DNA of 64,000 bases, taken from NCBI GenBank assembly GCA_963760795.1, contig CAVXEP010000001.1, positions 160,001-224,000 of the forward strand, given 5' to 3'. This DNA is from an uncultured delta proteobacterium (GTDB taxonomy: Bacteria; Desulfobacterota; Binatia; UBA9968). Of the stretch, positions 1-64,000 are shown piece after piece (position 1 is the first letter of the stretch; every line of letters begins with the position of its first letter). The position numbers and the translations under genes are program-made. The notes below the pieces were generated by a model. That model saw nothing but the letters and a program-made list of their open reading frames with translations. It was not told where the DNA came from and did not search any database.

Positions 1-1
1 T

Positions 2-277
2 AATGGCGGCACGGGCATACCCTGCCCGGCGACGCTCAACAGCGGCGACTTTCACCGCAGCGCGATCAGGCTCAACGAGTGGGATCTGTGGTACTTCATC
101 GCGCCGCGCATGAGCGTGGGTATCAACATCCTGTGGACCGAAGCATCCAACCTGCAAAATGCGCGTAACCAACCGGCGCATAATCTTGACGTGTGTCCGA
201 ATGCTCCTGCCAACTGCCGCAACGGCAAGGGCGGCGACTGGATGGAGTGGTTCTTGAACTGGCGCTACACGTTCTAA
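2..277 (+). CDS. Outer-membrane beta-barrel protein, C-terminal part (5' truncated by window)
   Basis: Open frame from base 2 ending ...GDWMEWFLNWRYTF-TAA. The terminal aromatic-x-Y-x-F is the BAM beta-signal; a terminator follows. Not in the ORF track. Confidence 0.75.
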   Translation, partial: NGGTGIPCPATLNSGDFHRSAIRLNEWDLWYFIAPRMSVGINILWTEASNLQNARNQPAHNLDVCPNAPANCRNGKGGDWMEWFLNWRYTF

Positions 278-299
278 GCGCATAGCTTACAGACGTTTC

Positions 300-340
300 A
301 ACCAAAAGGGGGAGTCAGCAATGACTCCCCCTTTTGGTTT
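300..340 (+). terminator. Rho-independent (bidirectional-type) terminator
   Basis: AACCAAAAGGGGGAGTCA-GCAA-TGACTCCCCCTTTTGGTT perfect hairpin. Confidence 0.85.
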
Positions 341-557
341 CGGCGGACTGTGGCTTGATCATTGTCCACGGTTTAAGCGTTGCCCGCCCAGGTTACTCTG
401 TGACCGGCGCTCTGTTGGCAAAGTTATTCCCCGGTCAAGCATGTCAGTTCACACAAACGCTTCAGAGATGTTCAGCTGTGAGATTTATTCAAGAGGGGAA
501 ACTTTGTCGAGGTGTTCGCGCTCCATATAGGCAATCCCTTTGAGGAGGAAGAGCAGG

Positions 558-1148
558 ATGAAACCAATCGATTTGTTTGTGACAAAGTATTGGCTTGGGT
601 TGGTCGTTGTAAGCGTGGTGGCGGTCGCCGGTTGCGCCACTGAGACCGCTAAGAAGCCGGAGGCGGTATCTCGGCCAGCCGGCGCGGCTGCCGCACCATC
701 TACCGGACGCGCGCCCGCGGAGAAGCCCGTGGTCTCGTCGAACCCAGCGTCGCCGGGTTCGAGCTTGGATGCACTGCGCCAGGGCAAAGCAGCCGCGGAT
801 GGACCGATGAAAACGATTTATTTCAATTTCGACAGTTTCGCTCTGACTGCGGATGCTCGAACGGTTTTAGCGGCCAACGCAGCGTGGCTAAAGTCCAACC
901 CGAGCAGCATGGTCGAGATCGAGGGTCACTGTGATGAGCGCGGCACGACGGAATATAACCTCGCCCTGGGCGCCAAGCGCGCGCGGGCCGCGATGGACTA
1001 CCTGGTAACCCTTGGCGTCAATCCGGCGCGCATCAAGACTACCAGCTACGGCGAAGAGCTGCCCTCGTGCCGGGAATCCACGGAAGCTTGTTATCTTGAC
1101 AACCGTCGCGCTCGTTTCGTTGAAATCCGGCAACGCTTAGCATCATAA
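558..1148 (+). CDS. pal: Peptidoglycan-associated lipoprotein (OmpA-like domain)
   Basis: Lipobox VAGC; IYFNFDS, IEGHCDERGTTEYNLALGAKRA, SYGEE, NRR motifs; GAGGAGG RBS before ATG 558. Confidence 0.9.
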   Translation: MKPIDLFVTKYWLGLVVVSVVAVAGCATETAKKPEAVSRPAGAAAAPSTGRAPAEKPVVSSNPASPGSSLDALRQGKAAADGPMKTIYFNFDSFALTADARTVLAANAAWLKSNPSSMVEIEGHCDERGTTEYNLALGAKRARAAMDYLVTLGVNPARIKTTSYGEELPSCRESTEACYLDNRRARFVEIRQRLAS

Positions 1149-1234
1149 GTAGTCGCTCAGAATGCGATACCTTAGTCGCTATTCGGGTCGCGCCGAAAAT
1201 TATCGCGCGTTTGTAAAAATCCTGGTTTATCTGC

Positions 1235-1296
1235 TTGACAAGGCGACGCTTCGTACAGTATACGACGAATGACTTAGATACAGGACTTAAGTCTTA
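1235..1296 (+). promoter_or_regulatory. Sigma70-like promoter plus inverted repeat CAGGACT-TA-AGTCTTA (putative NarL-family box)
   Basis: TTGACA at 1235 and TATACG 18 bp later; palindrome 1281-1296 recurs at 4280-4295 upstream of the paralogous operon. Confidence 0.55.
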
Positions 1297-1313
1297 ATAA
1301 CTGGGAGGCATCG

Positions 1314-1748
1314 ATGAAGTATTACTTAGCGATCACCAATATCACTGCGGCAGTTGCGCTCGGGTTTGCAATCAGTGCTTGCTCGACGCAAGAGGAGATG
1401 GTTGCCAAGCCGGCGGCGAAACCGGCCGCACCCGCGCCAGCGGCAAAGACCGAAGCAAAAGCCGAAGCTAAAGCCGAGGCAAAGGCTGACGCGAAGGCTG
1501 CGGCAACCAAGTTGGCGGGTGATGTCGGGTTACTGGATACCGAAAAAAATTACATGATCATCGTGACCAAGGAAGGCAAACTTGTGACGGTGGATTATGA
1601 TCCAAAGTTTCAGCCGACTCAGCGGGAGATGAAGAACGCGAAGGTCGCCGATATCGGCCTTGGCTCCGCAGCCACAGTCGTGTACACCAAGGAAGGCGAA
1701 AAGAGCATCGCTTCGAGTGTCGAATATCTACCGGCCAAGGGCGAGTAG
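1314..1748 (+). CDS. Lipoprotein with Ala/Lys/Glu linker and small beta-rich (OB-fold/DUF5666-like) domain, copy A1
   Basis: Lipobox ISAC; GDVGLLDTEKNYMIIVTKEGKLVT...PAKGE shared with three paralogs. Confidence 0.75.
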   Translation: MKYYLAITNITAAVALGFAISACSTQEEMVAKPAAKPAAPAPAAKTEAKAEAKAEAKADAKAAATKLAGDVGLLDTEKNYMIIVTKEGKLVTVDYDPKFQPTQREMKNAKVADIGLGSAATVVYTKEGEKSIASSVEYLPAKGE

Positions 1749-1802
1749 TGGCGCTTGACGAGCGGCCGAATATAACGACGTACATCACAAGGAGAGACTG
1801 AC

Positions 1803-2186
1803 ATGAAAGTAAATAAGCAAATTGTAGGCGCCATCGCGATAATCGCCGCCGCAGCCATTGCGTTGCCCTCTGTCGCGCAGGAGAAGAAGGCTGAAGAAAA
1901 GAAGGCCGAAGGCGCCAAGGCTGAACCCGCGAAGGCTAAGGCGGAAAAGGTCGCCGGTGATATCGGTTTGTTGGACACCGAGAAAAACTACATGATCGTG
2001 GTTACCAAGGACGGCAAGCTGGTTACATTGGATTTCAATGCTAAAACCAAGGCTACGGAAATTGTCGAAACCAAAGCCAAGATGGCCGACGTCGGACTTG
2101 GCTCTTCGGCCACTGTCGAGTACGTCACCAAGGGTGAGAAGAACTTCCTCTCGAAGATGACTTTCGTTCCGGCTAAGGGCGAATAG
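1803..2186 (+). CDS. Secreted paralog of the same domain (Sec signal), copy B1
   Basis: Signal peptide ending SVA-Q; same core motif and PAKGE C-terminus. Confidence 0.75.
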   Translation: MKVNKQIVGAIAIIAAAAIALPSVAQEKKAEEKKAEGAKAEPAKAKAEKVAGDIGLLDTEKNYMIVVTKDGKLVTLDFNAKTKATEIVETKAKMADVGLGSSATVEYVTKGEKNFLSKMTFVPAKGE

Positions 2187-2247
2187 TTTATTGGGCAGCG
2201 GTTAGCCCGTCACGCCAAACCGCAGCGTATCTGAGATAATTTCCTGC

Positions 2248-3450
2248 TCACGTCGTCAGGGGCACTGAGAAGGAAATTTTTGTCCCGCTCGAGGGGGAGG
2301 ACTTGAGAGCAAGTTCTCCCCCTAGTTTTTCAATTCTCTCCTTCATGCTGCGCAATCCCAGTCCACGGCCATTTTCGGCGGTCCGCAGGTCCAATCCGAT
2401 GCCATTATCTTCGAGAGAGACCTCAATAGCGCTCGCGAATTGGTTGAGTCGAAATTGGACACGCGAAGCATGTGAGTGACGGGTGATATTGGTTAGACCT
2501 TCGCGCAATACGTAATAGAGCTCTCGCTCGATTTCAGCCGGTAGGTTGAGATTTTCCGGTTCGCAATCCAAGATCACTTCCAGACCAAGTCCGCCTTGAA
2601 TAAATCGCAGCTCGTCTTGCAGCCGTTCGAGCAAAGTGCCTGATATGATGGGATGATCCGTCTTGCCCGCCAGGAATGCGCGGATGTCTTTCATCGTCGA
2701 GCGAGTTAGCTCTTCCGCCGATTGCAGTTCCTGAATCGCTTCGTTCTCTGACTCCGGTAGCCGTGCCCGGGTGCTTTCCAGACGCAGAATCAAGGTGGCC
2801 AGCGATTGTAAGATGCCGTCATGGATGTCGAACATGATTCGCCGGCGTTCCTGCAGCACGGCTACGTTAGCCGCGGTGATCGATAAAGCCAATAGTTTTT
2901 GATTCTGTCTCTTCTCGAATTCACTGATGTAACCAAAAGCCGCAGCTAGAAAGATCAAATAAAGACTGCGAACCACGATCGTGTCGATGCCGATCGGTTG
3001 CTGCACAGATTCGGCGGCTAAGGACAATCGGATGGCTATGTAAATGGCAACGCCGATGAATGCCACCGGCAGACTGCCTCTAAGGCCCCAACGCAAGCTC
3101 GCGGTGATGACTGGAAACGAGTAATAAAAGAAAAACGGCGTTCGGGTGCCGCCGGTGGAGAATACGATGAGCGCAATCCAGACGACATCCAAACCGGTCG
3201 CAACCGAGCCAAAACTCGAAAGGTAGGATTTTCTGGTCACGACAATAACAAGCGCGATGCCGCTGTAAATAAGAAAGGAGCCGAGTACGAGAGCTGACAT
3301 TAGAGGAAAGCGCGCGACCCGTTCCGGATTGAGCTGGATGACCGCGATCGCCAACACGGCGAAAGCTAGCCGCAGCCACGCCACAGCGCGCTCCCGTTCC
3401 AGGAACCAGCTCTCCTCGAGCGGCGTGTTACCGGTGGTGGCCATGGTCAT
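2248..3450 (-). CDS. Membrane sensor histidine kinase (HisKA_3/NarX-LiaS type)
   Basis: Several N-terminal TM helices; ERRRIMFDIHDGILQ H-box; EGLTNITRHS, EDNGIG, GLGLRSMKER. Confidence 0.93.
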   Translation of the reverse strand: MTMATTGNTPLEESWFLERERAVAWLRLAFAVLAIAVIQLNPERVARFPLMSALVLGSFLIYSGIALVIVVTRKSYLSSFGSVATGLDVVWIALIVFSTGGTRTPFFFYYSFPVITASLRWGLRGSLPVAFIGVAIYIAIRLSLAAESVQQPIGIDTIVVRSLYLIFLAAAFGYISEFEKRQNQKLLALSITAANVAVLQERRRIMFDIHDGILQSLATLILRLESTRARLPESENEAIQELQSAEELTRSTMKDIRAFLAGKTDHPIISGTLLERLQDELRFIQGGLGLEVILDCEPENLNLPAEIERELYYVLREGLTNITRHSHASRVQFRLNQFASAIEVSLEDNGIGLDLRTAENGRGLGLRSMKERIEKLGGELALKSSPSSGTKISFSVPLTT

Positions 3451-3505
3451 AAGCCTGAAAGCGGTATTGCTTTCTTTTTTTGAGAAATCGCCCGCTGCGT
3501 CGAGT

Positions 3506-4168
3506 TTAGTGGCTCTGGCCCATCAGCAAGAGCGCCGCTTTGAAGCGATTGTTGACTTTAAGTTTGTCGAAGATGTTGGTCAAGTGGGTTTTGACGGTCT
3601 TCTCACTGATAAAAATTTTCTTGCCGATCTCTTCGTTGGTAAGCCCTTCGGCGACCAGCTTGAGAATTTCCATCTCGCGTTTAGTCAGCGATTGGATACT
3701 TTCGTCCGGTTGTGGCAGTGTCGTTCTCTCCACCGGCCGGGAGCCGACGATCTCTTCGAAAGCGTCCTTGGCGGGCACATCGTTGTCGACCCAAAATGCG
3801 CCGTTATGGACGGCTCTAATCGCCTGGATAACGGTAGCCGATGGCGTCCCCTTCGAAATAAACCCCCTCGCTCCGCTTTTCGCGGCATTTAAGACGTTCT
3901 CTTCTTCAGTGAACGCCGTCAGAACCATGACTTGAGTCGAGGGGCTCTTGGCGCTGACGCCAAGAAGATTTTGCACCGCGTCGCCCTTGGGCATTTTTAA
4001 ATCGAGAAGCAGGATATCGGGCTTCGTGCGCTCAATCGTTTTAGCGAGCTCGTCGCCGTCCGCGGCTTCGCCAATCACCAGGATGTCTTTCTCTAAAGAC
4101 AGCATTCTCCGCAAGCCGTCACGAAACAGCGGGTGATCGTCGGCAATTACGACTTTTATCGGTGTCAT
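3506..4168 (-). CDS. NarL/LuxR-family response regulator
   Basis: IADDHPLFRDG, LLDLKMP receiver; LTKREMEIL...TVKTHLTNIFDKL HTH; start taken at MTPIKVV. Confidence 0.95.
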   Translation of the reverse strand: MTPIKVVIADDHPLFRDGLRRMLSLEKDILVIGEAADGDELAKTIERTKPDILLLDLKMPKGDAVQNLLGVSAKSPSTQVMVLTAFTEEENVLNAAKSGARGFISKGTPSATVIQAIRAVHNGAFWVDNDVPAKDAFEEIVGSRPVERTTLPQPDESIQSLTKREMEILKLVAEGLTNEEIGKKIFISEKTVKTHLTNIFDKLKVNNRFKAALLLMGQSH

Positions 4169-4279
4169 CGTCAACCTCGCCTCTTCTCCATAAGATCTAA
4201 GACTGGATTCGTAGACGTGGGGAGCATACATCAAACAATTTTGCGTGCAAATCGGCACCTTTGCCTAGAATCGCTTTTC

Positions 4280-4295
4280 TAGGACTTAAGTCGTG
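4280..4295. promoter_or_regulatory. Inverted repeat TAGGACT-TA-AGTCGTG (putative response-regulator box)
   Basis: AGGACTTAAGTC identical to 1282-1293; lies between the divergent regulator and lipoprotein copy A2. Confidence 0.55.
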
Positions 4296-4416
4296 TCCAT
4301 GGGTGCGTCAGCTCTGGGTCTGTTCGAAAAACCCTACCTAATGCGTATTGAGAAGATAGCGAGGGTCACGATAAGTAATTGGAACACTTTTAGTAATTTT
4401 TGTTCAGCACGGAGGA

Positions 4417-4868
4417 ATGATGAAGAATTTGGTGACAGTGAGTGGACTGGTATTGTTGGCGACGTCGCTTGGTATTGCAGCGTGTTCGACGCAAGATGAG
4501 ATGGTCGCCAAGCCGGCGGCGAAACCGGCCGCACCGGCACCCGCGGCAGCGGCAAAGACCGAAGAAAAGCTGAAGCTAAAGCCGAGGCAAAGGGAGAAGA
4601 AAAAGGCGAAGCGAAGGCTGCGGCAACCAAGCTGGCGGGAGATGTGGGGTTACTGGACACCGAAAAGAATTACATGATCGTGGTGACCAAGGAAGGCAAA
4701 CTCGTAACGGTCGATTACGATGCTAAGTTTCAGCCCACCCAGCGCGAGATGAAGGACGCCAAGGTTGCCGATATCGGTCTTGGCTCGGCCGCCACGGTCC
4801 TCTACGTCAAGGAAGGCGAGAAGAGCATCGCCACGAGCATCGAATTTGTGCCGGCGAAAGGCGAGTAG
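4417..4868 (+). CDS. Lipoprotein copy A2, with a frameshift near 4567
   Basis: Lipobox IAAC. Adding one A to the GAAGAAAAG run joins ORFs 4417 and 4644 into a full paralog of 1314..1748. Confidence 0.75.
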
Positions 4869-4919
4869 CCACCCCTGGGAGCCGGTCGAGAAAAGACGCA
4901 TCATTAAGGAGAAATCAAA

Positions 4920-5330
4920 ATGAAAACACGCAAGCAAGTAATGGGTGCCATGGCAATTGTCTTCGCGGCATCGGTAGCGTTGCCGGTGATCGCCCAAGAA
5001 AAGAAGGCCGAAGAGAAGAAAGCCGAAAAGGCGGAAAAGGCTGAGAAGTCAGAAGGCGCCAAGGCCGAACCCGCCAAGGCTAAGGCGGAAAAGGTCGCCG
5101 GTGATATCGGTCTGTTGGACACCGAGAAAAACTACATGATCGTCGTGACCAAAGATGGCAAGCTGGTCACTCTGGATTTTAATGCCAAAACCAAGGCGAC
5201 TGAAATCGTCGAGACCAAAGTAAAGATGGGCGAGGTCGGACTTGGCTCTTCGGCCAATGTCGAGTACGTCACCAAGGGCGAGAAGAATTTCCTGTCGAAG
5301 ATGACCTTCGTTCCCGCCAAGGGCGAATAG
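4920..5330 (+). CDS. Secreted paralog, copy B2
   Basis: Near-identical to 1803..2186 with a longer EKKA/EKA repeat. Confidence 0.8.
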   Translation: MKTRKQVMGAMAIVFAASVALPVIAQEKKAEEKKAEKAEKAEKSEGAKAEPAKAKAEKVAGDIGLLDTEKNYMIVVTKDGKLVTLDFNAKTKATEIVETKVKMGEVGLGSSANVEYVTKGEKNFLSKMTFVPAKGE

Positions 5331-5356
5331 TCCTGCCCAATCAAGCTGCAAGACTC

Positions 5357-5396
5357 AAAGGGGCGGTTACAACCTCAGTTGTACCGCCCCTTTTTT
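5357..5396 (+). terminator. Rho-independent terminator
   Basis: GGGGCGGTTACAAC-CTCA-GTTGTACCGCCCC followed by T6. Confidence 0.85.
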
Positions 5397-5897
5397 CTGG
5401 TTGAGTTCCGTGCAGCCAATGCCGTGGCGAATGACTACCGCAAAGATGAATTCCAATAGGGAATCGATTTGTGGGGCGAGTTGATCCGGCCTTTGCGGTT
5501 GGCGGCGAAATAGGTTGTACGGCACAATTTGCGCAAGAATACGACGAGCAAAAGTTCGCAGATTGGGTCGTCGACCCTCATGTCCTTGGTGGTGAGTTAC
5601 TCAGGATAAACGCCGAAGAGCGTGGGACACTGCATTAGCTGAGCGACTCTTTCGCAGTTGACGAGCGCTTCTGCCGATTCCACCTTTTCGGTTTAGCCAT
5701 CCTTCCTCCCTGTAGATTTGCCAGCCTATCCGTGGCCATTTCACTGTCAGTTATCCACGGTGCCGAAGCTACCGGTATGCGATCAGAGGATGCGCCCGTC
5801 CAAGGGCGTCTATTCGCTTGCCTTAGTCGGGGCGCGAGAATATGATCCGGTCGCTTTAACAATAATGCATTGGCAAATCTCGAACGAGGAAATTTTT

Positions 5898-6632
5898 ATG
5901 GCCGATCTATCGAAACTCCGCGAGCTCGTGGCGCAATCCTGCCGCATGCTCGGCAAACTTAACTTAACCAAGGAGCCGAGCGGCCATGTCAGCGCGCGGG
6001 TTCCCGGCGAAGACAAAGTGTTGATTAAAGCCCGCGGCCCGGAAGAGTCGGGTCTGCGCTTCGTCACCGCGCGCGACATCATTACCGTCGACTTCAACGG
6101 CAAGAAAGTCGCCGGCGACGACGGCCTCGATGTGCCCCAGGAAGTGTTCATCCACACCTGGCTGTACAAGAGCCGCCGGGATGTCGAGAGCGTGGTGCAC
6201 GTCCATCCCTTGACCGTCGTGCTGTTTACGATTTGCGACAAACCGATCGAGCCCTTGTACGGCGCCTACGATCCATCGGGTTTGCGTTTGATCGTCGAAG
6301 GTCTGGCGACCTACCCGCGCAGCATTACGGTTTCCAACGAGAAACTCGGCGAAGAGTTCGCCACAGCGATGGGTGACAAGCCGGCCTGCCTCATGCGCGG
6401 TCACGGCATCACCAGCGCCGGTCCTGGCGTGGAGGACGCAACGCTGACGGCGATCAAGTTAAACGACGCCGCGACGATCAACTATCAAGCCCACCTGCTC
6501 GGCACGCCGCGGCCGATTCCCCAGGAAGACATCGACATCTTGGTCGGCAAATCGCGCAGCGCCGGCAACCAATCCGTGCATGCCAACTCCAACTGGCGCT
6601 ACTACTGCAAGCTGCTCGACGAAGAGTCTTAG
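5898..6632 (+). CDS. Class II aldolase/adducin family protein
   Basis: SGHVSAR, EVFIHTWLY, VVHVHP, LMRGHG metal motifs; RBS GAGGA. Confidence 0.9.
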   Translation: MADLSKLRELVAQSCRMLGKLNLTKEPSGHVSARVPGEDKVLIKARGPEESGLRFVTARDIITVDFNGKKVAGDDGLDVPQEVFIHTWLYKSRRDVESVVHVHPLTVVLFTICDKPIEPLYGAYDPSGLRLIVEGLATYPRSITVSNEKLGEEFATAMGDKPACLMRGHGITSAGPGVEDATLTAIKLNDAATINYQAHLLGTPRPIPQEDIDILVGKSRSAGNQSVHANSNWRYYCKLLDEES

Positions 6633-6639
6633 ATTTGGC

Positions 6640-6671
6640 CGTTCGAAACGTTCAAGCCGTTCAAATCGTTT
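6640..6671. repeat. 9-bp-period CGTTCAAAT-type repeat (also 10665-10698, 43546-43584)
   Basis: CGTTCGAAA-CGTTCAAGC-CGTTCAAAT-CGTTT directly after a stop codon. Confidence 0.7.
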
Positions 6672-6707
6672 CGGACCTCGGATATCGATCGCATTCATTT
6701 TTCATCC

Positions 6708-7799
6708 ATGAGTGCTCCGGTTCTTGAGTTTCGCGATGTGGTCAAACGCTTTGGCGCGATCAATGCCGTCGACGGCGTGAGCTTTTCTCTCGAACGTGGC
6801 GAGATCTTCACCCTGCTGGGGCCGTCCGGTTGCGGCAAGACGACCACGCTGCGTCTGGTCGCCGGTTTGGAAGAGCCCGATGGCGGCGAGATTTTCATAG
6901 CTGGGAAAAGCGTCGCGGCGCCCGCCCGTGGTTTCTGCTTGCCGCCGGAAAAGCGCCGGCTCGGCATGGTGTTCCAGTCCTACGCCATCTGGCCGCATTT
7001 GACGGTTTTCGAAAACGTCGCTTTCCCGTTGCGCGTGCGCCGCGAGTCGAATGAAATCGTCCGCCGGCGGGTCGAGCATGGGCTGGAAATCGTCGGCCTC
7101 GGCGGCTTTGCCGAGCGCGGTGCGACTGAGCTTTCCGGCGGTCAGCAGCAACGGGTGGCGCTCGCCCGCGCGCTGGTATACGAGCCCGAGATTCTTTTGC
7201 TCGACGAACCGCTGTCCAATCTCGATGCTAAACTGCGCGAACAGATGCGCGTCGAGATTCGCACATTACAGAAGCGACTGGGCCTGACGGTGCTTTACGT
7301 CACCCATGACCAGGCCGAAGCGATGACTTTGTCGGACCGCATCGCGGTGGTGCATCGCGGCCGATTCGAGCAAGTCGGCACACCGGAGGAAGTCTACGAA
7401 ATGCCGCAGACTGAATTCGCGGCTGGGTTTTTGGGGCGCATGGTTAGTTTCCCAGGCAAGGTTATTAAAAACGCCGCTGGGTGTTGGGTTGAGTTGGCTG
7501 ACAACGCCGCTCGATGTCCGGTGGCGGCGACGCTAGTGGCAGCGTTCGATGACGGGGTTCCAGTTCACCTGCAAACCCGTCCAGAGGACATCGAGATCTT
7601 AGCCGATGGCGGGCTGCAAGTGTATCAATTGATCGCCACGGTCGATCAGGTCGCATACCTGGGCGAGTGTTTCGAATATCATGTCAGCGCCAGTGGGATT
7701 ACCTTCGTGTTGACCGCGGCAAAAAAACACCGCTATCGGATCGGCGCATTGATCCGCTTGGCGCTCGATCCATCGCGTCTTCACATTCGCGCAGCATGA
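6708..7799 (+). CDS. ABC transporter ATP-binding protein (FbpC/PotA type)
   Basis: GPSGCGKT, LSGGQQQRVALAR, LLDEP, VTHDQ; C-terminal TOBE-like region. Confidence 0.95.
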   Translation: MSAPVLEFRDVVKRFGAINAVDGVSFSLERGEIFTLLGPSGCGKTTTLRLVAGLEEPDGGEIFIAGKSVAAPARGFCLPPEKRRLGMVFQSYAIWPHLTVFENVAFPLRVRRESNEIVRRRVEHGLEIVGLGGFAERGATELSGGQQQRVALARALVYEPEILLLDEPLSNLDAKLREQMRVEIRTLQKRLGLTVLYVTHDQAEAMTLSDRIAVVHRGRFEQVGTPEEVYEMPQTEFAAGFLGRMVSFPGKVIKNAAGCWVELADNAARCPVAATLVAAFDDGVPVHLQTRPEDIEILADGGLQVYQLIATVDQVAYLGECFEYHVSASGITFVLTAAKKHRYRIGALIRLALDPSRLHIRAA

Positions 7800-7805
7800 T
7801 TGGCG

Positions 7806-9534
7806 ATGGCAATAAACGTAACAACCATGCCGCGATGGCGGCGAATTCGCCTCCGGCCGATTCGTCTGGCGGAGTTGTCGTTCTTAATATTTCTCATCGT
7901 CGCCATGGGATTGCCGTTACTGTTCTTGCTCACCGGCAGTTTCAACCTGAGCGCGCCCGGAAAACCGGCGGTTTACGGCATAGACAATTGGCTTCATGCC
8001 TTTACCGACAGCGCTACGTTGAACGCCTTGTGGATGAGTTTTCTGCTTTCAGTCGTGCGGCTGATTCCGGCGATGATCTTGTCGGTGTCGTTTGCCTGGC
8101 TGATCGCGCGCACCGACATGCCCGGCGGCAAGTTTATCGAGGCGGTCTGCTGGATCGCTTACTTCGTGCCGGATTTCCCCTTGGTGCTCGCGTGGATATT
8201 GCTGCTCGATCCCAACTTCGGCTTTCTCAATAGCGTCGCCAAGAGTATACCAGGGGTCGACGGCGCGCTGTTCACTCCCTACGGCTTTTGGGGCATCGTT
8301 TGGGTGCACACTTCCACCGGCGGCATTTGGTTCAAGGTGATGTTGCTGGTGCCGGTGTTTCGCCGGTTGGGCGCGACTCTCGAAGAGGCGGCGCGGGTGG
8401 CTGGCGCCAGCACCACGACGATGCTCTGGCGCATTACGCTGCCCGTGCTCGCACCGATGATTTTGGCGGTCTCGATGCTGAGCTTTATCCGCGGCCTGCA
8501 ATCCTTCAACACCGAGCTTTTGCTCGGCACGCCGGCGGGAATCTACGTTTACTCGACCAAGATTTATGACCTTCTTCAGCACGAGCCGCGCGCTTACGGC
8601 GAGGCCACGGCGTTGGGCTCGGTGTTTTTGTTTGTCCTCGCGCTGTTGCTGTTTTTTTATTGGAAGTTTTTGCGCGGCGGCAAGAAGTTTACCGTGGTCA
8701 CCGGCCAGGGATACTCCACCCTGCGTGTGAAATTGGGCAAATGGCGCTACGTTGCTTGCGCCGGCTGTCTGCTCTACGTCGCCGTGACAATGCTTTTGCC
8801 GCTGGCGTTTCTGGTCATCGGCTCGTTCATGCGCCGTTACGGCTTTTTCAACATAGCTTCGCCGTTTACCTTAATTCACTGGTACAACATGCTCAGCGAT
8901 CCGATTTTTTTGATCGCGCTGAAAAATAGCTTGATCATCGCCGGCACGACTGCCATCGGCGGCGTCTTGCTCTATTCCGCCCTGGCTTATTTATTAGTTT
9001 CGCGGCGCACCGATTACCGCTCCACTGTTGGAAAGTCTTTGTTGGATACCTCATGTGCTGCCGGGGATTCTTTTAAGTCTCGGCGTGCTCTGGCTGTTTC
9101 TGGCGACGCCGTTGCGGTTTTTTCTTTACGGCAGCGTTTGGGGTATCGCCGTGGCGCTCATCCTCGCTGACAGTCCGGTGACCACCCAGGCGTTCAAAGC
9201 CGGGCTGCTGCAATTGGGCGGCGATTTGGAAGAGGCGGCGCGAGTGAGCGGCGCGTCCTGGCGCTACACTTACCGGCGCGTGCTCCTACCGCTATTGGCG
9301 CCCATCGCGGCGGCGGTGGGGTTGATGAATTTCGGCAGCGCCTTGACCAGCATCAGTACCCCTGTGCTACTTTACAGCCACCAGTCGCGCCCGTTGGCGA
9401 TCTTGTTGCTCGAATATAGCTTCACCGGCGAACTGGAACGTGCGGCGGCGCTGGGCTTGCTGATTACCGTGATCATCGGCGTCATGATGCTGGTGGGGCG
9501 AAAGTTGGGCTTGCAGTTGGCGGGGAGCGACTAA
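7806..9534 (+). CDS. ABC permease (FbpB-type, two TM modules), frameshift near 9010
   Basis: Two EAA loops (LEEAARVAGA, LEEAARVSGA) split over ORFs 7800 and 9028. Confidence 0.85.
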
Positions 9535-10658
9535 TGCGATTTATTGCTGGATGGCAAAAATATTGGCTGTTAGCCGTGTTCGTGCCCGTGTTCATGCTCG
9601 TCGGGAACACGCAATCACGGGCACAGGCTAAGGCCGGCGAAAAGGAATGGGCTGCCGTGATCGAGGCGGCGAAGAAGGAAGGCAAAGTCGTGGTCGCCGG
9701 CTCGCCCGATCCGGTGATGCGCAATGACATCATACCTAAATTCACCGCGCGCTTCGGTATTGCCGTGGAGTTTATCGCCGGCCGGTCGAGTCAGATCGTC
9801 TCCCGCGTCGAGACCGAGCGGGCTTCGGGCATCTTCAGCATCGATGTTTTTCTCGCCGGCCCGGACACCTCGGCGAACGAGCTTTATAACGATAAGATGA
9901 TCGACCCGCTCAAACCGTTGCTGGTCATGCCCGAGGTCGCCGAGGACTCGAAGTGGAAAACCGGTAAAGTTTGGTTTGTCGATCCGCAGGAGCAGTTTAT
10001 CGTCCGCGCGTTCAGCAGCGTCGCGACCTTGCTGTTCATCAACACCGAACATGTCAAAGCCGATGAGCTGCGCCAGATGAAAGATCTGCTCAATCCCAAA
10101 TGGCGCGGCAAGATTTCCACCGAGGATCCCACCACCACCGGCGCCGGCGCCAATAAGGCGGCGCGTTTCTATGTGCAGATTGGCGAAGAGTTCGTAAAAA
10201 ATCTCTATATCGATCAGAAGACCGTGCGCACCCGTGAGCGCCGCCAGATGACCGACTGGCTGGCGCGCGGCACCCAGCCGATCTGTCTCGACTGCCGGGA
10301 AGACGATGTCCGGCCGCTGGTCAAAGACGGTTTCAAGGTTCTCGAAATATTCGAGATCGCCGGTGCCGGGCCAACGATCAATGGCTCGCCCTGGATGCTT
10401 TCTCTGGCCAACAAGGCGCCGCACCCGAAGGCGGGGCAGCTGTTTGCCAACTGGATACTCTCCAAAGAAGGTTTGGAAACCTATGCCAAGGGTTATGGAT
10501 CGGCGACGCTGCGCACCGATGTCGACGAATCTTTTCTCAACCCCGGCAATATACCCAAGAAGGGTGTGAAATATTTCGACGATACCGATTGGAAGTGGAT
10601 CGTCGGCGGCCGGCATGAGAATCGCGATAAAGTTTGGAAACTCCTAAAGACGCGCTAG
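9534..10658 (+). CDS. ABC extracellular solute-binding protein (FbpA/AfuA-like)
   Basis: Signal peptide; AAKKEGKVVV, DLLNPKWRGKI, APHPKAGQLFANWILSKEG. Confidence 0.9.
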   Translation: MRFIAGWQKYWLLAVFVPVFMLVGNTQSRAQAKAGEKEWAAVIEAAKKEGKVVVAGSPDPVMRNDIIPKFTARFGIAVEFIAGRSSQIVSRVETERASGIFSIDVFLAGPDTSANELYNDKMIDPLKPLLVMPEVAEDSKWKTGKVWFVDPQEQFIVRAFSSVATLLFINTEHVKADELRQMKDLLNPKWRGKISTEDPTTTGAGANKAARFYVQIGEEFVKNLYIDQKTVRTRERRQMTDWLARGTQPICLDCREDDVRPLVKDGFKVLEIFEIAGAGPTINGSPWMLSLANKAPHPKAGQLFANWILSKEGLETYAKGYGSATLRTDVDESFLNPGNIPKKGVKYFDDTDWKWIVGGRHENRDKVWKLLKTR

Positions 10659-10762
10659 GCGCGCCGTTCCAATCGTTCCAGTTGTTCCAAAGGTTCCAGG
10701 AGTTAAGAAAAACTCGATACGGCTTAAACTAAGTTCACTGAAAGAAGAAAGGTAGAAACATC

Positions 10763-11695
10763 ATGGCAAAGAAGATCAAAGTTTATTATCGCGCGCCGAG
10801 TCATGTGCCGTTGTGGAAAGTGATGGAGGAGTGCGGTTTTTTGAGCAAGCATGGCTTGGATATGGAGATGGGATCGCTGGAAGGACAACGCCAGCGCGCC
10901 GCCGACGGCCTGAAGGCCGGCGATCTCGACGTGGTTTCGGGCAATCACCATAACCTGTACGCGCGCAAGGCGCTCCACGGCGATCCTTACGTGCATATCG
11001 CCCAGAGCAACAACTCCTGGCGCGAAAACTTCCTGGTCTGCGGCAAGGGCGTCAACGGCCTGCAAGATCTCAAAGGCAAGAAAGTCGTGATGGACGACTT
11101 CGACGGCCACACCGGGCTCAACGTATGGTTGTATCTACGCCAGCATGGTTTGGAAGAGGGACGCGATGTTGAATTGGTCGAGAACGGCAAGAAGGGCGCC
11201 GAGCGGGCGCGGGACGTCATGGAAGGCAAGTACGACGCCAGCTTCATCCGCGCCGTCGATCGACTGCGCGCGCTAAAATTCGGCGCCAAGATCATCGAGC
11301 TGCCGTCGATGGCGATGATCGAAGGCGTGACCCTGACGACTACCACCACCTATGTGCAAAAACACGAGGAGGAAGCCCGTTCGTTGATCATGGCGCTGGT
11401 CGACGGCATCCACTTTTACAAGACCCAAAAAGCCGACACTTTGAAGATCCTGCAAAAACACTGCTCGGAGCTTCTCAAGATGCATGGCGACGAGGAATGG
11501 AATTGCTTCTACGAAAACCAATCCGAGTCGCTGGAAAGCGCGCCCTACCCATCCATCGAAGCGATTCAAAACGTCTTCGCCCTGGGCGTCAAGCGCAATC
11601 CCGAGATCAAGGAGTTCAATCCGCTGGCGCTGTGGGATCTCCATTACGTGAAGGAGATCGACGACAGCGGTTATATTCGTAAGCTCTACAGCTGA
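10763..11695 (+). CDS. NMT1/THI5/SsuA-fold protein without signal peptide
   Basis: GFLSKHGLDMEM, DLKGKKV, GLEEGRDV, PYPSIEAI; no hydrophobic leader. Confidence 0.75.
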   Translation: MAKKIKVYYRAPSHVPLWKVMEECGFLSKHGLDMEMGSLEGQRQRAADGLKAGDLDVVSGNHHNLYARKALHGDPYVHIAQSNNSWRENFLVCGKGVNGLQDLKGKKVVMDDFDGHTGLNVWLYLRQHGLEEGRDVELVENGKKGAERARDVMEGKYDASFIRAVDRLRALKFGAKIIELPSMAMIEGVTLTTTTTYVQKHEEEARSLIMALVDGIHFYKTQKADTLKILQKHCSELLKMHGDEEWNCFYENQSESLESAPYPSIEAIQNVFALGVKRNPEIKEFNPLALWDLHYVKEIDDSGYIRKLYS

Positions 11696-11848
11696 CCGCG
11701 CCGATGCGAGGGACAGGCATCGACCCCTATGACGAAAAAGCCCGCCCAAAGAAATATTTGCTTGGCGCCAGTGGCCAAGCCCGGTCTGGGTTCACTTGCC
11801 GTCGTCCGACGGGAGCAAGGATAAATTCGCTTCTCGCGAGGTGGTTAA

Positions 11849-13297
11849 ATGGAAGAGGTTCGCATCGTCGATACAACGTTACGCGACGGCGATATTAGCC
11901 TGTGGGCTTATGGCATGACGACCGGGATGATGCTGCCGGCGCTGCGCCATATGGACGAAGCGGGCTTCGATTCCATGGAGTTTTTCTTGAGCCTGCGCTT
12001 CAAGAAATTTGTCCGCGAGCATAAGGAAGACCCCTGGGACTGGCTGCGCCTGGGCACCCAAGAGATCAAGAAAACCCGGCTGCGCTATCACGGCGGCTTG
12101 CACAGCGGCTTTGAATTCATCCCCGAATGCATTCGCCGCCTGGTGATTTCCACCGTCGCCAAATACGGCATCGACCTGACGCGTACTTCCAACGCTTGGA
12201 ATAATTTCGAGCTGCTCGGCGAGGAAGCTATCGAGCTGAAAAAGCTCGGCATGGATACGGTGATGAATTTGATTTACGCGATCTCGCCGCGCCACACCGA
12301 TGATTATTACGCGCGCAAGGCGCGCGACGCCGCGGCGTTGAAACCGTACCGGATCTGTTTCAAGGATGTCGGCGGCATGTTGACGCCCGAGCGCACGCGC
12401 ACATTGGTGCGGCTGATCAAGCAAAATATCGGCGCGACCCCGCTCGAGTTTCACGCCCATTGCAACAACGGCTTGGCGCCGTTTAACTTGCTCGAAGCGG
12501 TCAAGGAAGGCGTGCGCATCGTCCATACGGCGATTCCACCGCTGGCCAACGGCTCTTCCCAGCCGTCGATATTTAACGTCGTCGCCAACCTGCGTGCCTT
12601 GGGTTACCAGCCATCGGTCAATACCGCGGCGTTGCCGCCGGTGCGCGAGCATTTCTCGCGCATCGCCGCGGCGGAAAATCTTCCCACTGGCGCGCCGCGG
12701 GAGTACGATCAAGCCTGGTACGGCCATCAGGTGCCGGGCGGCATGATTTCCAACCTGCGCCATCAGTTGAAGCTCATGGGAAAAGAGGAGAAACTTGCCG
12801 CGGTGCTCGACGAGATCGCTCAAGTGCGCGCCGAATTGGGTTACCCGATCATGGTCACCCCCTTCGCGCAGTTTGTCGGCAGCCAGGCGGCGATCAATGT
12901 GATCGTTGGCGAGCGCTACAAAGAAGCGACCGATCCGGTTATTCAATACGCGCTCGGCCAGTGGGGCAAGGAGGGTGCCGACTATATGGACCCGGTCGTG
13001 AAAGGGAAGATTCTCGACCGTCCGCGCGCCCGGGAAATCGCCAAGATGGCACATCCCGAGCCGAGTCTGGCTGAAGTGCGCAAACAATATGGCGGCGCCC
13101 ACTTGTCCGATGAAGAATTGCTGTTGCGCTACTACGCCGGTCCCGAGTTCGTCGATGCGTTAAAAAATGCGCCGCCGCGTAGGTTGTATTTGAATGCGCG
13201 CAAACCTTTGTTGCGTCTGATCGAGGAGCTCGGCAAGAAGAAGCTTGCCCATGTGTATATTCGCAAGGGCGATTTTTCACTGACCATGCAGAGTTAA
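11849..13297 (+). CDS. Pyruvate carboxylase subunit B/oxaloacetate decarboxylase alpha-like carboxyltransferase
   Basis: DTTLRDG, KDVGG, HAHCN, HQVPGGMISNL, ELGYPIMVTPF; no biotinyl domain. Confidence 0.88.
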   Translation: MEEVRIVDTTLRDGDISLWAYGMTTGMMLPALRHMDEAGFDSMEFFLSLRFKKFVREHKEDPWDWLRLGTQEIKKTRLRYHGGLHSGFEFIPECIRRLVISTVAKYGIDLTRTSNAWNNFELLGEEAIELKKLGMDTVMNLIYAISPRHTDDYYARKARDAAALKPYRICFKDVGGMLTPERTRTLVRLIKQNIGATPLEFHAHCNNGLAPFNLLEAVKEGVRIVHTAIPPLANGSSQPSIFNVVANLRALGYQPSVNTAALPPVREHFSRIAAAENLPTGAPREYDQAWYGHQVPGGMISNLRHQLKLMGKEEKLAAVLDEIAQVRAELGYPIMVTPFAQFVGSQAAINVIVGERYKEATDPVIQYALGQWGKEGADYMDPVVKGKILDRPRAREIAKMAHPEPSLAEVRKQYGGAHLSDEELLLRYYAGPEFVDALKNAPPRRLYLNARKPLLRLIEELGKKKLAHVYIRKGDFSLTMQS

Positions 13298-13354
13298 GCG
13301 CGGAGTTAAGAGGTATATGGGTGTGCCATGCGTTTTGCGAAAACGGAGGTTGTT

Positions 13355-14371
13355 ATGGCTGAGCAACAATTTATCGAACATTGGGGGCGGGAAGGATTCT
13401 CCGGCGATGGGGTGAACGTCGTGCGCCCGCATCATGTGCCTGACTTTGTTCAGGTCAGCGGGCCCCATGCGCCGCATCGCTTGAACATCGGCGCGGTGTC
13501 GTTGCCGGATCGAAGCGATCCGCACGCATTGCCGGTACCGATCTTCGTAAGCCGCACTGGAGCCCAGCTAAGTGTCTCCGCCAGGGAACGTGGGATGCCC
13601 TTTGTGATCTCCAATGTCGAAGCCGATGAAGTTCATTTCGTCCAGGAAGGTGAAGTCCGGTTCGCCACGGCCTATGGCAACATCACCGGTCTCCCGGGCG
13701 ATTTTGTTTTTATTCCGAGAGCGGTTCCCTACCGCATTGTGACGGAAAGCGGACCGACATTGTCGTTGATCATCGAAACTCCCGGAGCCGTGAGATTTGA
13801 CGCGGCGCCAAAGTTTTCTCCCCAGAGCGAAACCGCCAGCATCGAGAGTACCCCGGCGCAAGCCGTCGAAACGATCCTGTTGGTTAAGTCGTTCGACGGC
13901 ATCACGCGATATGTCAAGCCGGACAATCCGCTGGCGATGGTGTCCGTGAGCGGCGGCACCAATCCGGTGTGGAAAATCAATCTCAAAAATATTCCAACCA
14001 ACGAAGCGGGCCACCCGACCCAGTTTGCCGCGTCGCCGCACAACGATGAGTTGTTGTACACGCTGAGCGCGCGGCGCCGGCGCAGGCCGCCAATCCATTA
14101 CAATGCGGATTACGATGAAATGATTGTTTACTTCGCCGGCCCTGGCGCCTGGGGCGCGGTAAAGGATCCGGGAACTTTGACCTGGGTGCCCAAAGGGGTG
14201 GCACATCATGGTCCGACGGAGGATGTTGCGGAGGGGTACTATGCCTGGATGCTCGAGTCGCGGCCGACTCTGCGCCTCACCGAAGCGGGTGAGAAAGTCG
14301 CGCAACTGATGGAGACTGACCTCTACGGTCCACACCCCGTCGAGCCGAAGCCGAGGAGAATCGGATTCTAA
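13355..14371 (+). CDS. Homogentisate 1,2-dioxygenase-like cupin
   Basis: NVEADEVHFVQEG, GDFVFIPRAVPYR, PPIHYNADYDE, VPKGVAHHGP. Confidence 0.7.
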   Translation: MAEQQFIEHWGREGFSGDGVNVVRPHHVPDFVQVSGPHAPHRLNIGAVSLPDRSDPHALPVPIFVSRTGAQLSVSARERGMPFVISNVEADEVHFVQEGEVRFATAYGNITGLPGDFVFIPRAVPYRIVTESGPTLSLIIETPGAVRFDAAPKFSPQSETASIESTPAQAVETILLVKSFDGITRYVKPDNPLAMVSVSGGTNPVWKINLKNIPTNEAGHPTQFAASPHNDELLYTLSARRRRRPPIHYNADYDEMIVYFAGPGAWGAVKDPGTLTWVPKGVAHHGPTEDVAEGYYAWMLESRPTLRLTEAGEKVAQLMETDLYGPHPVEPKPRRIGF

Positions 14372-14706
14372 CAGCGAAGGACCATATCACGAGGCCGGGG
14401 CGAAAAATTATTCGCCCCGGCAACGTTCTTATCCCTGCCTGCGATGGACCTGGCAATTCGATCGATCACGGCGCCGTCGTGCCCGCCGTCGGCGGGAAGC
14501 GATAACCTCGGCTTGTATGCGCCTGCGCCACGGATCGGTGGCCAACCAGTAGGATTGGCGCCTGGCAGGGTTGGCGCTCAACCGCTATCGTCTTCCATGC
14601 TGCCGCAGTACGTTGATTTTTCAATTGAATACTGGTCCATTGCACTATCCCGTCATGGTTCGCAGTGGACCTTAGCTAATCGTCAACAAGAGAGAGGACC
14701 GCAAAG

Positions 14707-15162
14707 ATGAACAATCTAAAAATGTTGTCGCTAGGAGTGCTTGGGCTGACGGCCCTGGCGGGTTGCGCCACCGGCGGATCGGGGCAGGGCTGGTCGCTGT
14801 GTGGGAAACAAACCAAGATGCGAATCGTTGACCTGGATATTTCGCCGGATCCCATCAGTCAAGGGCAGCAGATTCGTAGTTGGCGCGTGGTCGTTCAGGC
14901 CGATACCGATGGTGAATGCGCCACCACCCTGCAGGTCCAAGAGCGCCCGGGGAACATCACAGTCGGCACCAAGCGGGTTTACTATTTCCGTCCTGGTTCG
15001 AACGAGGTCACGGTGCAACCGGATACTCGCTACCGCTTTAGCCAGGCGCGTCATTGTTTTGTCGTCATCGCCGATATCGAGGAAACCCCGCGCGCCATCG
15101 ATGCGACGGGCAACTTTTGCGCCCAGAGAGAGGGCAATAATTGGACGATGCGCGGTCGATAA
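14707..15162 (+). CDS. Hypothetical lipoprotein
   Basis: Lipobox LAGC; RBS GAGAGG; beta-rich with four further Cys. Confidence 0.7.
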   Translation: MNNLKMLSLGVLGLTALAGCATGGSGQGWSLCGKQTKMRIVDLDISPDPISQGQQIRSWRVVVQADTDGECATTLQVQERPGNITVGTKRVYYFRPGSNEVTVQPDTRYRFSQARHCFVVIADIEETPRAIDATGNFCAQREGNNWTMRGR

Positions 15163-15289
15163 ATTATTTCGGCCATCGGGCGATCACGTTTGGTGCCGGC
15201 GCGGGTGAACCGCCAGGCGACCGTTAACGGATAATAATTCGCTACCCGATGCTCGTGCCCACTGCCCGCGCGTTGTCAAACCTGTATCG

Positions 15290-16783
15290 TCACAACCCCG
15301 TCGTGGTCGCCGGCGGCCGGCGGTGATGGGTCGCCTGTTCGTAGGCGTAGGCGTACTTGATCAAGTTGCCGTCGTCGTAGGGACGGCCGATGAAGCATAG
15401 CCCCGCCGGTAAGTTATCCCGCGTGAAGCCCGCCGGCACCGTGATCGTCGGCACGTAGACCAAAAATGTATTCAGATGCGGCGCGCCTTTCTGATCGGTG
15501 AAAGGCGGCGCGATGCCGTCTTTGATCAAGGTCGGTTGATGTTCGACTGACTTGTAGACGATGGCGTCAAGTTTATGGTCGGCCATGACCTTCAAAAAGT
15601 TCGTCATCAGCTCGTCCTGGGCGCGCAGACTTTCGTAGTGCTTCGACGCGTCGGCGTTGCGTTTGAAGCGCTCCTGCGAACGCTTGACGACCTTGGCAAA
15701 CTCCGGGGACGCGATCGCTTCCTGCGGCGTTTTGAACGGCGGGTTGGCGCTGCGGCCATAATAGGCTTTAAACGACGCGTCGGTATCGCCGGGAGCGCCG
15801 GAGCGCTTGGCGAGTAACTCTTTGATCTTCGGAATCACGATGGGATCGACGATCTCGGCGCCGCCGGCTTTGAGCTCAGCGATAGATTTGTCGAACACTT
15901 CTTGGATCTTTCGGTAATCTTCCGAGTCCGGTTCGGAATTCAAGCCGATGGACTCGCGCAAGACGCCGAAGCGCGCGCCTTTGAGTCCGTTGGAATTTAA
16001 ATACTTGGTAAACGTATCGGGCGTGTTGCCGACGCCGCGGGCGGTGATCGGATCTTCCGCGTCGTAGCCGGCCATGGCGTCCAGCAGGAGCGCCAGGTCT
16101 TTGACCGTGCGCGCCATGGGGCCCAGGGAGCCGAACAGTTCGGGCCAGCAGCCGTAGACGCCGCTGCGGCTGACCAGGCCGGCGGACGGGCGCATGCCGG
16201 CGATGCAGTTCCAGGTCGACGGCCGGCGGATCGACGCCAAGCCCTCCTGACCGATGGCGAGGGTCGAATAATTTGCTGCCACCGCCGCGGCGGAGCCGCC
16301 GGAAGACCCGCCGACGGTGCGTTCGGTGTCGTAGGGATTGCGCGTCGAACCGAACAGCGAACCATGGGTGTCGCCGCCGCCGAGTTCGCCAAGGGTGGCT
16401 TTGCCGAGGAACACCGCGCCGGCTTTCCGCAATTTTTCCGCGACGAAAGAATCGCGGTCGGGATAGTAATCTTTGAACAATAGCGATCCCAAAGTTGTCG
16501 GCATGCCTTTGACATCGGCCTGGTCTTTGACGATCACCGGAATGCCGTGCAGCGGGCCCACCGGGCCGGCGGATTTGTAGGCCGTATCGAGCCGGTCGGC
16601 CTCGCTCAACGCATCGGCGTTGACGGTGATCATGGCGTTGAGGTTCGGCCCTTTCTTGTCGAAGGCATCGATACGGTCCAAGTAGGCCTGCACTACCTGG
16701 CGGCAGGTGAGTTGGCCGGATTTGTAGGCGGCGTGGATGTCGTCGATGGTCGCTTCGACTGGATTAAAGTTGCTCTGGGCCAT
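15290..16783 (-). CDS. Amidase signature family protein
   Basis: GPLHGIPVIVKD, GGSSGGSAAAVA, SIRRPS. Confidence 0.93.
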   Translation of the reverse strand: MAQSNFNPVEATIDDIHAAYKSGQLTCRQVVQAYLDRIDAFDKKGPNLNAMITVNADALSEADRLDTAYKSAGPVGPLHGIPVIVKDQADVKGMPTTLGSLLFKDYYPDRDSFVAEKLRKAGAVFLGKATLGELGGGDTHGSLFGSTRNPYDTERTVGGSSGGSAAAVAANYSTLAIGQEGLASIRRPSTWNCIAGMRPSAGLVSRSGVYGCWPELFGSLGPMARTVKDLALLLDAMAGYDAEDPITARGVGNTPDTFTKYLNSNGLKGARFGVLRESIGLNSEPDSEDYRKIQEVFDKSIAELKAGGAEIVDPIVIPKIKELLAKRSGAPGDTDASFKAYYGRSANPPFKTPQEAIASPEFAKVVKRSQERFKRNADASKHYESLRAQDELMTNFLKVMADHKLDAIVYKSVEHQPTLIKDGIAPPFTDQKGAPHLNTFLVYVPTITVPAGFTRDNLPAGLCFIGRPYDDGNLIKYAYAYEQATHHRRPPATTTGL

Positions 16784-16999
16784 GATTGATCTCCTTGTTA
16801 CTGCCTTAGATATTGAAATGGCGCGGAAATGTCTAGAGACAAATTCATCAGGATTGGATGAATCTATGATAACCCGCCGTGGGTGCCCATGCTCAGGGTA
16901 GGCACGGGGGCCTAGCGCTACGTTCTACAGACTGCCATTGAAATAGCGCTGTGTTAATGATTATTGCAATCAAGGAATTTAGTGGAGGCTAATCAGCAG

Positions 17000-18175
17000 A
17001 TGTCAGCAATGTCCCAACGGGTCGCAGATTTCGGCACGACGATATTTGCCGACATTAACGCTCTGGCAGCTAAGCATGGCGCGGTCAATCTCGGCCAGGG
17101 CGCGCCGGATTTCGACGGGCCGCCGGAAGTATTGGCGGCGGCGGTGACGGCGGTTAAAAGCGCGCTCAATCAGTACGCTCCCGGCATTGGCATGGCGTCG
17201 GTGCGCCAGGCGATCGCCCAACACGCGCAGCGCTTTTACAACCAGCACCTGAATCCCGACACCGATGTGCTGGTGACTTCCGGCGCGACGGAGGCGATGT
17301 TTGCGGCGATTCTCGGTTTGACCGACCCCGGCGATGAGGTGATCGTCTTCGAGCCGGTCTATGACACCTATGTGCCCAACCTGGTCATGGCCGGCGTGAC
17401 GCCGCATTATGTCGCGCTGCGCGGCGAGCATTGGCGCTTCGATCCAGACGACCTGGCAAAGGCCTTTAACTCGCGGACCAAGGCGATCGTCATCAATACG
17501 CCGCATAATCCCACCGGTAAAGCCTTTTCGCGCGACGAGCTGCGGTCGATCGCCGAGCTGTGCCAAAAGCACAACGTGGTCGCCATCACCGATGAAGTTT
17601 ACGAACATATCGTTTACGACGACGCCAGCCATGTGCGTATGGCGACGCTTGCCGGTATGGCTGAGCGCACGCTGACGATCAGTAGCTTGGGCAAGACGTT
17701 CAGTGTTACCGGATGGAAAATCGGCTGGGCCATGGGACCGGCGGCGTTAGTGCAGGCGGTCAACCAGGCGCATCAGTTCATTACCTATGCGGTGGCCGCG
17801 CCGCTTCAAGCTGCTGCGGCGACAGCGCTCAATTTGCCGTTCGGATATTTTGAAAACTTGCAGTCGAGCTATCAAGCCCGGCGCGATCGAATGCTAAGGG
17901 TCTTGGGCAGCGCCGGTTTCACAGTCTTCAAGCCGCAGGGCAGCTACTTCGTCATGATCGACTGGCGCGGCGTGGCGCCGGGTCATGTGCAAGACGATAT
18001 GCAGTTCGCCCGCTGGCTGATTGAAGAGATCGGCGTCGCCTGTATCCCGGCGAGCCCATTCTACCAGGAATCGGATAAGCACCTGGGCAAATTTTTCGCC
18101 CGCTTCGCGGTGTGCAAGAAGGATGAGACCCTGGACGCCGCGGCGGAACGATTTGCCAAGCTCGGGAAAGTGTGA
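17000..18175 (+). CDS. PLP-dependent class I aminotransferase (YbdL/kynurenine aminotransferase-like)
   Basis: VNLGQGAPDF, NTPHNPTG, TDEVYEH, SLGKTFSVTGWKIGW. Confidence 0.92.
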   Translation: MSAMSQRVADFGTTIFADINALAAKHGAVNLGQGAPDFDGPPEVLAAAVTAVKSALNQYAPGIGMASVRQAIAQHAQRFYNQHLNPDTDVLVTSGATEAMFAAILGLTDPGDEVIVFEPVYDTYVPNLVMAGVTPHYVALRGEHWRFDPDDLAKAFNSRTKAIVINTPHNPTGKAFSRDELRSIAELCQKHNVVAITDEVYEHIVYDDASHVRMATLAGMAERTLTISSLGKTFSVTGWKIGWAMGPAALVQAVNQAHQFITYAVAAPLQAAAATALNLPFGYFENLQSSYQARRDRMLRVLGSAGFTVFKPQGSYFVMIDWRGVAPGHVQDDMQFARWLIEEIGVACIPASPFYQESDKHLGKFFARFAVCKKDETLDAAAERFAKLGKV

Positions 18176-18240
18176 GAATGCACATAGTCAACTTGGCAGC
18201 GAGAAATGGTTCTAGGCTTTAGCAACAGCGAGGTGAACGG

Positions 18241-18807
18241 ATGAAATTATTACGCACGGCGATACTGGCGATTGTAGTTTGCACGACGCTTCAGAGCCCA
18301 GTCGATTCTCAGGAGGCGATTCCTTATGTGCCCAGCACCATGCCGGTGGTGGCGAAGATGCTCGAACTCGCGTCGGTGACCAAGGATGACATCGTTTACG
18401 ACATGGGTTGCGGCGATGGGCGGATCTTGATTATGGCGGCGAAAAAATACGGCGCCCGCGGCGTCGGCGTCGATCTTGATCCGGTGCGTATCGCCGAAGC
18501 GAAGAAAAACGCCGAACAGGAGGGGGTCAGCCACATGGTCGAGTTTCGCGCCGAAGACGGCACCAAGACCGATATCTCCAAGGCGACGGTGGTGACGCTC
18601 TACATGTTCAAATGGTTCAACAACGCGATCAGTCCCAAGCTGCAAAAGTTGCGTCCGGGTTCGCGCGTGGTCGCCCATGACTTCGATATCGACGATTGGA
18701 AACCGACGTCGGTAGTAAATCTCGACGCCGAGAGAAACAACCATGAGGGTATCGAGCGGCCGCATACTCTCTATCTGTGGCTCGTCGGCGCCAGTGAAAA
18801 GACTTAG
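18241..18807 (+). CDS. SAM-dependent methyltransferase with N-terminal signal peptide
   Basis: IPYVPS, YDMGCGDGRI, ATVVTLYM, RVVAHDF. Confidence 0.88.
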   Translation: MKLLRTAILAIVVCTTLQSPVDSQEAIPYVPSTMPVVAKMLELASVTKDDIVYDMGCGDGRILIMAAKKYGARGVGVDLDPVRIAEAKKNAEQEGVSHMVEFRAEDGTKTDISKATVVTLYMFKWFNNAISPKLQKLRPGSRVVAHDFDIDDWKPTSVVNLDAERNNHEGIERPHTLYLWLVGASEKT

Positions 18808-18907
18808 TCGGCGCTGGCGCATCAGCAGAGAAGCCGAATCGGCTACTGATTCGATGTCAATCGGCTGCGCCCATACTAGTAAGAATATTTGCCGACCGGC
18901 CTAGCGA

Positions 18908-19936
18908 CTACGGATTTTTCCAGAAGATTTCCATGTACTGTTTGTTGACCTCGTCGAAGCGCGCCATCATCTTCGGATTGACCGGATGGAGGCGGTAGCC
19001 GGCGGTTCTTTTGCGCAAGTCCGACTCGACGTTGGGGTTGGCCGGGTAACTGCCGATGACATTGGCGGTCAGGCTCTGGCCTTCCGGCGATAGTAAAAAG
19101 TCGACGAATAGCTTGGCGGCGTTGGGATGGCGCGCGTGGGCGTAGATGCCGAGCAAGTGGGTCGAGGCGGGGATCGGATTTCTCCCCGGCACCCATTCGA
19201 TGGGCGCGCCGGCTTTCTGGATTTTCGCGAAGGTTTCCAGATAAGTATTAGCCAGCACCGGGAACTCACCCGCGGCCAGCAGTTGAGTCAGGAGATTTTT
19301 GTTCTCGCGCATGTAGAGGTCTTTGGCCGCGAGCTTTTTCATGAACGCCAGACCTTCGGCTTCGCCCATGATTTCCAACATCACCGCCATCCATGAACTG
19401 TCGCGGTAGTCCATGGCGATCTGCTTGGGCCGCCAGCGTGGATGCAGCAGGTCTTCATATTTTTTCGGCGCAATGTCCGGCGAAACTAATTTGGTATTGT
19501 AAGCCATGCCCTGGACGCCCAGGTGTAGGATGTTCCAGTAGCCATCGGAATCTTTTAGCGTCTCGGGGTATTTGGCGCGTTCGGGCGAATCGTATTTCAT
19601 GATCAGCTTGCCGCGGGTCAACTCATTCCAAATCGTGAACGTTGCGCTGATGACGTCGGCTTCATGCTGTTGCGTGCGCGCTTCTAATTGAATCTTGGGG
19701 AGAAGCTTCTGCGTGTTGGCGCGATAGAGCGAGGTGTCGATGAACGGATATTTCTTCTTAAACTCGGCGAGCAAGGCGGTGGCGTTTTCCGTCAGCATGC
19801 TGACGTAGGCGACCAGCTTGCCCTCTTTTCTCGCGGCTTCGACGAGCTTCGGGTCGGCCGCACCGACCGTATGGGTGCACGCCACTGGGAATGCCAAAAA
19901 TGCCAAAACCGCAAGTTGGCGTAGCAATATATTCAT
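18908..19936 (-). CDS. Extracellular solute-binding protein (FbpA/AfuA-like), orphan
   Basis: AARKEGKLVAY, YEDLLHPRW, ARHPNAAKLFVDFLLSPEGQ. Confidence 0.88.
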   Translation of the reverse strand: MNILLRQLAVLAFLAFPVACTHTVGAADPKLVEAARKEGKLVAYVSMLTENATALLAEFKKKYPFIDTSLYRANTQKLLPKIQLEARTQQHEADVISATFTIWNELTRGKLIMKYDSPERAKYPETLKDSDGYWNILHLGVQGMAYNTKLVSPDIAPKKYEDLLHPRWRPKQIAMDYRDSSWMAVMLEIMGEAEGLAFMKKLAAKDLYMRENKNLLTQLLAAGEFPVLANTYLETFAKIQKAGAPIEWVPGRNPIPASTHLLGIYAHARHPNAAKLFVDFLLSPEGQSLTANVIGSYPANPNVESDLRKRTAGYRLHPVNPKMMARFDEVNKQYMEIFWKNP

Positions 19937-20078
19937 GAGCATCCCTCGCGAGGACAATTTGTTCCGTGGCCGGGAAGGATCAAGCCGTTGGCCGACCCTG
20001 AGCGTTCATACCGCAATTCTTTAGCCGAAGGCGCGGAACTGTCAAGGCGAAAATTTAGTTTTCAACGACGGAACTGTT

Positions 20079-21386
20079 CTAACGGATCAGCCGGGCGCGC
20101 GGCAGGGCGAGATAAATGACCGCCATGCTGAGGGCGCCGGTTAGGCTGAGCGCGGCGGTGGCCCACTGGGCACCGATCCACGACGCGAGGGCGCCGATCA
20201 AGATGCCGCCGACGAGCAAAATTACATGGGTCATGTGATAGAGTGCCATGGTGCGGCCGCGAAACTCCTTGGGCGAGTAGGTCTGGATGACAGTTTGCGC
20301 CAGGGCGTGGGAGGTGACATGAACGACGCCGACCAGCCCCATCAGCAGCACCGATAGTTTGAACCAGGGCGAGAGCGCGAAGGCGGCGATGATGATGCCG
20401 TACATAGTCACGCCCCCCAGCATGATATTGATCCGCGGCACGCGGTCGCCGAAGGATGCGATCAGGACTGAGCTGAACAGCGCGCCGATACCCATGGCGC
20501 TGAGCAGCAGTCCTTGCCCGGTGGCGCCGACATGGAGCACGTCGCGGGCGAAGACCGGCAACAGCGTCATGAATGGAATGATGAAGATCGATGCGCAGAT
20601 AACTATCGACAGGCTGGCGCGCACCGCCTCGTTGCGCCAACTGAATTTCCAGCCTTCAATGATGCTCTCGCCGAAGGATTCCTCGTGGCCATGTTTGTCC
20701 CGGGTAATCCTTAGCGGAGTTTGTCCGACGCGCAGTTGCCAGGTCCAGATGGTGGCGAGAAAATAGCAAATGGCTTGCGCCGTATAGGCGCCTCCGGTGC
20801 CGACGAGGGCGATGAGAAAGCCCGCGAACGCGGGGCCGGCGCTGCGTGCAACATTGAAGATAATCGAATTCAACCCGATGGCGTTGGTGATATGTTCTGT
20901 TGGCACAGCGTCGCCGACCATGGCGGCGCGCGACGGCTGCTGGAACGACTGCACGATCGACATGCCGAAGGCTGTGACAAAAACATGCCAGGGCTCGATG
21001 CGCCCTGCGAAAATTAAGATCGCCACGACGACGTAGAGCAGGCCGTCGACGATTTGGGCGATCAAGATCTGATTTTTGCGCGAGTAACGGTCCGCCGCGC
21101 TCCCGGCCAGGGGCGAGAGCAGCAGAATCGGGATCGCTTGGACGCCGCGCACCAGGCCCAGCTGAAGTGTGGAATTGGTCAATTCGTAGAGCAGCCAGCC
21201 ACGCGCGACCTGATCCATCCAGGTGGCCATCGACGCGAAGATCTGGCCAAACCAGATCAACCGGTATTCGCGGTAATGCAGGGCCTCGAAGATGCGCAGA
21301 GCGCCGAGGGAGCCAAGCATACCGCGCGGCTGCGCGGCTTTGACTTCCGCATCGGCCGGCTGTGCCGTGGGCGTTTCGTCGCTCAT
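20079..21386 (-). CDS. MFS transporter (MFS_3/EntS-like)
   Basis: About 12 TM segments; GSAADRYSRK; FRGRTMALY. Confidence 0.92.
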   Translation of the reverse strand: MSDETPTAQPADAEVKAAQPRGMLGSLGALRIFEALHYREYRLIWFGQIFASMATWMDQVARGWLLYELTNSTLQLGLVRGVQAIPILLLSPLAGSAADRYSRKNQILIAQIVDGLLYVVVAILIFAGRIEPWHVFVTAFGMSIVQSFQQPSRAAMVGDAVPTEHITNAIGLNSIIFNVARSAGPAFAGFLIALVGTGGAYTAQAICYFLATIWTWQLRVGQTPLRITRDKHGHEESFGESIIEGWKFSWRNEAVRASLSIVICASIFIIPFMTLLPVFARDVLHVGATGQGLLLSAMGIGALFSSVLIASFGDRVPRINIMLGGVTMYGIIIAAFALSPWFKLSVLLMGLVGVVHVTSHALAQTVIQTYSPKEFRGRTMALYHMTHVILLVGGILIGALASWIGAQWATAALSLTGALSMAVIYLALPRARLIR

Positions 21387-21492
21387 GCCGACAGTCTCAA
21401 TCCGGCTAAATTGACGCTAGACTGCCGCCTTGTAGCGGTGTTGAGCACGCAGCGCTTCATGCGCCGCACCATCGATGGCCGATTGTCGACAT

Positions 21493-23175
21493 CTACGCCC
21501 GAGTCAGTTGGCGATACTTGATGCGGTGCGGCCGTTCGGCGGCGTCGCCCATGCGCGCTTTGCGATCGGCTTCGTAGTCGGAATAATTGCCGTCGAACCA
21601 GGTCACTTTGCTGTCGCCTTCGAAGGCGAGGATGTGGGTGGCGATGCGGTCGAGAAACCAGCGGTCATGGGAGATCACCACGGCGCAGCCGGCGAAATTT
21701 TCCAGCGCTTCTTCAAGGGCGCGCAGGGTATTGACGTCCAGGTCGTTGGTCGGTTCGTCGAGCAGGATGACGTTGGCGCCTTCCTTCAACATTTTCGCCA
21801 AATGCACCCGGTTGCGTTCGCCGCCGGAGAGCGAGCCGACTTTTTTCTGCTGGTCGGTGCCGGAGAAGTTGAAGCGCGCCACATAGGCGCGCGAGTTGAC
21901 CTCGCGGTTGCCGATCTTCAGCAAATCGGCGCCACCGGAAATCTCTTCCCAGATGTTTTTATTCGGATCGAGAGTGCGGCTTTGATCGACATAGGCCAGC
22001 GCGACGGTGTCGCCAATGCGGATTTTGCCGCTGTCGGGTTTCTCTTGCCCGGTGATCATGCGGAAAAGCGTCGTTTTGCCGGCGCCGTTGGGGCCGATGA
22101 CACCGACGATGCCGCCCGGCGGCAGCTTGAAAGTCATGCCATCGACTAACAGGTTATCGCCGTAGGCTTTGCTGACCTTTTCCGCTTCGATGACGACATT
22201 GCCCAGGCGCGGACCCGGCGGAATCGGGATTTCAAGATCGTCGCGCCGCTTTTGCGACTCCTGATCGAGCAGCGCTTCGTAGGCGGTGATGCGCGCCTTG
22301 CCCTTGGCTTGGCGCGCTTTCGGCGACATGCGAATCCATTCGAGCTCGCGCTGCAGCGTCCTCTGCCGTTCGCTTTCGGATTTTTCCTGTTGGCGCAGCC
22401 GTTCCTGTTTCTGTTCCAGCCATGACGTGTAGTTGCCTTTGAACGGGATGCCCTGGCCGCGGTCGAGCTCGAGGATCCAGCCGGCGACGTTGTCGAGGAA
22501 ATAGCGGTCATGGGTGACCGCGATGATCGTGCCGGGATAATTCTGCAGGTGATGTTCGAGCCAGGCCACCGATTCGGCGTCGAGATGGTTAGTCGGCTCG
22601 TCGAGCAGCAGAATATCCGGCTTCTGCAAAAGCAAGCGGCACATGGCGACACGGCGGCGCTCGCCGCCGGACAAAATTTTCACCGGCGTCTCCGGCGCTG
22701 GACAACGCAGCGCGTCCATCGCCATCTCCAGCCGCGCATCCAAATCCCAGGCGTCGAGATGATCGAGCTTCTCCTGCACCTCGCCCTGGCGTTCGAGCAG
22801 CTTGTTCATGTCGTCGTCGGACATTTCCTCGGCGAACTTGGCGTTGATCGCTTCGAATTCTTTGAGCAGATTGACGGTCTCCTGCACCGCTTCTTCGACT
22901 ACTTGGCGCACCGTGCGCGCGTCGTCGATCAGCGGCTCCTGCTCCAGGAAGCCGACGGTATAGCCCGGCGAGAGCACGGCTTCGCCGTTAAACTCCTTGT
23001 CCACCCCCGCCATGATGCGCAAAAGCGACGACTTGCCCGAGCCGTTGAGACCGATGACGCCGATCTTGGCGCCATAGAAGTAGGAAAGATAAATGTCCTT
23101 CAGCACGGCGCGCTTGTCGTAATTCTTGCCGACGCCGACCATGGAATAGATTATTTTATTGGGTTCAATACTCAT
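21493..23175 (-). CDS. ettA: Energy-dependent translational throttle protein EttA (ABC-F)
   Basis: Two ABC domains; [15 protein letters not shown]; [19 protein letters not shown]; C-terminal HRIKYRQL. Confidence 0.96.
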
Positions 23176-23293
23176 AATTTGAATTTGTCCTGTATCCTAA
23201 ATAAATTCGTTGGCTGCAAATTAGCAGGACGCCCAGCGGCCTGCGCCGATTGTTTGACTTTCCAAATCACCGCGAATGGGCAATAGCCCCGCT

Positions 23294-24532
23294 TTAAGTG
23301 ACTCCTTCAGGCGCCGCCGCGGAGTTTCTGCTATTACAAGCAATGCGAAGGCCGAAGTAGGTTAATAAAAATGCCGGAGCCAGCCAAAAATAATTGGAGT
23401 CTGTCGTCACGATAAGCTTTCCGGCCAAATAACAAGCGTTAATCCCACCGTATAAAAGCACTATCGCGGATTTGTGCCAGGGCAAACTTTGCCGCGTTAG
23501 GATCGCAAGACCATGAATAACCGCGGGCAGAAGAATGACCAGATCGTATGTCCAGGCGTATGCGCTCAAAGTAAGAGACACTAACAACATCATCGGAGCC
23601 TGCTCGGGCCAATTCCAATGCTCCTTGTGGTTTTGCCAGTGCGACAAAAACCATAACGTTCCTACGAACGGCGGTAGGAACTGAATCGGCATTTGCCCGT
23701 GAGGTAAATAACGGGTTAGCAAGCTGCCGAGGCTCGGAGCCGGCAATTCAAACGGTGTGGACTGTCCAGGGGAGCGGTACATTTCGAGAAACTGCTGATA
23801 TATCCCTGGATCGAAAATCGCTGGTATGGTGGCAACGACTAAACCCGCCACCATCGCTCCGAAAGCCACTCGCCAGCGCCGCTCCTTGCAGATCCAAAGA
23901 ATCAAGCCGAGCCAAAATAGATAGAACAAATGCGGCTTCACTGAAATTATCACTGTTGAAACGCCCGCCAAGAAGAGTTGGTTTTTCCTTTCAAAATGGA
24001 GAAAGCCGACAATTCCCAGGAGGACGAGCGCTGACATCTGGCCGATGATCAAGACCATCCAGGTTGGCAGTAGCGTGAACGCGACAATCCAAGGGCGATA
24101 CGGGTTCGCTGCGGAAAGACCATAAATCGCCCATAGCTTCTGCGCCGACAGCAGTATGAAGAAAACGTTCAATAGCAACCAACAGAATTGACTGAGCCGG
24201 AAGTCCATGGCCCCGAACGGTAGCAGGAAAGAAAGCGTCCATGGCGGATGCCAAATCAACAGGGGCTTGGTTTCGCTCATTCCTGCAGTTCGCTGCAGCT
24301 GTAAGACTTCCGCAGGCGAGAATGGATTGCCACCATCGATCAGCAATCGCGATGACGCCCAAAAACTGACGAAATCCGTCAGGGCAACTGTGTCAGTGGG
24401 CTCGCGGGATTCGCCAAACACCATTGTCTGACCGAGTGTGCAAAAAAGGCAAACAATTACGCAACCCGTTGCGCTGAACCACGATAGCTTTTGGTTATTG
24501 GAGCGTCTTGTCATTTTCTGCGCGGCATCCAT
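23294..24532 (-). CDS. GT87/DUF2029 family membrane glycosyltransferase (GT-C)
   Basis: DFVSFW...GGNPF, WHPPW, GQ, KPHL, WTYDLV motifs; polytopic. Confidence 0.8.
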   Translation of the reverse strand: MDAAQKMTRRSNNQKLSWFSATGCVIVCLFCTLGQTMVFGESREPTDTVALTDFVSFWASSRLLIDGGNPFSPAEVLQLQRTAGMSETKPLLIWHPPWTLSFLLPFGAMDFRLSQFCWLLLNVFFILLSAQKLWAIYGLSAANPYRPWIVAFTLLPTWMVLIIGQMSALVLLGIVGFLHFERKNQLFLAGVSTVIISVKPHLFYLFWLGLILWICKERRWRVAFGAMVAGLVVATIPAIFDPGIYQQFLEMYRSPGQSTPFELPAPSLGSLLTRYLPHGQMPIQFLPPFVGTLWFLSHWQNHKEHWNWPEQAPMMLLVSLTLSAYAWTYDLVILLPAVIHGLAILTRQSLPWHKSAIVLLYGGINACYLAGKLIVTTDSNYFWLAPAFLLTYFGLRIACNSRNSAAAPEGVT

Positions 24533-24726
24533 GACGGTAAAGCGGCGTCGCGCGCTACTGGAAACGCACGCGTCAGTTTAGCCGGCAGATCGGGATGTTT
24601 GGGTCAGCGCGATCACGTGTATGATCGGATTGATGCCGGTCGTTTTCGAATTTACCAAGAGCTTGAGAAAGCCACGGGTCACACCTTTACATCGCAACAA
24701 TCTGGGCCGACCCGCGCCATAACTTA

Positions 24727-25608
24727 TTAGCGCACTGCGGCGAGGACTTCTTCATACACATCCAAGATCTCTTCCTTTTCGAGATGGAGAAAATGTCCCA
24801 CACCCTTAATCGTGCGCATCTCCGCGTGGGCAATCTGCGCAGCTAACGACCGAACATCTTCGGCGTCAATGATGACGTCGTTCTCGCCATGCAAAAGCAT
24901 GGTCTGGCAGCGGACTTTGCTGAGATCGACGACCTCGGTCAAATCGCGTACCGATATGACCGTTAGTCCATGCTGACAAAAAGCCTCTATCGCCTCTTTG
25001 CTCATGCGTTGAAACTGGCCGAGTATTCGACCCTTCATCGCGTCCGGCAGCTCTTGACCAACACCCTGGATCACGGTCTCGGCCACGGTTGATCCGTCTT
25101 TGCTCGGCATGGCCAATCCCTTGGTGATCAACTCGATCATCGCTTTATTCGCCTTCATCCCCATGCTGGCCAAGATCAAACTTTTCAGCCTGTCCGGATG
25201 GCGCGCCGCGTAGGCCAGCGCCACGACACCGCCCCACGACGCCGAACAAATCGTCGGCTGTTCCGCTCCGCTCGTCGCCTTAACCACGGCATCCAATATT
25301 TCGACCTGCTCGTCCAGGGTAACCGTGCCTGATCCCGTAACTATCTCGCTTGTACCCTGATGCGGGAAGTCAAACAAAACGATCCGATAGCTCTGCTCAA
25401 ATCGACGGACGAAACTATGCCACATGGCCATCGATTGCTGGATTCCATTGATAAAAACCAGGGTATCTTCCGCGTCGCCGTACACTCGGTAAGGGATCAC
25501 AAAGCGCTGAACTTGCAGTTTTCCTTTGTTTAGCGGCGTCACTGCTTTGCTCGTGACCTTGCTGCCGCCGGTCACCCTGCGCGCCTTAGGATGCTTTGCT
25601 AGATTCAT
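24727..25608 (-). CDS. Alpha/beta hydrolase resembling RhlA/PhaG
   Basis: ING, VLFDFP, EQVEIL, SASWGG nucleophile elbow, GHFLHLE; start uncertain. Confidence 0.75.
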   Translation of the reverse strand: MNLAKHPKARRVTGGSKVTSKAVTPLNKGKLQVQRFVIPYRVYGDAEDTLVFINGIQQSMAMWHSFVRRFEQSYRIVLFDFPHQGTSEIVTGSGTVTLDEQVEILDAVVKATSGAEQPTICSASWGGVVALAYAARHPDRLKSLILASMGMKANKAMIELITKGLAMPSKDGSTVAETVIQGVGQELPDAMKGRILGQFQRMSKEAIEAFCQHGLTVISVRDLTEVVDLSKVRCQTMLLHGENDVIIDAEDVRSLAAQIAHAEMRTIKGVGHFLHLEKEEILDVYEEVLAAVR

Positions 25609-25906
25609 TTCGGTTTGGTCCTGTTTGGTATATGTCAACTTGCCCGCCGCTGGCAAAAGGTGTCTTGCCTGTATGCACCACTCTGCCGCTTTAGACCTTC
25701 AACCTCTGCCGCTCCGGCGCCGAGCGGCCGCGGATCGACGGCCCGATAATTTAGCGTAACAGAAATATGACCGATAAGACAAATAAGATGATCCTGACCG
25801 GAGTACTTCCTCGACCTCGCAACCTGACATCGCAAACCGCGCACGCCTCGATACGCTCACCGTGACGCCGACAACTAAAAGCTTTTTCTACAATGTCTTC
25901 GGTATT

Positions 25907-26335
25907 TTACCCGCTGACGTAGCGCACGAGTTGCTCGATCAGGAACTGCTGATCGGCGATGATCGACTTCACGATATCGCCGATCGAGATGAGACCGACG
26001 AGTTTGCCGTCTTCGATGACGGGAAGGTGCCGGGTGCGTTTTTCGGTCATCAGGGACATGCATTCTTCAATCGTTTGGTCGAGGTGAATATACATGACCG
26101 GGGTTATCATGATTTCCTTGACCAGCGTGGTTGGAGAAGTGCGGCCCGCGAGTACGACTTTGCGCGCGTATTCGCGCTCTGATATGAGGCCGACGACCTG
26201 CGCGGCTTCCGTGACCACTAGGGCGCCGACTTCCTTTTCGGCCATGCGTCGGAGCGCGTCGAATACCGTGGCATCGGGCGCGACGCACCAAACATCGGTT
26301 CCCTTAACTTTTAGGATGTCTCGGATTGTCTGCAT
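25907..26335 (-). CDS. CBS-domain protein
   Basis: MQTIRDILKVKG..., ISEREYARKV, RHLPV, GLISIGDIVK; RBS GGAGG. Confidence 0.92.
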   Translation of the reverse strand: MQTIRDILKVKGTDVWCVAPDATVFDALRRMAEKEVGALVVTEAAQVVGLISEREYARKVVLAGRTSPTTLVKEIMITPVMYIHLDQTIEECMSLMTEKRTRHLPVIEDGKLVGLISIGDIVKSIIADQQFLIEQLVRYVSG

Positions 26336-26568
26336 GGGCGACCTCCATATCGATGCAGTCGGGACTGGTAAACGACTTATACAACCAAAAGAGCGCGCAC
26401 TTCCATATTTGCCTCCAAAACTAGTTGCCGCTGGTGACGAAAACGGGGATAAAACAATCCGGGTAAAACTAATTGACTCTGTTTCCCGGCCTGGATATGC
26501 TCCCGTTCGGCACTCTAGTTCGGCACGATCAGTCGGCGTAATTTTTTTGCCAGGAGGCGTGAAAGTCA

Positions 26569-26697
26569 ATGAAGATTTCTGCCGAGTTGTTGGCCCTGCT
26601 TTTCATCGTTTTATTGTCGTCGAGCTGCGCAGCGCTTCGTGGTTCCGGAGACTACACTCCTGAGCCAATCAATTGGCACGACTATGCCGATTGCTGA
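26569..26697 (+). CDS. Putative 42-aa small lipoprotein
   Basis: AGGAGG RBS; MKISAELLALLFIVLLSSSC-AALRGSGDYTPEPINWHDYADC; below the ORF-track cutoff. Confidence 0.5.
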   Translation: MKISAELLALLFIVLLSSSCAALRGSGDYTPEPINWHDYADC

Positions 26698-26830
26698 TTC
26701 TGTCAATCGCTAGGCGCCGTTTCCTTCGACAGCCTGGGCTCCGCGTTCATAAACAGGGCGTCATAACCCCCGGCGCAAATTCACAATAGCCAGCCAAGCA
26801 TCACGACGGCGGTGGGCCGGGTTTCGTCGT

Positions 26831-27853
26831 CTACGGCACCAACACGCTCTTCAATTTCAAGACCATCCCAGCGTCGAGCTTGTATAAGCCCGCGACCAGG
26901 CTGTCGATCACTTCACCGCCCACGGGTGTGACGGCGAGGTTGGCTTTGTGCATCTCGGCGAGAAATTCGGGATCCTTCAGCGTGTCGAGAAAGCTTTTGC
27001 GCAGAGTGCGTACCAGGTCTTTGTTGGTGGCGGGTGGTAAGAAGTAGAGGTACTGCAATACCGCTACGTCCTGGACGGCGTATTTTAAGATTTGTTTGGC
27101 TTCATCCGATTTCGCGAAATCGATGGCCAACGGCACGTTGGCCAGCTCGGAATGTTTCTTCGGCGCGACTTGAAGAACCACCGAGACATCGCCACTGTCA
27201 ATCGACTTGCGCCACAGAAGTTTTATTCCTTCCCAGGCCGCGCAGAAGCCCGCGAGCTCGCCGGCATCGGCTGCCAGGCGCACGTCGGCGGCGCCCTTGT
27301 AGCCGTCGATGACGCGGGCGGGAAGCGTCGGCAGCGCTGCCTTCACCGTGCGCGCGATGTCGGATGGGCCGGTGCCGGGGCCGATGCCGCCCAGCTTCAC
27401 CGGCTCCTTGGCGGCGAACCAGCGCTCCATGCTGGTGACGCCGCTCGCCTTGGTCAACGCGCATACCGGGTGAAATTCCGTGGGCACGCCGATGAATTCA
27501 AATTTCCGGCTGTCGAACTCGATGCCGCGGGCGCCCAAGATTTGCTGCAGGATGAAGCTGCCTTGGTTGTTACCGATGGTCAGGCCGTCGGGTTTGGCGC
27601 GTTGAAACATGAAGTTGGCTTGGATGAAGCCGCCGGCACCGGTCATGTTCTCAACGACGATGGTCGGATTGCCCGGCACATGTTTGCCGAAGTGGCGGGC
27701 GATGACGCGGGTGTAAGCGTCAAACGTACCGCCGGGGCTGAAGGCGACGATGAAGCGGATCGTCTTGCCTTTGTAGTAGTCGTGGCTGGAAGTATGAGCC
27801 GCGCCGGCCGGGCCGAGAACGCTGAAAGCGAATCCGAGGAGGATTGGCCGCAA
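26831..27853 (-). CDS. TctC/Bug tripartite tricarboxylate transporter binding protein
   Basis: YYKGKTIRFIVAFSPGGTFDAY, VVENMTGAGG, KPDGLT; start uncertain (TTG within a repeat). Confidence 0.85.
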   Translation of the reverse strand: MRPILLGFAFSVLGPAGAAHTSSHDYYKGKTIRFIVAFSPGGTFDAYTRVIARHFGKHVPGNPTIVVENMTGAGGFIQANFMFQRAKPDGLTIGNNQGSFILQQILGARGIEFDSRKFEFIGVPTEFHPVCALTKASGVTSMERWFAAKEPVKLGGIGPGTGPSDIARTVKAALPTLPARVIDGYKGAADVRLAADAGELAGFCAAWEGIKLLWRKSIDSGDVSVVLQVAPKKHSELANVPLAIDFAKSDEAKQILKYAVQDVAVLQYLYFLPPATNKDLVRTLRKSFLDTLKDPEFLAEMHKANLAVTPVGGEVIDSLVAGLYKLDAGMVLKLKSVLVP

Positions 27854-28052
27854 AGAACGCAAAGGTCGCAAAATAAATATTCGGCAAATCTCCCGCAAAG
27901 CATGTCCTGAGCTACGTCGAAGGGGCGCTAAGGCGCAAAAATGACGGGCGATGCCCGTCATCGTGACCGAAGGCTCGGGATCTAAAAAATATTTTGCCCC
28001 TCGGTCGAAATGATAAAAAATCCGAACATGGCGACTTTGCGCCTTTGCGGGA
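27847..28052. repeat. Composite repeat cluster: CGCAAAGNN 9-mer arrays and hairpin elements
   Basis: GGCCGCAAAGAACGCAAAGGTCGCAAA; GTCCTGAGCTACGTCGAAGG; GTCATCGTGACCGAAGG...CCTCGGTCGAAATGA; CTTTGCGCCTTTGCGGGA. Confidence 0.7.
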
Positions 28053-28148
28053 AAGATATCCGAATCCGTGAGTTTGTGATCCTTAGCAGTTGTGCTCAAA
28101 CCCGAAAAATTTTTAGGCATCGTCGCAAATCCTCGCGATCCGAGAACA

Positions 28149-29957
28149 TCACTTGCCGAGCTTCTTTTCCTCAGCCAGCCATTTGGCGAATACGCGCAGG
28201 GAGACGTTGTTGGAGGCGCCGCCGTCCGGTGGGCCGTTGAAGACGGTGATCTTGACGGTGCGATCGCCGTAGATGCCGGGATGCTGTTCGGGGCCGGGGT
28301 AGTTGAAGCGGTGTGGCGTGGCGCTGGCGATGACATTGGCGGGCACGCGCGCTTTGAGTGTGCGGATGTCGACGAAGGTCGTTGGCACAGCCATGTCGTC
28401 GATGCGGACAATCGAGTTGGAGACAAAGCCGACGCCTTCGACGGTGATCTCGAAGGCCGCAGTGCCCTCGGCGACCGTGTTGGGCGTTATCGCGCTAAGC
28501 TCGGGTGCGGGAGTGCTAGGGATCGCGCCGCCAACTATGACTTGGCCGGTGTAGTGCGGCGTGTAGCCGAGCTCCATGAACCGGCCGCCTTTCATCACCC
28601 GCTCGATCTTTTTGGTGTTCTCGATATTCGCCAGCGGATTGGCCGAGAGAATGACGAGATCGGCGTTGGCGCCCTCGCCGATGTGACCGACCGGTGGTTT
28701 GGTTGGGGTCTTCTTTCTTGCCGTGAGCATTTCGGCGCCCCACAGCGACAGCGACTGCAGCGCCTGCATCGGCGTCAAACCCGCTTCCACCAGCATCGCC
28801 ATTTCCATGTGCACGCTCAAACCGCAGGTGCCAACCGATGGGTCGTCGGTGCCGCCGATGATCTTGCCGCCGAGATCGACCCAGCGCTTGGTGAATTCCT
28901 GGGATAAGCGGAAGGCGTCTTTGAATTCCTGCAAATCTTTCGGTGTGAGATTGGCCAGTGGCACCGGATTCTCATAGCGGTTGGAGAATGTCCGCACGGC
29001 GCGGTATTTCAACAGCAAGCTATCGGCGAGATTGCGCGGATAGTAGGTCATCAGCGCGGCGTTGCGATAGACCTCATAGACGTCGCCTTCATGCTTGCGC
29101 GCCAGGGTGCTCTGGGAACCGAGTTCGTAGACCAGAGTTGGATTTAAATAGGCGCCGCGGCCGATGGACTCTTTGATCATCTGGTCGATGCGCGCTTTGT
29201 CTGTGAGAAACGATCCCCAATGGAGGTACTTGCCGGTCTGAAAGCCATGCAATTCATCTGGAGTCATCAAATGCTGAGCGTAGCCCCAGATATGCTCGAT
29301 GCCGTCGTGGCCGGCGCGGCTCGATGCCGGCGCATCCTCAGTGTGACCGAAAATAAATAGGCCGGCCTCATGCATCAGCTCCGCCGCCCACGCATAGGCT
29401 TGCTTGTTGCGCTCATTGTAGGACGGCAGCACGGCGAAGTCCGGCTTCTTGGCAATCCACTCTTTGAATTGTTCGCGCACTTGTTCGCGCGTCATATTCG
29501 GCGCCAGTGGAAACCGATCGGCGTTGCCGAAGTAGCGCGGCGTTCGCGTCGCGGGCTGCTGAGACGCGCGCACGGCCTCGAGAGTGTTACCGTTGGCGCC
29601 CCAGGGATTGAGTATGAAAATGCTGGTGACGCCGTGATTCAAGTACAGCTCGCCGCAAAAGGGCCGGCTATGGGTGTGGCTGTCGACCAGTCCCGGTATG
29701 ACGAATTTGCCGGCGACATTGATGACGTTTGCGTTGGCGGGATAATTCGTTTCTTTGCCGCCCACCGCGGTGAACTTGCCATCGTCGATGACGATCACCG
29801 ATTCCGGGATCGCTGCCCTGCCGGTGCCGTCGATCAACGTGGCGCCGGTCAATACCGTCGTGCCCGGTGCGCTCTGCTGGGTGAAGCCATCGCGGCGCAG
29901 CAGCGCAATAGCGATCACGGCAACGATGGTGAAAATTACCCTTCGTGCAGGTATCAT
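28149..29957 (-). CDS. Secreted amidohydrolase with C-terminal IPT/TIG-like domain
   Basis: Signal peptide; GKFVIPGLVDSHTH, GGTDD, ADLVILSANPL; ITPNTV...ITVEGVGF. Confidence 0.85.
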   Translation of the reverse strand: MIPARRVIFTIVAVIAIALLRRDGFTQQSAPGTTVLTGATLIDGTGRAAIPESVIVIDDGKFTAVGGKETNYPANANVINVAGKFVIPGLVDSHTHSRPFCGELYLNHGVTSIFILNPWGANGNTLEAVRASQQPATRTPRYFGNADRFPLAPNMTREQVREQFKEWIAKKPDFAVLPSYNERNKQAYAWAAELMHEAGLFIFGHTEDAPASSRAGHDGIEHIWGYAQHLMTPDELHGFQTGKYLHWGSFLTDKARIDQMIKESIGRGAYLNPTLVYELGSQSTLARKHEGDVYEVYRNAALMTYYPRNLADSLLLKYRAVRTFSNRYENPVPLANLTPKDLQEFKDAFRLSQEFTKRWVDLGGKIIGGTDDPSVGTCGLSVHMEMAMLVEAGLTPMQALQSLSLWGAEMLTARKKTPTKPPVGHIGEGANADLVILSANPLANIENTKKIERVMKGGRFMELGYTPHYTGQVIVGGAIPSTPAPELSAITPNTVAEGTAAFEITVEGVGFVSNSIVRIDDMAVPTTFVDIRTLKARVPANVIASATPHRFNYPGPEQHPGIYGDRTVKITVFNGPPDGGASNNVSLRVFAKWLAEEKKLGK

Positions 29958-30080
29958 TTTTGCCTCCTTGCGCTGAACTGCAGAGGGCGGATTTCAATCC
30001 CGCCTCAAAGAATCCCGATGGCTTTTTTTGCGCCCTTTGCGTTCTCTGCGGCCATTCCCCGATTCCGGTTCATCGTCGCA

Positions 30081-31056
30081 TCAATTACACAGCGCCCGCG
30101 CCGCTTCGACGATCCGTTGCGCCATCGGCGTGACATAGTCTTCCAACGGCACGGCGTAGGGCACCGGTACCGGCGGGATCGACACGCGTTTGATCGGCGC
30201 GCGCAGGCTCGTAAAGCCTTCGTCGGCGATGATCGCGGCCAAGCCGGCGGCGACACCGCAATTGTCATGGCTTTCGTCAGTGATGAGCACGCGGCCGGTC
30301 TTTTTCACCGACGCGAGCAGCGCCGGTTTGTCCAAGCGGCTGTAACGTGCGCGGGTCGATGACTTCAGCGGAGATGCCGTCTTTGACAAGCGTTTCCGCC
30401 GCGGCTAAGGCGCGCGGCACTTGGATCGACGTGGCGATGATGGTTACGTCTCGGCCTGCGCGTTTGATATCGGCTTTGCCCAGCGGAATTTCATAAACGC
30501 CGTCTGGCACTGCGCCAACGTCGTCGAGCAGCCGGTCATGGCCGAAGAAGATCGTCGGGTCTTCGCTCTTGGTCAACACCGTGCGCATGAGCCCTTTGGC
30601 GTCGGCGGCGGTCGACGGCATGACGATTTGCAGGCCAGGCGTGTTCCAGTACCACGACTGAGGGCTGCCGGAATGCTGCACGCCGCCGCCGCCGCGGATG
30701 CCGAACTTCATATAAAAAACCACCGGCACATTGGTTTGTCCGCCGGAGTTGGAGTAGGCGATGGCCGCTTCGTTGACGATCTGCGGGATCGCCTCGTAGG
30801 AAAAGGTCGCGGTGCTGATATCGACCACCGGACGCAGACCGGCCATGGCGGCGCCGATGGCGATGCCACAGAAGCCGATCTCGGCGATGGGCGGGAATTT
30901 TATTCGCGCCGCATATTTTTTGCGGAACGCGGCTAACTTTTCGTGGCCGGCTTCGCCGGCGAAGCTCGGGTTAAACAGCACGATACGTTTGTCCTGCTCT
31001 GCCACTTCGTCAATGGCGGCAAGCAGCGCTTCACCGAAAGTCATCTCTTGTGGCAT
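30081..31056 (-). CDS. TPP-dependent 2-oxoacid/acetoin dehydrogenase E1 beta, frameshift near 30335
   Basis: PIAEIGFCGIAIGAAMAGLRPV, QHS, EVIDPRTL/PLDK...KKTGRVLITDE. Confidence 0.88.
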
Positions 31057-31058
31057 GG

Positions 31059-32075
31059 TTAGTTTCCCTTTCCCGCGAAGGCGTAGTTGAGCGCCGCCTT
31101 GGCTCCCGGCAGCGGGCTCTCCAGAGCGAAGCGCGCCGCCGCATCGGTTTCCTGACTGACTTCGGCGTCGAGCTTTTCGAGCTCGCCGCGGCTTATGCCG
31201 GAGCCGGCGAGCTCGCGCACGTAGTTCAAAATCGGATCGTGGTCCTTGTGCCAGTCGCGGACTTTTTCCGGCGCTTTGCTGGCGTCCCAGGCCCAGGCGA
31301 TATCGGTCGTGCCACCGACAAGCTTGGGCATATTGAACGCGTTGCCCGGCCAGAGATGGGTGCGCGCCTCGACGAACAGCGGCCCTTCGCCTTTGCGCAC
31401 GCGGCCGACGATATCTTTCGCCGTCTTGTGCACCGTGCCGACATCGATGCCGTCGATGACGGTGGTCTCTACGTTCAAAGCTTTCGGCACGTTGGTGAGC
31501 TCCGTCGCCGCATGGCCTGCGCCGCGGCCGGTGCGGCGATAATTATTTTCCATCCAGAAGATCATTGGTAACTTCCAGAGCTTGGCGATGTTCAACGCTT
31601 CGTAAAACACGCCTTCCTCCATGGCTCCGTCTCCGAAAAAAACCACGGTGATCGCTTTGCTCTCTTTGACCTGCGCGGCGTAAGCGGTGCCGCCAGCCAG
31701 CGCGAGACAGCCGCCGACAATCGCGGAAGTGTGGATGACGCCGACTTCAGGCGCGGCGACGTGAAATGTCCCGGCGCGCCCTTGGCAGTAGCCGGTGGCG
31801 CGGCCGATAATCTCGGCCAGGACTTTCTTCGGGTCGCCGCCCTTGGCGATGACATGGCCGTGATTGCGATGGGTGGTGAAAACATAATCGTCGGCGTTGA
31901 GCCAGTCGCACACCGATACACCGGTGGCTTCCTGGCCGATGTACACATGAAAGTGACCGCGGATCAGACCGGTGTGTTCGTCGTTGAAGCGGATGCAATG
32001 TTCTTCGGCACGCCGGATCATCAGCATCCGGCGCAGAATGGCCAACTGCTTGTCTCGGGAAATCTCGGGTAGCAT
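31059..32075 (-). CDS. TPP-dependent dehydrogenase E1 alpha
   Basis: GHFHVYIGQEA, THRNHGH, GDGA...ENN TPP motif. Confidence 0.92.
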   Translation of the reverse strand: MLPEISRDKQLAILRRMLMIRRAEEHCIRFNDEHTGLIRGHFHVYIGQEATGVSVCDWLNADDYVFTTHRNHGHVIAKGGDPKKVLAEIIGRATGYCQGRAGTFHVAAPEVGVIHTSAIVGGCLALAGGTAYAAQVKESKAITVVFFGDGAMEEGVFYEALNIAKLWKLPMIFWMENNYRRTGRGAGHAATELTNVPKALNVETTVIDGIDVGTVHKTAKDIVGRVRKGEGPLFVEARTHLWPGNAFNMPKLVGGTTDIAWAWDASKAPEKVRDWHKDHDPILNYVRELAGSGISRGELEKLDAEVSQETDAAARFALESPLPGAKAALNYAFAGKGN

Positions 32076-32238
32076 GGGTTCCTCCCTAGTTGGTTACGTT
32101 TGGTGCATACTTACTGCCGGTGTTGAAGAATTGCAAAGTGAAAAAAGGAGAATGGAGCATTGATAATTGAGAACGGTGGGAGCAGGGCAATAGGAAAAAT
32201 GCCAACGGCAAAAATTAAGCAGGACCTTTTGTCTACCA

Positions 32239-33264
32239 CTAGGCGGTTAAGTTTAGTTCTCGTCTTACGATCTCTGCCCCTTGGACTAACGTGCGCAGTT
32301 TGGCGAAGGCTACTTGACGTGGTAAATGCCACATGCCGCAGTCGGGGGCGAGATTGAGGCGTTGCGGTGGGACGAATTCCAGGGTGGCGCGGGTGCATTG
32401 GGCGATCGTTTGCGGCTCTTCGATATTTTCCGTGGCGAGGTCGAGGACGCCGAGGATTACGCCTTTGTCGCCGCAATGTTTGAGTAACTCCGGCTTATGC
32501 TTGGGCTGGGCGTATTCGATTGAGATCCATCGCACTTGCGGGCACGCCGTCAAGGTTTCAAGGGCGTTGGCGTAGGCGGGATCGGCTTGCTTATTGGGAA
32601 AGCGGTAAGCGTAGCCATAGCAGACATGGACGGCCACCGGTGTTGTGATGCCTTCCAACGCGCGCTCTAGAGCTTCGCCGGCGTAGCGCATTAAAGGACC
32701 GGGGTTGGTGTATATCACCGGCTCGTCGAGTTGTAGTAGATCGCAGCCTTCGGCTTGGAGCGCGCGCAGCTCGGCGTTGATCGCGCCGGCACAGGCGAGC
32801 AGCAGCGCTTTGTCGTCGCGATAGTATTCGTCGGCTAGCCGCCGCGCCGCGGTAAGCGGGCCGACCACGGTCATTTTTACCGGCCGATCGCTGGCGGCTT
32901 TCAAGAAGCGCAGATCGTCGAGGACGCGCGGTTGCGATAATTCGATGGGGCCGATTACGCGGGGATATTCCGTCATCACGCCGCGCCGTTGGTTGGTGAC
33001 CCTGACCATGTTCAACGCATCGACGCCTTGCCAACCGATGGCGAAGTGACGCGCGAAGTTGAGCCGGCGCCCCTCGCCGTCGGACACGAGATCGAGTCCG
33101 GCGCGCTCCTGGTCGTAGATCGCCAAGCGCACCGCATCGTCCTGGGCATCGGCGAGCACTTCAGAGTCGGCGCGCCAGCTTTCGCCATGCTTTCGCAGGA
33201 GCCAAGACGGTTTCGTGTAACTTCCGACCAGTTGGGTAGCGAGCGCTTGAGGCCAGTGGCTCAT
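32239..33264 (-). CDS. Cobalamin-independent methionine synthase II family protein
   Basis: LVGSYTKP, QERAGLDLVSDGE, QLDEP, HVCYG, APDCGM; AGGAGG RBS. Confidence 0.9.
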   Translation of the reverse strand: MSHWPQALATQLVGSYTKPSWLLRKHGESWRADSEVLADAQDDAVRLAIYDQERAGLDLVSDGEGRRLNFARHFAIGWQGVDALNMVRVTNQRRGVMTEYPRVIGPIELSQPRVLDDLRFLKAASDRPVKMTVVGPLTAARRLADEYYRDDKALLLACAGAINAELRALQAEGCDLLQLDEPVIYTNPGPLMRYAGEALERALEGITTPVAVHVCYGYAYRFPNKQADPAYANALETLTACPQVRWISIEYAQPKHKPELLKHCGDKGVILGVLDLATENIEEPQTIAQCTRATLEFVPPQRLNLAPDCGMWHLPRQVAFAKLRTLVQGAEIVRRELNLTA

Positions 33265-33515
33265 GGCGGAGTCCTCCTGATAGTGTGACGCGAACCGATT
33301 CATAGCGCGGAACTGACGGCGATTGAAAGAGCGGCGGAGCGGAAACCAAAGAGGAGAAGACATTTCACCAGAGAGGATACAGAGATCGCAGAGTGGAGGA
33401 TTCGGAGTGAGATTGAATTTTCTCGCGGAACCGCCGGCTCGGCTTTACTTGAACTGTCTATAGCTTTCCTTTAGCGTTTACGGAATTTCTGCAAGAAAGT
33501 TGAGTCGTGATATCG

Positions 33516-33854
33516 ATGAATTGTCCAAAATGCCAACCCGCCACGCTGGCGGAGTTTAAGATCGAAGGGGTCTCGGTGGACCGCTGTTCCACTTGCGGCG
33601 GTATATGGTTCGACGCTCAGGAGCTGAGCCGGCTGCTCGCCGAAGATGCGCGCCAAGTGGCGGAGTTGCGCCGGGGCGGTAACGGCGCTCGATTGGATGA
33701 TAAACGGGGCCGCTGTCCGCGCGACTCGGCGGAGCTGCTGCGGATGTACAGCGCCATCGACCGGAGCGTGACCTTGGACGCCTGTGCCGATTGTCATGGC
33801 ATCTGGCTCGATGCCGGCGAATTCGCCAAGCTGTTCGCCGCGCGGCGGCCGTGA
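33516..33854 (+). CDS. Double zinc-ribbon (zf-TFIIB) protein
   Basis: CPKC...DRCSTCGGIWFD and CPRD...DACADCHGIWLD. Confidence 0.85.
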   Translation: MNCPKCQPATLAEFKIEGVSVDRCSTCGGIWFDAQELSRLLAEDARQVAELRRGGNGARLDDKRGRCPRDSAELLRMYSAIDRSVTLDACADCHGIWLDAGEFAKLFAARRP

Positions 33855-34030
33855 GAATTCAATTGTGAGTCGGCGTGGCGCCATGTTAGAAGCCGAAAGA
33901 CTATTCCGGTGAGGAGACTAAGCAAATGGTAAAGCGCGAAGTTGGGTTGGCGCCGCAGGTTGGACCCTGTGACGGCAAAGGCGATGCGCGGCGCGGATGG
34001 CAAATTACAGATTCCAGAATGGGCCATGGG

Positions 34031-35026
34031 ATGATCGCTAAAACCTTTGCTTTCGTTAGATCGCGCGCCAGAGCGTCGCGGCTTTGGCTGTTCGTTCTGT
34101 TAGCGCTAACGCCGTCGACGACCATGGCGGCGCAGGCGGCGCGCGACTTGAAGGAGGTCAAAGTCGCTTATCCGCCGTCGATGGCGTCGGTTACTTTGAT
34201 GACCGGGATCAAGCAGCGATTTTTCGACGAGCAAGGGCTACGGCCGGTTCTGCTCGTCATCTCCAGCGATCTCGCGTTAAAGAGCCAGGTAGTCGGGGAG
34301 ATCGACTACACGCTGTTTGGCGGCGGCTCCGGCATGCTGGCGGCCGCCCAGGGATTGCCGATCAAGAATGTTCATCTGCCGCATAAGTTTGCCGACCTGA
34401 CCCTAGTGGCGCGGCCGGAATTCAAGTCCGTCGCCCAGCTGCGCGGCAAGAAGATCGGCGTCAGCAGCTTCTCCGGCAGCGTTTATTCCTCCACTCGTGC
34501 CATGCTATCGGCGGGCGGTCTCGACCCCGACAAGGATGTGGTGATCATTCCAATGGGCCGGGAGCCGATCCGGCTGCAAGCGCTGTTTGCCGGCAGTATC
34601 GACGCGACGCCGCTGCCCGTGCCGCTGCACGCCATCGCGGAAGAGAAAGGCTACAGCCTGCTCGCCGACATCGAAGGTAAATTCGAAGTGCCGTTCAGCG
34701 GCATCACCGTGACGGATAAGAAACTCAGGGAGAATGCCGATGAGGTGAAGCGATTTATTCGCGCGATGGTCAAGGCCGGCAGTTTTTTCCTGAGCCATCG
34801 CAGCGAGTCGGTGGCACTCTACATGGACTGGTTGAAACTTTCGAAATCGATCGCTGAGAACGCTTACACGCGATCGATCAAGACCGTCAGCCCGGATGGC
34901 TTGGGCAAGGATAGCGCGATCAAGAATCAACTCGGGCTGATCAAGCAGACCACGGGGAAAGACGTGAAGCCGGAGGATGTCATCGATTTTACCCTGTTGC
35001 GGCAAGTGTTGGCGGAAGTGAAATGA
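34031..35026 (+). CDS. NMT1/SsuA-type ABC substrate-binding protein
   Basis: Signal peptide; FFDEQGL, LRGKKIGVS, GLDPDKDV; start uncertain. Confidence 0.85.
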   Translation: MIAKTFAFVRSRARASRLWLFVLLALTPSTTMAAQAARDLKEVKVAYPPSMASVTLMTGIKQRFFDEQGLRPVLLVISSDLALKSQVVGEIDYTLFGGGSGMLAAAQGLPIKNVHLPHKFADLTLVARPEFKSVAQLRGKKIGVSSFSGSVYSSTRAMLSAGGLDPDKDVVIIPMGREPIRLQALFAGSIDATPLPVPLHAIAEEKGYSLLADIEGKFEVPFSGITVTDKKLRENADEVKRFIRAMVKAGSFFLSHRSESVALYMDWLKLSKSIAENAYTRSIKTVSPDGLGKDSAIKNQLGLIKQTTGKDVKPEDVIDFTLLRQVLAEVK

Positions 35027-36138
35027 CGAAGCCGCAACCAAAAAGAAGAATGGCCGCAAAGAACGCAAAGGGCGCAAAAGAATCGGAGTCGATGACTGCG
35101 GACAACGAAAGAGCTTTGCGCACGAAAAAACTCCGGCTGCATAGCCGCGCGGTCATCTTACTCGCTGTGATTCTGTTCGCCTGGGCCGGCGTCGCTGCCG
35201 CGCAGACCGTCGTATTAAAACCGGAAAAAAACCGCCTGGAAGTCGCGATGGCGGGTACCGGTTCAACGAGCTTGCCCTTGTTGGTGACTTTGGAAAGCGG
35301 CTATTTCAGCAAGCGCGGTCTCACCGTCAATCTCAATCAAGTCAGCGCCAGTGTGTCGGTGCAGGGCGTGATCTCCGGCACCATCGACATTTACCAAGGC
35401 GGCGCGGCGGCGATCGCCGGCAATCTCGCCGGCGCGGATATCATTTACGTCGCCGCCGCCGTCGACAAAAGCTCGCTCAATCTGTTCGGTCAGAAGGGCA
35501 TCACGACGTTTGAAGCGCTGCGTGGCAAGGCGATCTCGACCACGTCGCCGGGCGCATTCGGCGAAATCGCCGTCCGTGGCACGGCTCGCCGTATGGGTTT
35601 GGAGATGGGCAAGGATATTAAGCTGCTCTACCATCGCACGCCGGCGGAAGCGCTCTCGACATTTCTCCTCGGCAACGCCGAAGGGCTGGTGATCACGCCG
35701 CCGCAGACCGATATGGCCAAGCAAAAGGGCTATCCAATGATCATCGATTATTTCAAAGAGGGCTTCAAAATCATCGGACCGGGAACTTCGCTGACGCGCG
35801 AGTTCGCGCAGAAATATCCTAATACAATCAAGGCCTATTTGATGGCTTATCTCGACGGCCTGCGGCGGACCATCGACGACGAGGAGTACGCCAAGAAGAT
35901 CTGCGCGAAATATACCAAGTTGACCGATGTAAATATTTTGACTGAAACCTATCAGCAGGGGTTACGCGTGTGGAACCGCGATATGACCGTCGACCCGGCG
36001 GCGATCCGTAACGTGCTCGACGACTCGTCCGATGGCAAAGCCAAGAACGCCGACCCGAAACGGTTTTACGACAACTCGCTGATTCAACAGGTCAACCGCG
36101 ATCATGCCGCGAAGCTGTTTCCCGGGGAAATTCGCTAG
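35023..36138 (+). CDS. NMT1/SsuA-type substrate-binding protein
   Basis: GYFSKRGL, LRGKAIST; paralog of 36197; start uncertain. Confidence 0.85.
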   Translation: MTKPQPKRRMAAKNAKGAKESESMTADNERALRTKKLRLHSRAVILLAVILFAWAGVAAAQTVVLKPEKNRLEVAMAGTGSTSLPLLVTLESGYFSKRGLTVNLNQVSASVSVQGVISGTIDIYQGGAAAIAGNLAGADIIYVAAAVDKSSLNLFGQKGITTFEALRGKAISTTSPGAFGEIAVRGTARRMGLEMGKDIKLLYHRTPAEALSTFLLGNAEGLVITPPQTDMAKQKGYPMIIDYFKEGFKIIGPGTSLTREFAQKYPNTIKAYLMAYLDGLRRTIDDEEYAKKICAKYTKLTDVNILTETYQQGLRVWNRDMTVDPAAIRNVLDDSSDGKAKNADPKRFYDNSLIQQVNRDHAAKLFPGEIR

Positions 36139-36196
36139 AAGAAGTAAGGGTGAGGGGTAAGGAGTAGAAGTCAGGAGTCAGGAGGTTGAGCGGTTT

Positions 36197-37204
36197 ATGG
36201 TTATGAGATTTTCACTTCGGGGAATTGTCTGGGGGTCGGCGCTGCTGGCCTTTTTCATTGCCAATGCCGGTGCGCAGACGGGCAAGCCGGAAAAGAAGAG
36301 TCTCGATATCGCCGTGGCGGCGTTCGCCCATACGACGATGCCGCTTTTGATCGCCCATGAGGCGGGCTATTTCGCGAAATACGGGCTCAGTGTGAACATC
36401 AGCGCGGTCAGCGCAGCTGTCGCAGTGCAGGGGTTGATCTCCAGCAAGATCGATATTTACCAGGGCGGGTCGGCGGCGATGATGGCGACGCTCGCCGGTG
36501 CGGATATTATTTATGTCGCCGCCGGCGTCGATAAGAGTTCGCTCATGCTGTTCGGCCAGAAAGGCGTCACCAGCTTCGATGCCTTGCGCGGCAAGACGGT
36601 GGCGACGACCTCGCCCGGCGCTTTCGGCGAGATCGCCATGCGCGGGACGGCACGGAAGTACGGTATGGAGATTCCCAAGGACATCAAGTTGATGTTTCAC
36701 GGTACGCCCGCGCAGGCGTATTCGACGTTTACGATGGGCAACTCTGACGCCATGATCAACACGCCGCCGCAATCCGACATTGCCAAGCAAAAGGGCTATC
36801 CGGTGATCGTCGATTTCTACAAGGAAGGATTGAAAATCATCGGCCCTGGCACCGCGGTGACGCGCGAGTTCGCGCAAAAAAATCCCAACACCATCAGAGC
36901 ATTTTTGATGGGACTGTTGGACGGCGTTAAACGCGCCATCGACGACGAAGAGTATGCCAGCAAGCTCGAATCAAAATACTCCAAAGTCACCGACGCCAAA
37001 ATCCTCGCTGATAATTACCAACAAGGATTGCGTGTCTGGAACAAGGATCTGACCGTCGATCCGGCGGCGATCCGGGTCGTGCTCGACGATGCGCCGGATG
37101 GCCGAGGCAAGGGCGCCGATCCGAAACGCTTCTACGACAATTCGTTTATTCAGGCGGTGAACCGCGACTATGCGTCGAAGCTGTTTCCAGGGGAAGTTAA
37201 ATAA
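36197..37204 (+). CDS. NMT1/SsuA-type substrate-binding protein (tandem paralog)
   Basis: Signal peptide; shares IDIYQGG, TSPGAFGEIA, DPKRFYDNS, KLFPGE with the upstream gene. Confidence 0.88.
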   Translation: MVMRFSLRGIVWGSALLAFFIANAGAQTGKPEKKSLDIAVAAFAHTTMPLLIAHEAGYFAKYGLSVNISAVSAAVAVQGLISSKIDIYQGGSAAMMATLAGADIIYVAAGVDKSSLMLFGQKGVTSFDALRGKTVATTSPGAFGEIAMRGTARKYGMEIPKDIKLMFHGTPAQAYSTFTMGNSDAMINTPPQSDIAKQKGYPVIVDFYKEGLKIIGPGTAVTREFAQKNPNTIRAFLMGLLDGVKRAIDDEEYASKLESKYSKVTDAKILADNYQQGLRVWNKDLTVDPAAIRVVLDDAPDGRGKGADPKRFYDNSFIQAVNRDYASKLFPGEVK

Positions 37205-37364
37205 GCGGCAAGGTCGGTGGTAATACTGGCAATCGTTGTCGCTAAATGCACTCGAAAAGGCAAAATCCCGCCACCAGCGTTGGAACAATGGACCGTTGAT
37301 CGCTTAATATTTGCCATGAGAGAAACGGTCACAGAGCCGGCTCTGTGAAGATGGAACGAGCGCG

Positions 37365-37736
37365 ATGACTCTTGAGAAGGCGGTAATATCGTATTCAGTG
37401 GTTCTTATTGTGCTGCTGGCACTAATGGTCTGGATGCTATTGCGGCACTGGGCGGTGAAGCGGCGCAAAGCCCAGGCGGCCAACCCAGGCGCCGGCGCGG
37501 TCGAGCAAACGGGATCGCGACCTATAGATTGGAGCGGCACGATAAGTAAATTGCGGCCGGACAATGTTCTCACCGGTGAGATGTGGGTGAAGGCGAGCAT
37601 CGCAGCTTTCATTGCGCTTTGCGCCGGCACCATCGTTGTTGTGTTCGTTTTTCCGCTCGGCGCGGCGGCGGCGGCGATTGCCTCCTTTGCCGCGGTGGCC
37701 GTAATCGTCGGTCTATTTCTAATCCTGCTGGACTAA
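37365..37736 (+). CDS. Hypothetical membrane protein (3 TM)
   Basis: Three hydrophobic segments. Confidence 0.6.
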   Translation: MTLEKAVISYSVVLIVLLALMVWMLLRHWAVKRRKAQAANPGAGAVEQTGSRPIDWSGTISKLRPDNVLTGEMWVKASIAAFIALCAGTIVVVFVFPLGAAAAAIASFAAVAVIVGLFLILLD

Positions 37737-37755
37737 ACGTTATTTTAGCCGCCGA

Positions 37756-38931
37756 TTAATTTCGGGTTGGCAAGTAAGCTACCGAATCGATTTCCACGGA
37801 GCAGCGCGGCGATAGCTCGTCGACGACCACGGTTAAGCCAGCGGGCATGGTGCGCGAGCGGCTGTGGGCGGCGAAGAAGCTTTGATAGGCTTCGGCGAAT
37901 TCAACGCGATTAGATCCTTCAACTAAATACACAGTGGTCTTGACGATATCGTTGAGAGTGCCGCCGGCGGCTTCGACGATGTCTTTGCTGTGGCGCAGTG
38001 TCGCTTCGGTTTGGCCGGCGAGGCTGCCTTCACATTCCACCACCCGGTCGAACGTTACGGCATCTTGGCCCGCGAGCAGTAGCCAATCGCCAACCCGCAC
38101 CGATTGCGAGAAAGAACCGGGCGCTAAGCGCACCTGGGGACTGGTGACTATCTTCTGCTCACCGCGGTAGGCGATGGCCATGGAGCGCAACAGGATGTTT
38201 TCGCCGAGGCTGCGGATGTAGATGCCGGAGTTGGGCGGGTAAGCATCGTCGGTGAATACGCCTTGGTAAACTTTCTTGCGCGCCTCGCCGTAGCCGGGAC
38301 GGTGCTCGGTGCCGGGCATGAACATGAAGGTGCGGCAGAGATTGCCGAGGCCGAGTTTGTGTCTGGCGAGAATCTTGCTGATGCGCGTGAGGACTTCGGT
38401 GGTTTGGCTTTGAATTGACGACGGCGCGGCGATACGTCCGTCGCCATTTGCGGCGTCGGTACCAGAGAGAAAAACCCAATCGTCGACGCGCACGCCGTGA
38501 CAACCGGCGCCGATGGACAGCGGCAGATCGGCGATGTGAAATGTTTCGCGATCTTCGCTGCTGGTGGCGATGGCATCCATACGCACTAGGCAGCCGCCGT
38601 CGAGGCCATTGACGCCGACGAAATTTACAGCTGGCGCATCGTTGCCGAAGCGATCTCGCAGCGTCTTGGCCACGGCGGCAGCATCGTGGTAGTCGGAAAG
38701 ATATACCGCGAGACTTATCAGGTCAGCCGATGATTGGCCGCAGGCGCGCAGCCCCATGTCGAGATTGACAAGACATTGGCGTGCTTGTTGTTCAGCGGAC
38801 AGCGCGGCTCCGACGGTGCCATCCGGGCCGCGCGCATCTTGGGCGAGGAATGTGAATTCACCTGCCTGGACGCCTTGGCTAAATAGATTGGTTTCGGAGA
38901 AAAGGGTTTTCTGCTCTATGGTTTGTGGCAT
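37756..38931 (-). CDS. RidA/YjgF family protein with three tandem domains
   Basis: Three FSQ/xGVRV..GQD...QT..L...IVKTTVYL repeats; C-terminal VEID. Confidence 0.85.
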   Translation of the reverse strand: MPQTIEQKTLFSETNLFSQGVQAGEFTFLAQDARGPDGTVGAALSAEQQARQCLVNLDMGLRACGQSSADLISLAVYLSDYHDAAAVAKTLRDRFGNDAPAVNFVGVNGLDGGCLVRMDAIATSSEDRETFHIADLPLSIGAGCHGVRVDDWVFLSGTDAANGDGRIAAPSSIQSQTTEVLTRISKILARHKLGLGNLCRTFMFMPGTEHRPGYGEARKKVYQGVFTDDAYPPNSGIYIRSLGENILLRSMAIAYRGEQKIVTSPQVRLAPGSFSQSVRVGDWLLLAGQDAVTFDRVVECEGSLAGQTEATLRHSKDIVEAAGGTLNDIVKTTVYLVEGSNRVEFAEAYQSFFAAHSRSRTMPAGLTVVVDELSPRCSVEIDSVAYLPTRN

Positions 38932-38997
38932 GGGTTTTTGTCACCTGCCGACGGCAACCACGGGGACTGACTTACGAAATCGACGCGGTGGAACCTA

Positions 38998-39660
38998 TCA
39001 ATGGCCGTGGTTTTCCCACACGGACATGCCGGCCCGGCAGCACAGGGCGTCTTGTTCGGGACGGTTGGCGCCGGCGATGCCGATGGCGCCGACGATGGTG
39101 ACGCCGTTGACGATCGGCAGGGCGCCGGCTACCGGTAAGATCTTGCCGCGATGCGAAATCATTAGGCTGCGCAGCCAGGGCTGGCGCGCTTGCGGCACCA
39201 ATTCAGTAGTTGAGACGTGAAACGCGGCGGCGGTGTAGGCCTTGTTGAACGCCAGCTCGGCGCTTCTCGCTTCGGCCTTGTCCATCTTGCCGACCGCTAT
39301 GGGTGCGCCGGCCTCATCGACCACCACGGCGGTGATCGCGCTGCCGACCAGGCTGGCGTACTCTTGGGCGGACTCGATCATCGCCCAAGCGGTAGCGAAG
39401 GGCACCGGGCCGATGGCCGCTTTGTTCTGGCGGAAGAATGCCGCGTTAACTTCGATGGCGTAGGCGTATTGGGCGGGAATATCCACGTCTTTGAATATCG
39501 CGTCCACTGGGCAGACGATCTCGCACTGCTCGCAGTCGATGCAGACTTCAGGGTCGACGTAGAATTGCGGCGCACCCGGTTTGGTGTGGATGCAAGCCAC
39601 CGGACAAACTTCGACGCAGGCGCCGTCGTTGGTACAAAGTTCGGTGATGATGTAGGGCAC
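38998..39660 (-). CDS. Ferredoxin (dicluster) fused to a GlcG/HbpS heme-binding domain
   Basis: CTNDGACVEVCP and CIDCEQCEIVCP; then AVVVDEAG, NKAYTAA, VGAIGIAG..QD. Confidence 0.88.
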   Translation of the reverse strand: MPYIITELCTNDGACVEVCPVACIHTKPGAPQFYVDPEVCIDCEQCEIVCPVDAIFKDVDIPAQYAYAIEVNAAFFRQNKAAIGPVPFATAWAMIESAQEYASLVGSAITAVVVDEAGAPIAVGKMDKAEARSAELAFNKAYTAAAFHVSTTELVPQARQPWLRSLMISHRGKILPVAGALPIVNGVTIVGAIGIAGANRPEQDALCCRAGMSVWENHGH

Positions 39661-39680
39661 TGGGGTCCTCGCTTCGCTCG

Positions 39681-39760
39681 AAATATCAAATTACAGATTC
39701 CAAATTACATATTCCAGAGTTCAAATCGGCAATTTGAAATCTGAAATTTGTAATTTGTAA
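39681..39760. repeat. 7-bp-period repeat arranged as an inverted pair
   Basis: TCAAATT-ACAGATT-CCAAATT-ACATATT ... AATTTGA-AATCTGA-AATTTGT-AATTTGT. Confidence 0.7.
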
Positions 39761-39771
39761 TCGCCGCAGCG

Positions 39772-40365
39772 CTAGCCGTCGGCGGCTAGCGGCAGATCGG
39801 TGTAGATCGCATCGGCAACGTAAACCTCGGTGCCAAATTCGCGGCTGACCAGCCGGCCATTGCCATTCAATGTCCCCAAGCCTGCTTTGGCGGCCAGCGC
39901 GTCCACGTTGGCATCGCGCACTACTGTGGCGCGAAAGCCCAATTCGCGAATCCATGAACTCAAAACAAAAGTGATGAACAAGCCGTTTTGCACCGGCATT
40001 TGGCCGCCGATGCCTTTGGCTTGGCGCGGGTCGTAGTCGGCATGGACGGCGCACAGGATAGCAAACGGAAATTCGTTGCTTTCGCCATTGCCCGGTGGCG
40101 CGAGGGGGCGAGGGGAACGATCGTCAAGCTTGGCGATGCCGATCAGCTCCGTGCCGAAGTACTTCGCCATGCCTTTGACATGGCTGGAGGTGATCTCGGG
40201 CGTGTGCAGCTCGGCTTTATTGGGGAAAATATTCCCCGCCGGTGCATTGCGGATCAGTTCCGTCACCGTATTAGTCAGATCGGCGGGCGGCGTATTGATG
40301 AAAAACTCCCAGAAGGGATCGTCCTTATGAGAGTTCTTGCCGGGCCAGGGAAACTTCAAAGCCAC
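39772..40365 (-). CDS. Short reductive-dehalogenase-fold protein (B12 domain, no Fe-S motifs)
   Basis: HVKGMAKYFGTELIGIA, WIRELGF, AGLGTLNGNG, YTDLPL, then stop. Confidence 0.75.
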   Translation of the reverse strand: MALKFPWPGKNSHKDDPFWEFFINTPPADLTNTVTELIRNAPAGNIFPNKAELHTPEITSSHVKGMAKYFGTELIGIAKLDDRSPRPLAPPGNGESNEFPFAILCAVHADYDPRQAKGIGGQMPVQNGLFITFVLSSWIRELGFRATVVRDANVDALAAKAGLGTLNGNGRLVSREFGTEVYVADAIYTDLPLAADG

Positions 40366-41676
40366 TTACGGTTCCCGCTTGACGAATCGATTGGTGTTTT
40401 CCTTAAGCGGCGCATAATAGCCGACGTTCCCGGCGACGGCTTTGGCGCCGGCTTTCTCATGCGACGCGTTGCAGCCGGCGACAGTGCAGGCATGCTCGCC
40501 GGGTTTGACGCCGGAGTCGTAGCCCAGCCAAGTCACCCGCGCGTTACGCACCAAACCCCAGAATCGGTCATCGACCCACTTGAGAAACTTCACCAGCACC
40601 GGCCGCAGCACGTAGGGGCAATAGTGCAATGAAGACGTCGCCATGTTGTGCCACCATGTTTTCGGTTTGGTGTATGGGCAGACCGTGGCGCAGGTCAGAC
40701 AGCTGCCCCAGTGATCGTGCACATAGGGGCGCAGCTTGTAGCAGGTGAGCCAATTGATCTTGTATTTCTCGACGCCGTTGTGGACGACCTTGTCGCCGAC
40801 GGGGATGCTATTGGTCGGGCAGGTGTTGGCGCACTTGCGGCAGACTTTGCAGAAATCGTCGACGCCGATGTCGATTGGCTCATCACCCACCAGCGGCAGA
40901 TCGGTCATGATCGGGTCGGGCATATGCACGCGGGCGCCGTATTCCTTGCTGATGACCAGCCCATTGCGGCCCAACTCGCCGACCCCGGAGGCCACGCCCA
41001 CCGCTTGGGGCACGGCCACGCCGCGTAGCGCCGTGTAACCGAGTTCTTTGATGTAACCTTCGAGGGCTTTCAGGATCATGTTGCCCTTGATTTGCGAGAT
41101 GTGATAGGCGGCGTCGCCGATCAGATGGCGGTGCGCTTGCAGTTTGTTGTAGTCCCACGCGGTGGTCGCCATGATGATGTAGGGAAATTTGCGCGCCATT
41201 TGCTCCGGCGTGTGGGCTGCGTATTCGTCCTTGGCAGTGCCGTCTTGGACATAGCGGCCGCCGCCGGCAGCATAAAGAAAATTTGGATGGGCCTTGGCGA
41301 TGCGGACGATATCCGCGCCCATGTAGTGCGCCACCGCTTTGATATGGCGCGCCATCGCGGCGGGGTCGTTCACCGGAACTTTCTGCGGATTGATTTTGCC
41401 CTTGGCCGCCTGGTTGACCACCGTGCTCAAAAAATGTCTGCGGTCGGCGAAATGGTTTGGCGCCGATACCCTGGTCAGTGGATCTTTGGATACCGTGTTG
41501 TGGTACCAATTGAACAACGGCTTACCCAGTTCGCCGCGCTGGTTTTTCGGGTGCGGCGATTGATTCATGTCGACGTTTTCAAACTTGCCGACGATGCGCA
41601 CGGTGCGGCCGAGATAGGGCGTCGGGAACTCGGCGCTGGCGTTGGTGTTTGGGTTTGGAGTTTCAACTTTGGACAT
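40366..41676 (-). CDS. Reductive dehalogenase-like cobalamin/2x[4Fe-4S] protein, no Tat signal
   Basis: HIKAVAHYMGADIV, GVGELGRNG, TDLPL..D.PID, FCKVCRKCANTCP, NGVEKY, CLTCATVCP. Confidence 0.9.
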   Translation of the reverse strand: MSKVETPNPNTNASAEFPTPYLGRTVRIVGKFENVDMNQSPHPKNQRGELGKPLFNWYHNTVSKDPLTRVSAPNHFADRRHFLSTVVNQAAKGKINPQKVPVNDPAAMARHIKAVAHYMGADIVRIAKAHPNFLYAAGGGRYVQDGTAKDEYAAHTPEQMARKFPYIIMATTAWDYNKLQAHRHLIGDAAYHISQIKGNMILKALEGYIKELGYTALRGVAVPQAVGVASGVGELGRNGLVISKEYGARVHMPDPIMTDLPLVGDEPIDIGVDDFCKVCRKCANTCPTNSIPVGDKVVHNGVEKYKINWLTCYKLRPYVHDHWGSCLTCATVCPYTKPKTWWHNMATSSLHYCPYVLRPVLVKFLKWVDDRFWGLVRNARVTWLGYDSGVKPGEHACTVAGCNASHEKAGAKAVAGNVGYYAPLKENTNRFVKREP

Positions 41677-41721
41677 TGTTTGCCCTCCGGTTAAATTAGA
41701 CAGAGAAGAGAGACTAGTTTT

Positions 41722-42123
41722 TTAGCCCTGATAAGCCGCCAGCGCCACTTCAGCGCATTTTTGATCTTGATCGTCGGTGCCGCCCGAGACTGCGATGGCG
41801 CCGACGACGTTGCCGCCTTCCACCACCGGTATGGCGCCGCCACCCGGCATTACTTTGCCACTGCTCGATACCACCAGACTTTGAAACCAGGCCTGGTTCG
41901 CCACGCCGGCCAAGTCTTTGGTCTGCTGCTGGAAGCTAGCCGCAGTGTAACCTTTGTTGAGGGCGATCTCTACCGTGATCGGCCGCGCTTTGTCCATGCG
42001 CCCGAGCGCGATCATGCGCCCACTCTGGTCGACCACCACCGCCGTTACAGCAATGTCCAGTTGCGCCGCTTGGGTATGCGCGTTGCGCACCATCTGAATC
42101 GCTTTTTCTCCAGGTATAGCCAT
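41722..42123 (-). CDS. GlcG/HbpS (DUF336) heme-binding protein
   Basis: AVVVDQSG, RMD, NKGYTAA, GGAIP, VGAIAVSGG..QD. Confidence 0.9.
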   Translation of the reverse strand: MAIPGEKAIQMVRNAHTQAAQLDIAVTAVVVDQSGRMIALGRMDKARPITVEIALNKGYTAASFQQQTKDLAGVANQAWFQSLVVSSSGKVMPGGGAIPVVEGGNVVGAIAVSGGTDDQDQKCAEVALAAYQG

Positions 42124-42162
42124 AGTTGCCGGGGAACCTCCTCTTGCTGTGCTGTTACGGCT

Positions 42163-42193
42163 ACTTTAACAGGGAATGGGTATGGACAGTCAA
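42163..42193 (-). promoter_or_regulatory. Putative sigma70 promoter of the RdhA-like operon
   Basis: Minus strand TTGACT-N19-TAAAGT with extended -10 TGn. Confidence 0.4.
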
Positions 42194-42243
42194 GCGGAAA
42201 TTGATACCGGCAATGGTCCACTCTGGTTCAACGAATCGTCAAT

Positions 42244-42274
42244 GTAGGGGCGACCACAGGGGGGTCGCCCCTAC
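42244..42274. repeat. GTAG-type REP hairpin
   Basis: GTAGGGGCGACC-ACAGGGG-GGTCGCCCCTAC; relatives at 14395, 29983, 49970, 53268, 53373, 63053. Confidence 0.75.
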
Positions 42275-42380
42275 GGGATTGGTGGTTCGCGCGCCGGGAA
42301 TCTCAATCGCCTTCCTCCGAGTTGCGCAAATGAATCGATCTAGTTTAAGCTCAGCAGCGGTGGACGCCCCGAAATATTTG

Positions 42381-42427
42381 ATAGGTAAGCTCGACGGCCA
42401 GGCGGCGATCGTAACCGGCGGTACGCA
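42381..42427 (+). pseudogene. Remnant of an SDR N-terminus
   Basis: IGKLDGQAAIVTGGT, versus MGRLDGQVAIVTGGS at 47845; start codon degraded to ATA. Confidence 0.6.
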
Positions 42428-42465
42428 CGCTGGTTATCGTCCCGTCAAACCTTGGAGATAATCAT

Positions 42466-43542
42466 ATGCTGACCATCGACGCCGACGCTCACGTCATGGA
42501 AGGTCCGCGGACTTGGGAATATTGCGACCCATCGGAGCGCAAGTTCATGCCGGTGTTAGTCGATCCTGGCGCCGGCTCCGACCGGCAGTTTTGGCTGGTC
42601 GATGGCAAGATCCGCGGCCATGTGCGCCATGTGATCAAGTCGAAAGATTTTCATGCCCTCGCCGAAGCCAGTGGCCGCGACATGGTGGTGCCGCCGGAAG
42701 CGCAGCACCTCGAAGATGTCCAGGCGCGCGTTCGCCACATGGACGAGATGGGCATCGATATTCAGGTGATGTATCCGACTATCTTCATCCAGCAGGTCAC
42801 CGACAAACCCGAGTTCGAAGTGCCGATCTGCAAAGCCTACAACCGCTGGATGGCCGATGTCTGGAAACAGGGTAACGGCCGGCTGCGCTGGGTCTGCGTG
42901 CTGCCGCTGCTGAGCCTGCAAGATTCCATCGACATGCTGCCATGGTGCAAGGAAAACGGCGCGGTGGCGGTGTTGATGCGGCCCTTCGAAGGCGATCGCT
43001 TGATCCAGGATCCTTATTTCTATCCGCTCTATGAAGCGATGAGCAAACATGATCTGCCCGTGGGGATGCATATCGGCAACGGCAATCCTGGGTGTTTGGA
43101 CATCACGCGTCAGCGCGTCGGCTATGGCGCCGGCTTCTGGAGCATGTCAGCTAACACCGCCGGCGCCTGCCACGCGGTGATTACCAGCAAGCTGCCGGAA
43201 GTTTTTCCCAAGCTGCGCTTCGGTTTCATCGAAGCCTCGGCGCAGTGGATTCCCTGGGTCTTCAAAGACATCAAGCGGCGCGCCGAAGGGCGCAAGCTGC
43301 CGGATAATTTTTTCGACACCTACCGTCTCTACGTGTCTTGCTATAGCAGCACCGACGACATCGAATATATCGCGCAGTATTCCACCGAAAATACCCTGAT
43401 GACCGGCACCGACTACGGCCATGTCGACATGTCCGTCGAGATCGACGCGCTACGGACGCTGGAAAAGAACGGCAAAGTGCGGCCCGAGCTGGCGCGGAAG
43501 ATTTTGCACGACAATCCAGCGCGGTTTTACGGGATTCAATAA
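42466..43542 (+). CDS. Amidohydrolase_2 family (decarboxylase/hydratase-like)
   Basis: IDADAHV, MDEMGID.QV.YPT, FPKLRFGFIEA, GTDYGH. Confidence 0.9.
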   Translation: MLTIDADAHVMEGPRTWEYCDPSERKFMPVLVDPGAGSDRQFWLVDGKIRGHVRHVIKSKDFHALAEASGRDMVVPPEAQHLEDVQARVRHMDEMGIDIQVMYPTIFIQQVTDKPEFEVPICKAYNRWMADVWKQGNGRLRWVCVLPLLSLQDSIDMLPWCKENGAVAVLMRPFEGDRLIQDPYFYPLYEAMSKHDLPVGMHIGNGNPGCLDITRQRVGYGAGFWSMSANTAGACHAVITSKLPEVFPKLRFGFIEASAQWIPWVFKDIKRRAEGRKLPDNFFDTYRLYVSCYSSTDDIEYIAQYSTENTLMTGTDYGHVDMSVEIDALRTLEKNGKVRPELARKILHDNPARFYGIQ

Positions 43543-43604
43543 TACCGTTCAAATCGTTCAAGCGGTTCAAAATGTTCAAACCGTCAGAATCGGAGCTCGA
43601 GAAA

Positions 43605-44594
43605 ATGCGGAGAGCTGTGATTCGTTTCGCTGCATTGTTCGTTTTCACCACAGTATTTGTCGAAACGAATGCGTTTGCCCAGCTCACCAGGCTCAACGTC
43701 GGTTATGTCGGCATTACGTCGGATAACGCGGCGGCGTTCATTGCGCGCGACACCGGCATTTATGCGCGCAACGGGCTGGACGTGCAGCTGATCTACATGA
43801 ACAGCGGCAGCACGGCGGTGGCGGCTTTGATCAGTGGCGACACCCCGATCACGCAGACCGCCGGGCCGGGCGTTATCAACGCGACGATGAACGGTTCGGA
43901 CACCGTGATGATCGCCGGTGGCAACGTGACATTGGATTACTGGATGCTCAGCCGGCCGGAGATCAAGACTGCGGAGCAGTTGAAGGGCGGCGCGGTGGCG
44001 ATCAGCCGCTTCGGCTCGGCTTCCGACTTCATCGTGCGCTACGCTTTGCAGCGGCTTGGCTTAACTCCGGTGAAGGATGTGGCGATACTGCAAGTCGGAT
44101 CGCTCACCGAACGCCTTGCGGCGATGGAAACCAAACGCGTGCAGGCGACGGTCTTAGCGCCGCCGGCGATGTATCAAGCGCAGATGCGCGGCTTCAACAT
44201 GCTTGCGGACATCTCTGCGCTCGGTTTGCCGTATCAGGCCACCGGCGTAGCGACGACGCGAAAATTCATTCGTGAACGGACCGACGTTGTCCGCCGCTAC
44301 ATCAAAGCCCATGTCGAGGCCGTGCACCGCTTCAAGACCGACCGCGAAACCTCGATGAAAGTACTGGCCAAGTCTCTAGCGATCTCCGACAAACAGTTGC
44401 TCGAAAGAACCTATGACGGCGCCATCGCCGAGCATAAACTGCCGGCCAAGCAGTATCCGACCCTAGAGGGATTGAAAACGATCATGGCGAGCGACCCGAA
44501 AGCCAAGGGAGCGAAGGCCGAAGAGTTTGTCGATCTGCGATTCATCAAAGAGCTCGACGACAGCGGCTACTTCGACAAGCTGTATAAGAGATAA
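43605..44594 (+). CDS. NMT1/SsuA-type substrate-binding protein
   Basis: Signal peptide ending AFA-Q; NGLDVQL, ISRFGSASD, YPTLEGL. Confidence 0.88.
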   Translation: MRRAVIRFAALFVFTTVFVETNAFAQLTRLNVGYVGITSDNAAAFIARDTGIYARNGLDVQLIYMNSGSTAVAALISGDTPITQTAGPGVINATMNGSDTVMIAGGNVTLDYWMLSRPEIKTAEQLKGGAVAISRFGSASDFIVRYALQRLGLTPVKDVAILQVGSLTERLAAMETKRVQATVLAPPAMYQAQMRGFNMLADISALGLPYQATGVATTRKFIRERTDVVRRYIKAHVEAVHRFKTDRETSMKVLAKSLAISDKQLLERTYDGAIAEHKLPAKQYPTLEGLKTIMASDPKAKGAKAEEFVDLRFIKELDDSGYFDKLYKR

Positions 44595-44759
44595 GTTTCG
44601 CAGAGCTAGGGCGTCCGTGACTTCCGTTTCAGCCATTCGTATTGCCGTTGCTCGTTTCCTGTCATTTCGAGCGCAGCGAGAGATCTTTCTTGTTATTTCA
44701 ATAGGGTTGGATTCTAACTGAACCAGAACCGAAGAAAACGGGACATGCTGAATTTCTAG

Positions 44760-44817
44760 GGCTAACTTGCCGCTTCAGACCGACGCTGAATACGCGCGGC
44801 TGAGCGCAGCGTTGAAC
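44760..44817 (+). mobile_element. Integron attC site 1
   Basis: R'' GGCTAAC-N5-L'' GCTTCAGA ... L' GCTGAGC-N5-R' GTTGAAC; 58 bp. Confidence 0.75.
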
Positions 44818-44848
44818 TATAATAAACCGCTCAAAGGAGAGCGATCGA

Positions 44849-46213
44849 GTGGACGAGCATAGCGTGTCAAGCCTTAATGAGACCGGAACCGTCAGGCTGC
44901 TCAGCCTCCTAGGCAATTCGCTGGCGGCTGTGTGCGTGCTCGCTGCCGTCGGCGGCGGTTGCACATTCCCATCGGCGACAGACCACCGCGACGGCATCGC
45001 CTCCGGGTCTTTCTCCGCCGAGCCATCAGCGCCCACCACGCCTCGCTTTGCCGCGGGCGGCCCCGACACCGAGGACTTCGGCGCGAGCGCGGGCTATCCG
45101 ATCGGCGACCGCTCAAGCTTCTTTCGAATCCCGTTCCTCGTTGGCTCTCACAGTCATCTCGACCAGATCTTCGAAGGCCGGTTGGTTCGCCGCGCCACTA
45201 CGCCGTCGCGTCTCGAGCGCGTAAACTCCGAGCCGGCGCTCCGCTACGAGTTTGGCGGCGAGACCCGCACGCTCGACGACTACCTGGCGCGCAACCCGGC
45301 CACCGGTCTCCTCATCGCGCGCGGCGAGACGATCCTCATCGAGCGCTACCAGTACGGCCGCAACGATCGGCATCGCTTCACCTCGTGGTCGATGGCCAAG
45401 ACCGTCACCTCCATGTTGGTCGGCATCGCGATCGCGGAAGGCCACATCCGCTCGGTGGATGATCCCGCTGCCACATACGTGCCGGCGCTCCGCGGTACCG
45501 AGTACGGACGCACTTCGCTCCGGCATCTGCTTCAGATGTCCTCGGGCGTGCGGTTCGTCGAGCAGTACACGGGAGTGGACGACGTGTCGCGGCTCGCCGC
45601 CGACACGTTTCTGCAGCTCGGTTCCGGGGGCGTCGATGCGGTGACGCCGTTCAATGTGCGGGCCGCGCCGAGCGGCACCAAGTTCTCCTACGCCTCAGTC
45701 GAGACCCAGGTGCTCGGCCTCGTGCTACGGAGCGCAGTCGGGCGACCGGTCGCGGACTACCTGCAAGAAAAGATCTGGGCGCCGATCGGTGCTGAAGCCG
45801 ACGCGACCTGGCTCATCGACCGGTCGGGTCAGGAAGTGACGTTTTGCTGCATCAACGCGGTCCTGCGCGACTACGCGCGACTCGGCTTGCTGCTCGCTCA
45901 CGACGGGAATTGGCGGGGCCGTCAGATCATTCCCGCCGCGTGGATCGAGGACGCCACGCGCGTGGCTCCGGACCAAACACATCTGCGCCCCGGCAGCGCG
46001 ACGGCATTTTTCGGGTATGGCTATCAGGTGTGGATTTTGCCGGGCGAGCGGCGGATGTTCGCGTTCCTCGGCGTACGCGGCCAGGCGATCTGGGTCGATC
46101 CGGCCAGCCGGCTCGTCATGGTCCACACGGCGGTTCGGAAGCAGTGGGTCGGTCCGGGCGTCCGGGAGGCAACCGCACTCTGGCAGAGTATCGTGCGCGA
46201 GCTGGGTGGCTGA
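44849..46213 (+). CDS. Serine hydrolase (beta-lactamase class C/NylB-like), gene cassette
   Basis: SMAK (SxxK), FSYAS, GYGYQVW, GVRGQ; possible lipobox GGGC; visibly higher GC than its flanks. Confidence 0.9.
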   Translation: MDEHSVSSLNETGTVRLLSLLGNSLAAVCVLAAVGGGCTFPSATDHRDGIASGSFSAEPSAPTTPRFAAGGPDTEDFGASAGYPIGDRSSFFRIPFLVGSHSHLDQIFEGRLVRRATTPSRLERVNSEPALRYEFGGETRTLDDYLARNPATGLLIARGETILIERYQYGRNDRHRFTSWSMAKTVTSMLVGIAIAEGHIRSVDDPAATYVPALRGTEYGRTSLRHLLQMSSGVRFVEQYTGVDDVSRLAADTFLQLGSGGVDAVTPFNVRAAPSGTKFSYASVETQVLGLVLRSAVGRPVADYLQEKIWAPIGAEADATWLIDRSGQEVTFCCINAVLRDYARLGLLLAHDGNWRGRQIIPAAWIEDATRVAPDQTHLRPGSATAFFGYGYQVWILPGERRMFAFLGVRGQAIWVDPASRLVMVHTAVRKQWVGPGVREATALWQSIVRELGG

Positions 46214-46253
46214 CCGGGGGCGCGGCCACCACAGCGCTTGTTCGCGAAGCGGC

Positions 46254-46313
46254 GGCTAACTGCAGCTTGGAGCTGCCGGCGCTGTCGCGCCGCCGCTCAA
46301 GCCGGCGTTAACT
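46254..46313 (+). mobile_element. Integron attC site 2
   Basis: R'' GGCTAAC-N5-L'' CTTGGAGC-(GGCGC tgtc GCGCC hairpin)-L' GCTCAAG-N5-R' GTTAACT; L boxes pair perfectly with one extrahelical G. Confidence 0.8.
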
Positions 46314-46423
46314 CTGTACTTGAACTAAATTTTCCATAGGGCGAATATTGCCAGGAATCAGAGGCAAGCCTCGTTACGAAAAAGCCAGATCAGCGGCGAG
46401 CCCGAGAAATATTGCGCATCGTT

Positions 46424-47395
46424 CTATTTTGCTCCCAGCTTCTTAAAGAACCCATCTTTCTCCAGTTCCGCGACGAATCTCATGTCGACAAAATCATCCG
46501 GCTTGGCTTGGCGCGCTTTAGGATCGCTTACTGCTAGCTCGGCGAGGATTGTTTCGATGCCGCGGCGACTCGTGTAGGGGACCGATTCGATCAACTCGCG
46601 ATATTCTTTGTGGGTTTCTTCGAGAATCTCCAGGTCGGTGACGCGGGTGTATTTTTGCAATGCTTTTAGCGCGATCGGCTTGTTGGATTTGAAAAGATGC
46701 ACGGCTTCGGCGTAGGCGCGCATGAAGCGGCGGACGATTTCCGGATTGCTGCGAATGTAGGCGCGGGTCGCGCCGACGGCGATGGAAACATACTCCGGGC
46801 CGTCTTTCGCCGGGGTCGCGAGGTCGACCAGGCCGGCCTTGCGCCCCCGAATGGTCGTTGGCGACGACAGCGGGCCGGCGTCGATCCTGCCGGCGGCGAG
46901 GGCGATCAAGATGTTCGGCACTTCACCCAAAGGAACTATCTCGTAGTCGCCCGGTTTGAGCCCGGCCTGGTTGAGCACGTAGAGCGTGACGGTGTGGGTC
47001 GATGAGCCGACGCGAGTGACGCCGATGCGTTTGCCGCGCAAATCGCTGACGCGCTTGAACTCCGGGCGCGCCATGAAAGTGAAGGGAAAGCGATTGGTCA
47101 CGCCGGCGATGAGCACCACATCGGAACCGGTTAGGTTGGACTGAATCGTGTTGCGCCCGTCGACATAGGAGATCGCGACCTCGCCGGCAAGAATGGTTTG
47201 AATGATCAGGGAGCTCGACGGAATATGCAGCAGCTCGACGTCGAGGCCGTTTTTCTTGAAGAGTCCCTCGTCATGGGCGATCCAGATGCCGCTCTGGCCG
47301 GCGGCGATGGCCGACCAGTTGACGCGCACTTTCATTTGCGCCGAGGCCGGTTCAACGAAAGTCAGCAGGGCTAACACTGTAAATAACTATCTCAT
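46424..47395 (-). CDS. NMT1/SsuA-type binding protein, in-frame TAG at codon 3
   Basis: GGAGG RBS then ATG-AGA-TAG-TTA-TTT..., in frame with ORF 46424..47377; GLFKKNGLDVEL, LRGKRIGV. Confidence 0.8.
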
Positions 47396-47551
47396 GGCCA
47401 CCTCCCAGCGCGCGCGTCATAGATAATAACAGCTTCGCTTGAGTGAATGGTTCGTAGCAAACCCGTCCGAGTTGCGCAATTGCGTAATTACGGATTAGTG
47501 TGCGGTTATGGACGCGCGCCGAATAAGTTTGGCGAAACGGTGTGAATTGAT

Positions 47552-47695
47552 TCTCCCTTTGGGAAAGGGGCATTAAGTGAGATTTGATGTTGGCGTGGGG
47601 ATGGATTTCGCAGTAGATCGGCGATCCTCTGCGACGGTGGCGCCGCAGGTCAGAAAAAAATCTCCCCTTGGCCCCTCTTTTCCAAAGAGGGGTAA
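47552..47695. repeat. Inverted pair of CCCT-TTT-GG-AAAG-GGG hairpin elements
   Basis: TCTCCCTTTGGGAAAGGGGCATTAAGTGAGATTT faces AAATCTCCCCTTGGCCCCTCTTTTCCAAAGAGGGG. Confidence 0.6.
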
Positions 47696-47844
47696 CGGAG
47701 AACTTGTCACGACTTGAGCGGCTAGCAAATTTCGCTGGGTCTCCACGCCCGCCGTGTCCAGGCCAGACTAGAGGGTTAACCAGCCGTTTCTCGCAGGGGA
47801 AATCGGTAGATTCAAATTCGTTCAGGAAGCGGTAAGAGACTTTT

Positions 47845-48581
47845 ATGGGTAGACTCGACGGACAAGTGGCGATCGTCACCGGCGGGAGCCGGGGCATCGG
47901 ACGGGCGGTGGCGCTGAGGTTTGCGCGGGAGGGGGCGCGGGTGGCGATCACGGCGGTGCAGGATCGCGATACGCTGGAAAAAGCCGAGCGGGATATCACC
48001 GCGCTGGGCGGCGATTGTATCGCCATGCTCGCCGACGTGACGCGCCGTGGCGACATCGACAAGCTGGTGCAAACGATTCTCGCCAAGTGGGGGCGCATCG
48101 ATGTGCTGGTGAATAACGCCGGCATTCTGCGACTGGCACCGCTGGAAAATATCACCGAAGAACGCTGGGACGATACGCTGCGGCGTGCACTTGAAGGGCA
48201 CGTTCAATTGCACCCAAGCGGTGATCCCGATCATGAAGCAACAGCAGAAAGGCAAGATCATCAACATCGCCGCGCCTTCGGCATTGCGCGGCTCCTACGG
48301 CGTCGCCGACTATGCGGCGGCCAAGGGCGGCATCATCGCCTTGACCAAAAATGCCGCCAACGAACTCAAGTCGCACAACATTCAGGTCAATTGCATCTCG
48401 CCGGTGGCCGACACGCGCATGACCGAAGAGCTGACCAGGTTTCGCCGCGAACAGTTGGGCATCGCCCGGCGCGAACGGGAGATTCGTGCCGCCCGAAGCG
48501 ATCGCGCCGGCGTTTTTGTTTTTTGCCACCAGCGACTCCGATTATGTCTCCGGGCAGTTGTTGGAAGTGGGAAGGACGTGA
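47845..48581 (+). CDS. SDR (FabG-like) oxidoreductase with two frameshifts (~48182, ~48485)
   Basis: TGGSRGIG, VNNAG, YAAAK, then PEAIAPAFLFFATSDSDYVSGQ, spread over three frames. Confidence 0.85.
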
Positions 48582-48744
48582 GAATGGAGTGTTGGAGTAG
48601 TGGAGTAATGGAGGAATGGCTGATGCGGGACGCTTCGACTAGTCAGCATGAACGGAAATACGCGTCTTGTCCGTTCGTCCCTGAGCCTGTCGAATGGACT
48701 CCGAAGATATGGTCGGTTTCCTGATTCGAGGACGAGACTAATGC

Positions 48745-49689
48745 ATGACTTTGGCTGCGATTCTACTCTTATGGTCATCGCCATGTTGGTTGTTCCATCC
48801 GTCGTCCTTTAGCCAGGGGTTGGAGAAGATTCGCATCGTCTATGCCAGCCGCGGGCTGCCGTTTTTCAGCGCGTTCGTCGCCAAGGAGATGAAGTTTTAT
48901 CAAAAGCATGGGCTGGAGGTGGAGTTGATCCAGATGGCGCCGCGCATTGCCATAACGGCGTTGGCGACCAGCCAGGTCGACTATTCGCTCAACATCGGTT
49001 CGACCATGCGGGCGGCGATGCGCGGCGCGCCGGTGCGGGCGGTGGCGTCGAGCACGGTGGCGCCATTTTTCGCCTTGGTCACCAAGGAGCCCAATATCGC
49101 CGCGCTCAAGGGTAAAATCCTCGGCGTGTCGGACTTCGGCGGCACCAATTACCAAGTCACCCGGATGGTTTTGACACACTACGGTCTGGCGCCGCTCAAG
49201 GACGTCCAGATATTGTCCATCGGCGAAGAGAAGGTCATTCTCGACGCCTTGCTCTCGGGCCGAATCCACGGCGCCATGCTGTCGCCGCCCTGGCCCTTCG
49301 AAGCGGAGAAACATGGCTTCAAAATAATTCTCAAAGCATCGGACGTGGTGCAGTTTCCCTTCGCCGGCATCTGTACGTACACGGACAAGATCAAGAACAA
49401 CCGCGAGCAGATCAAGAAAGTGATCCGCGCCGAGCTCGACGCGCTTCGCTTCATTCGTGAGCGGCGCCAGGAAAATATCGATATGATCGTCAAGCTGTTC
49501 AAGATGGACAAAGAAATCGCGCAGAAGTCCTATGACTTCGCGTCGGTATTCTACAGCCGCGACGCGCGTATCCAACCCGAGTCGGCGCGCCGGCTGATCG
49601 CATTGGAAAAAGAAAACGGCGACATCAAAGGCGATGTCGATGTCGGCCACATCGCCGATCTTTCGCTAGTCGAGGAAGTGCTGCGGTAG
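48745..49689 (+). CDS. NMT1/SsuA-type substrate-binding protein
   Basis: FYQKHGLEVEL, LKGKILGV, GLAPLKDV. Confidence 0.85.
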   Translation: MTLAAILLLWSSPCWLFHPSSFSQGLEKIRIVYASRGLPFFSAFVAKEMKFYQKHGLEVELIQMAPRIAITALATSQVDYSLNIGSTMRAAMRGAPVRAVASSTVAPFFALVTKEPNIAALKGKILGVSDFGGTNYQVTRMVLTHYGLAPLKDVQILSIGEEKVILDALLSGRIHGAMLSPPWPFEAEKHGFKIILKASDVVQFPFAGICTYTDKIKNNREQIKKVIRAELDALRFIRERRQENIDMIVKLFKMDKEIAQKSYDFASVFYSRDARIQPESARRLIALEKENGDIKGDVDVGHIADLSLVEEVLR

Positions 49690-49716
49690 GGCCGGGCGCG
49701 AAGTCGACGAAAGATT

Positions 49717-50095
49717 GGCCGCAAAGAACGCAAAGTTCGCAAAGTTTGGACTGAACATATTCACGTTACAACGCTCGTAGTTAATGCACTGTTCGATCAA
49801 CATCGCTCTCACGACGAAGATTCTAGCGCGGCAAAGCAGCAACCAAATGGGCAACACCTTTCACCACGAAGGACACGAAGAGCACGAAGGTCGGAGTTCA
49901 AATTATCCGAATTATCCGAACCCTTCGCGCTCTTCGCGTGAAACCAAATTTCATCCTTCGGTGTGAGGAAGGGCGTATGCCATACGCCCCTACAAAGAGA
50001 TCGGAACTTTGCGTACTCTGCGGTTAATTATTCGTTTCCGAACGGGGCTGCTCGCGACCGGCACTTCCTCTGTGATCTCCGTGCGCTCTGTGGTG
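49717..50095. repeat. Intergenic repeat mosaic (9-mer arrays in both orientations plus a REP hairpin)
   Basis: GGCCGCAAAGAACGCAAAGTTCGCAAAG; CACCACGAAGGACACGAAGAGCACGAAG; GGGCGTATGCCATACGCCCCTAC; CTCTGTGATCTCCGTGCGCTCTGTGGTG. Confidence 0.7.
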
Positions 50096-50115
50096 TAACA
50101 TCTTGTCCTCGTTGG

Positions 50116-51399
50116 TTATTTCTTCGCCGTGACGCGCCAGACTTTGCCGCCGCTGTCGTCGGCGACCAGCAGCGAGCCGTCGGGCAGGACGGTGACGCCG
50201 ACCGGCCGGCCGTAGGCTTCGAACTTGCTCTCGTCGGCGATGAAGCCGGTGAGGATATCTTCGATGGGTCCGGCGGGTTTGCCGTTGGCGAATGGCACGA
50301 ACGCGACTTTGTAGCCGACCATCTTGGAGCGGTTCCACGAGCCGTGCATGCCGATGAAGGCGCCGCCTTGATAGCGTTCGGGAAATGCTTTGCCGTTGTA
50401 GAATGCCAAGCCGAGCGAGGCGGTGTGCGAGCCCAAGGCGTAGTCGGGCTTGATCGCCTTGGCGACCAGATCGGGGCGTTGGCCCTTCTTGCGCGGGTCT
50501 TCGATCTGGCCGAAGTACGAATAGGGCCAGCCGTAAAACGCGCCGTCTTTGACACTGGTGAGGTAGTCCGGCACGAGATCGTCGCCGAGCAAGTCGCGCT
50601 CATTGACGACGGTCCAGAGAGTCTTGGTTCTGGGTTCCCAATCCATGCCGACGGGATTGCGCAGCCCTCTGGCAAAGATCCGCATGCCGCTGCCGTCGGG
50701 ATTGATTTCGATAATACCCGCGCGCCGTTGATCTTTTTCCCAAGCGTTTTCTTCGTCGACGTTGGATGCCGAGCCGATGGCGACGTAAATTTTCTTGCCT
50801 GCCGGATCGGCGCTGAGCGTGCGCGTGTGATGGCCGCCGGCCGGCAGATCGAGAATCTTTTCGCCTTTGCCGTCGATCTTCGTCTGGCCGGCGCGATAGG
50901 GATAGCGAACCACGGCGTCGGTGTTGCCGACGTAGAACCAATTGCCCAGCAGCAGCATGCCCTCGGGCATGTTCAAACCAGTGAGAAAGGTTTCCCGCAA
51001 GTCGGGCTTGCCGTCGTTGTCAGTGTCGCGGAACAGCGTGATGCGATTGGCCGACTTTTCCGGCCGATCGTCGCGGCCGGGCCACTCGCGAATGCTTTCC
51101 ACCACGAGAACATCTTTGTTTGGCAGCACATAGGTCTGACGCGGATTGGCGAGTTTGTCGGCGAACAGGCTGACTTCGAAACCCGGCGCGGCCTTGGGCG
51201 TTCTGCCTTGGGGCCAGCCGATGACTTTTGACTGGTTGCGCGCCGACGGCGTGTCGAACGGCGCGGGCAATTGAAGTTGGTCGGCCGGACCGGTGCCGGC
51301 GGCGTAGCGTGGCGATGGATTGTTCGACATAGTCGCGCAGGAGCACGCCACGGCTAGGCTGGCCGCGAGGGCAATGCGATTTAGATAAGATTTCGACAT
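50116..51399 (-). CDS. L-sorbosone dehydrogenase family (PQQ beta-propeller) lipoprotein
   Basis: GLRNPVG, VNERDLLGDDLVPDY, FYGWPYSY, HGSWNR, GRPVGV. Confidence 0.92.
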   Translation of the reverse strand: MSKSYLNRIALAASLAVACSCATMSNNPSPRYAAGTGPADQLQLPAPFDTPSARNQSKVIGWPQGRTPKAAPGFEVSLFADKLANPRQTYVLPNKDVLVVESIREWPGRDDRPEKSANRITLFRDTDNDGKPDLRETFLTGLNMPEGMLLLGNWFYVGNTDAVVRYPYRAGQTKIDGKGEKILDLPAGGHHTRTLSADPAGKKIYVAIGSASNVDEENAWEKDQRRAGIIEINPDGSGMRIFARGLRNPVGMDWEPRTKTLWTVVNERDLLGDDLVPDYLTSVKDGAFYGWPYSYFGQIEDPRKKGQRPDLVAKAIKPDYALGSHTASLGLAFYNGKAFPERYQGGAFIGMHGSWNRSKMVGYKVAFVPFANGKPAGPIEDILTGFIADESKFEAYGRPVGVTVLPDGSLLVADDSGGKVWRVTAKK

Positions 51400-51742
51400 G
51401 GAAATTGTCCTCCAATGGTTTTACTTTTCGGCTCACTGCCGGGATCGATGGCGCAACTATATACAAACAACCCGCTGCGCGAAAGTATGAAGTTGAACAA
51501 CGCTTAGCTCCAAACAGAGGGGTTGTTAATCTCCCGAGTCGAAGTCGTTTCCCCATCCGTCGGATTCCGGCCAGCAGTGCGGAAGAAGTATCAGACAAAG
51601 ACTGGATGCCGGCCTGCGCCGGCATGACGGATCTTCACTTCGCCCAGTGGCGAGTGATATTCAGCCATGCTCGATTGAGACATTGAACGGTTGTGCCGCG
51701 GGATTGTCCGTTCTAAGATCGCCACGGTTCGAAGGAGGCGGA

Positions 51743-53168
51743 ATGCATTATCGTGATCTGCGCGGATGGTTAGACGGTGTCGATTCGTTTGGCGAGTTGC
51801 GGGTGGTGGAGGGCGCCGACTGGAACCAGGAGATCGGCGCGGTCGCCGAAGTCGCGGCGCAGACCAATCCGCCGCCGGCGGTGTTGTTCGACAAGATCAA
51901 AGATTATCCGGCAGGGCGGCGCGTGCTCACCGGCGTGCACAATCCGACGCTCAAGCGCCAATGCTTGACCAACCATTTGCCGCTGGATTACACGCGCGAT
52001 CAGTTCATCGACGCCTGGAAGAAGCGTCTCGACCATCCGACCTTGCTGCCGCCGCGGGTGGTCGATAGCGGGCCGGTGTTGGAAAATGTTTTTGAAGGCA
52101 AAGATATTGACCTGTTGTCCTTGCCGGTGCCGTGGTGGCATGAGGGCGACGGCGGCCGCTACATCGGCTCCATGGACACGACCATCAGCCGCGACCCCGA
52201 TGAAGGCTGGATCAACGTCGGCTGTTACCGCGTCATGGTGCACGATAAAGATACGCTGGCGCTCTACATCTCGCCGGGCCATCACGGCCATATTCACCGG
52301 CAAAAATATTTCGACAAGGGCCAGCCGTTTCCGGTGGCGATCAGTTTCGGTCCCGATCCGCTGCTGTGGTTTTTCGGCCAGATGGAAATCCCGGCGGGCG
52401 AGTCGGAGTACGACTACGCCGGCGGCGTGCGCGGCGAGCCCTATGAAGTGATCCTGGGCAAACACACCGGCCTGCCGATTCCCGCCTATTCGGAAATCGT
52501 CATCGAGGGCGAAGTGTTGCCCGGCACGAGTATTCCCGAAGGACCGTTCGGCGAATTTACCGGTTACTACGCCGGCGGTCTGCGCTCCGAGCCGATGCTC
52601 AAAGTAAAGCGGCTCATGTACCGCAACGATCCGATCATGACCGGCGCGCCGCCGTTCAAACCGGCGCCGGGGGCGGAAAATAATTTGATCCGCGCCGCTT
52701 ATATCTGGAACTACCTCGACAAGGCCGGCGTGCCGGACGTGCGCAGCGTCGCCTATCATCAAACCCGCTTGCTGGTCGCTTTGTCGATCAAGCAACGCTA
52801 TCCCGGCCATGCCCGCCAAGCGGCGTTGATCGCCTCGCAATGCCGCGCCGCGGCGCTGCTGACACGCTATGTCATGGTGGTCGACGAGGATATCGATATC
52901 TGGGACAGCAACGAACTCTTGTGGGCGCTATGCACGCGCACCGATCCGGCGAAAGACATCGACATCCTGCGCCGCTGCTGGAGCAATCCCATCGATCCGA
53001 TCATCCCGCCGAGCGAGCGCGGCTTCCAGTCGCGCGGCATCATCGACGCCTGCCGGCCCTATGAATGGATCAACGAGTTTCCCCAAAGTCTCGGGCGCGA
53101 GCAAGGAGTTGAAAGACAAAGTCACGAAGAAATTTGCCGCGAGTCTGGCGGGGAAGAAAGTGATTTAA
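51743..53168 (+). CDS. UbiD-family prFMN decarboxylase, frameshift at ~53083
   Basis: DGGRYI, NVGCYR, EIVIEG, EGPFGEFTGYY, VDEDID, IIDAC; extra C in a C4 run. Confidence 0.92.
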
Positions 53169-53351
53169 CCACAAAGGGCACATAGATCACAAAATAGTGA
53201 ATCGGAATCAGATGATTGACCGCAAAGTACGCAATGAACGCAAAAAAATTCCAAGAGGAAATCCGACGTAGGGGCGAATCATGATTCGCCCTGGGGGGTG
53301 GCAGTGGCGTGGCTCTCTGGTAACGACATTCGAATTGATGAGAACACATAC

Positions 53352-54362
53352 ATGATTATCGGCGACCGCCATGTAGGGGCGACCGGCGGGTCGCCCTTCC
53401 GATGGACAAAAGGCGCAGCGAAATTGCTGCTGCTGGCACTTCTGCTGGGGATCGCGCCCAAGGTCGGCGCTCAACCAGGAAAGCCGCTGGAGAAAGTCCG
53501 CCTCACGGTGCCGGCGAAGTCCCTGACCTTCGTGCCGTATTATTTCGGCAAGGCGCAGGGGATCTTCGCGCGGGAAGGGATCGACCTTGAGATCATCGTC
53601 ATGCGCCCGCCTCTGGGCGTCACGGCGTTACTGGCGGGCGAGCTTGATTATTCCGCGGCCGGCGGCCTGTCGGTGCGCGCCGCGCTGAAGGGCGCGCCGT
53701 TGCGCACGATTACATTTATTCAAACGCGGTTGAGTTTCAGCCTGATCGGCCAGCCAGGCATGGCTGCGGCGCGGATCAAGAACGTTTCGGTGAGCGGTAT
53801 CGGTTCCCTCGCCCACTACGCCGCGCAGGCGATGATGAAACGCTTGGGCAATGAGAAGGTCGCCTATGTTTCGACCAACACCACGGCCAACAGCTATACG
53901 GCGCTGCTCGGCAAAGCCACCGATGCGGTGATCCTGACGCCGCCGTATACTTCGATGGCGACGTTGGCGGGCTACGCCGATCTCGGCAACACCTACGATC
54001 TGCGTGACTTGCAGGGCGGATTGGTGGCGCGCTTGTCTTCCATTCACGAGCAGCGCGAGCGGGTCAAGGCGGTGATCCGCGCGACCTTGCGCAGCATGGA
54101 AGCGATCGTCAAAAACGACAATGAAGTGGTGGCCTATTTGCAGAAAGATTTCGGCCTGGAGCCCAGGATCGCCGCGGATACCTCGAAGATCATCAAACAG
54201 CTAGTCAATGCCGACGGCGATCTCGAAGAGCCGGTGCTGAAATCGATCATCGATAAATTGCGCGCGGAATCCGGCATCGCCGCGGAGATTCCGTCGGAGC
54301 GGTTGGTGGATATGTCGCTGTTGCGCGAGGTTAGAGCCGAGTTAAAGAAACGTGCGCCGTAG
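53352..54362 (+). CDS. NMT1/SsuA-type substrate-binding protein
   Basis: GIFAREGIDLEI; signal h-region LLLLALLLG; start uncertain, REP inside the leader. Confidence 0.82.
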   Translation: MIIGDRHVGATGGSPFRWTKGAAKLLLLALLLGIAPKVGAQPGKPLEKVRLTVPAKSLTFVPYYFGKAQGIFAREGIDLEIIVMRPPLGVTALLAGELDYSAAGGLSVRAALKGAPLRTITFIQTRLSFSLIGQPGMAAARIKNVSVSGIGSLAHYAAQAMMKRLGNEKVAYVSTNTTANSYTALLGKATDAVILTPPYTSMATLAGYADLGNTYDLRDLQGGLVARLSSIHEQRERVKAVIRATLRSMEAIVKNDNEVVAYLQKDFGLEPRIAADTSKIIKQLVNADGDLEEPVLKSIIDKLRAESGIAAEIPSERLVDMSLLREVRAELKKRAP

Positions 54363-54435
54363 CGGGCGCGATCTTGCGTCGGTTCCGGGGCAAAGTTAAG
54401 ATGTCGGCAAATATAGCCAGGAGGTTTCCGCTTAA

Positions 54436-54906
54436 ATGAAATGCTTTCTAAGTGCAATGGTGTTGGCATTGGCTTTGTCGATGGTACCGTCGATGGCGCC
54501 GGCCATGGATACTGGCGAACCCCTGGCGAAAAAAGAGAGTGCCAGTATGGTCGCTGGACGTAAGGCGGTGGAGGCGAAAGATTTCAAGTCGGCTGTGGGC
54601 CATTTCACCAAAGCTGTGGACACGGAGCCCAAAAACGCCGACGCCTATAGTATGCTGGGCTACAGTTATCGGAAGACCGGCACCTTCGACAAATCTCTGG
54701 AGTTTTATCAGAAGGCCTTGAAGCTCGACGCCCATCATCGCGGCGCCCGTGAATACCTGGGCGAGCTTTATCTCGACATGAACCAGCCCGACAACGCTGA
54801 AAAGCAGCTGGCGGCGTTGAAAAAAGACTGTTCCTTCCTCAGCAAGTGTGAAGAGTACGACGATCTGAAGAAAGCGGTGGATACCTATAAGGCGAAGAAG
54901 AGGTAG
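54436..54906 (+). CDS. Secreted TPR protein
   Basis: Signal peptide; NADAYSMLGYSYRK, HRGAREYLGELYL, C-x5-CEEY. Confidence 0.88.
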   Translation: MKCFLSAMVLALALSMVPSMAPAMDTGEPLAKKESASMVAGRKAVEAKDFKSAVGHFTKAVDTEPKNADAYSMLGYSYRKTGTFDKSLEFYQKALKLDAHHRGAREYLGELYLDMNQPDNAEKQLAALKKDCSFLSKCEEYDDLKKAVDTYKAKKR

Positions 54907-54972
54907 CGAAGAAGACAGAGACGACAGACAGAGAAAGACAAGAGTTTTCTGCCCAACTTAAATGGAGGTTCT

Positions 54973-55441
54973 ATGAAGTATTGGTTTCGTTGCATGGTTG
55001 TCGCGGTCGGGTTCTTGGCATGGCAGTCGGTTGCGTTTGCCGATCTGCCCGATCCGAAAGGGAAAACGGAAAATCCCAACGTCGTGGCTGGCGCGCAAAG
55101 CCATCGATGCGAAGGATTACAAAGGCGCGGTGGGACACTTGACCAAGGCGGTTCAGGAGCTGCCCAACGACGCCGACGCGCACAGCATGCTCGGCTACGC
55201 CTACCGCAAGACCAACGTCTTCGACAAATCCATGGAGCATTATCAACGGGCGCTCAAGCTCGACTCGAATCATCGTTCCGCGCATGAATACTTGGGCGAA
55301 CTTTACCTCGACATGAATCAGCCGGATAACGCCGAGAAGCAGTTGGCGGCGTTGAAAAAAGCCTGCCCGTTCATCGGCAAGTGCGAAGAGTTCGAGGATT
55401 TGAAGAAGGCCATCGATGCCTATAAGGCGAAGAAGAAATAG
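54973..55441 (+). CDS. Secreted TPR protein paralog, frameshift at ~55091
   Basis: ORF 54973 (signal) and ORF 54998 (TPR body) join into a paralog of 54436. Confidence 0.82.
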
Positions 55442-55518
55442 GCGGGTCGAGGATCGTCAAATGCTGGTCGAGGATGGAAGATTGAGGATGGAGGATCGAG
55501 GATCGCTTGGAGGATAAG

Positions 55519-56241
55519 ATGGCTGAAAACGTAAAAGCGCGTATCGGTTTCGTCAGCGGCGGGTCGAGCTCCATGCCGCACTACAATAGTTTCCTGCCCA
55601 TCGTGCCAAAGGAGTTCGAGATCGACTTCCAGGGTCTCCAGCTTTACGGCAAGTCGCTGTACGAGATCTCCGACAAGAAGGAAGTCATTCTGCGGCGAGT
55701 GAAAGAGTTCATCGCCGAACGCAAATGGGACGGTCTGATTCTCACTGCCGCCCCGACGGAAGTTCTCAATCCGGGATTGTTCGATGATTTGAAAGCGGCC
55801 GTTTCGATCCCTTTCACCACGGCGCTGAATGCTTGCGTCGCGGCGCTACGAGTTTACTCCGCGCCCAAAGTACTTCTGCTCACGCCCTTCGATGCAAAGT
55901 TGAATGACCTGATCGTCGCCCATCTCGCCAAAGCAGGCGTGACCGCGTTGTCACCCAATTCTTTCGACGAACTCGCCGTGCCCAAACGCATGACGCCGGA
56001 CGAAGTCTTCGATCTCACCAAGAAAAACTTGGCCGCCGTCGGCAAAGTCGACGCGATCTATTTTCAAGGCGCGGTGCTCGATCCGGTCAAGTGTCTTGAA
56101 CGCATCGAGTCCGAGCTTAACGCCACCGTCATCGCCAGCAATCCGGCGATGTTTTGGTATGTGCTGTCGAAGTTAAAACTTTCATACCCGATGACTGGCT
56201 TTGGCCGGTTATTGCGCGAGTGGCCGGCGTTGAACGCGTGA
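55519..56241 (+). CDS. Maleate isomerase/arylmalonate decarboxylase (Asp/Glu racemase fold) homolog
   Basis: IPFTTA, LLLTPF, DAIYF, ERIESEL..VIASN.AMFW, GFGRLL. Confidence 0.75.
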   Translation: MAENVKARIGFVSGGSSSMPHYNSFLPIVPKEFEIDFQGLQLYGKSLYEISDKKEVILRRVKEFIAERKWDGLILTAAPTEVLNPGLFDDLKAAVSIPFTTALNACVAALRVYSAPKVLLLTPFDAKLNDLIVAHLAKAGVTALSPNSFDELAVPKRMTPDEVFDLTKKNLAAVGKVDAIYFQGAVLDPVKCLERIESELNATVIASNPAMFWYVLSKLKLSYPMTGFGRLLREWPALNA

Positions 56242-56277
56242 ACGATTGGAGTTTCAGGGTCTTTCGACTCGAAGTAC

Positions 56278-57225
56278 TTGCCCGTCGGAACGAACCTTTC
56301 TGCCTGCTTCGTCGCTAAACTGGCCAGTCGCTTAGATGAAATCGTGCGAACATCTGAAAACGAAGTTAAAAGGTTTCCCGACTCCTTTATTCCGTCTATG
56401 ACCAGTGGATATGATCAAGTATTCGGCTTCCGTGCGGCGATCGAACGCAACCGTCAGACATTCATATTGCAGCACGCGTTTGCCCTTCATGCCTTTTTTG
56501 TCCTGTGTGAACGCTTCGACCGCGCCGGTCGGCGGCTCCAGACAGGACGCAATAAGAATGGTAAGAGTCTGATAAGCTTGGCTCCGTTCCTTCTGCTGGC
56601 GCAACGGCAGTCAATAAATGGATTTGAAGAATTCTCGACTTTTCGGTCCTACGATGGATGGATGTTGCTTCGACCAGCGGTCGAAGCGGGCCTGATCATG
56701 GGTAAGTGGGTTGATAATCCAGAAAACGCTGCCATTTGGAGCGCCCGAGTTACAAGGCGAACAGAATACATCAAGACGTTTACCGGCAAAGGCTTGATTT
56801 CCGAACACTTGCCGCGCGCTTCTGAAATCAAGAGCGTTCTCGACCGCCTCAATGATGAGTTCGTCCATGCAAACGAACCTTATTACCACCGGCACACCCG
56901 TGTGGAGGAGGCAGGGCCAGACCAAGTGAGTTTGCGAGTTGACTACTTCGACAACGACAGCGACGCGGAATCGCATACGGTTGCGTTCCTTCACCTGATT
57001 GCCGTGCTAATCGACTCTGTAGACGCTATGCTTGCGCGAGTTCTTTCGACTACTGGACCCCATGTGCCGTGTGCGCCGACGCTCCGCGACAGGTTGGTGG
57101 AGCGCGCGGCACGCCTGCGTGCACGCGCACCTCAGCATGACGCCGTACTCACTCAGCTCGGATTGTGGCCTGCGGAGTCGTCAGAATCCGGCAAGGACCC
57201 CAGCGGTCTAACAAGGCGCTCATAG
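56278..57225 (+). CDS. Hypothetical protein with atypical composition, probably cassette-derived
   Basis: 315-aa ORF with LRPAVEAG and LNDEFVHAN; 3' end overlaps GTCTAAC-AAGGC-GCTC (attC left arm-like). Confidence 0.65.
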   Translation: MPVGTNLSACFVAKLASRLDEIVRTSENEVKRFPDSFIPSMTSGYDQVFGFRAAIERNRQTFILQHAFALHAFFVLCERFDRAGRRLQTGRNKNGKSLISLAPFLLLAQRQSINGFEEFSTFRSYDGWMLLRPAVEAGLIMGKWVDNPENAAIWSARVTRRTEYIKTFTGKGLISEHLPRASEIKSVLDRLNDEFVHANEPYYHRHTRVEEAGPDQVSLRVDYFDNDSDAESHTVAFLHLIAVLIDSVDAMLARVLSTTGPHVPCAPTLRDRLVERAARLRARAPQHDAVLTQLGLWPAESSESGKDPSGLTRRS

Positions 57226-57288
57226 CGTGTATGCATTTGTTGGGAGAACGGAAATGCCGAGCAAGTTGAAATCGTTGACTACCACTAA
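57226..57288 (+). pseudogene. higB: HigB (RelE-family) toxin C-terminal remnant
   Basis: RVCICWENGNAEQVEIVDYH-stop matches the canonical HigB terminus, directly upstream of higA. Confidence 0.8.
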
Positions 57289-57304
57289 GATTTCTCGCCG
57301 TAAC

Positions 57305-57637
57305 ATGCCATCACAGCGTCAGATCGCGCGTCGATTGCCTACTGACAGGCCACCGACACATCCAGGTGAAATGTTGTTGCAGGAGTTTCTCAAGCCATTG
57401 GGGATTAGCCAGTCTGCGTTTGCGGCCCGGCTGGGTATATCGTTTCCGCGCTTAAACTAGATTATCCGAGCAAGACGTGGTGTAACGCCAGACACCGCGC
57501 TCCGGCTGGCGCAAGCTCTAGGCATGTCTGCTGACTTTTGGCTTGGCCTGCAGCAGGATTGGGAATTGTGGCACACCTTGCGGAGCACGAAAGCCGCGGC
57601 AATCGCGCGGCTGGAACCATTGCGTCATGAGGGCTGA
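57305..57637 (+). pseudogene. higA: HigA antitoxin with in-frame TAG at 57458-57460
   Basis: PTHPGEMLLQEFLKPLGISQ...RLN*IIRARRGVTPDTALRL...FWLGLQ. Confidence 0.85.
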
Positions 57638-57769
57638 GACACTCACCCCATCATGCCCGTCAACGCTGGCAGCAAGAGGCACAGTTCCTTCTTTGCGCCA
57701 CTTTTTGATGTCGCCCATGTCAAATTTTTGCGCGCATGAAGTAATGATTCAAAGTTGGTGGACGGATAA

Positions 57770-58294
<525 letters not shown>

Positions 58295-58298
<4 letters not shown>

Positions 58299-58500
58299 CC
58301 AACCGTTTTGTTCAGCCAATCCGTCACGATCTTCGAAACTTTATCCTCCGCGCCGACACATAAAAGTGATCGCAGTTGGGAATGATCGCGACTTCGCAGG
58401 GCAGGGCAATTTTTCGCGAACTCTTCAGCGGAGTAGTTTTCTTTGGGCTCTTGGTCGCCGCGGATGGTGAGCACTGGGCAGGAAGCCTCGTGGTAGAAGT
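58295..58500 (-). pseudogene. Alpha/beta hydrolase C-terminal remnant (frameshifted)
   Basis: CPVLTIRGDQEP...CP/CEVAIIPNCDHFYVGAEDKVSKIVTDWL; no 5' portion. Confidence 0.65.
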
Positions 58501-58579
58501 CGGCCGTCGTAAATGGTTCTAAGTTGTCTCACACACTGCTCAGTATATTCACAAGGTAGCCGTTTCTCGGAGTCCTCAG

Positions 58580-58630
58580 ATGTCAAGTGTATTTCTCAGC
58601 CATAACCACCGAGACAAAGAATTCCTCAGG
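58580..58630 (+). pseudogene. TIR-domain N-terminal remnant
   Basis: GGAG RBS then MSSVFLSHNHRDKEF, matching the TIR_2 start VFLSH-x3-DK-x-F; runs into the pncB 3' end. Confidence 0.6.
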
Positions 58631-59980
58631 TCAACGCTGCTGCTTGATCGTCTCGCCCACCTGGCGCTGTAGTGCTCGCAACGCGTCGCTGTAGTCGACC
58701 GGATAAACGGCCGGGTTGCGGACCGCTTTGATTGACCCGTCGAGCCGTTGAAATTCGTCGAGGAATCTTTGCCGCGAGGTCGCCAGCGGTGGCGATTTAA
58801 TGGCGCGGCCATTGGCCATGACGTTTTCAAGCAGCGGCTCGCTGTCGGCAAGTTTTTCTTCGCGTAAGCCTAGCGTGTCTATACGCAACCCTTGGCGCTC
58901 GTCCAACTGGCGAAATACTTGTTTCTTTCCCGGCCAGGAAATTTTTCCAGTGCTGAGTTTCTGCACTGGCCGGCCGGCATATTCGACCAGCTTGTACGAC
59001 ATGTCGGTCCACGGCGCGTCGGCCGAGGTGCCCATTTTAGTGCCGACGCCGTAGCTGTCGAAAGGAACGTGGGCGATCGAATAATCGTCGAGGTCGTATT
59101 CGTCCAGGCCGCCGCTGCCGAAGATTTTTACCTGCGGAAGCCCCGATTCGTTGAGAATCTCGCGCACGGCGTGGGCCTGTGCCGGCAGGTCGCCGCTGTC
59201 GATGCGTACGCCGATGAGCTTTTCGCCGCGCTCGGCCATTTCTTTGCCGACGGTGGCTGCGTTGTGCGCCCCGGCGAGGGTATCGTAGGTGTCGATCAAC
59301 AGGATCGTCGCGTGCGGAAAGCTCGCGGCGTAGGCGCGGAAGGCGGCGATCTCGCGCTCGAAGCTCATGACAAACGAGTGCGCCATGGTGCCGACGATGG
59401 GCACGCCGTAGTTTTTCCCGGCCATGACGTTACTGGTGCCGGCGAAGCCGGCGAGGTAACTGGCGCGCGCTACTTTCATGCCGGCGTCGCTGCCATGGGT
59501 GCGGCGCAGGGCGAAGTCGACTACCGGCCGGCTGCCTGCGGCATGAACGCAACGGGCGGCTTTGGTTGCGATCATGCTTTGCAGATGAACTTGATTGATG
59601 ATGAAGGTCTCGGCGATTTGCCCCTGGATCACCGGCGCAGTGACTTCGAGCACCGGTTCGTCCTTAAAAAAAATCCGCCCTTCGGGAATCGCCCAAACCT
59701 CCCCGGCGAATTTGAGATCTGCCAAATAATGGAGAAAGTCATCGGTGAACAGTTTCTGTGCCGCTAGATAGTCGAGAGCCGCGTTGTCGAAGGAAAATTT
59801 TTCCAGGTAATCGAGCACATCCTGAAGCCCGGCCGAGACGAAGTAGCCGCGGTTGGGCGGATAGCTGCGGATGAATAGGCTAAACGTCGCTTCCGCGAGT
59901 CGTTGCTCGCGGAAATAGCCTTGGGCCATTGTCAGCTGATAGAGGTCGGTGAGCAGTGTGTGATTTTCCTGGCTGGTCAT
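58631..59980 (-). CDS. pncB: Nicotinate phosphoribosyltransferase
   Basis: LLTDLYQLTM, GTMAHSF, LIDTYDT, GVRIDSGD, YKLVEY. Confidence 0.95.
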   Translation of the reverse strand: MTSQENHTLLTDLYQLTMAQGYFREQRLAEATFSLFIRSYPPNRGYFVSAGLQDVLDYLEKFSFDNAALDYLAAQKLFTDDFLHYLADLKFAGEVWAIPEGRIFFKDEPVLEVTAPVIQGQIAETFIINQVHLQSMIATKAARCVHAAGSRPVVDFALRRTHGSDAGMKVARASYLAGFAGTSNVMAGKNYGVPIVGTMAHSFVMSFEREIAAFRAYAASFPHATILLIDTYDTLAGAHNAATVGKEMAERGEKLIGVRIDSGDLPAQAHAVREILNESGLPQVKIFGSGGLDEYDLDDYSIAHVPFDSYGVGTKMGTSADAPWTDMSYKLVEYAGRPVQKLSTGKISWPGKKQVFRQLDERQGLRIDTLGLREEKLADSEPLLENVMANGRAIKSPPLATSRQRFLDEFQRLDGSIKAVRNPAVYPVDYSDALRALQRQVGETIKQQR

Positions 59981-60125
59981 GGAATTGCTTTGGAGGGCGG
60001 TCGCTAGGCCAGTCAATAGCGGTTTCGGGCAATCCTGGCAAGCCCATCCGGTTGATTTGTCGGAACCGTTTTGTTAAGAATTTTGTAAAGCTTACGCGTA
60101 ATTACATCCCAACAGGAGGGCATCG

Positions 60126-60848
60126 ATGTTTACCGACAAGGTCGAAGTTAAGGATTTTGAGAAACAGGATCCGGAATACCAGGATCTGATTCGCCGCGTC
60201 TTGGCGATTCAAGCCGATTGCGAGATCGGCGGCCCGAATCTTTATGTAAAGCATATTTTGCCGAGTGCGCCGACCAAGTTGGATCAGCTGATCGTCGCCC
60301 GCACGGCGGCCGAAGAGATGGACCATTTCCGTAAAATGGCCCGTTTGGCCGGCGATATCGGCGTCGATGTTTCCTATACGCTCAGCCGGACCAATCAGGA
60401 ACGCTACGTCGAAGCGTTTCGCGGCGAGATCAAAACCTGGGAAGATTATGCCGTCTTCGGTTTCTTGATCGATCGCGTCGGCCGCTTCCAGCTGGAAGAA
60501 TTTCTTGACTGTAGCTATGCGCCGCTTGCCCGCGTGGTCGAGGATCCGGATATCATCCGCGAGGAAGAAGGTCATCTTGACTTCGGCACCAACGCCACCG
60601 CCGATTTCGCCGCCAAAGGCGGTGAGTTTAAGGAAAGAGTACAAAAAGCGGTGGACTACTGGTACGTCAAGGGGCTCGACATGTTCGGCAACAGCAAGTC
60701 TTACCGTTCCGAGCGCTATATGCACTGGGGGCTTAAACGCCGGTCCAATTCGGTAGCGCGCCAGCAGTACAAAGACGAAATCGACGCGCTGATTTTGAAG
60801 ATGGGCCTAACGCTCCCCGATCCTAACAAGGGCCGGCTTTACACATAA
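60126..60848 (+). CDS. PaaA/PaaC-family di-iron (ferritin-like) acyl-CoA epoxidase subunit
   Basis: QADCE, EEMDH, SYAPLAR, EEEGH, DMFG, WGLKRRSN. Confidence 0.85.
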   Translation: MFTDKVEVKDFEKQDPEYQDLIRRVLAIQADCEIGGPNLYVKHILPSAPTKLDQLIVARTAAEEMDHFRKMARLAGDIGVDVSYTLSRTNQERYVEAFRGEIKTWEDYAVFGFLIDRVGRFQLEEFLDCSYAPLARVVEDPDIIREEEGHLDFGTNATADFAAKGGEFKERVQKAVDYWYVKGLDMFGNSKSYRSERYMHWGLKRRSNSVARQQYKDEIDALILKMGLTLPDPNKGRLYT

Positions 60849-60911
60849 CTAATACCGTTGTCGTTTGCGCGGCTCACTCGAGACGCGCAACCACGACCGG
60901 CGAGGAGTGTC

Positions 60912-61104
60912 ATGGAAGCAGCAGCAAATACCGAAGCGCTTGGACCAGCAGTTCAAAGAATTCATTCAAGCCTTGAAGAAAGCGGTGGGCGCCGGCATAC
61001 CGCACTTGAAGGACGATCCGAAAATCGTCGATCAGGCGATCGCCGACTGCAAGGAAATTCTCGACGTGGTCATGGAAGGCGATGTCAAGCAGTGGCTCTC
61101 CTGA
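60912..61104 (+). CDS. Small helical hypothetical protein, frameshift near 60940
   Basis: AGGAG + ATG 60912 (MEAAANTEAL), continuing in another frame as DQQFKEFIQALKK...KQWLS. Confidence 0.5.
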
Positions 61105-61222
61105 GCGGCTGATCGGCAAAATTTAATCGAATCAAATCAGTCTCACGACCAGAGGCGCCTTGTCCCAAGGGCGCCTTTGTCGTATTTGTAACACTTGAAT
61201 TCTTCCACGGGAGAGCAAAACA

Positions 61223-62002
61223 TTGAATGTCGTCGTCTGTGGCAAAGTCATTCCCGCGAGCACGGTCATCATCGAGCTCGACGCCAATAACAAACGCATG
61301 GTGCGCAAAGGCGTGCCCCACGAACTCGACCCGATGGCGGCGAGCGCGGTGGAAGAAGGGCTGCGTTTGGTCGAGAAACATGGCGGCCAGGTCGTGTTGG
61401 TGACCATGGGCACGAGCGATGTAACCATCGGCATCCGCAACGCGTTGGCGATGGGCGTGGCGTCGGCGGTGCATATTCTCGACGACGCGGTGGCCGGTTC
61501 CGACACGCTGGCGACGGCAAAACTGTTGGCCGCGGCGATTAAGAAACAGGAATTCGATATCGTTCTCTGCGCCACCGAAAGCGGCGACAGCTACTCCGGC
61601 ATCGTCCATGGGCAAATCGCCCAGCTACTGGGCATTCCACCGCTTACTTTTGCCAAAGAGATCACCGTCGACGGCGGCAAGGTCGCGATCAAGCGCCAAA
61701 GCGAGTCGGGCTACGATATCGTCGAATCGACGTTGCCTGCCCTGGTGGCCTGTAGCAGCGGTATCAACGAACCGCGCTATCCGCAGTTGAAGGGCATCAT
61801 GGCGGCGAAGAAAAAAGAGATCAAAGTCTACAGCGCGAACGATCTCGGTTTGTCGCCGGACCAAGTGGGGGAAAAAGGCGCGCGCGAAAAAGTTCTGACC
61901 ATTGGCCGTCCGCCCAAGCGGCAAGCCGGCAAAGCGGTAACCGACGAAGGGGAAGGCGGCAAGCAGATCGCGGACTTTCTTGCTGAAATCAAGGTGATCT
62001 AA
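61223..62002 (+). CDS. etfB: Electron transfer flavoprotein beta subunit
   Basis: VVCGK, ALAMG, GSDTLATA, NEPRYP.LKGIMAAKKK. Confidence 0.95.
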   Translation: MNVVVCGKVIPASTVIIELDANNKRMVRKGVPHELDPMAASAVEEGLRLVEKHGGQVVLVTMGTSDVTIGIRNALAMGVASAVHILDDAVAGSDTLATAKLLAAAIKKQEFDIVLCATESGDSYSGIVHGQIAQLLGIPPLTFAKEITVDGGKVAIKRQSESGYDIVESTLPALVACSSGINEPRYPQLKGIMAAKKKEIKVYSANDLGLSPDQVGEKGAREKVLTIGRPPKRQAGKAVTDEGEGGKQIADFLAEIKVI

Positions 62003-62971
62003 GTGGCGGACACAATCTGGGTATACGCGGAAATTGGCGACGATAAAATTACCACCACGTCGTTGGAGATGCTCGCTAAGGCCTCCGAAGCCGGCAAGGC
62101 CGAGGTGGTGCTCCTCGGCCCGGCGCCTGACGATGCCGTGCAGACGCTGGCCAATCACGGTGCCAGCAAGATCTACCACTGCGCCGACGCGGTTTACAAA
62201 GACTATCTGACTTTACCGGCGGCCGAGACCGTTGCCGGCCTGATTCAAAAGCATAATCCTGCGGTGATGTTGTTTGCGTCGAGCTACTCCGGCCGCGACT
62301 TGGTCGCCAACCTGAGCGCCCGGCTCGACTGCGGCGCAATCACCGATGTCGGTGATTTCGAGCTGAAAGACGGCAGCGTGGTGGCGACTATTCCAGCACT
62401 CGGGGCTAGCTACGAGAATACCAGCACCTTACTCAATCAGGGCACGAAACTCTTAGTCGTGCGGCCGAAGTCCTTCGAACCAAAAGAAAACCCGCAACCG
62501 CTGACTGTTGAAGAAGTCCCGGCGGCGGCGGACGACAGCTTGCGCAAAGTCCACATGAAAGAACGGGTCGTGGTCAAACGTGAAGGGCCGTCTCTGGAAG
62601 GCGCCAAGATAGTCGTCTCCGGCGGCCGTGGCCTCAAGGGTGAAGAGCAATTCAGCTTACTCAAGGATCTCGCCGATGTGCTCGGCGGCGCCGTCGGCGC
62701 CAGCCGCGCTGCGGTGGACGCCGGCTGGGTGCCCTACGCCATGCAGATCGGCCAAACCGGCAAGACCGTCAAGCCGGATATTTATTTCGCCGTCGGCATC
62801 TCCGGCGCCGTGCAGCATCTCTCGGGAATGAAGACCTCCAAATACATCATCACCATCAACAAAGACGCCGATGCGCCGATCTTCCAGTACTCCGACTTCG
62901 GCGTGGTCGGCGACCTGTTCAAAATCGTCCCGCAGCTGATCGAAGAGCTGAAAAAGCGCAAGGGCGCGTAG
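62003..62971 (+). CDS. etfA: Electron transfer flavoprotein alpha subunit
   Basis: [45 protein letters not shown]. Confidence 0.96.
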
Positions 62972-63052
62972 CTCGGAATTCAATTAGCCGCACCCTTCGA
63001 CGCTGCTCAGGGTGGTCGGGACGCAAAGGGCGCAAATAATTTCGATCGGGCA

Positions 63053-63080
63053 GGGGCGGGTTTGAAACCCGCCCTTTTTT
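63053..63080 (+). terminator. REP-like hairpin with T-tail (terminator)
   Basis: GGGCGGGTTT-G-AAACCCGCCC-TTTTTT. Confidence 0.75.
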
Positions 63081-63145
63081 ATTCCTTTCGTTTAATGCTG
63101 CTCTTGTCAGTGAGCGGTCCCATCACGTAGAATCCGCGCTTAATC

Positions 63146-64000
63146 ATGGCAACCAATAACGGCAGCAGCGATAAATCCCTCGAATCGTGGATCTGGGATG
63201 CGGCGTGTTCGATTCGCGGTGCGAAGGACGCGCCGAAGTACAAGGAGTTCATCCTCCCGCTGATCTTCACCAAGCGGCTTTGCGATGTCTTCGACGACGA
63301 GGTGAACCGCATCGCCAAGGAGGTTGGCTCACGGGCCAAGGCGTTCAAGCTGGTGAAACACGACAAGAAGCTTGTCCGCTTCTTCTTGCCGCTCGAGCCA
63401 AAAGATCCGGATGATCCTGTCTGGTCAGTGATTCGCATCCCGCCGAAGAGTGATAAACCCGTAGGCGAGGGAGAACGGGTCACGACCCACCTCCGCGCCA
63501 TCGCTGATGCCAACCCGCTGCTGAAAGGGATCATCGACCGGGTGGATTTCAACGCCACCACGCACGGCCAGCGCGATCTCGACGACGACCGACTCAGCAA
63601 CCTCATCGAGGCGATCAGCGCCAAGCCGCTCGGCCTCGGCGACGTCGAGCCGGACATCATCGGGCGCAGCTACGAGTATCTGATTCGCAAGTTCGCCGAA
63701 GGCAGCGGCCAGAGCGCGGGCGAGTTCTACACACCGACGGAGGTCGGTTTCGTCATCGCGCGGATCATGGACCCCGAGCCGGGCATGGATATCTACGATC
63801 CCTGCTGCGGCTCCGCCGGCCTGCTCATCAAGTGCGAGTTGGTCTTGCAGGAAAAGATGAACCTGCGCTCGCGCAAAACTTTCGCGCCCGCCAAGCTCTA
63901 CGGCCAGGAAAACGAACCCGGCACCTGGGCGATGGCGAACATGAACATGATCATCCACGACATGGAAGGCGAGATTGAGATCGGCGACACCTTCCGGAAC
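63146..64000 (+). CDS. hsdM: Type I restriction-modification methyltransferase (3' truncated by window)
   Basis: LESWIWDAACSIRG, YEYLIRKFA, GEFYTP, IYDPCCGSAG, LYGQE, MNMIIH; absent from the ORF track because no stop is reached. Confidence 0.93.
   Translation, partial: MATNNGSSDKSLESWIWDAACSIRGAKDAPKYKEFILPLIFTKRLCDVFDDEVNRIAKEVGSRAKAFKLVKHDKKLVRFFLPLEPKDPDDPVWSVIRIPPKSDKPVGEGERVTTHLRAIADANPLLKGIIDRVDFNATTHGQRDLDDDRLSNLIEAISAKPLGLGDVEPDIIGRSYEYLIRKFAEGSGQSAGEFYTPTEVGFVIARIMDPEPGMDIYDPCCGSAGLLIKCELVLQEKMNLRSRKTFAPAKLYGQENEPGTWAMANMNMIIHDMEGEIEIGDTFRN

Follow-up and report, generated by a model that had tools for sequence, protein, structure and literature searches.

A conserved gene cluster from a soil bacterium probably encodes a multi-subunit corrinoid reductase and a dedicated ferredoxin

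What is encoded by a cluster in which a gene for a reductive dehalogenase-like (RdhA-like) protein is followed at once by a second gene for only half of the same fold? Such a cluster lies in the genome of a soil bacterium, within a stretch of 64 kb, which is referred to here as the window. A preliminary description of this DNA listed five co-oriented genes, including the half-RdhA, and their open reading frames, family matches and coordinates were all borne out. All five are located on the minus strand, and one spacer between them contains a hairpin:

glcG1, 41722..42123, minus strand: 133-aa stand-alone DUF336/HbpS-like protein, encoded at the start of the cluster
rdhL, 40366..41676, minus strand: cytoplasmic RdhA-like putative catalytic subunit of 436 aa with two [4Fe-4S] motifs
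rdhS, 39772..40365, minus strand: 197 aa paralog of the RdhA corrinoid-binding core without Fe-S motifs
AT-rich long hairpin (REP-like), 39696..39762, minus strand: within the spacer between rdhS and fdx::glcG
fdx::glcG, 38998..39660, minus strand: 220 aa, 7Fe-type ferredoxin domain (1 to about 80) and DUF336 (89-212)
rid3, 37756..38931, minus strand: 391 aa, three fused Rid/YjgF domains, an accessory neighbour

The first four genes, glcG1-rdhL-rdhS-fdx::glcG, form the conserved unit. The preliminary description had made its proposal depend on conservation of the synteny elsewhere, and 39 related loci, mostly labelled as Binatia, were found; since gene order is kept in these loci, the arrangement is not a product of chance. 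Counted over judgeable loci only, a GlcG gene lies upstream of rdhL in 36 of 36, RdhS is likewise kept in 36 of 36, and the Fdx::DUF336 gene directly follows rdhS in 29 of 31, being retained elsewhere in the genomes of the other two. RdhL, RdhS and Fdx::DUF336 are also encoded in the same order in a Dehalococcoidia metagenome-assembled genome, at 37-46% identity, where no stand-alone GlcG was found within 5 kb, and the same gene order occurs on a 1.4-kb metagenome contig (RdhS 33% identical). The dN/dS ratios indicate purifying selection on all four core genes, with glcG1 the most constrained (0.009-0.084, the lowest of the four) and rdhS at 0.07-0.23. Among the conserved neighbours, none points to a substrate or a ferredoxin reductase.

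RdhL matches the reductive dehalogenase profile TIGR02486 with 156.7 bits (153.2 bits in a six-frame search), just under the curated cut-off of 160.35, and it also matches Fer4_7. Its cluster motifs comprise eight cysteines, C276/279/282/286 and C312/326/329/333, all invariant in the alignment except C326, which is nearly so; both motifs are present in 120 of 120 homologs, and a C-terminal motif, CT[VI]xGC..H, is kept in 117 of them. The AlphaFold2 model (pLDDT 80.1, with the tail 399-436 predicted to be disordered) is predicted to adopt the RdhA fold, a nitroreductase-like corrinoid core joined to a ferredoxin-like domain. The best Foldseek match of this model is NpRdhA (4ras, 2.8e-21, TMq 0.63), followed by 8q4h (2.2e-19) and PceA (about 4e-17). 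A profile search reaches NpRdhA at 2.5e-104, and this closest solved structure is only 23% identical to RdhL. RdhL does not fall within a characterised clade. Identification as the epoxyqueuosine reductase QueG was considered and rejected (58.8 bits for TIGR00276, whose cut-off is 200; Foldseek 4e-8 against 3e-21 for NpRdhA). QueG belongs to the same superfamily and shows that this fold can carry out reactions other than dehalogenation.

No twin arginine was detected in residues 1-50 of RdhL, and no co-oriented small membrane ORF that could serve as an RdhB-like anchor is present within the cluster; the sole membrane-like ORF (37365-37736) is on the opposite strand and belongs to no Pfam family. 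The claim of a soluble RdhA-type enzyme without Tat signal or RdhB thus stands, and in these respects RdhL resembles the catabolic RdhA proteins NpRdhA and JtRdhA. We take BhbA to be another catabolic (cytoplasmic) reductive dehalogenase and group it with NpRdhA (4RAS, 6ZY1) and JtRdhA. Respiratory RdhA, known from PceA of Sulfurospirillum (4UQU) and the membrane RDH complex 8Q4H, shares the core fold and the cluster motifs, whereas the cassette described here has no Tat signal, RdhB or membrane link. A further comparison is provided by the "simplified cytosolic" RdhA-like proteins of a cold-seep survey (PMC12219181), which are about 395-440 aa long, come from Desulfobacterota and Chloroflexota, and are similarly short, cytosolic and devoid of a fused vestigial domain; a separate vestigial subunit, a DUF336 partner and a dyad change are, however, not mentioned in the passages of that report considered here.

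RdhL contains one core only, while the duplicate is encoded separately by rdhS. RdhS corresponds to residues 60-265 of RdhL, with which it is paralogous (28% identity, E 5e-21); it has no Pfam match, and it matches TIGR02486 with 46.6 bits over profile positions 119-196 only. Both the Fe-S motifs and the dyad residues are absent from it. At E<=1e-10, the family comprises 97 clusters; its members show identities of 31-66% with conserved motifs, and in 29 of 29 aligned members the chain ends shortly past TDLPL, the point at which the Fe-S domain would otherwise follow. In a quick tree, RdhS forms a separate clade with an SH-aLRT of 100. Its AlphaFold2 model (pLDDT 89.2) finds its best structural matches among RdhA cores, which exceed the weak match to the B12 trafficking protein 5a4r (E 9e-3) by about five orders of magnitude. 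The two RdhA-fold genes were said to abut without a gap, and the TAA of rdhL is indeed followed directly by the GTG of rdhS, so that in the window the two genes share a frame with that TAA alone between them. In 25 of 38 loci the GTG of rdhS overlaps the rdhL TAG as TAGTG, which places the two genes in different frames there, and in 7 of 38 the rdhS start follows immediately after the rdhL stop. Judged by sequence, this is an ancient family under constraint, and its gene is translationally coupled to rdhL.

NpRdhA offers the nearest parallel, as its N-terminal domain covers the same profile region (positions 78-255, E 1.6e-11), and this vestigial domain mimics the RdhA dimer interface (PMC10463259). 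Modelling of the large and half RdhA proteins together, as the preliminary description proposed, placed RdhS on the RdhL core and passed its controls: the ipSAE values were 0.88, 0.87 and 0.88, compared with 0.00 for the best of three controls, although the score may merely reflect resemblance to the solved PceA dimer and NpRdhA. Among 80 solved complexes, 58 attain the ipSAE mark applied, as do 2 of 110 mismatched pairs; pLDDT of the partners was at least 83 and contact agreement at least 86%. The modelled interface is pseudo-symmetric, with RdhL 104-119 and 193-212 facing RdhS 62-70 and 119-142, and it would employ the core helices that build the dimer interface of RdhA (PMC10463259). RdhS therefore seems to pack against the RdhL core in the manner of the NpRdhA vestigial domain, as a separate protein. 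In both systems a corrinoid-free copy of the core would lie on the catalytic core; in NpRdhA this copy is the N-terminal domain, whereas here it is a separate, translationally coupled subunit. The arrangement also differs from that of PceA, in that the partner of RdhL is a truncated paralog and not a second full protomer.

Reductive dehalogenases carry a Tyr-Lys/Arg proton-donor dyad, Y246/R305 in PceA and Y426/K488 in NpRdhA. RdhL shares with NpRdhA the fold, the two [4Fe-4S] motifs and an equivalent of the substrate-binding R552, which aligns with R316; by alignment only, in contrast, Q195 and H251 occupy the dyad columns, so that Y426 is replaced by Gln and K488 by His, while S422 corresponds to an invariant Tyr, and Y246 and R305 of PceA are out of register. 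The motif GD[AS][AS]YHxSQ, with Gln at the Tyr column, occurs in 120 of 120 close homologs, and in the wider clade Tyr is found at that column in 0 of 23 members and Lys or Arg at the partner column in 0 of 23. The invariant Tyr is Y191, one helical turn upstream of the Tyr column; S422, with which it aligns, is counted among the active-site residues of NpRdhA (PMC10463259). On this alignment, the catalytic dyad of RdhL is remodelled: the Tyr is displaced by one helical turn, and a His replaces the Lys/Arg. Therefore, a halide and some other leaving group appear about equally probable. If the register of helix 185-211 were shifted by four residues, Y191 would return to the canonical position.

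The ferredoxin and the two DUF336 proteins that had been pointed out beside RdhL are present, and their synteny is kept. GlcG1 matches PF03928 at 8.9e-28 (97.3 bits, gathering cut-off 25), and its closest solved relative is Klebsiella OrfY (2a2l, 1.5e-17). In Fdx::DUF336, the same family covers residues 83-212 by comparison with OrfY (2a2l, 7.2e-13) and residues 89-212 by the PF03928 profile (88.9 bits, cut-off 25). Fer4 is matched as well, and residues 3-77 match the 7Fe ferredoxin 1bc6 in the PDB (4.9e-19). The test pattern for 7Fe ferredoxins of the FdxA type, CxnCxxxCP plus CxxCxxCxxxCP, is matched by C9-x5-C15-x3-C19-P and C40-x2-C43-x2-C46-x3-C50-P; since the match is confined to the N-terminal third of the protein, the NCBIfam FdxA models fall short of their whole-protein cut-offs. 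At E<=1e-5, fdx::glcG collects 811 clusters. Structures related through PF03928 are OrfY (2A2L), the PduO C-domain (5CX7), HbpS (3FPV), EfgA (6BWS) and NahX (9JTH). OrfY and PduOC likewise adjoin B12 enzymes, whereas here DUF336 is fused to a 7Fe ferredoxin and linked to an RdhA-type enzyme. In PduOC, the best-studied intracellular DUF336 protein, His18 ligates heme as a bis-His pair between monomers, and cobalamin binding is very weak at best (PMC4923194). This heme His is missing from GlcG1, in which Ile9 aligns with it; the invariant His16 of GlcG1, present in 37 of the 37 orthologs listed, falls at pocket position Val25.

The spacer preceding fdx::glcG holds the hairpin, whose 31-nt arms are 87% complementary and whose RNA fold reaches -34.9 kcal/mol (z -3.9). 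The spacers of five relatives differ in sequence and also fold strongly (z -2.5 to -5.3). Related copies of the hairpin occur elsewhere in the same genome.

Taken as a whole, glcG1-rdhL-rdhS-fdx::glcG probably encodes a cytoplasmic, non-respiratory, heteromeric corrinoid reductase of the reductive-dehalogenase/QueG class with its own ferredoxin. We infer corrinoid binding, the RdhL-RdhS heterodimer and the electron path in the cassette. As regards supply of the cofactor, CobS and CobQ are encoded in the genome. RdhL would be the catalytic subunit, carrying the corrinoid and two [4Fe-4S] clusters; sequence, gene coupling and the model together suggest that RdhS pairs with its core through the helices of the PceA dimer interface and the NpRdhA vestigial interface, and that it is in effect the NpRdhA vestigial domain as a separate protein. 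The synteny suggests that electrons enter through the 7Fe domain of Fdx::DUF336. Enzymes of the NpRdhA type carry a fused NADPH reductase; RdhL has no NAD(P)H-dependent reductase domain among its Pfam and NCBIfam matches, and the 7Fe ferredoxin::DUF336 gene stands in its place. More speculatively, the DUF336 modules would most likely oligomerise into a docking scaffold for the ferredoxin, or hold a tetrapyrrole used in relaying electrons or loading the cofactor. The substrate would be a small cytoplasmic molecule, cleaved reductively by Co(I)-type chemistry. A narrower and rather doubtful version holds that RdhL-RdhS-Fdx::DUF336, which occurs in at least two phyla, is a distinct class of cytoplasmic corrinoid reductase and not a dehalogenase. 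Its rebuilt site contains an AHRH loop, the Tyr moved by one helical turn and a His instead of Lys/Arg. There, a leaving group based on O or N would be protonated and expelled, much as the epoxide is in QueG, and the DUF336 modules would relay electrons by means of a tetrapyrrole or load the corrinoid.

An ordinary catabolic dehalogenase, in which RdhL alone would dehalogenate aromatics with Y191 as proton donor and its neighbours would not be partners, agrees with NpRdhA as the closest solved structure, with R316, with the alignment of Y191 with S422 (PMC10463259), with the name "reductive dehalogenase" that homologs carry in databases, and with the aromatic-acid enzymes Amidohydro_2 and UbiD encoded near the cluster. 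We nevertheless regard it as unlikely, as the four genes are linked across the 39 loci, a second phylum keeps three of them together, the start codon of rdhS touches or overlaps the end of rdhL, the modelled complex stands out from its controls, the Tyr column is non-canonical in 120 of 120 close homologs and both dyad columns are so in the wider clade, and glcG1 is the most constrained gene. Corrinoid processing or trafficking, in which the corrinoid itself is the substrate (CblC-like decyanation or dealkylation, or repair) and DUF336 and RdhS are carriers, would fit the repeated occurrence of DUF336 next to B12 enzymes, as with the PduO C-domain and with OrfY of Klebsiella, and the binding of aquocobalamin by HbpS with a Kd of 34 uM (PMC4923194), as well as the weak likeness of RdhS to 5a4r. 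This is quite improbable given that RdhL retains the whole RdhA build with both clusters and the R552 equivalent, that RdhS is so much closer to RdhA cores, and that the 64-kb window holds no cobalamin synthesis or transport gene, CobS and CobQ being encoded on another contig of the genome.

The preliminary description went further and envisaged a five-protein B12 redox complex whose reactive enamine or imine product is quenched by the triple RidA. The rid3 gene is indeed co-oriented, 66 nt downstream of fdx::glcG, contains PF01042 in three stretches and passes TIGR00004 (126.9 bits, cut-off 106.25). A Rid gene follows fdx::glcG, however, in only 6 of 26 judgeable loci (plus one cut by a contig end). 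Imine hydrolysis requires the RidA catalytic Arg, presumably Arg105 in E. coli RidA, and this residue is missing in all three domains: domain 3 has "PAG" where PH0854 has "PAR", and the same column reads "PPN" in domain 2 and "PAV" in domain 1, giving Gly, Asn and Val. The imine proposal is thus very improbable, and the triple-Rid gene is a lineage-specific neighbour outside the conserved core. Least credible of all is the view that rdhS is decaying after a tandem duplication, or is a second half reached by read-through, and has no role of its own. The shared frame in the window would suit it; the out-of-frame TAGTG overlap in most loci, the dN/dS values, the motifs conserved across a divergent family, the well-supported clade and the confident model (pLDDT 89) all speak against it.

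A literature search found no description of this RdhL-RdhS-ferredoxin::DUF336 arrangement. Reductive dehalogenases have been studied as homodimers, or as one chain with a dead duplicate domain built in, and a dead domain that is its own subunit shows how an NpRdhA-like build can arise or come apart. The cassette is a small soluble system in which assembly and cofactor loading can be studied, and through its steady pairing with DUF336, in one case as a ferredoxin fusion, it provides a testable context for a domain that recurs beside B12 enzymes (PduO, OrfY, GlcG). If the non-dehalogenase reading is true, it would give the long-unexplained DUF336 its first defined role beside a B12 enzyme. Additionally, the changed dyad means that many "reductive dehalogenase" entries from soil metagenomes may not be dehalogenases, which bears on estimates of halogen cycling.

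The five co-oriented ORFs claimed in the preliminary description were recovered, all on the minus strand, and their Pfam and NCBIfam assignments agree with it. These genes, and a hairpin located among them, are:

41722-42123, minus strand: glcG1, 133 aa, a stand-alone DUF336 protein (GlcG1; PF03928, 8.9e-28)
40366-41676, minus strand: rdhL, 436 aa, an RdhA-like protein (RdhL; TIGR02486 'RDH' at 156.7 bits, just below the cut-off of 160.35, plus Fer4_7)
39772-40365, minus strand: rdhS, 197 aa, a short RdhA core without Fe-S motifs (RdhS; no Pfam family, RDH profile matched at positions 119-196 only)
39696-39762: AT-rich hairpin in the rdhS-fdx::glcG spacer (31-nt arms, -34.9 kcal/mol, z -3.9)
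38998-39660, minus strand: fdx::glcG, 220 aa, an FdxA-like ferredoxin followed by PF03928 at residues 89-212 (Fdx::DUF336)
37756-38931, minus strand: rid3, 391 aa, PF01042 in three stretches

The intergenic gaps, from glcG1 to rid3 in order, are 45, 0, 111, and 66 nt, and the gapless junction reported for the two RdhA-fold ORFs is borne out, with the rdhS GTG directly following the rdhL stop TAA. The absence of a Tat signal and of RdhB is likewise upheld: no twin arginine occurs in RdhL residues 1-50, and the sole membrane-like ORF nearby is on the opposite strand and without a Pfam family. 'RRHFLS' at RdhL residues 79-84 was considered as a fossil Tat motif and treated as a chance occurrence, because RR is not in the wider-clade consensus. 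The host assembly, of which the window occupies part of contig 1, is 6.58 Mb long and 89% complete.

An RdhL scan found 39 loci at 74-98% identity, and each gene was counted only at loci where the contig leaves room for it. In all 36 judgeable loci glcG1 lies upstream of rdhL, and rdhS follows rdhL in 36 of 36 as well; at locus L043, glcG1 is present behind a partial rdhL match. The gene fdx::glcG comes after rdhS in 29 of 31 loci; the two genomes lacking it there carry it elsewhere (85-88% identity), again adjoining NMT1-type binding-protein genes. Downstream rid3 was seen in 6/26 loci, plus one cut by a contig end. Beyond these relatives, a single Dehalococcoidia MAG locus has the order RdhL (46%), RdhS (37%), Fdx::DUF336 (46% identity), with no stand-alone GlcG found within 5 kb, and the one scan of metagenomes yielded only a 1.4-kb contig, with the RdhL end, RdhS (33% identity), and Fdx::DUF336 in the same order. 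One further scan, with P0126, found no relatives. Non-conservation of the synteny elsewhere had been named beforehand as grounds for refutation; since the order is kept in relatives, the finding is not refuted on this point. RdhS was detected at E<=1e-20 in 41 of 401 sampled genomes of the class, a count that takes in two unpublished genomes, and is concentrated in the family (38/63) and genus (18/21) of the window. In a phylum-wide sample of 401 genomes, the short RdhS was found in the window's own genome only, the remaining matches being longer RdhA-like frames.

RdhS corresponds to residues 60-265 of RdhL, with 28% identity (E 5e-21). A read-through or fused product of the two genes is ruled out by the overlap of the rdhL TAG with the rdhS GTG as TAGTG, in different frames, in most relatives (25 of 38 loci); elsewhere rdhS abuts the rdhL stop (7 loci), starts 5-6 nt downstream (5), or differs (one). 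Judged from these junctions, rdhL and rdhS are separate genes whose translation is coupled. That rdhS might be a pseudogene was rejected in view of a family with shared motifs, a structural model, and its substitution rates. A whole-library search returned 214 clusters at E<=1e-3 and 97 at E<=1e-10; the window's RdhS aligned with 28 full-length members (31-66% identity to it) has the motifs GIGGQ, YIRELGY, and TDLPL in common, and all 29 sequences stop where the Fe-S domain would begin. In a quick tree, the RdhS sequences group in a single clade (SH-aLRT 100) separate from every full-length RdhA sampled. Against 12 relatives, dN/dS is 0.07-0.23 for rdhS, 0.009-0.084 for glcG1, 0.05-0.18 for rdhL, and 0.10-0.26 for fdx::glcG, with dS saturated in the more distant pairs. 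The AF2 model of RdhS (pLDDT 89.2) best matches RdhA cores: 8q4h (1.8e-8), then PceA, then NpRdhA (1.2e-7). In one long-read MAG (L005, 9315-9904) two overlapping frames (query 1-99 and 85-197) together cover an rdhS ortholog, probably as the result of an assembly frameshift. In a sister genus, an ORF of 170 aa with an RdhA paralog on either side was rejected as an RdhS (hhalign probability 0.1).

The AF2 model of RdhL (pLDDT 80.1, pTM 0.82) is closest to NpRdhA (2.8e-21, TMq 0.63, 23% identity), followed by respiratory enzymes and then QueG (4e-8). With the NCBIfam QueG model, RdhL reaches only 58.8 bits, where the cut-off is 200. When RdhL was combined with further cytoplasmic RdhA-like proteins from the phylum, the resulting profile matched NpRdhA at 2.5e-104, and the core region of the RdhL-based profile also matches the NpRdhA N-terminal domain (residues 56-222; 1.6e-11). 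That domain is described as a vestigial, cobalamin-free duplicate mimicking the dimer interface of respiratory RdhA (PMC10463259). RdhS fits the same description, but as a separate chain. Complex modelling, as proposed in the preliminary description, gave ipSAE values of 0.88, 0.87, and 0.88 for RdhL with RdhS, whereas the highest of three controls scored 0.00. Of 80 solved complexes, 58 attain the mark applied, as do 2 of 110 mismatched pairs. The partner has a pLDDT of at least 83, contacts agree between runs in at least 86%, and equivalent helices of both chains face each other. The predicted pair thus passes its controls; as similar complexes have already been solved, this shows likeness to them and does not prove binding.

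The HMMER alignments used to read the RdhL active site recover the published numbering of PceA (N272, R305) and NpRdhA (Y426, K488, R552), the latter three being key residues that include a conserved Y-K/R dyad (PMC10463259). RdhL has Q195 in the Tyr column and H251 in the Lys/Arg column, whereas R316 matches R552; Y191 and H192 align with S422 and M423, which are listed among the NpRdhA active-site residues (PMC10463259). The motif GD[AS][AS]YHxSQ occurs in 120/120 close homologs and the His pattern in 114/120. Among 23 more distant members of the wider clade (44-60% identity), the Tyr position is occupied by G, L, A, H, or Q and never by Tyr, Y191 is kept in all 23, the partner position carries His in 20 and Lys or Arg in none, and an AHRHxIGD loop is shared. 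In the same alignment, three other RdhA-like proteins of the phylum retain Tyr with Arg or Lys at the dyad columns. The dyad assignment in RdhL rests on the alignment, and the true register may differ by one helical turn. The RdhL tail (residues 396-433; window ~40378-40491, minus strand), predicted to be disordered, carries CT[VI]xGC..H and then YYAPLKENTNRF in 117/120 homologs and persists in homologs as distant as 44% identity; a role as docking peptide or as small metal site is conceivable.

Among solved structures, GlcG1 is nearest to Klebsiella OrfY (1.5e-17), NahX, the PduO C-domain (PduOC), EfgA, and HbpS. PduOC binds heme through His18 and aquocobalamin at best very weakly, and HbpS binds both, with a Kd of 34 uM for aquocobalamin (PMC4923194); another DUF336 protein senses formaldehyde (PMC8153426); the family thus has no single known role. 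In GlcG1, the residue aligned with the His18 ligand is Ile9, and the invariant His16 sits at the PduOC pocket position Val25. The N-terminal 77 residues of Fdx::DUF336 match solved 7Fe ferredoxins (4.9e-19), and this fusion family is large (811 clusters at E<=1e-5). DUF336 genes number seven in the genome, which also encodes CobS and CobQ.

The proposal that the product is a reactive imine handled by RidA loses its basis, since the three Rid domains of rid3, aligned to each other, have G, N, and V at the PH0854 Arg column ('PAR' of PH0854 falls on 'PAG' in domain 3) and the gene is patchily present. Nor was a substrate clue obtained from the neighbourhood: the genes around eight more distant loci have nothing consistent in common, and NMT1-type binding proteins recur beside fdx::glcG yet are plentiful throughout the window. 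At least nine NMT1/THI5-like substrate-binding protein genes lie in the 64 kb, mostly without an adjoining permease or ATPase gene and interspersed with Amidohydro_2, UbiD, amidase, and arylmalonate-decarboxylase-like genes:

10763-11695, 33926-37204, 43572-44594, 46424-47377, 48745-49689, and 53298-54362: NMT1/THI5-like genes

A 179-aa ORF (48185-48724) matches a short-chain dehydrogenase profile in its second half only (positions 109-192), perhaps because the gene is truncated or frameshifted.

The spacer hairpin was rejected as an operon-specific riboregulator, as it belongs to a dispersed repeat family: related copies occur at other sites of the genome, which makes it look like a REP-like palindromic element. 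Relatives have hairpins of different sequence at the same position. The two genes flanking this spacer are those between which the cluster is split in two relatives.

Other RdhA-like genes were also encountered. The window's genome has a second one (G000:C2:158197-158925, 114.7 bits, in a 311-aa open frame), and a third region matches weakly (G000:C22:134006-134350, 33.3 bits). A sister-genus genome has eight such matches and no RdhS; at one of its loci (L075, G291:C61:1-18000), two RdhA-like genes lie 1.6 kb apart, the first with Asn and His at the dyad columns, and some 1.7 kb upstream of the pair is a EutA-like gene (B12-enzyme reactivase family). At L077 (G316:C13:43000-59000), a full-length RdhA-like pair flanks a PaaK-like CoA ligase next to branched-chain-type ABC transporter, CoA ligase, and transferase genes, and G165:C2 and G364:C19 each have two RdhA-profile matches spaced likewise. 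Such pairs may represent a further type of RdhA system with two paralogs.

In the literature, we found no description linking reductive dehalogenases to DUF336, GlcG, Binatia, or Binatota, none of a separate vestigial subunit or RdhA heterodimer, and nothing relevant on Tat, ferredoxin, or non-respiratory reductive dehalogenases. A cold-seep survey describes a 'simplified cytosolic' RdhA type without the vestigial domain (PMC12219181); its main text, as far as available, names no partner, and its supplements might list neighbouring genes. Most probably, the product of the four-gene unit is a soluble, heteromeric corrinoid reductase of the RdhA class, in which a catalytic RdhL would be joined by a vestigial-type RdhS, a dedicated ferredoxin::DUF336 protein, and a second DUF336 protein, and whose predicted proton-donor geometry is non-canonical.
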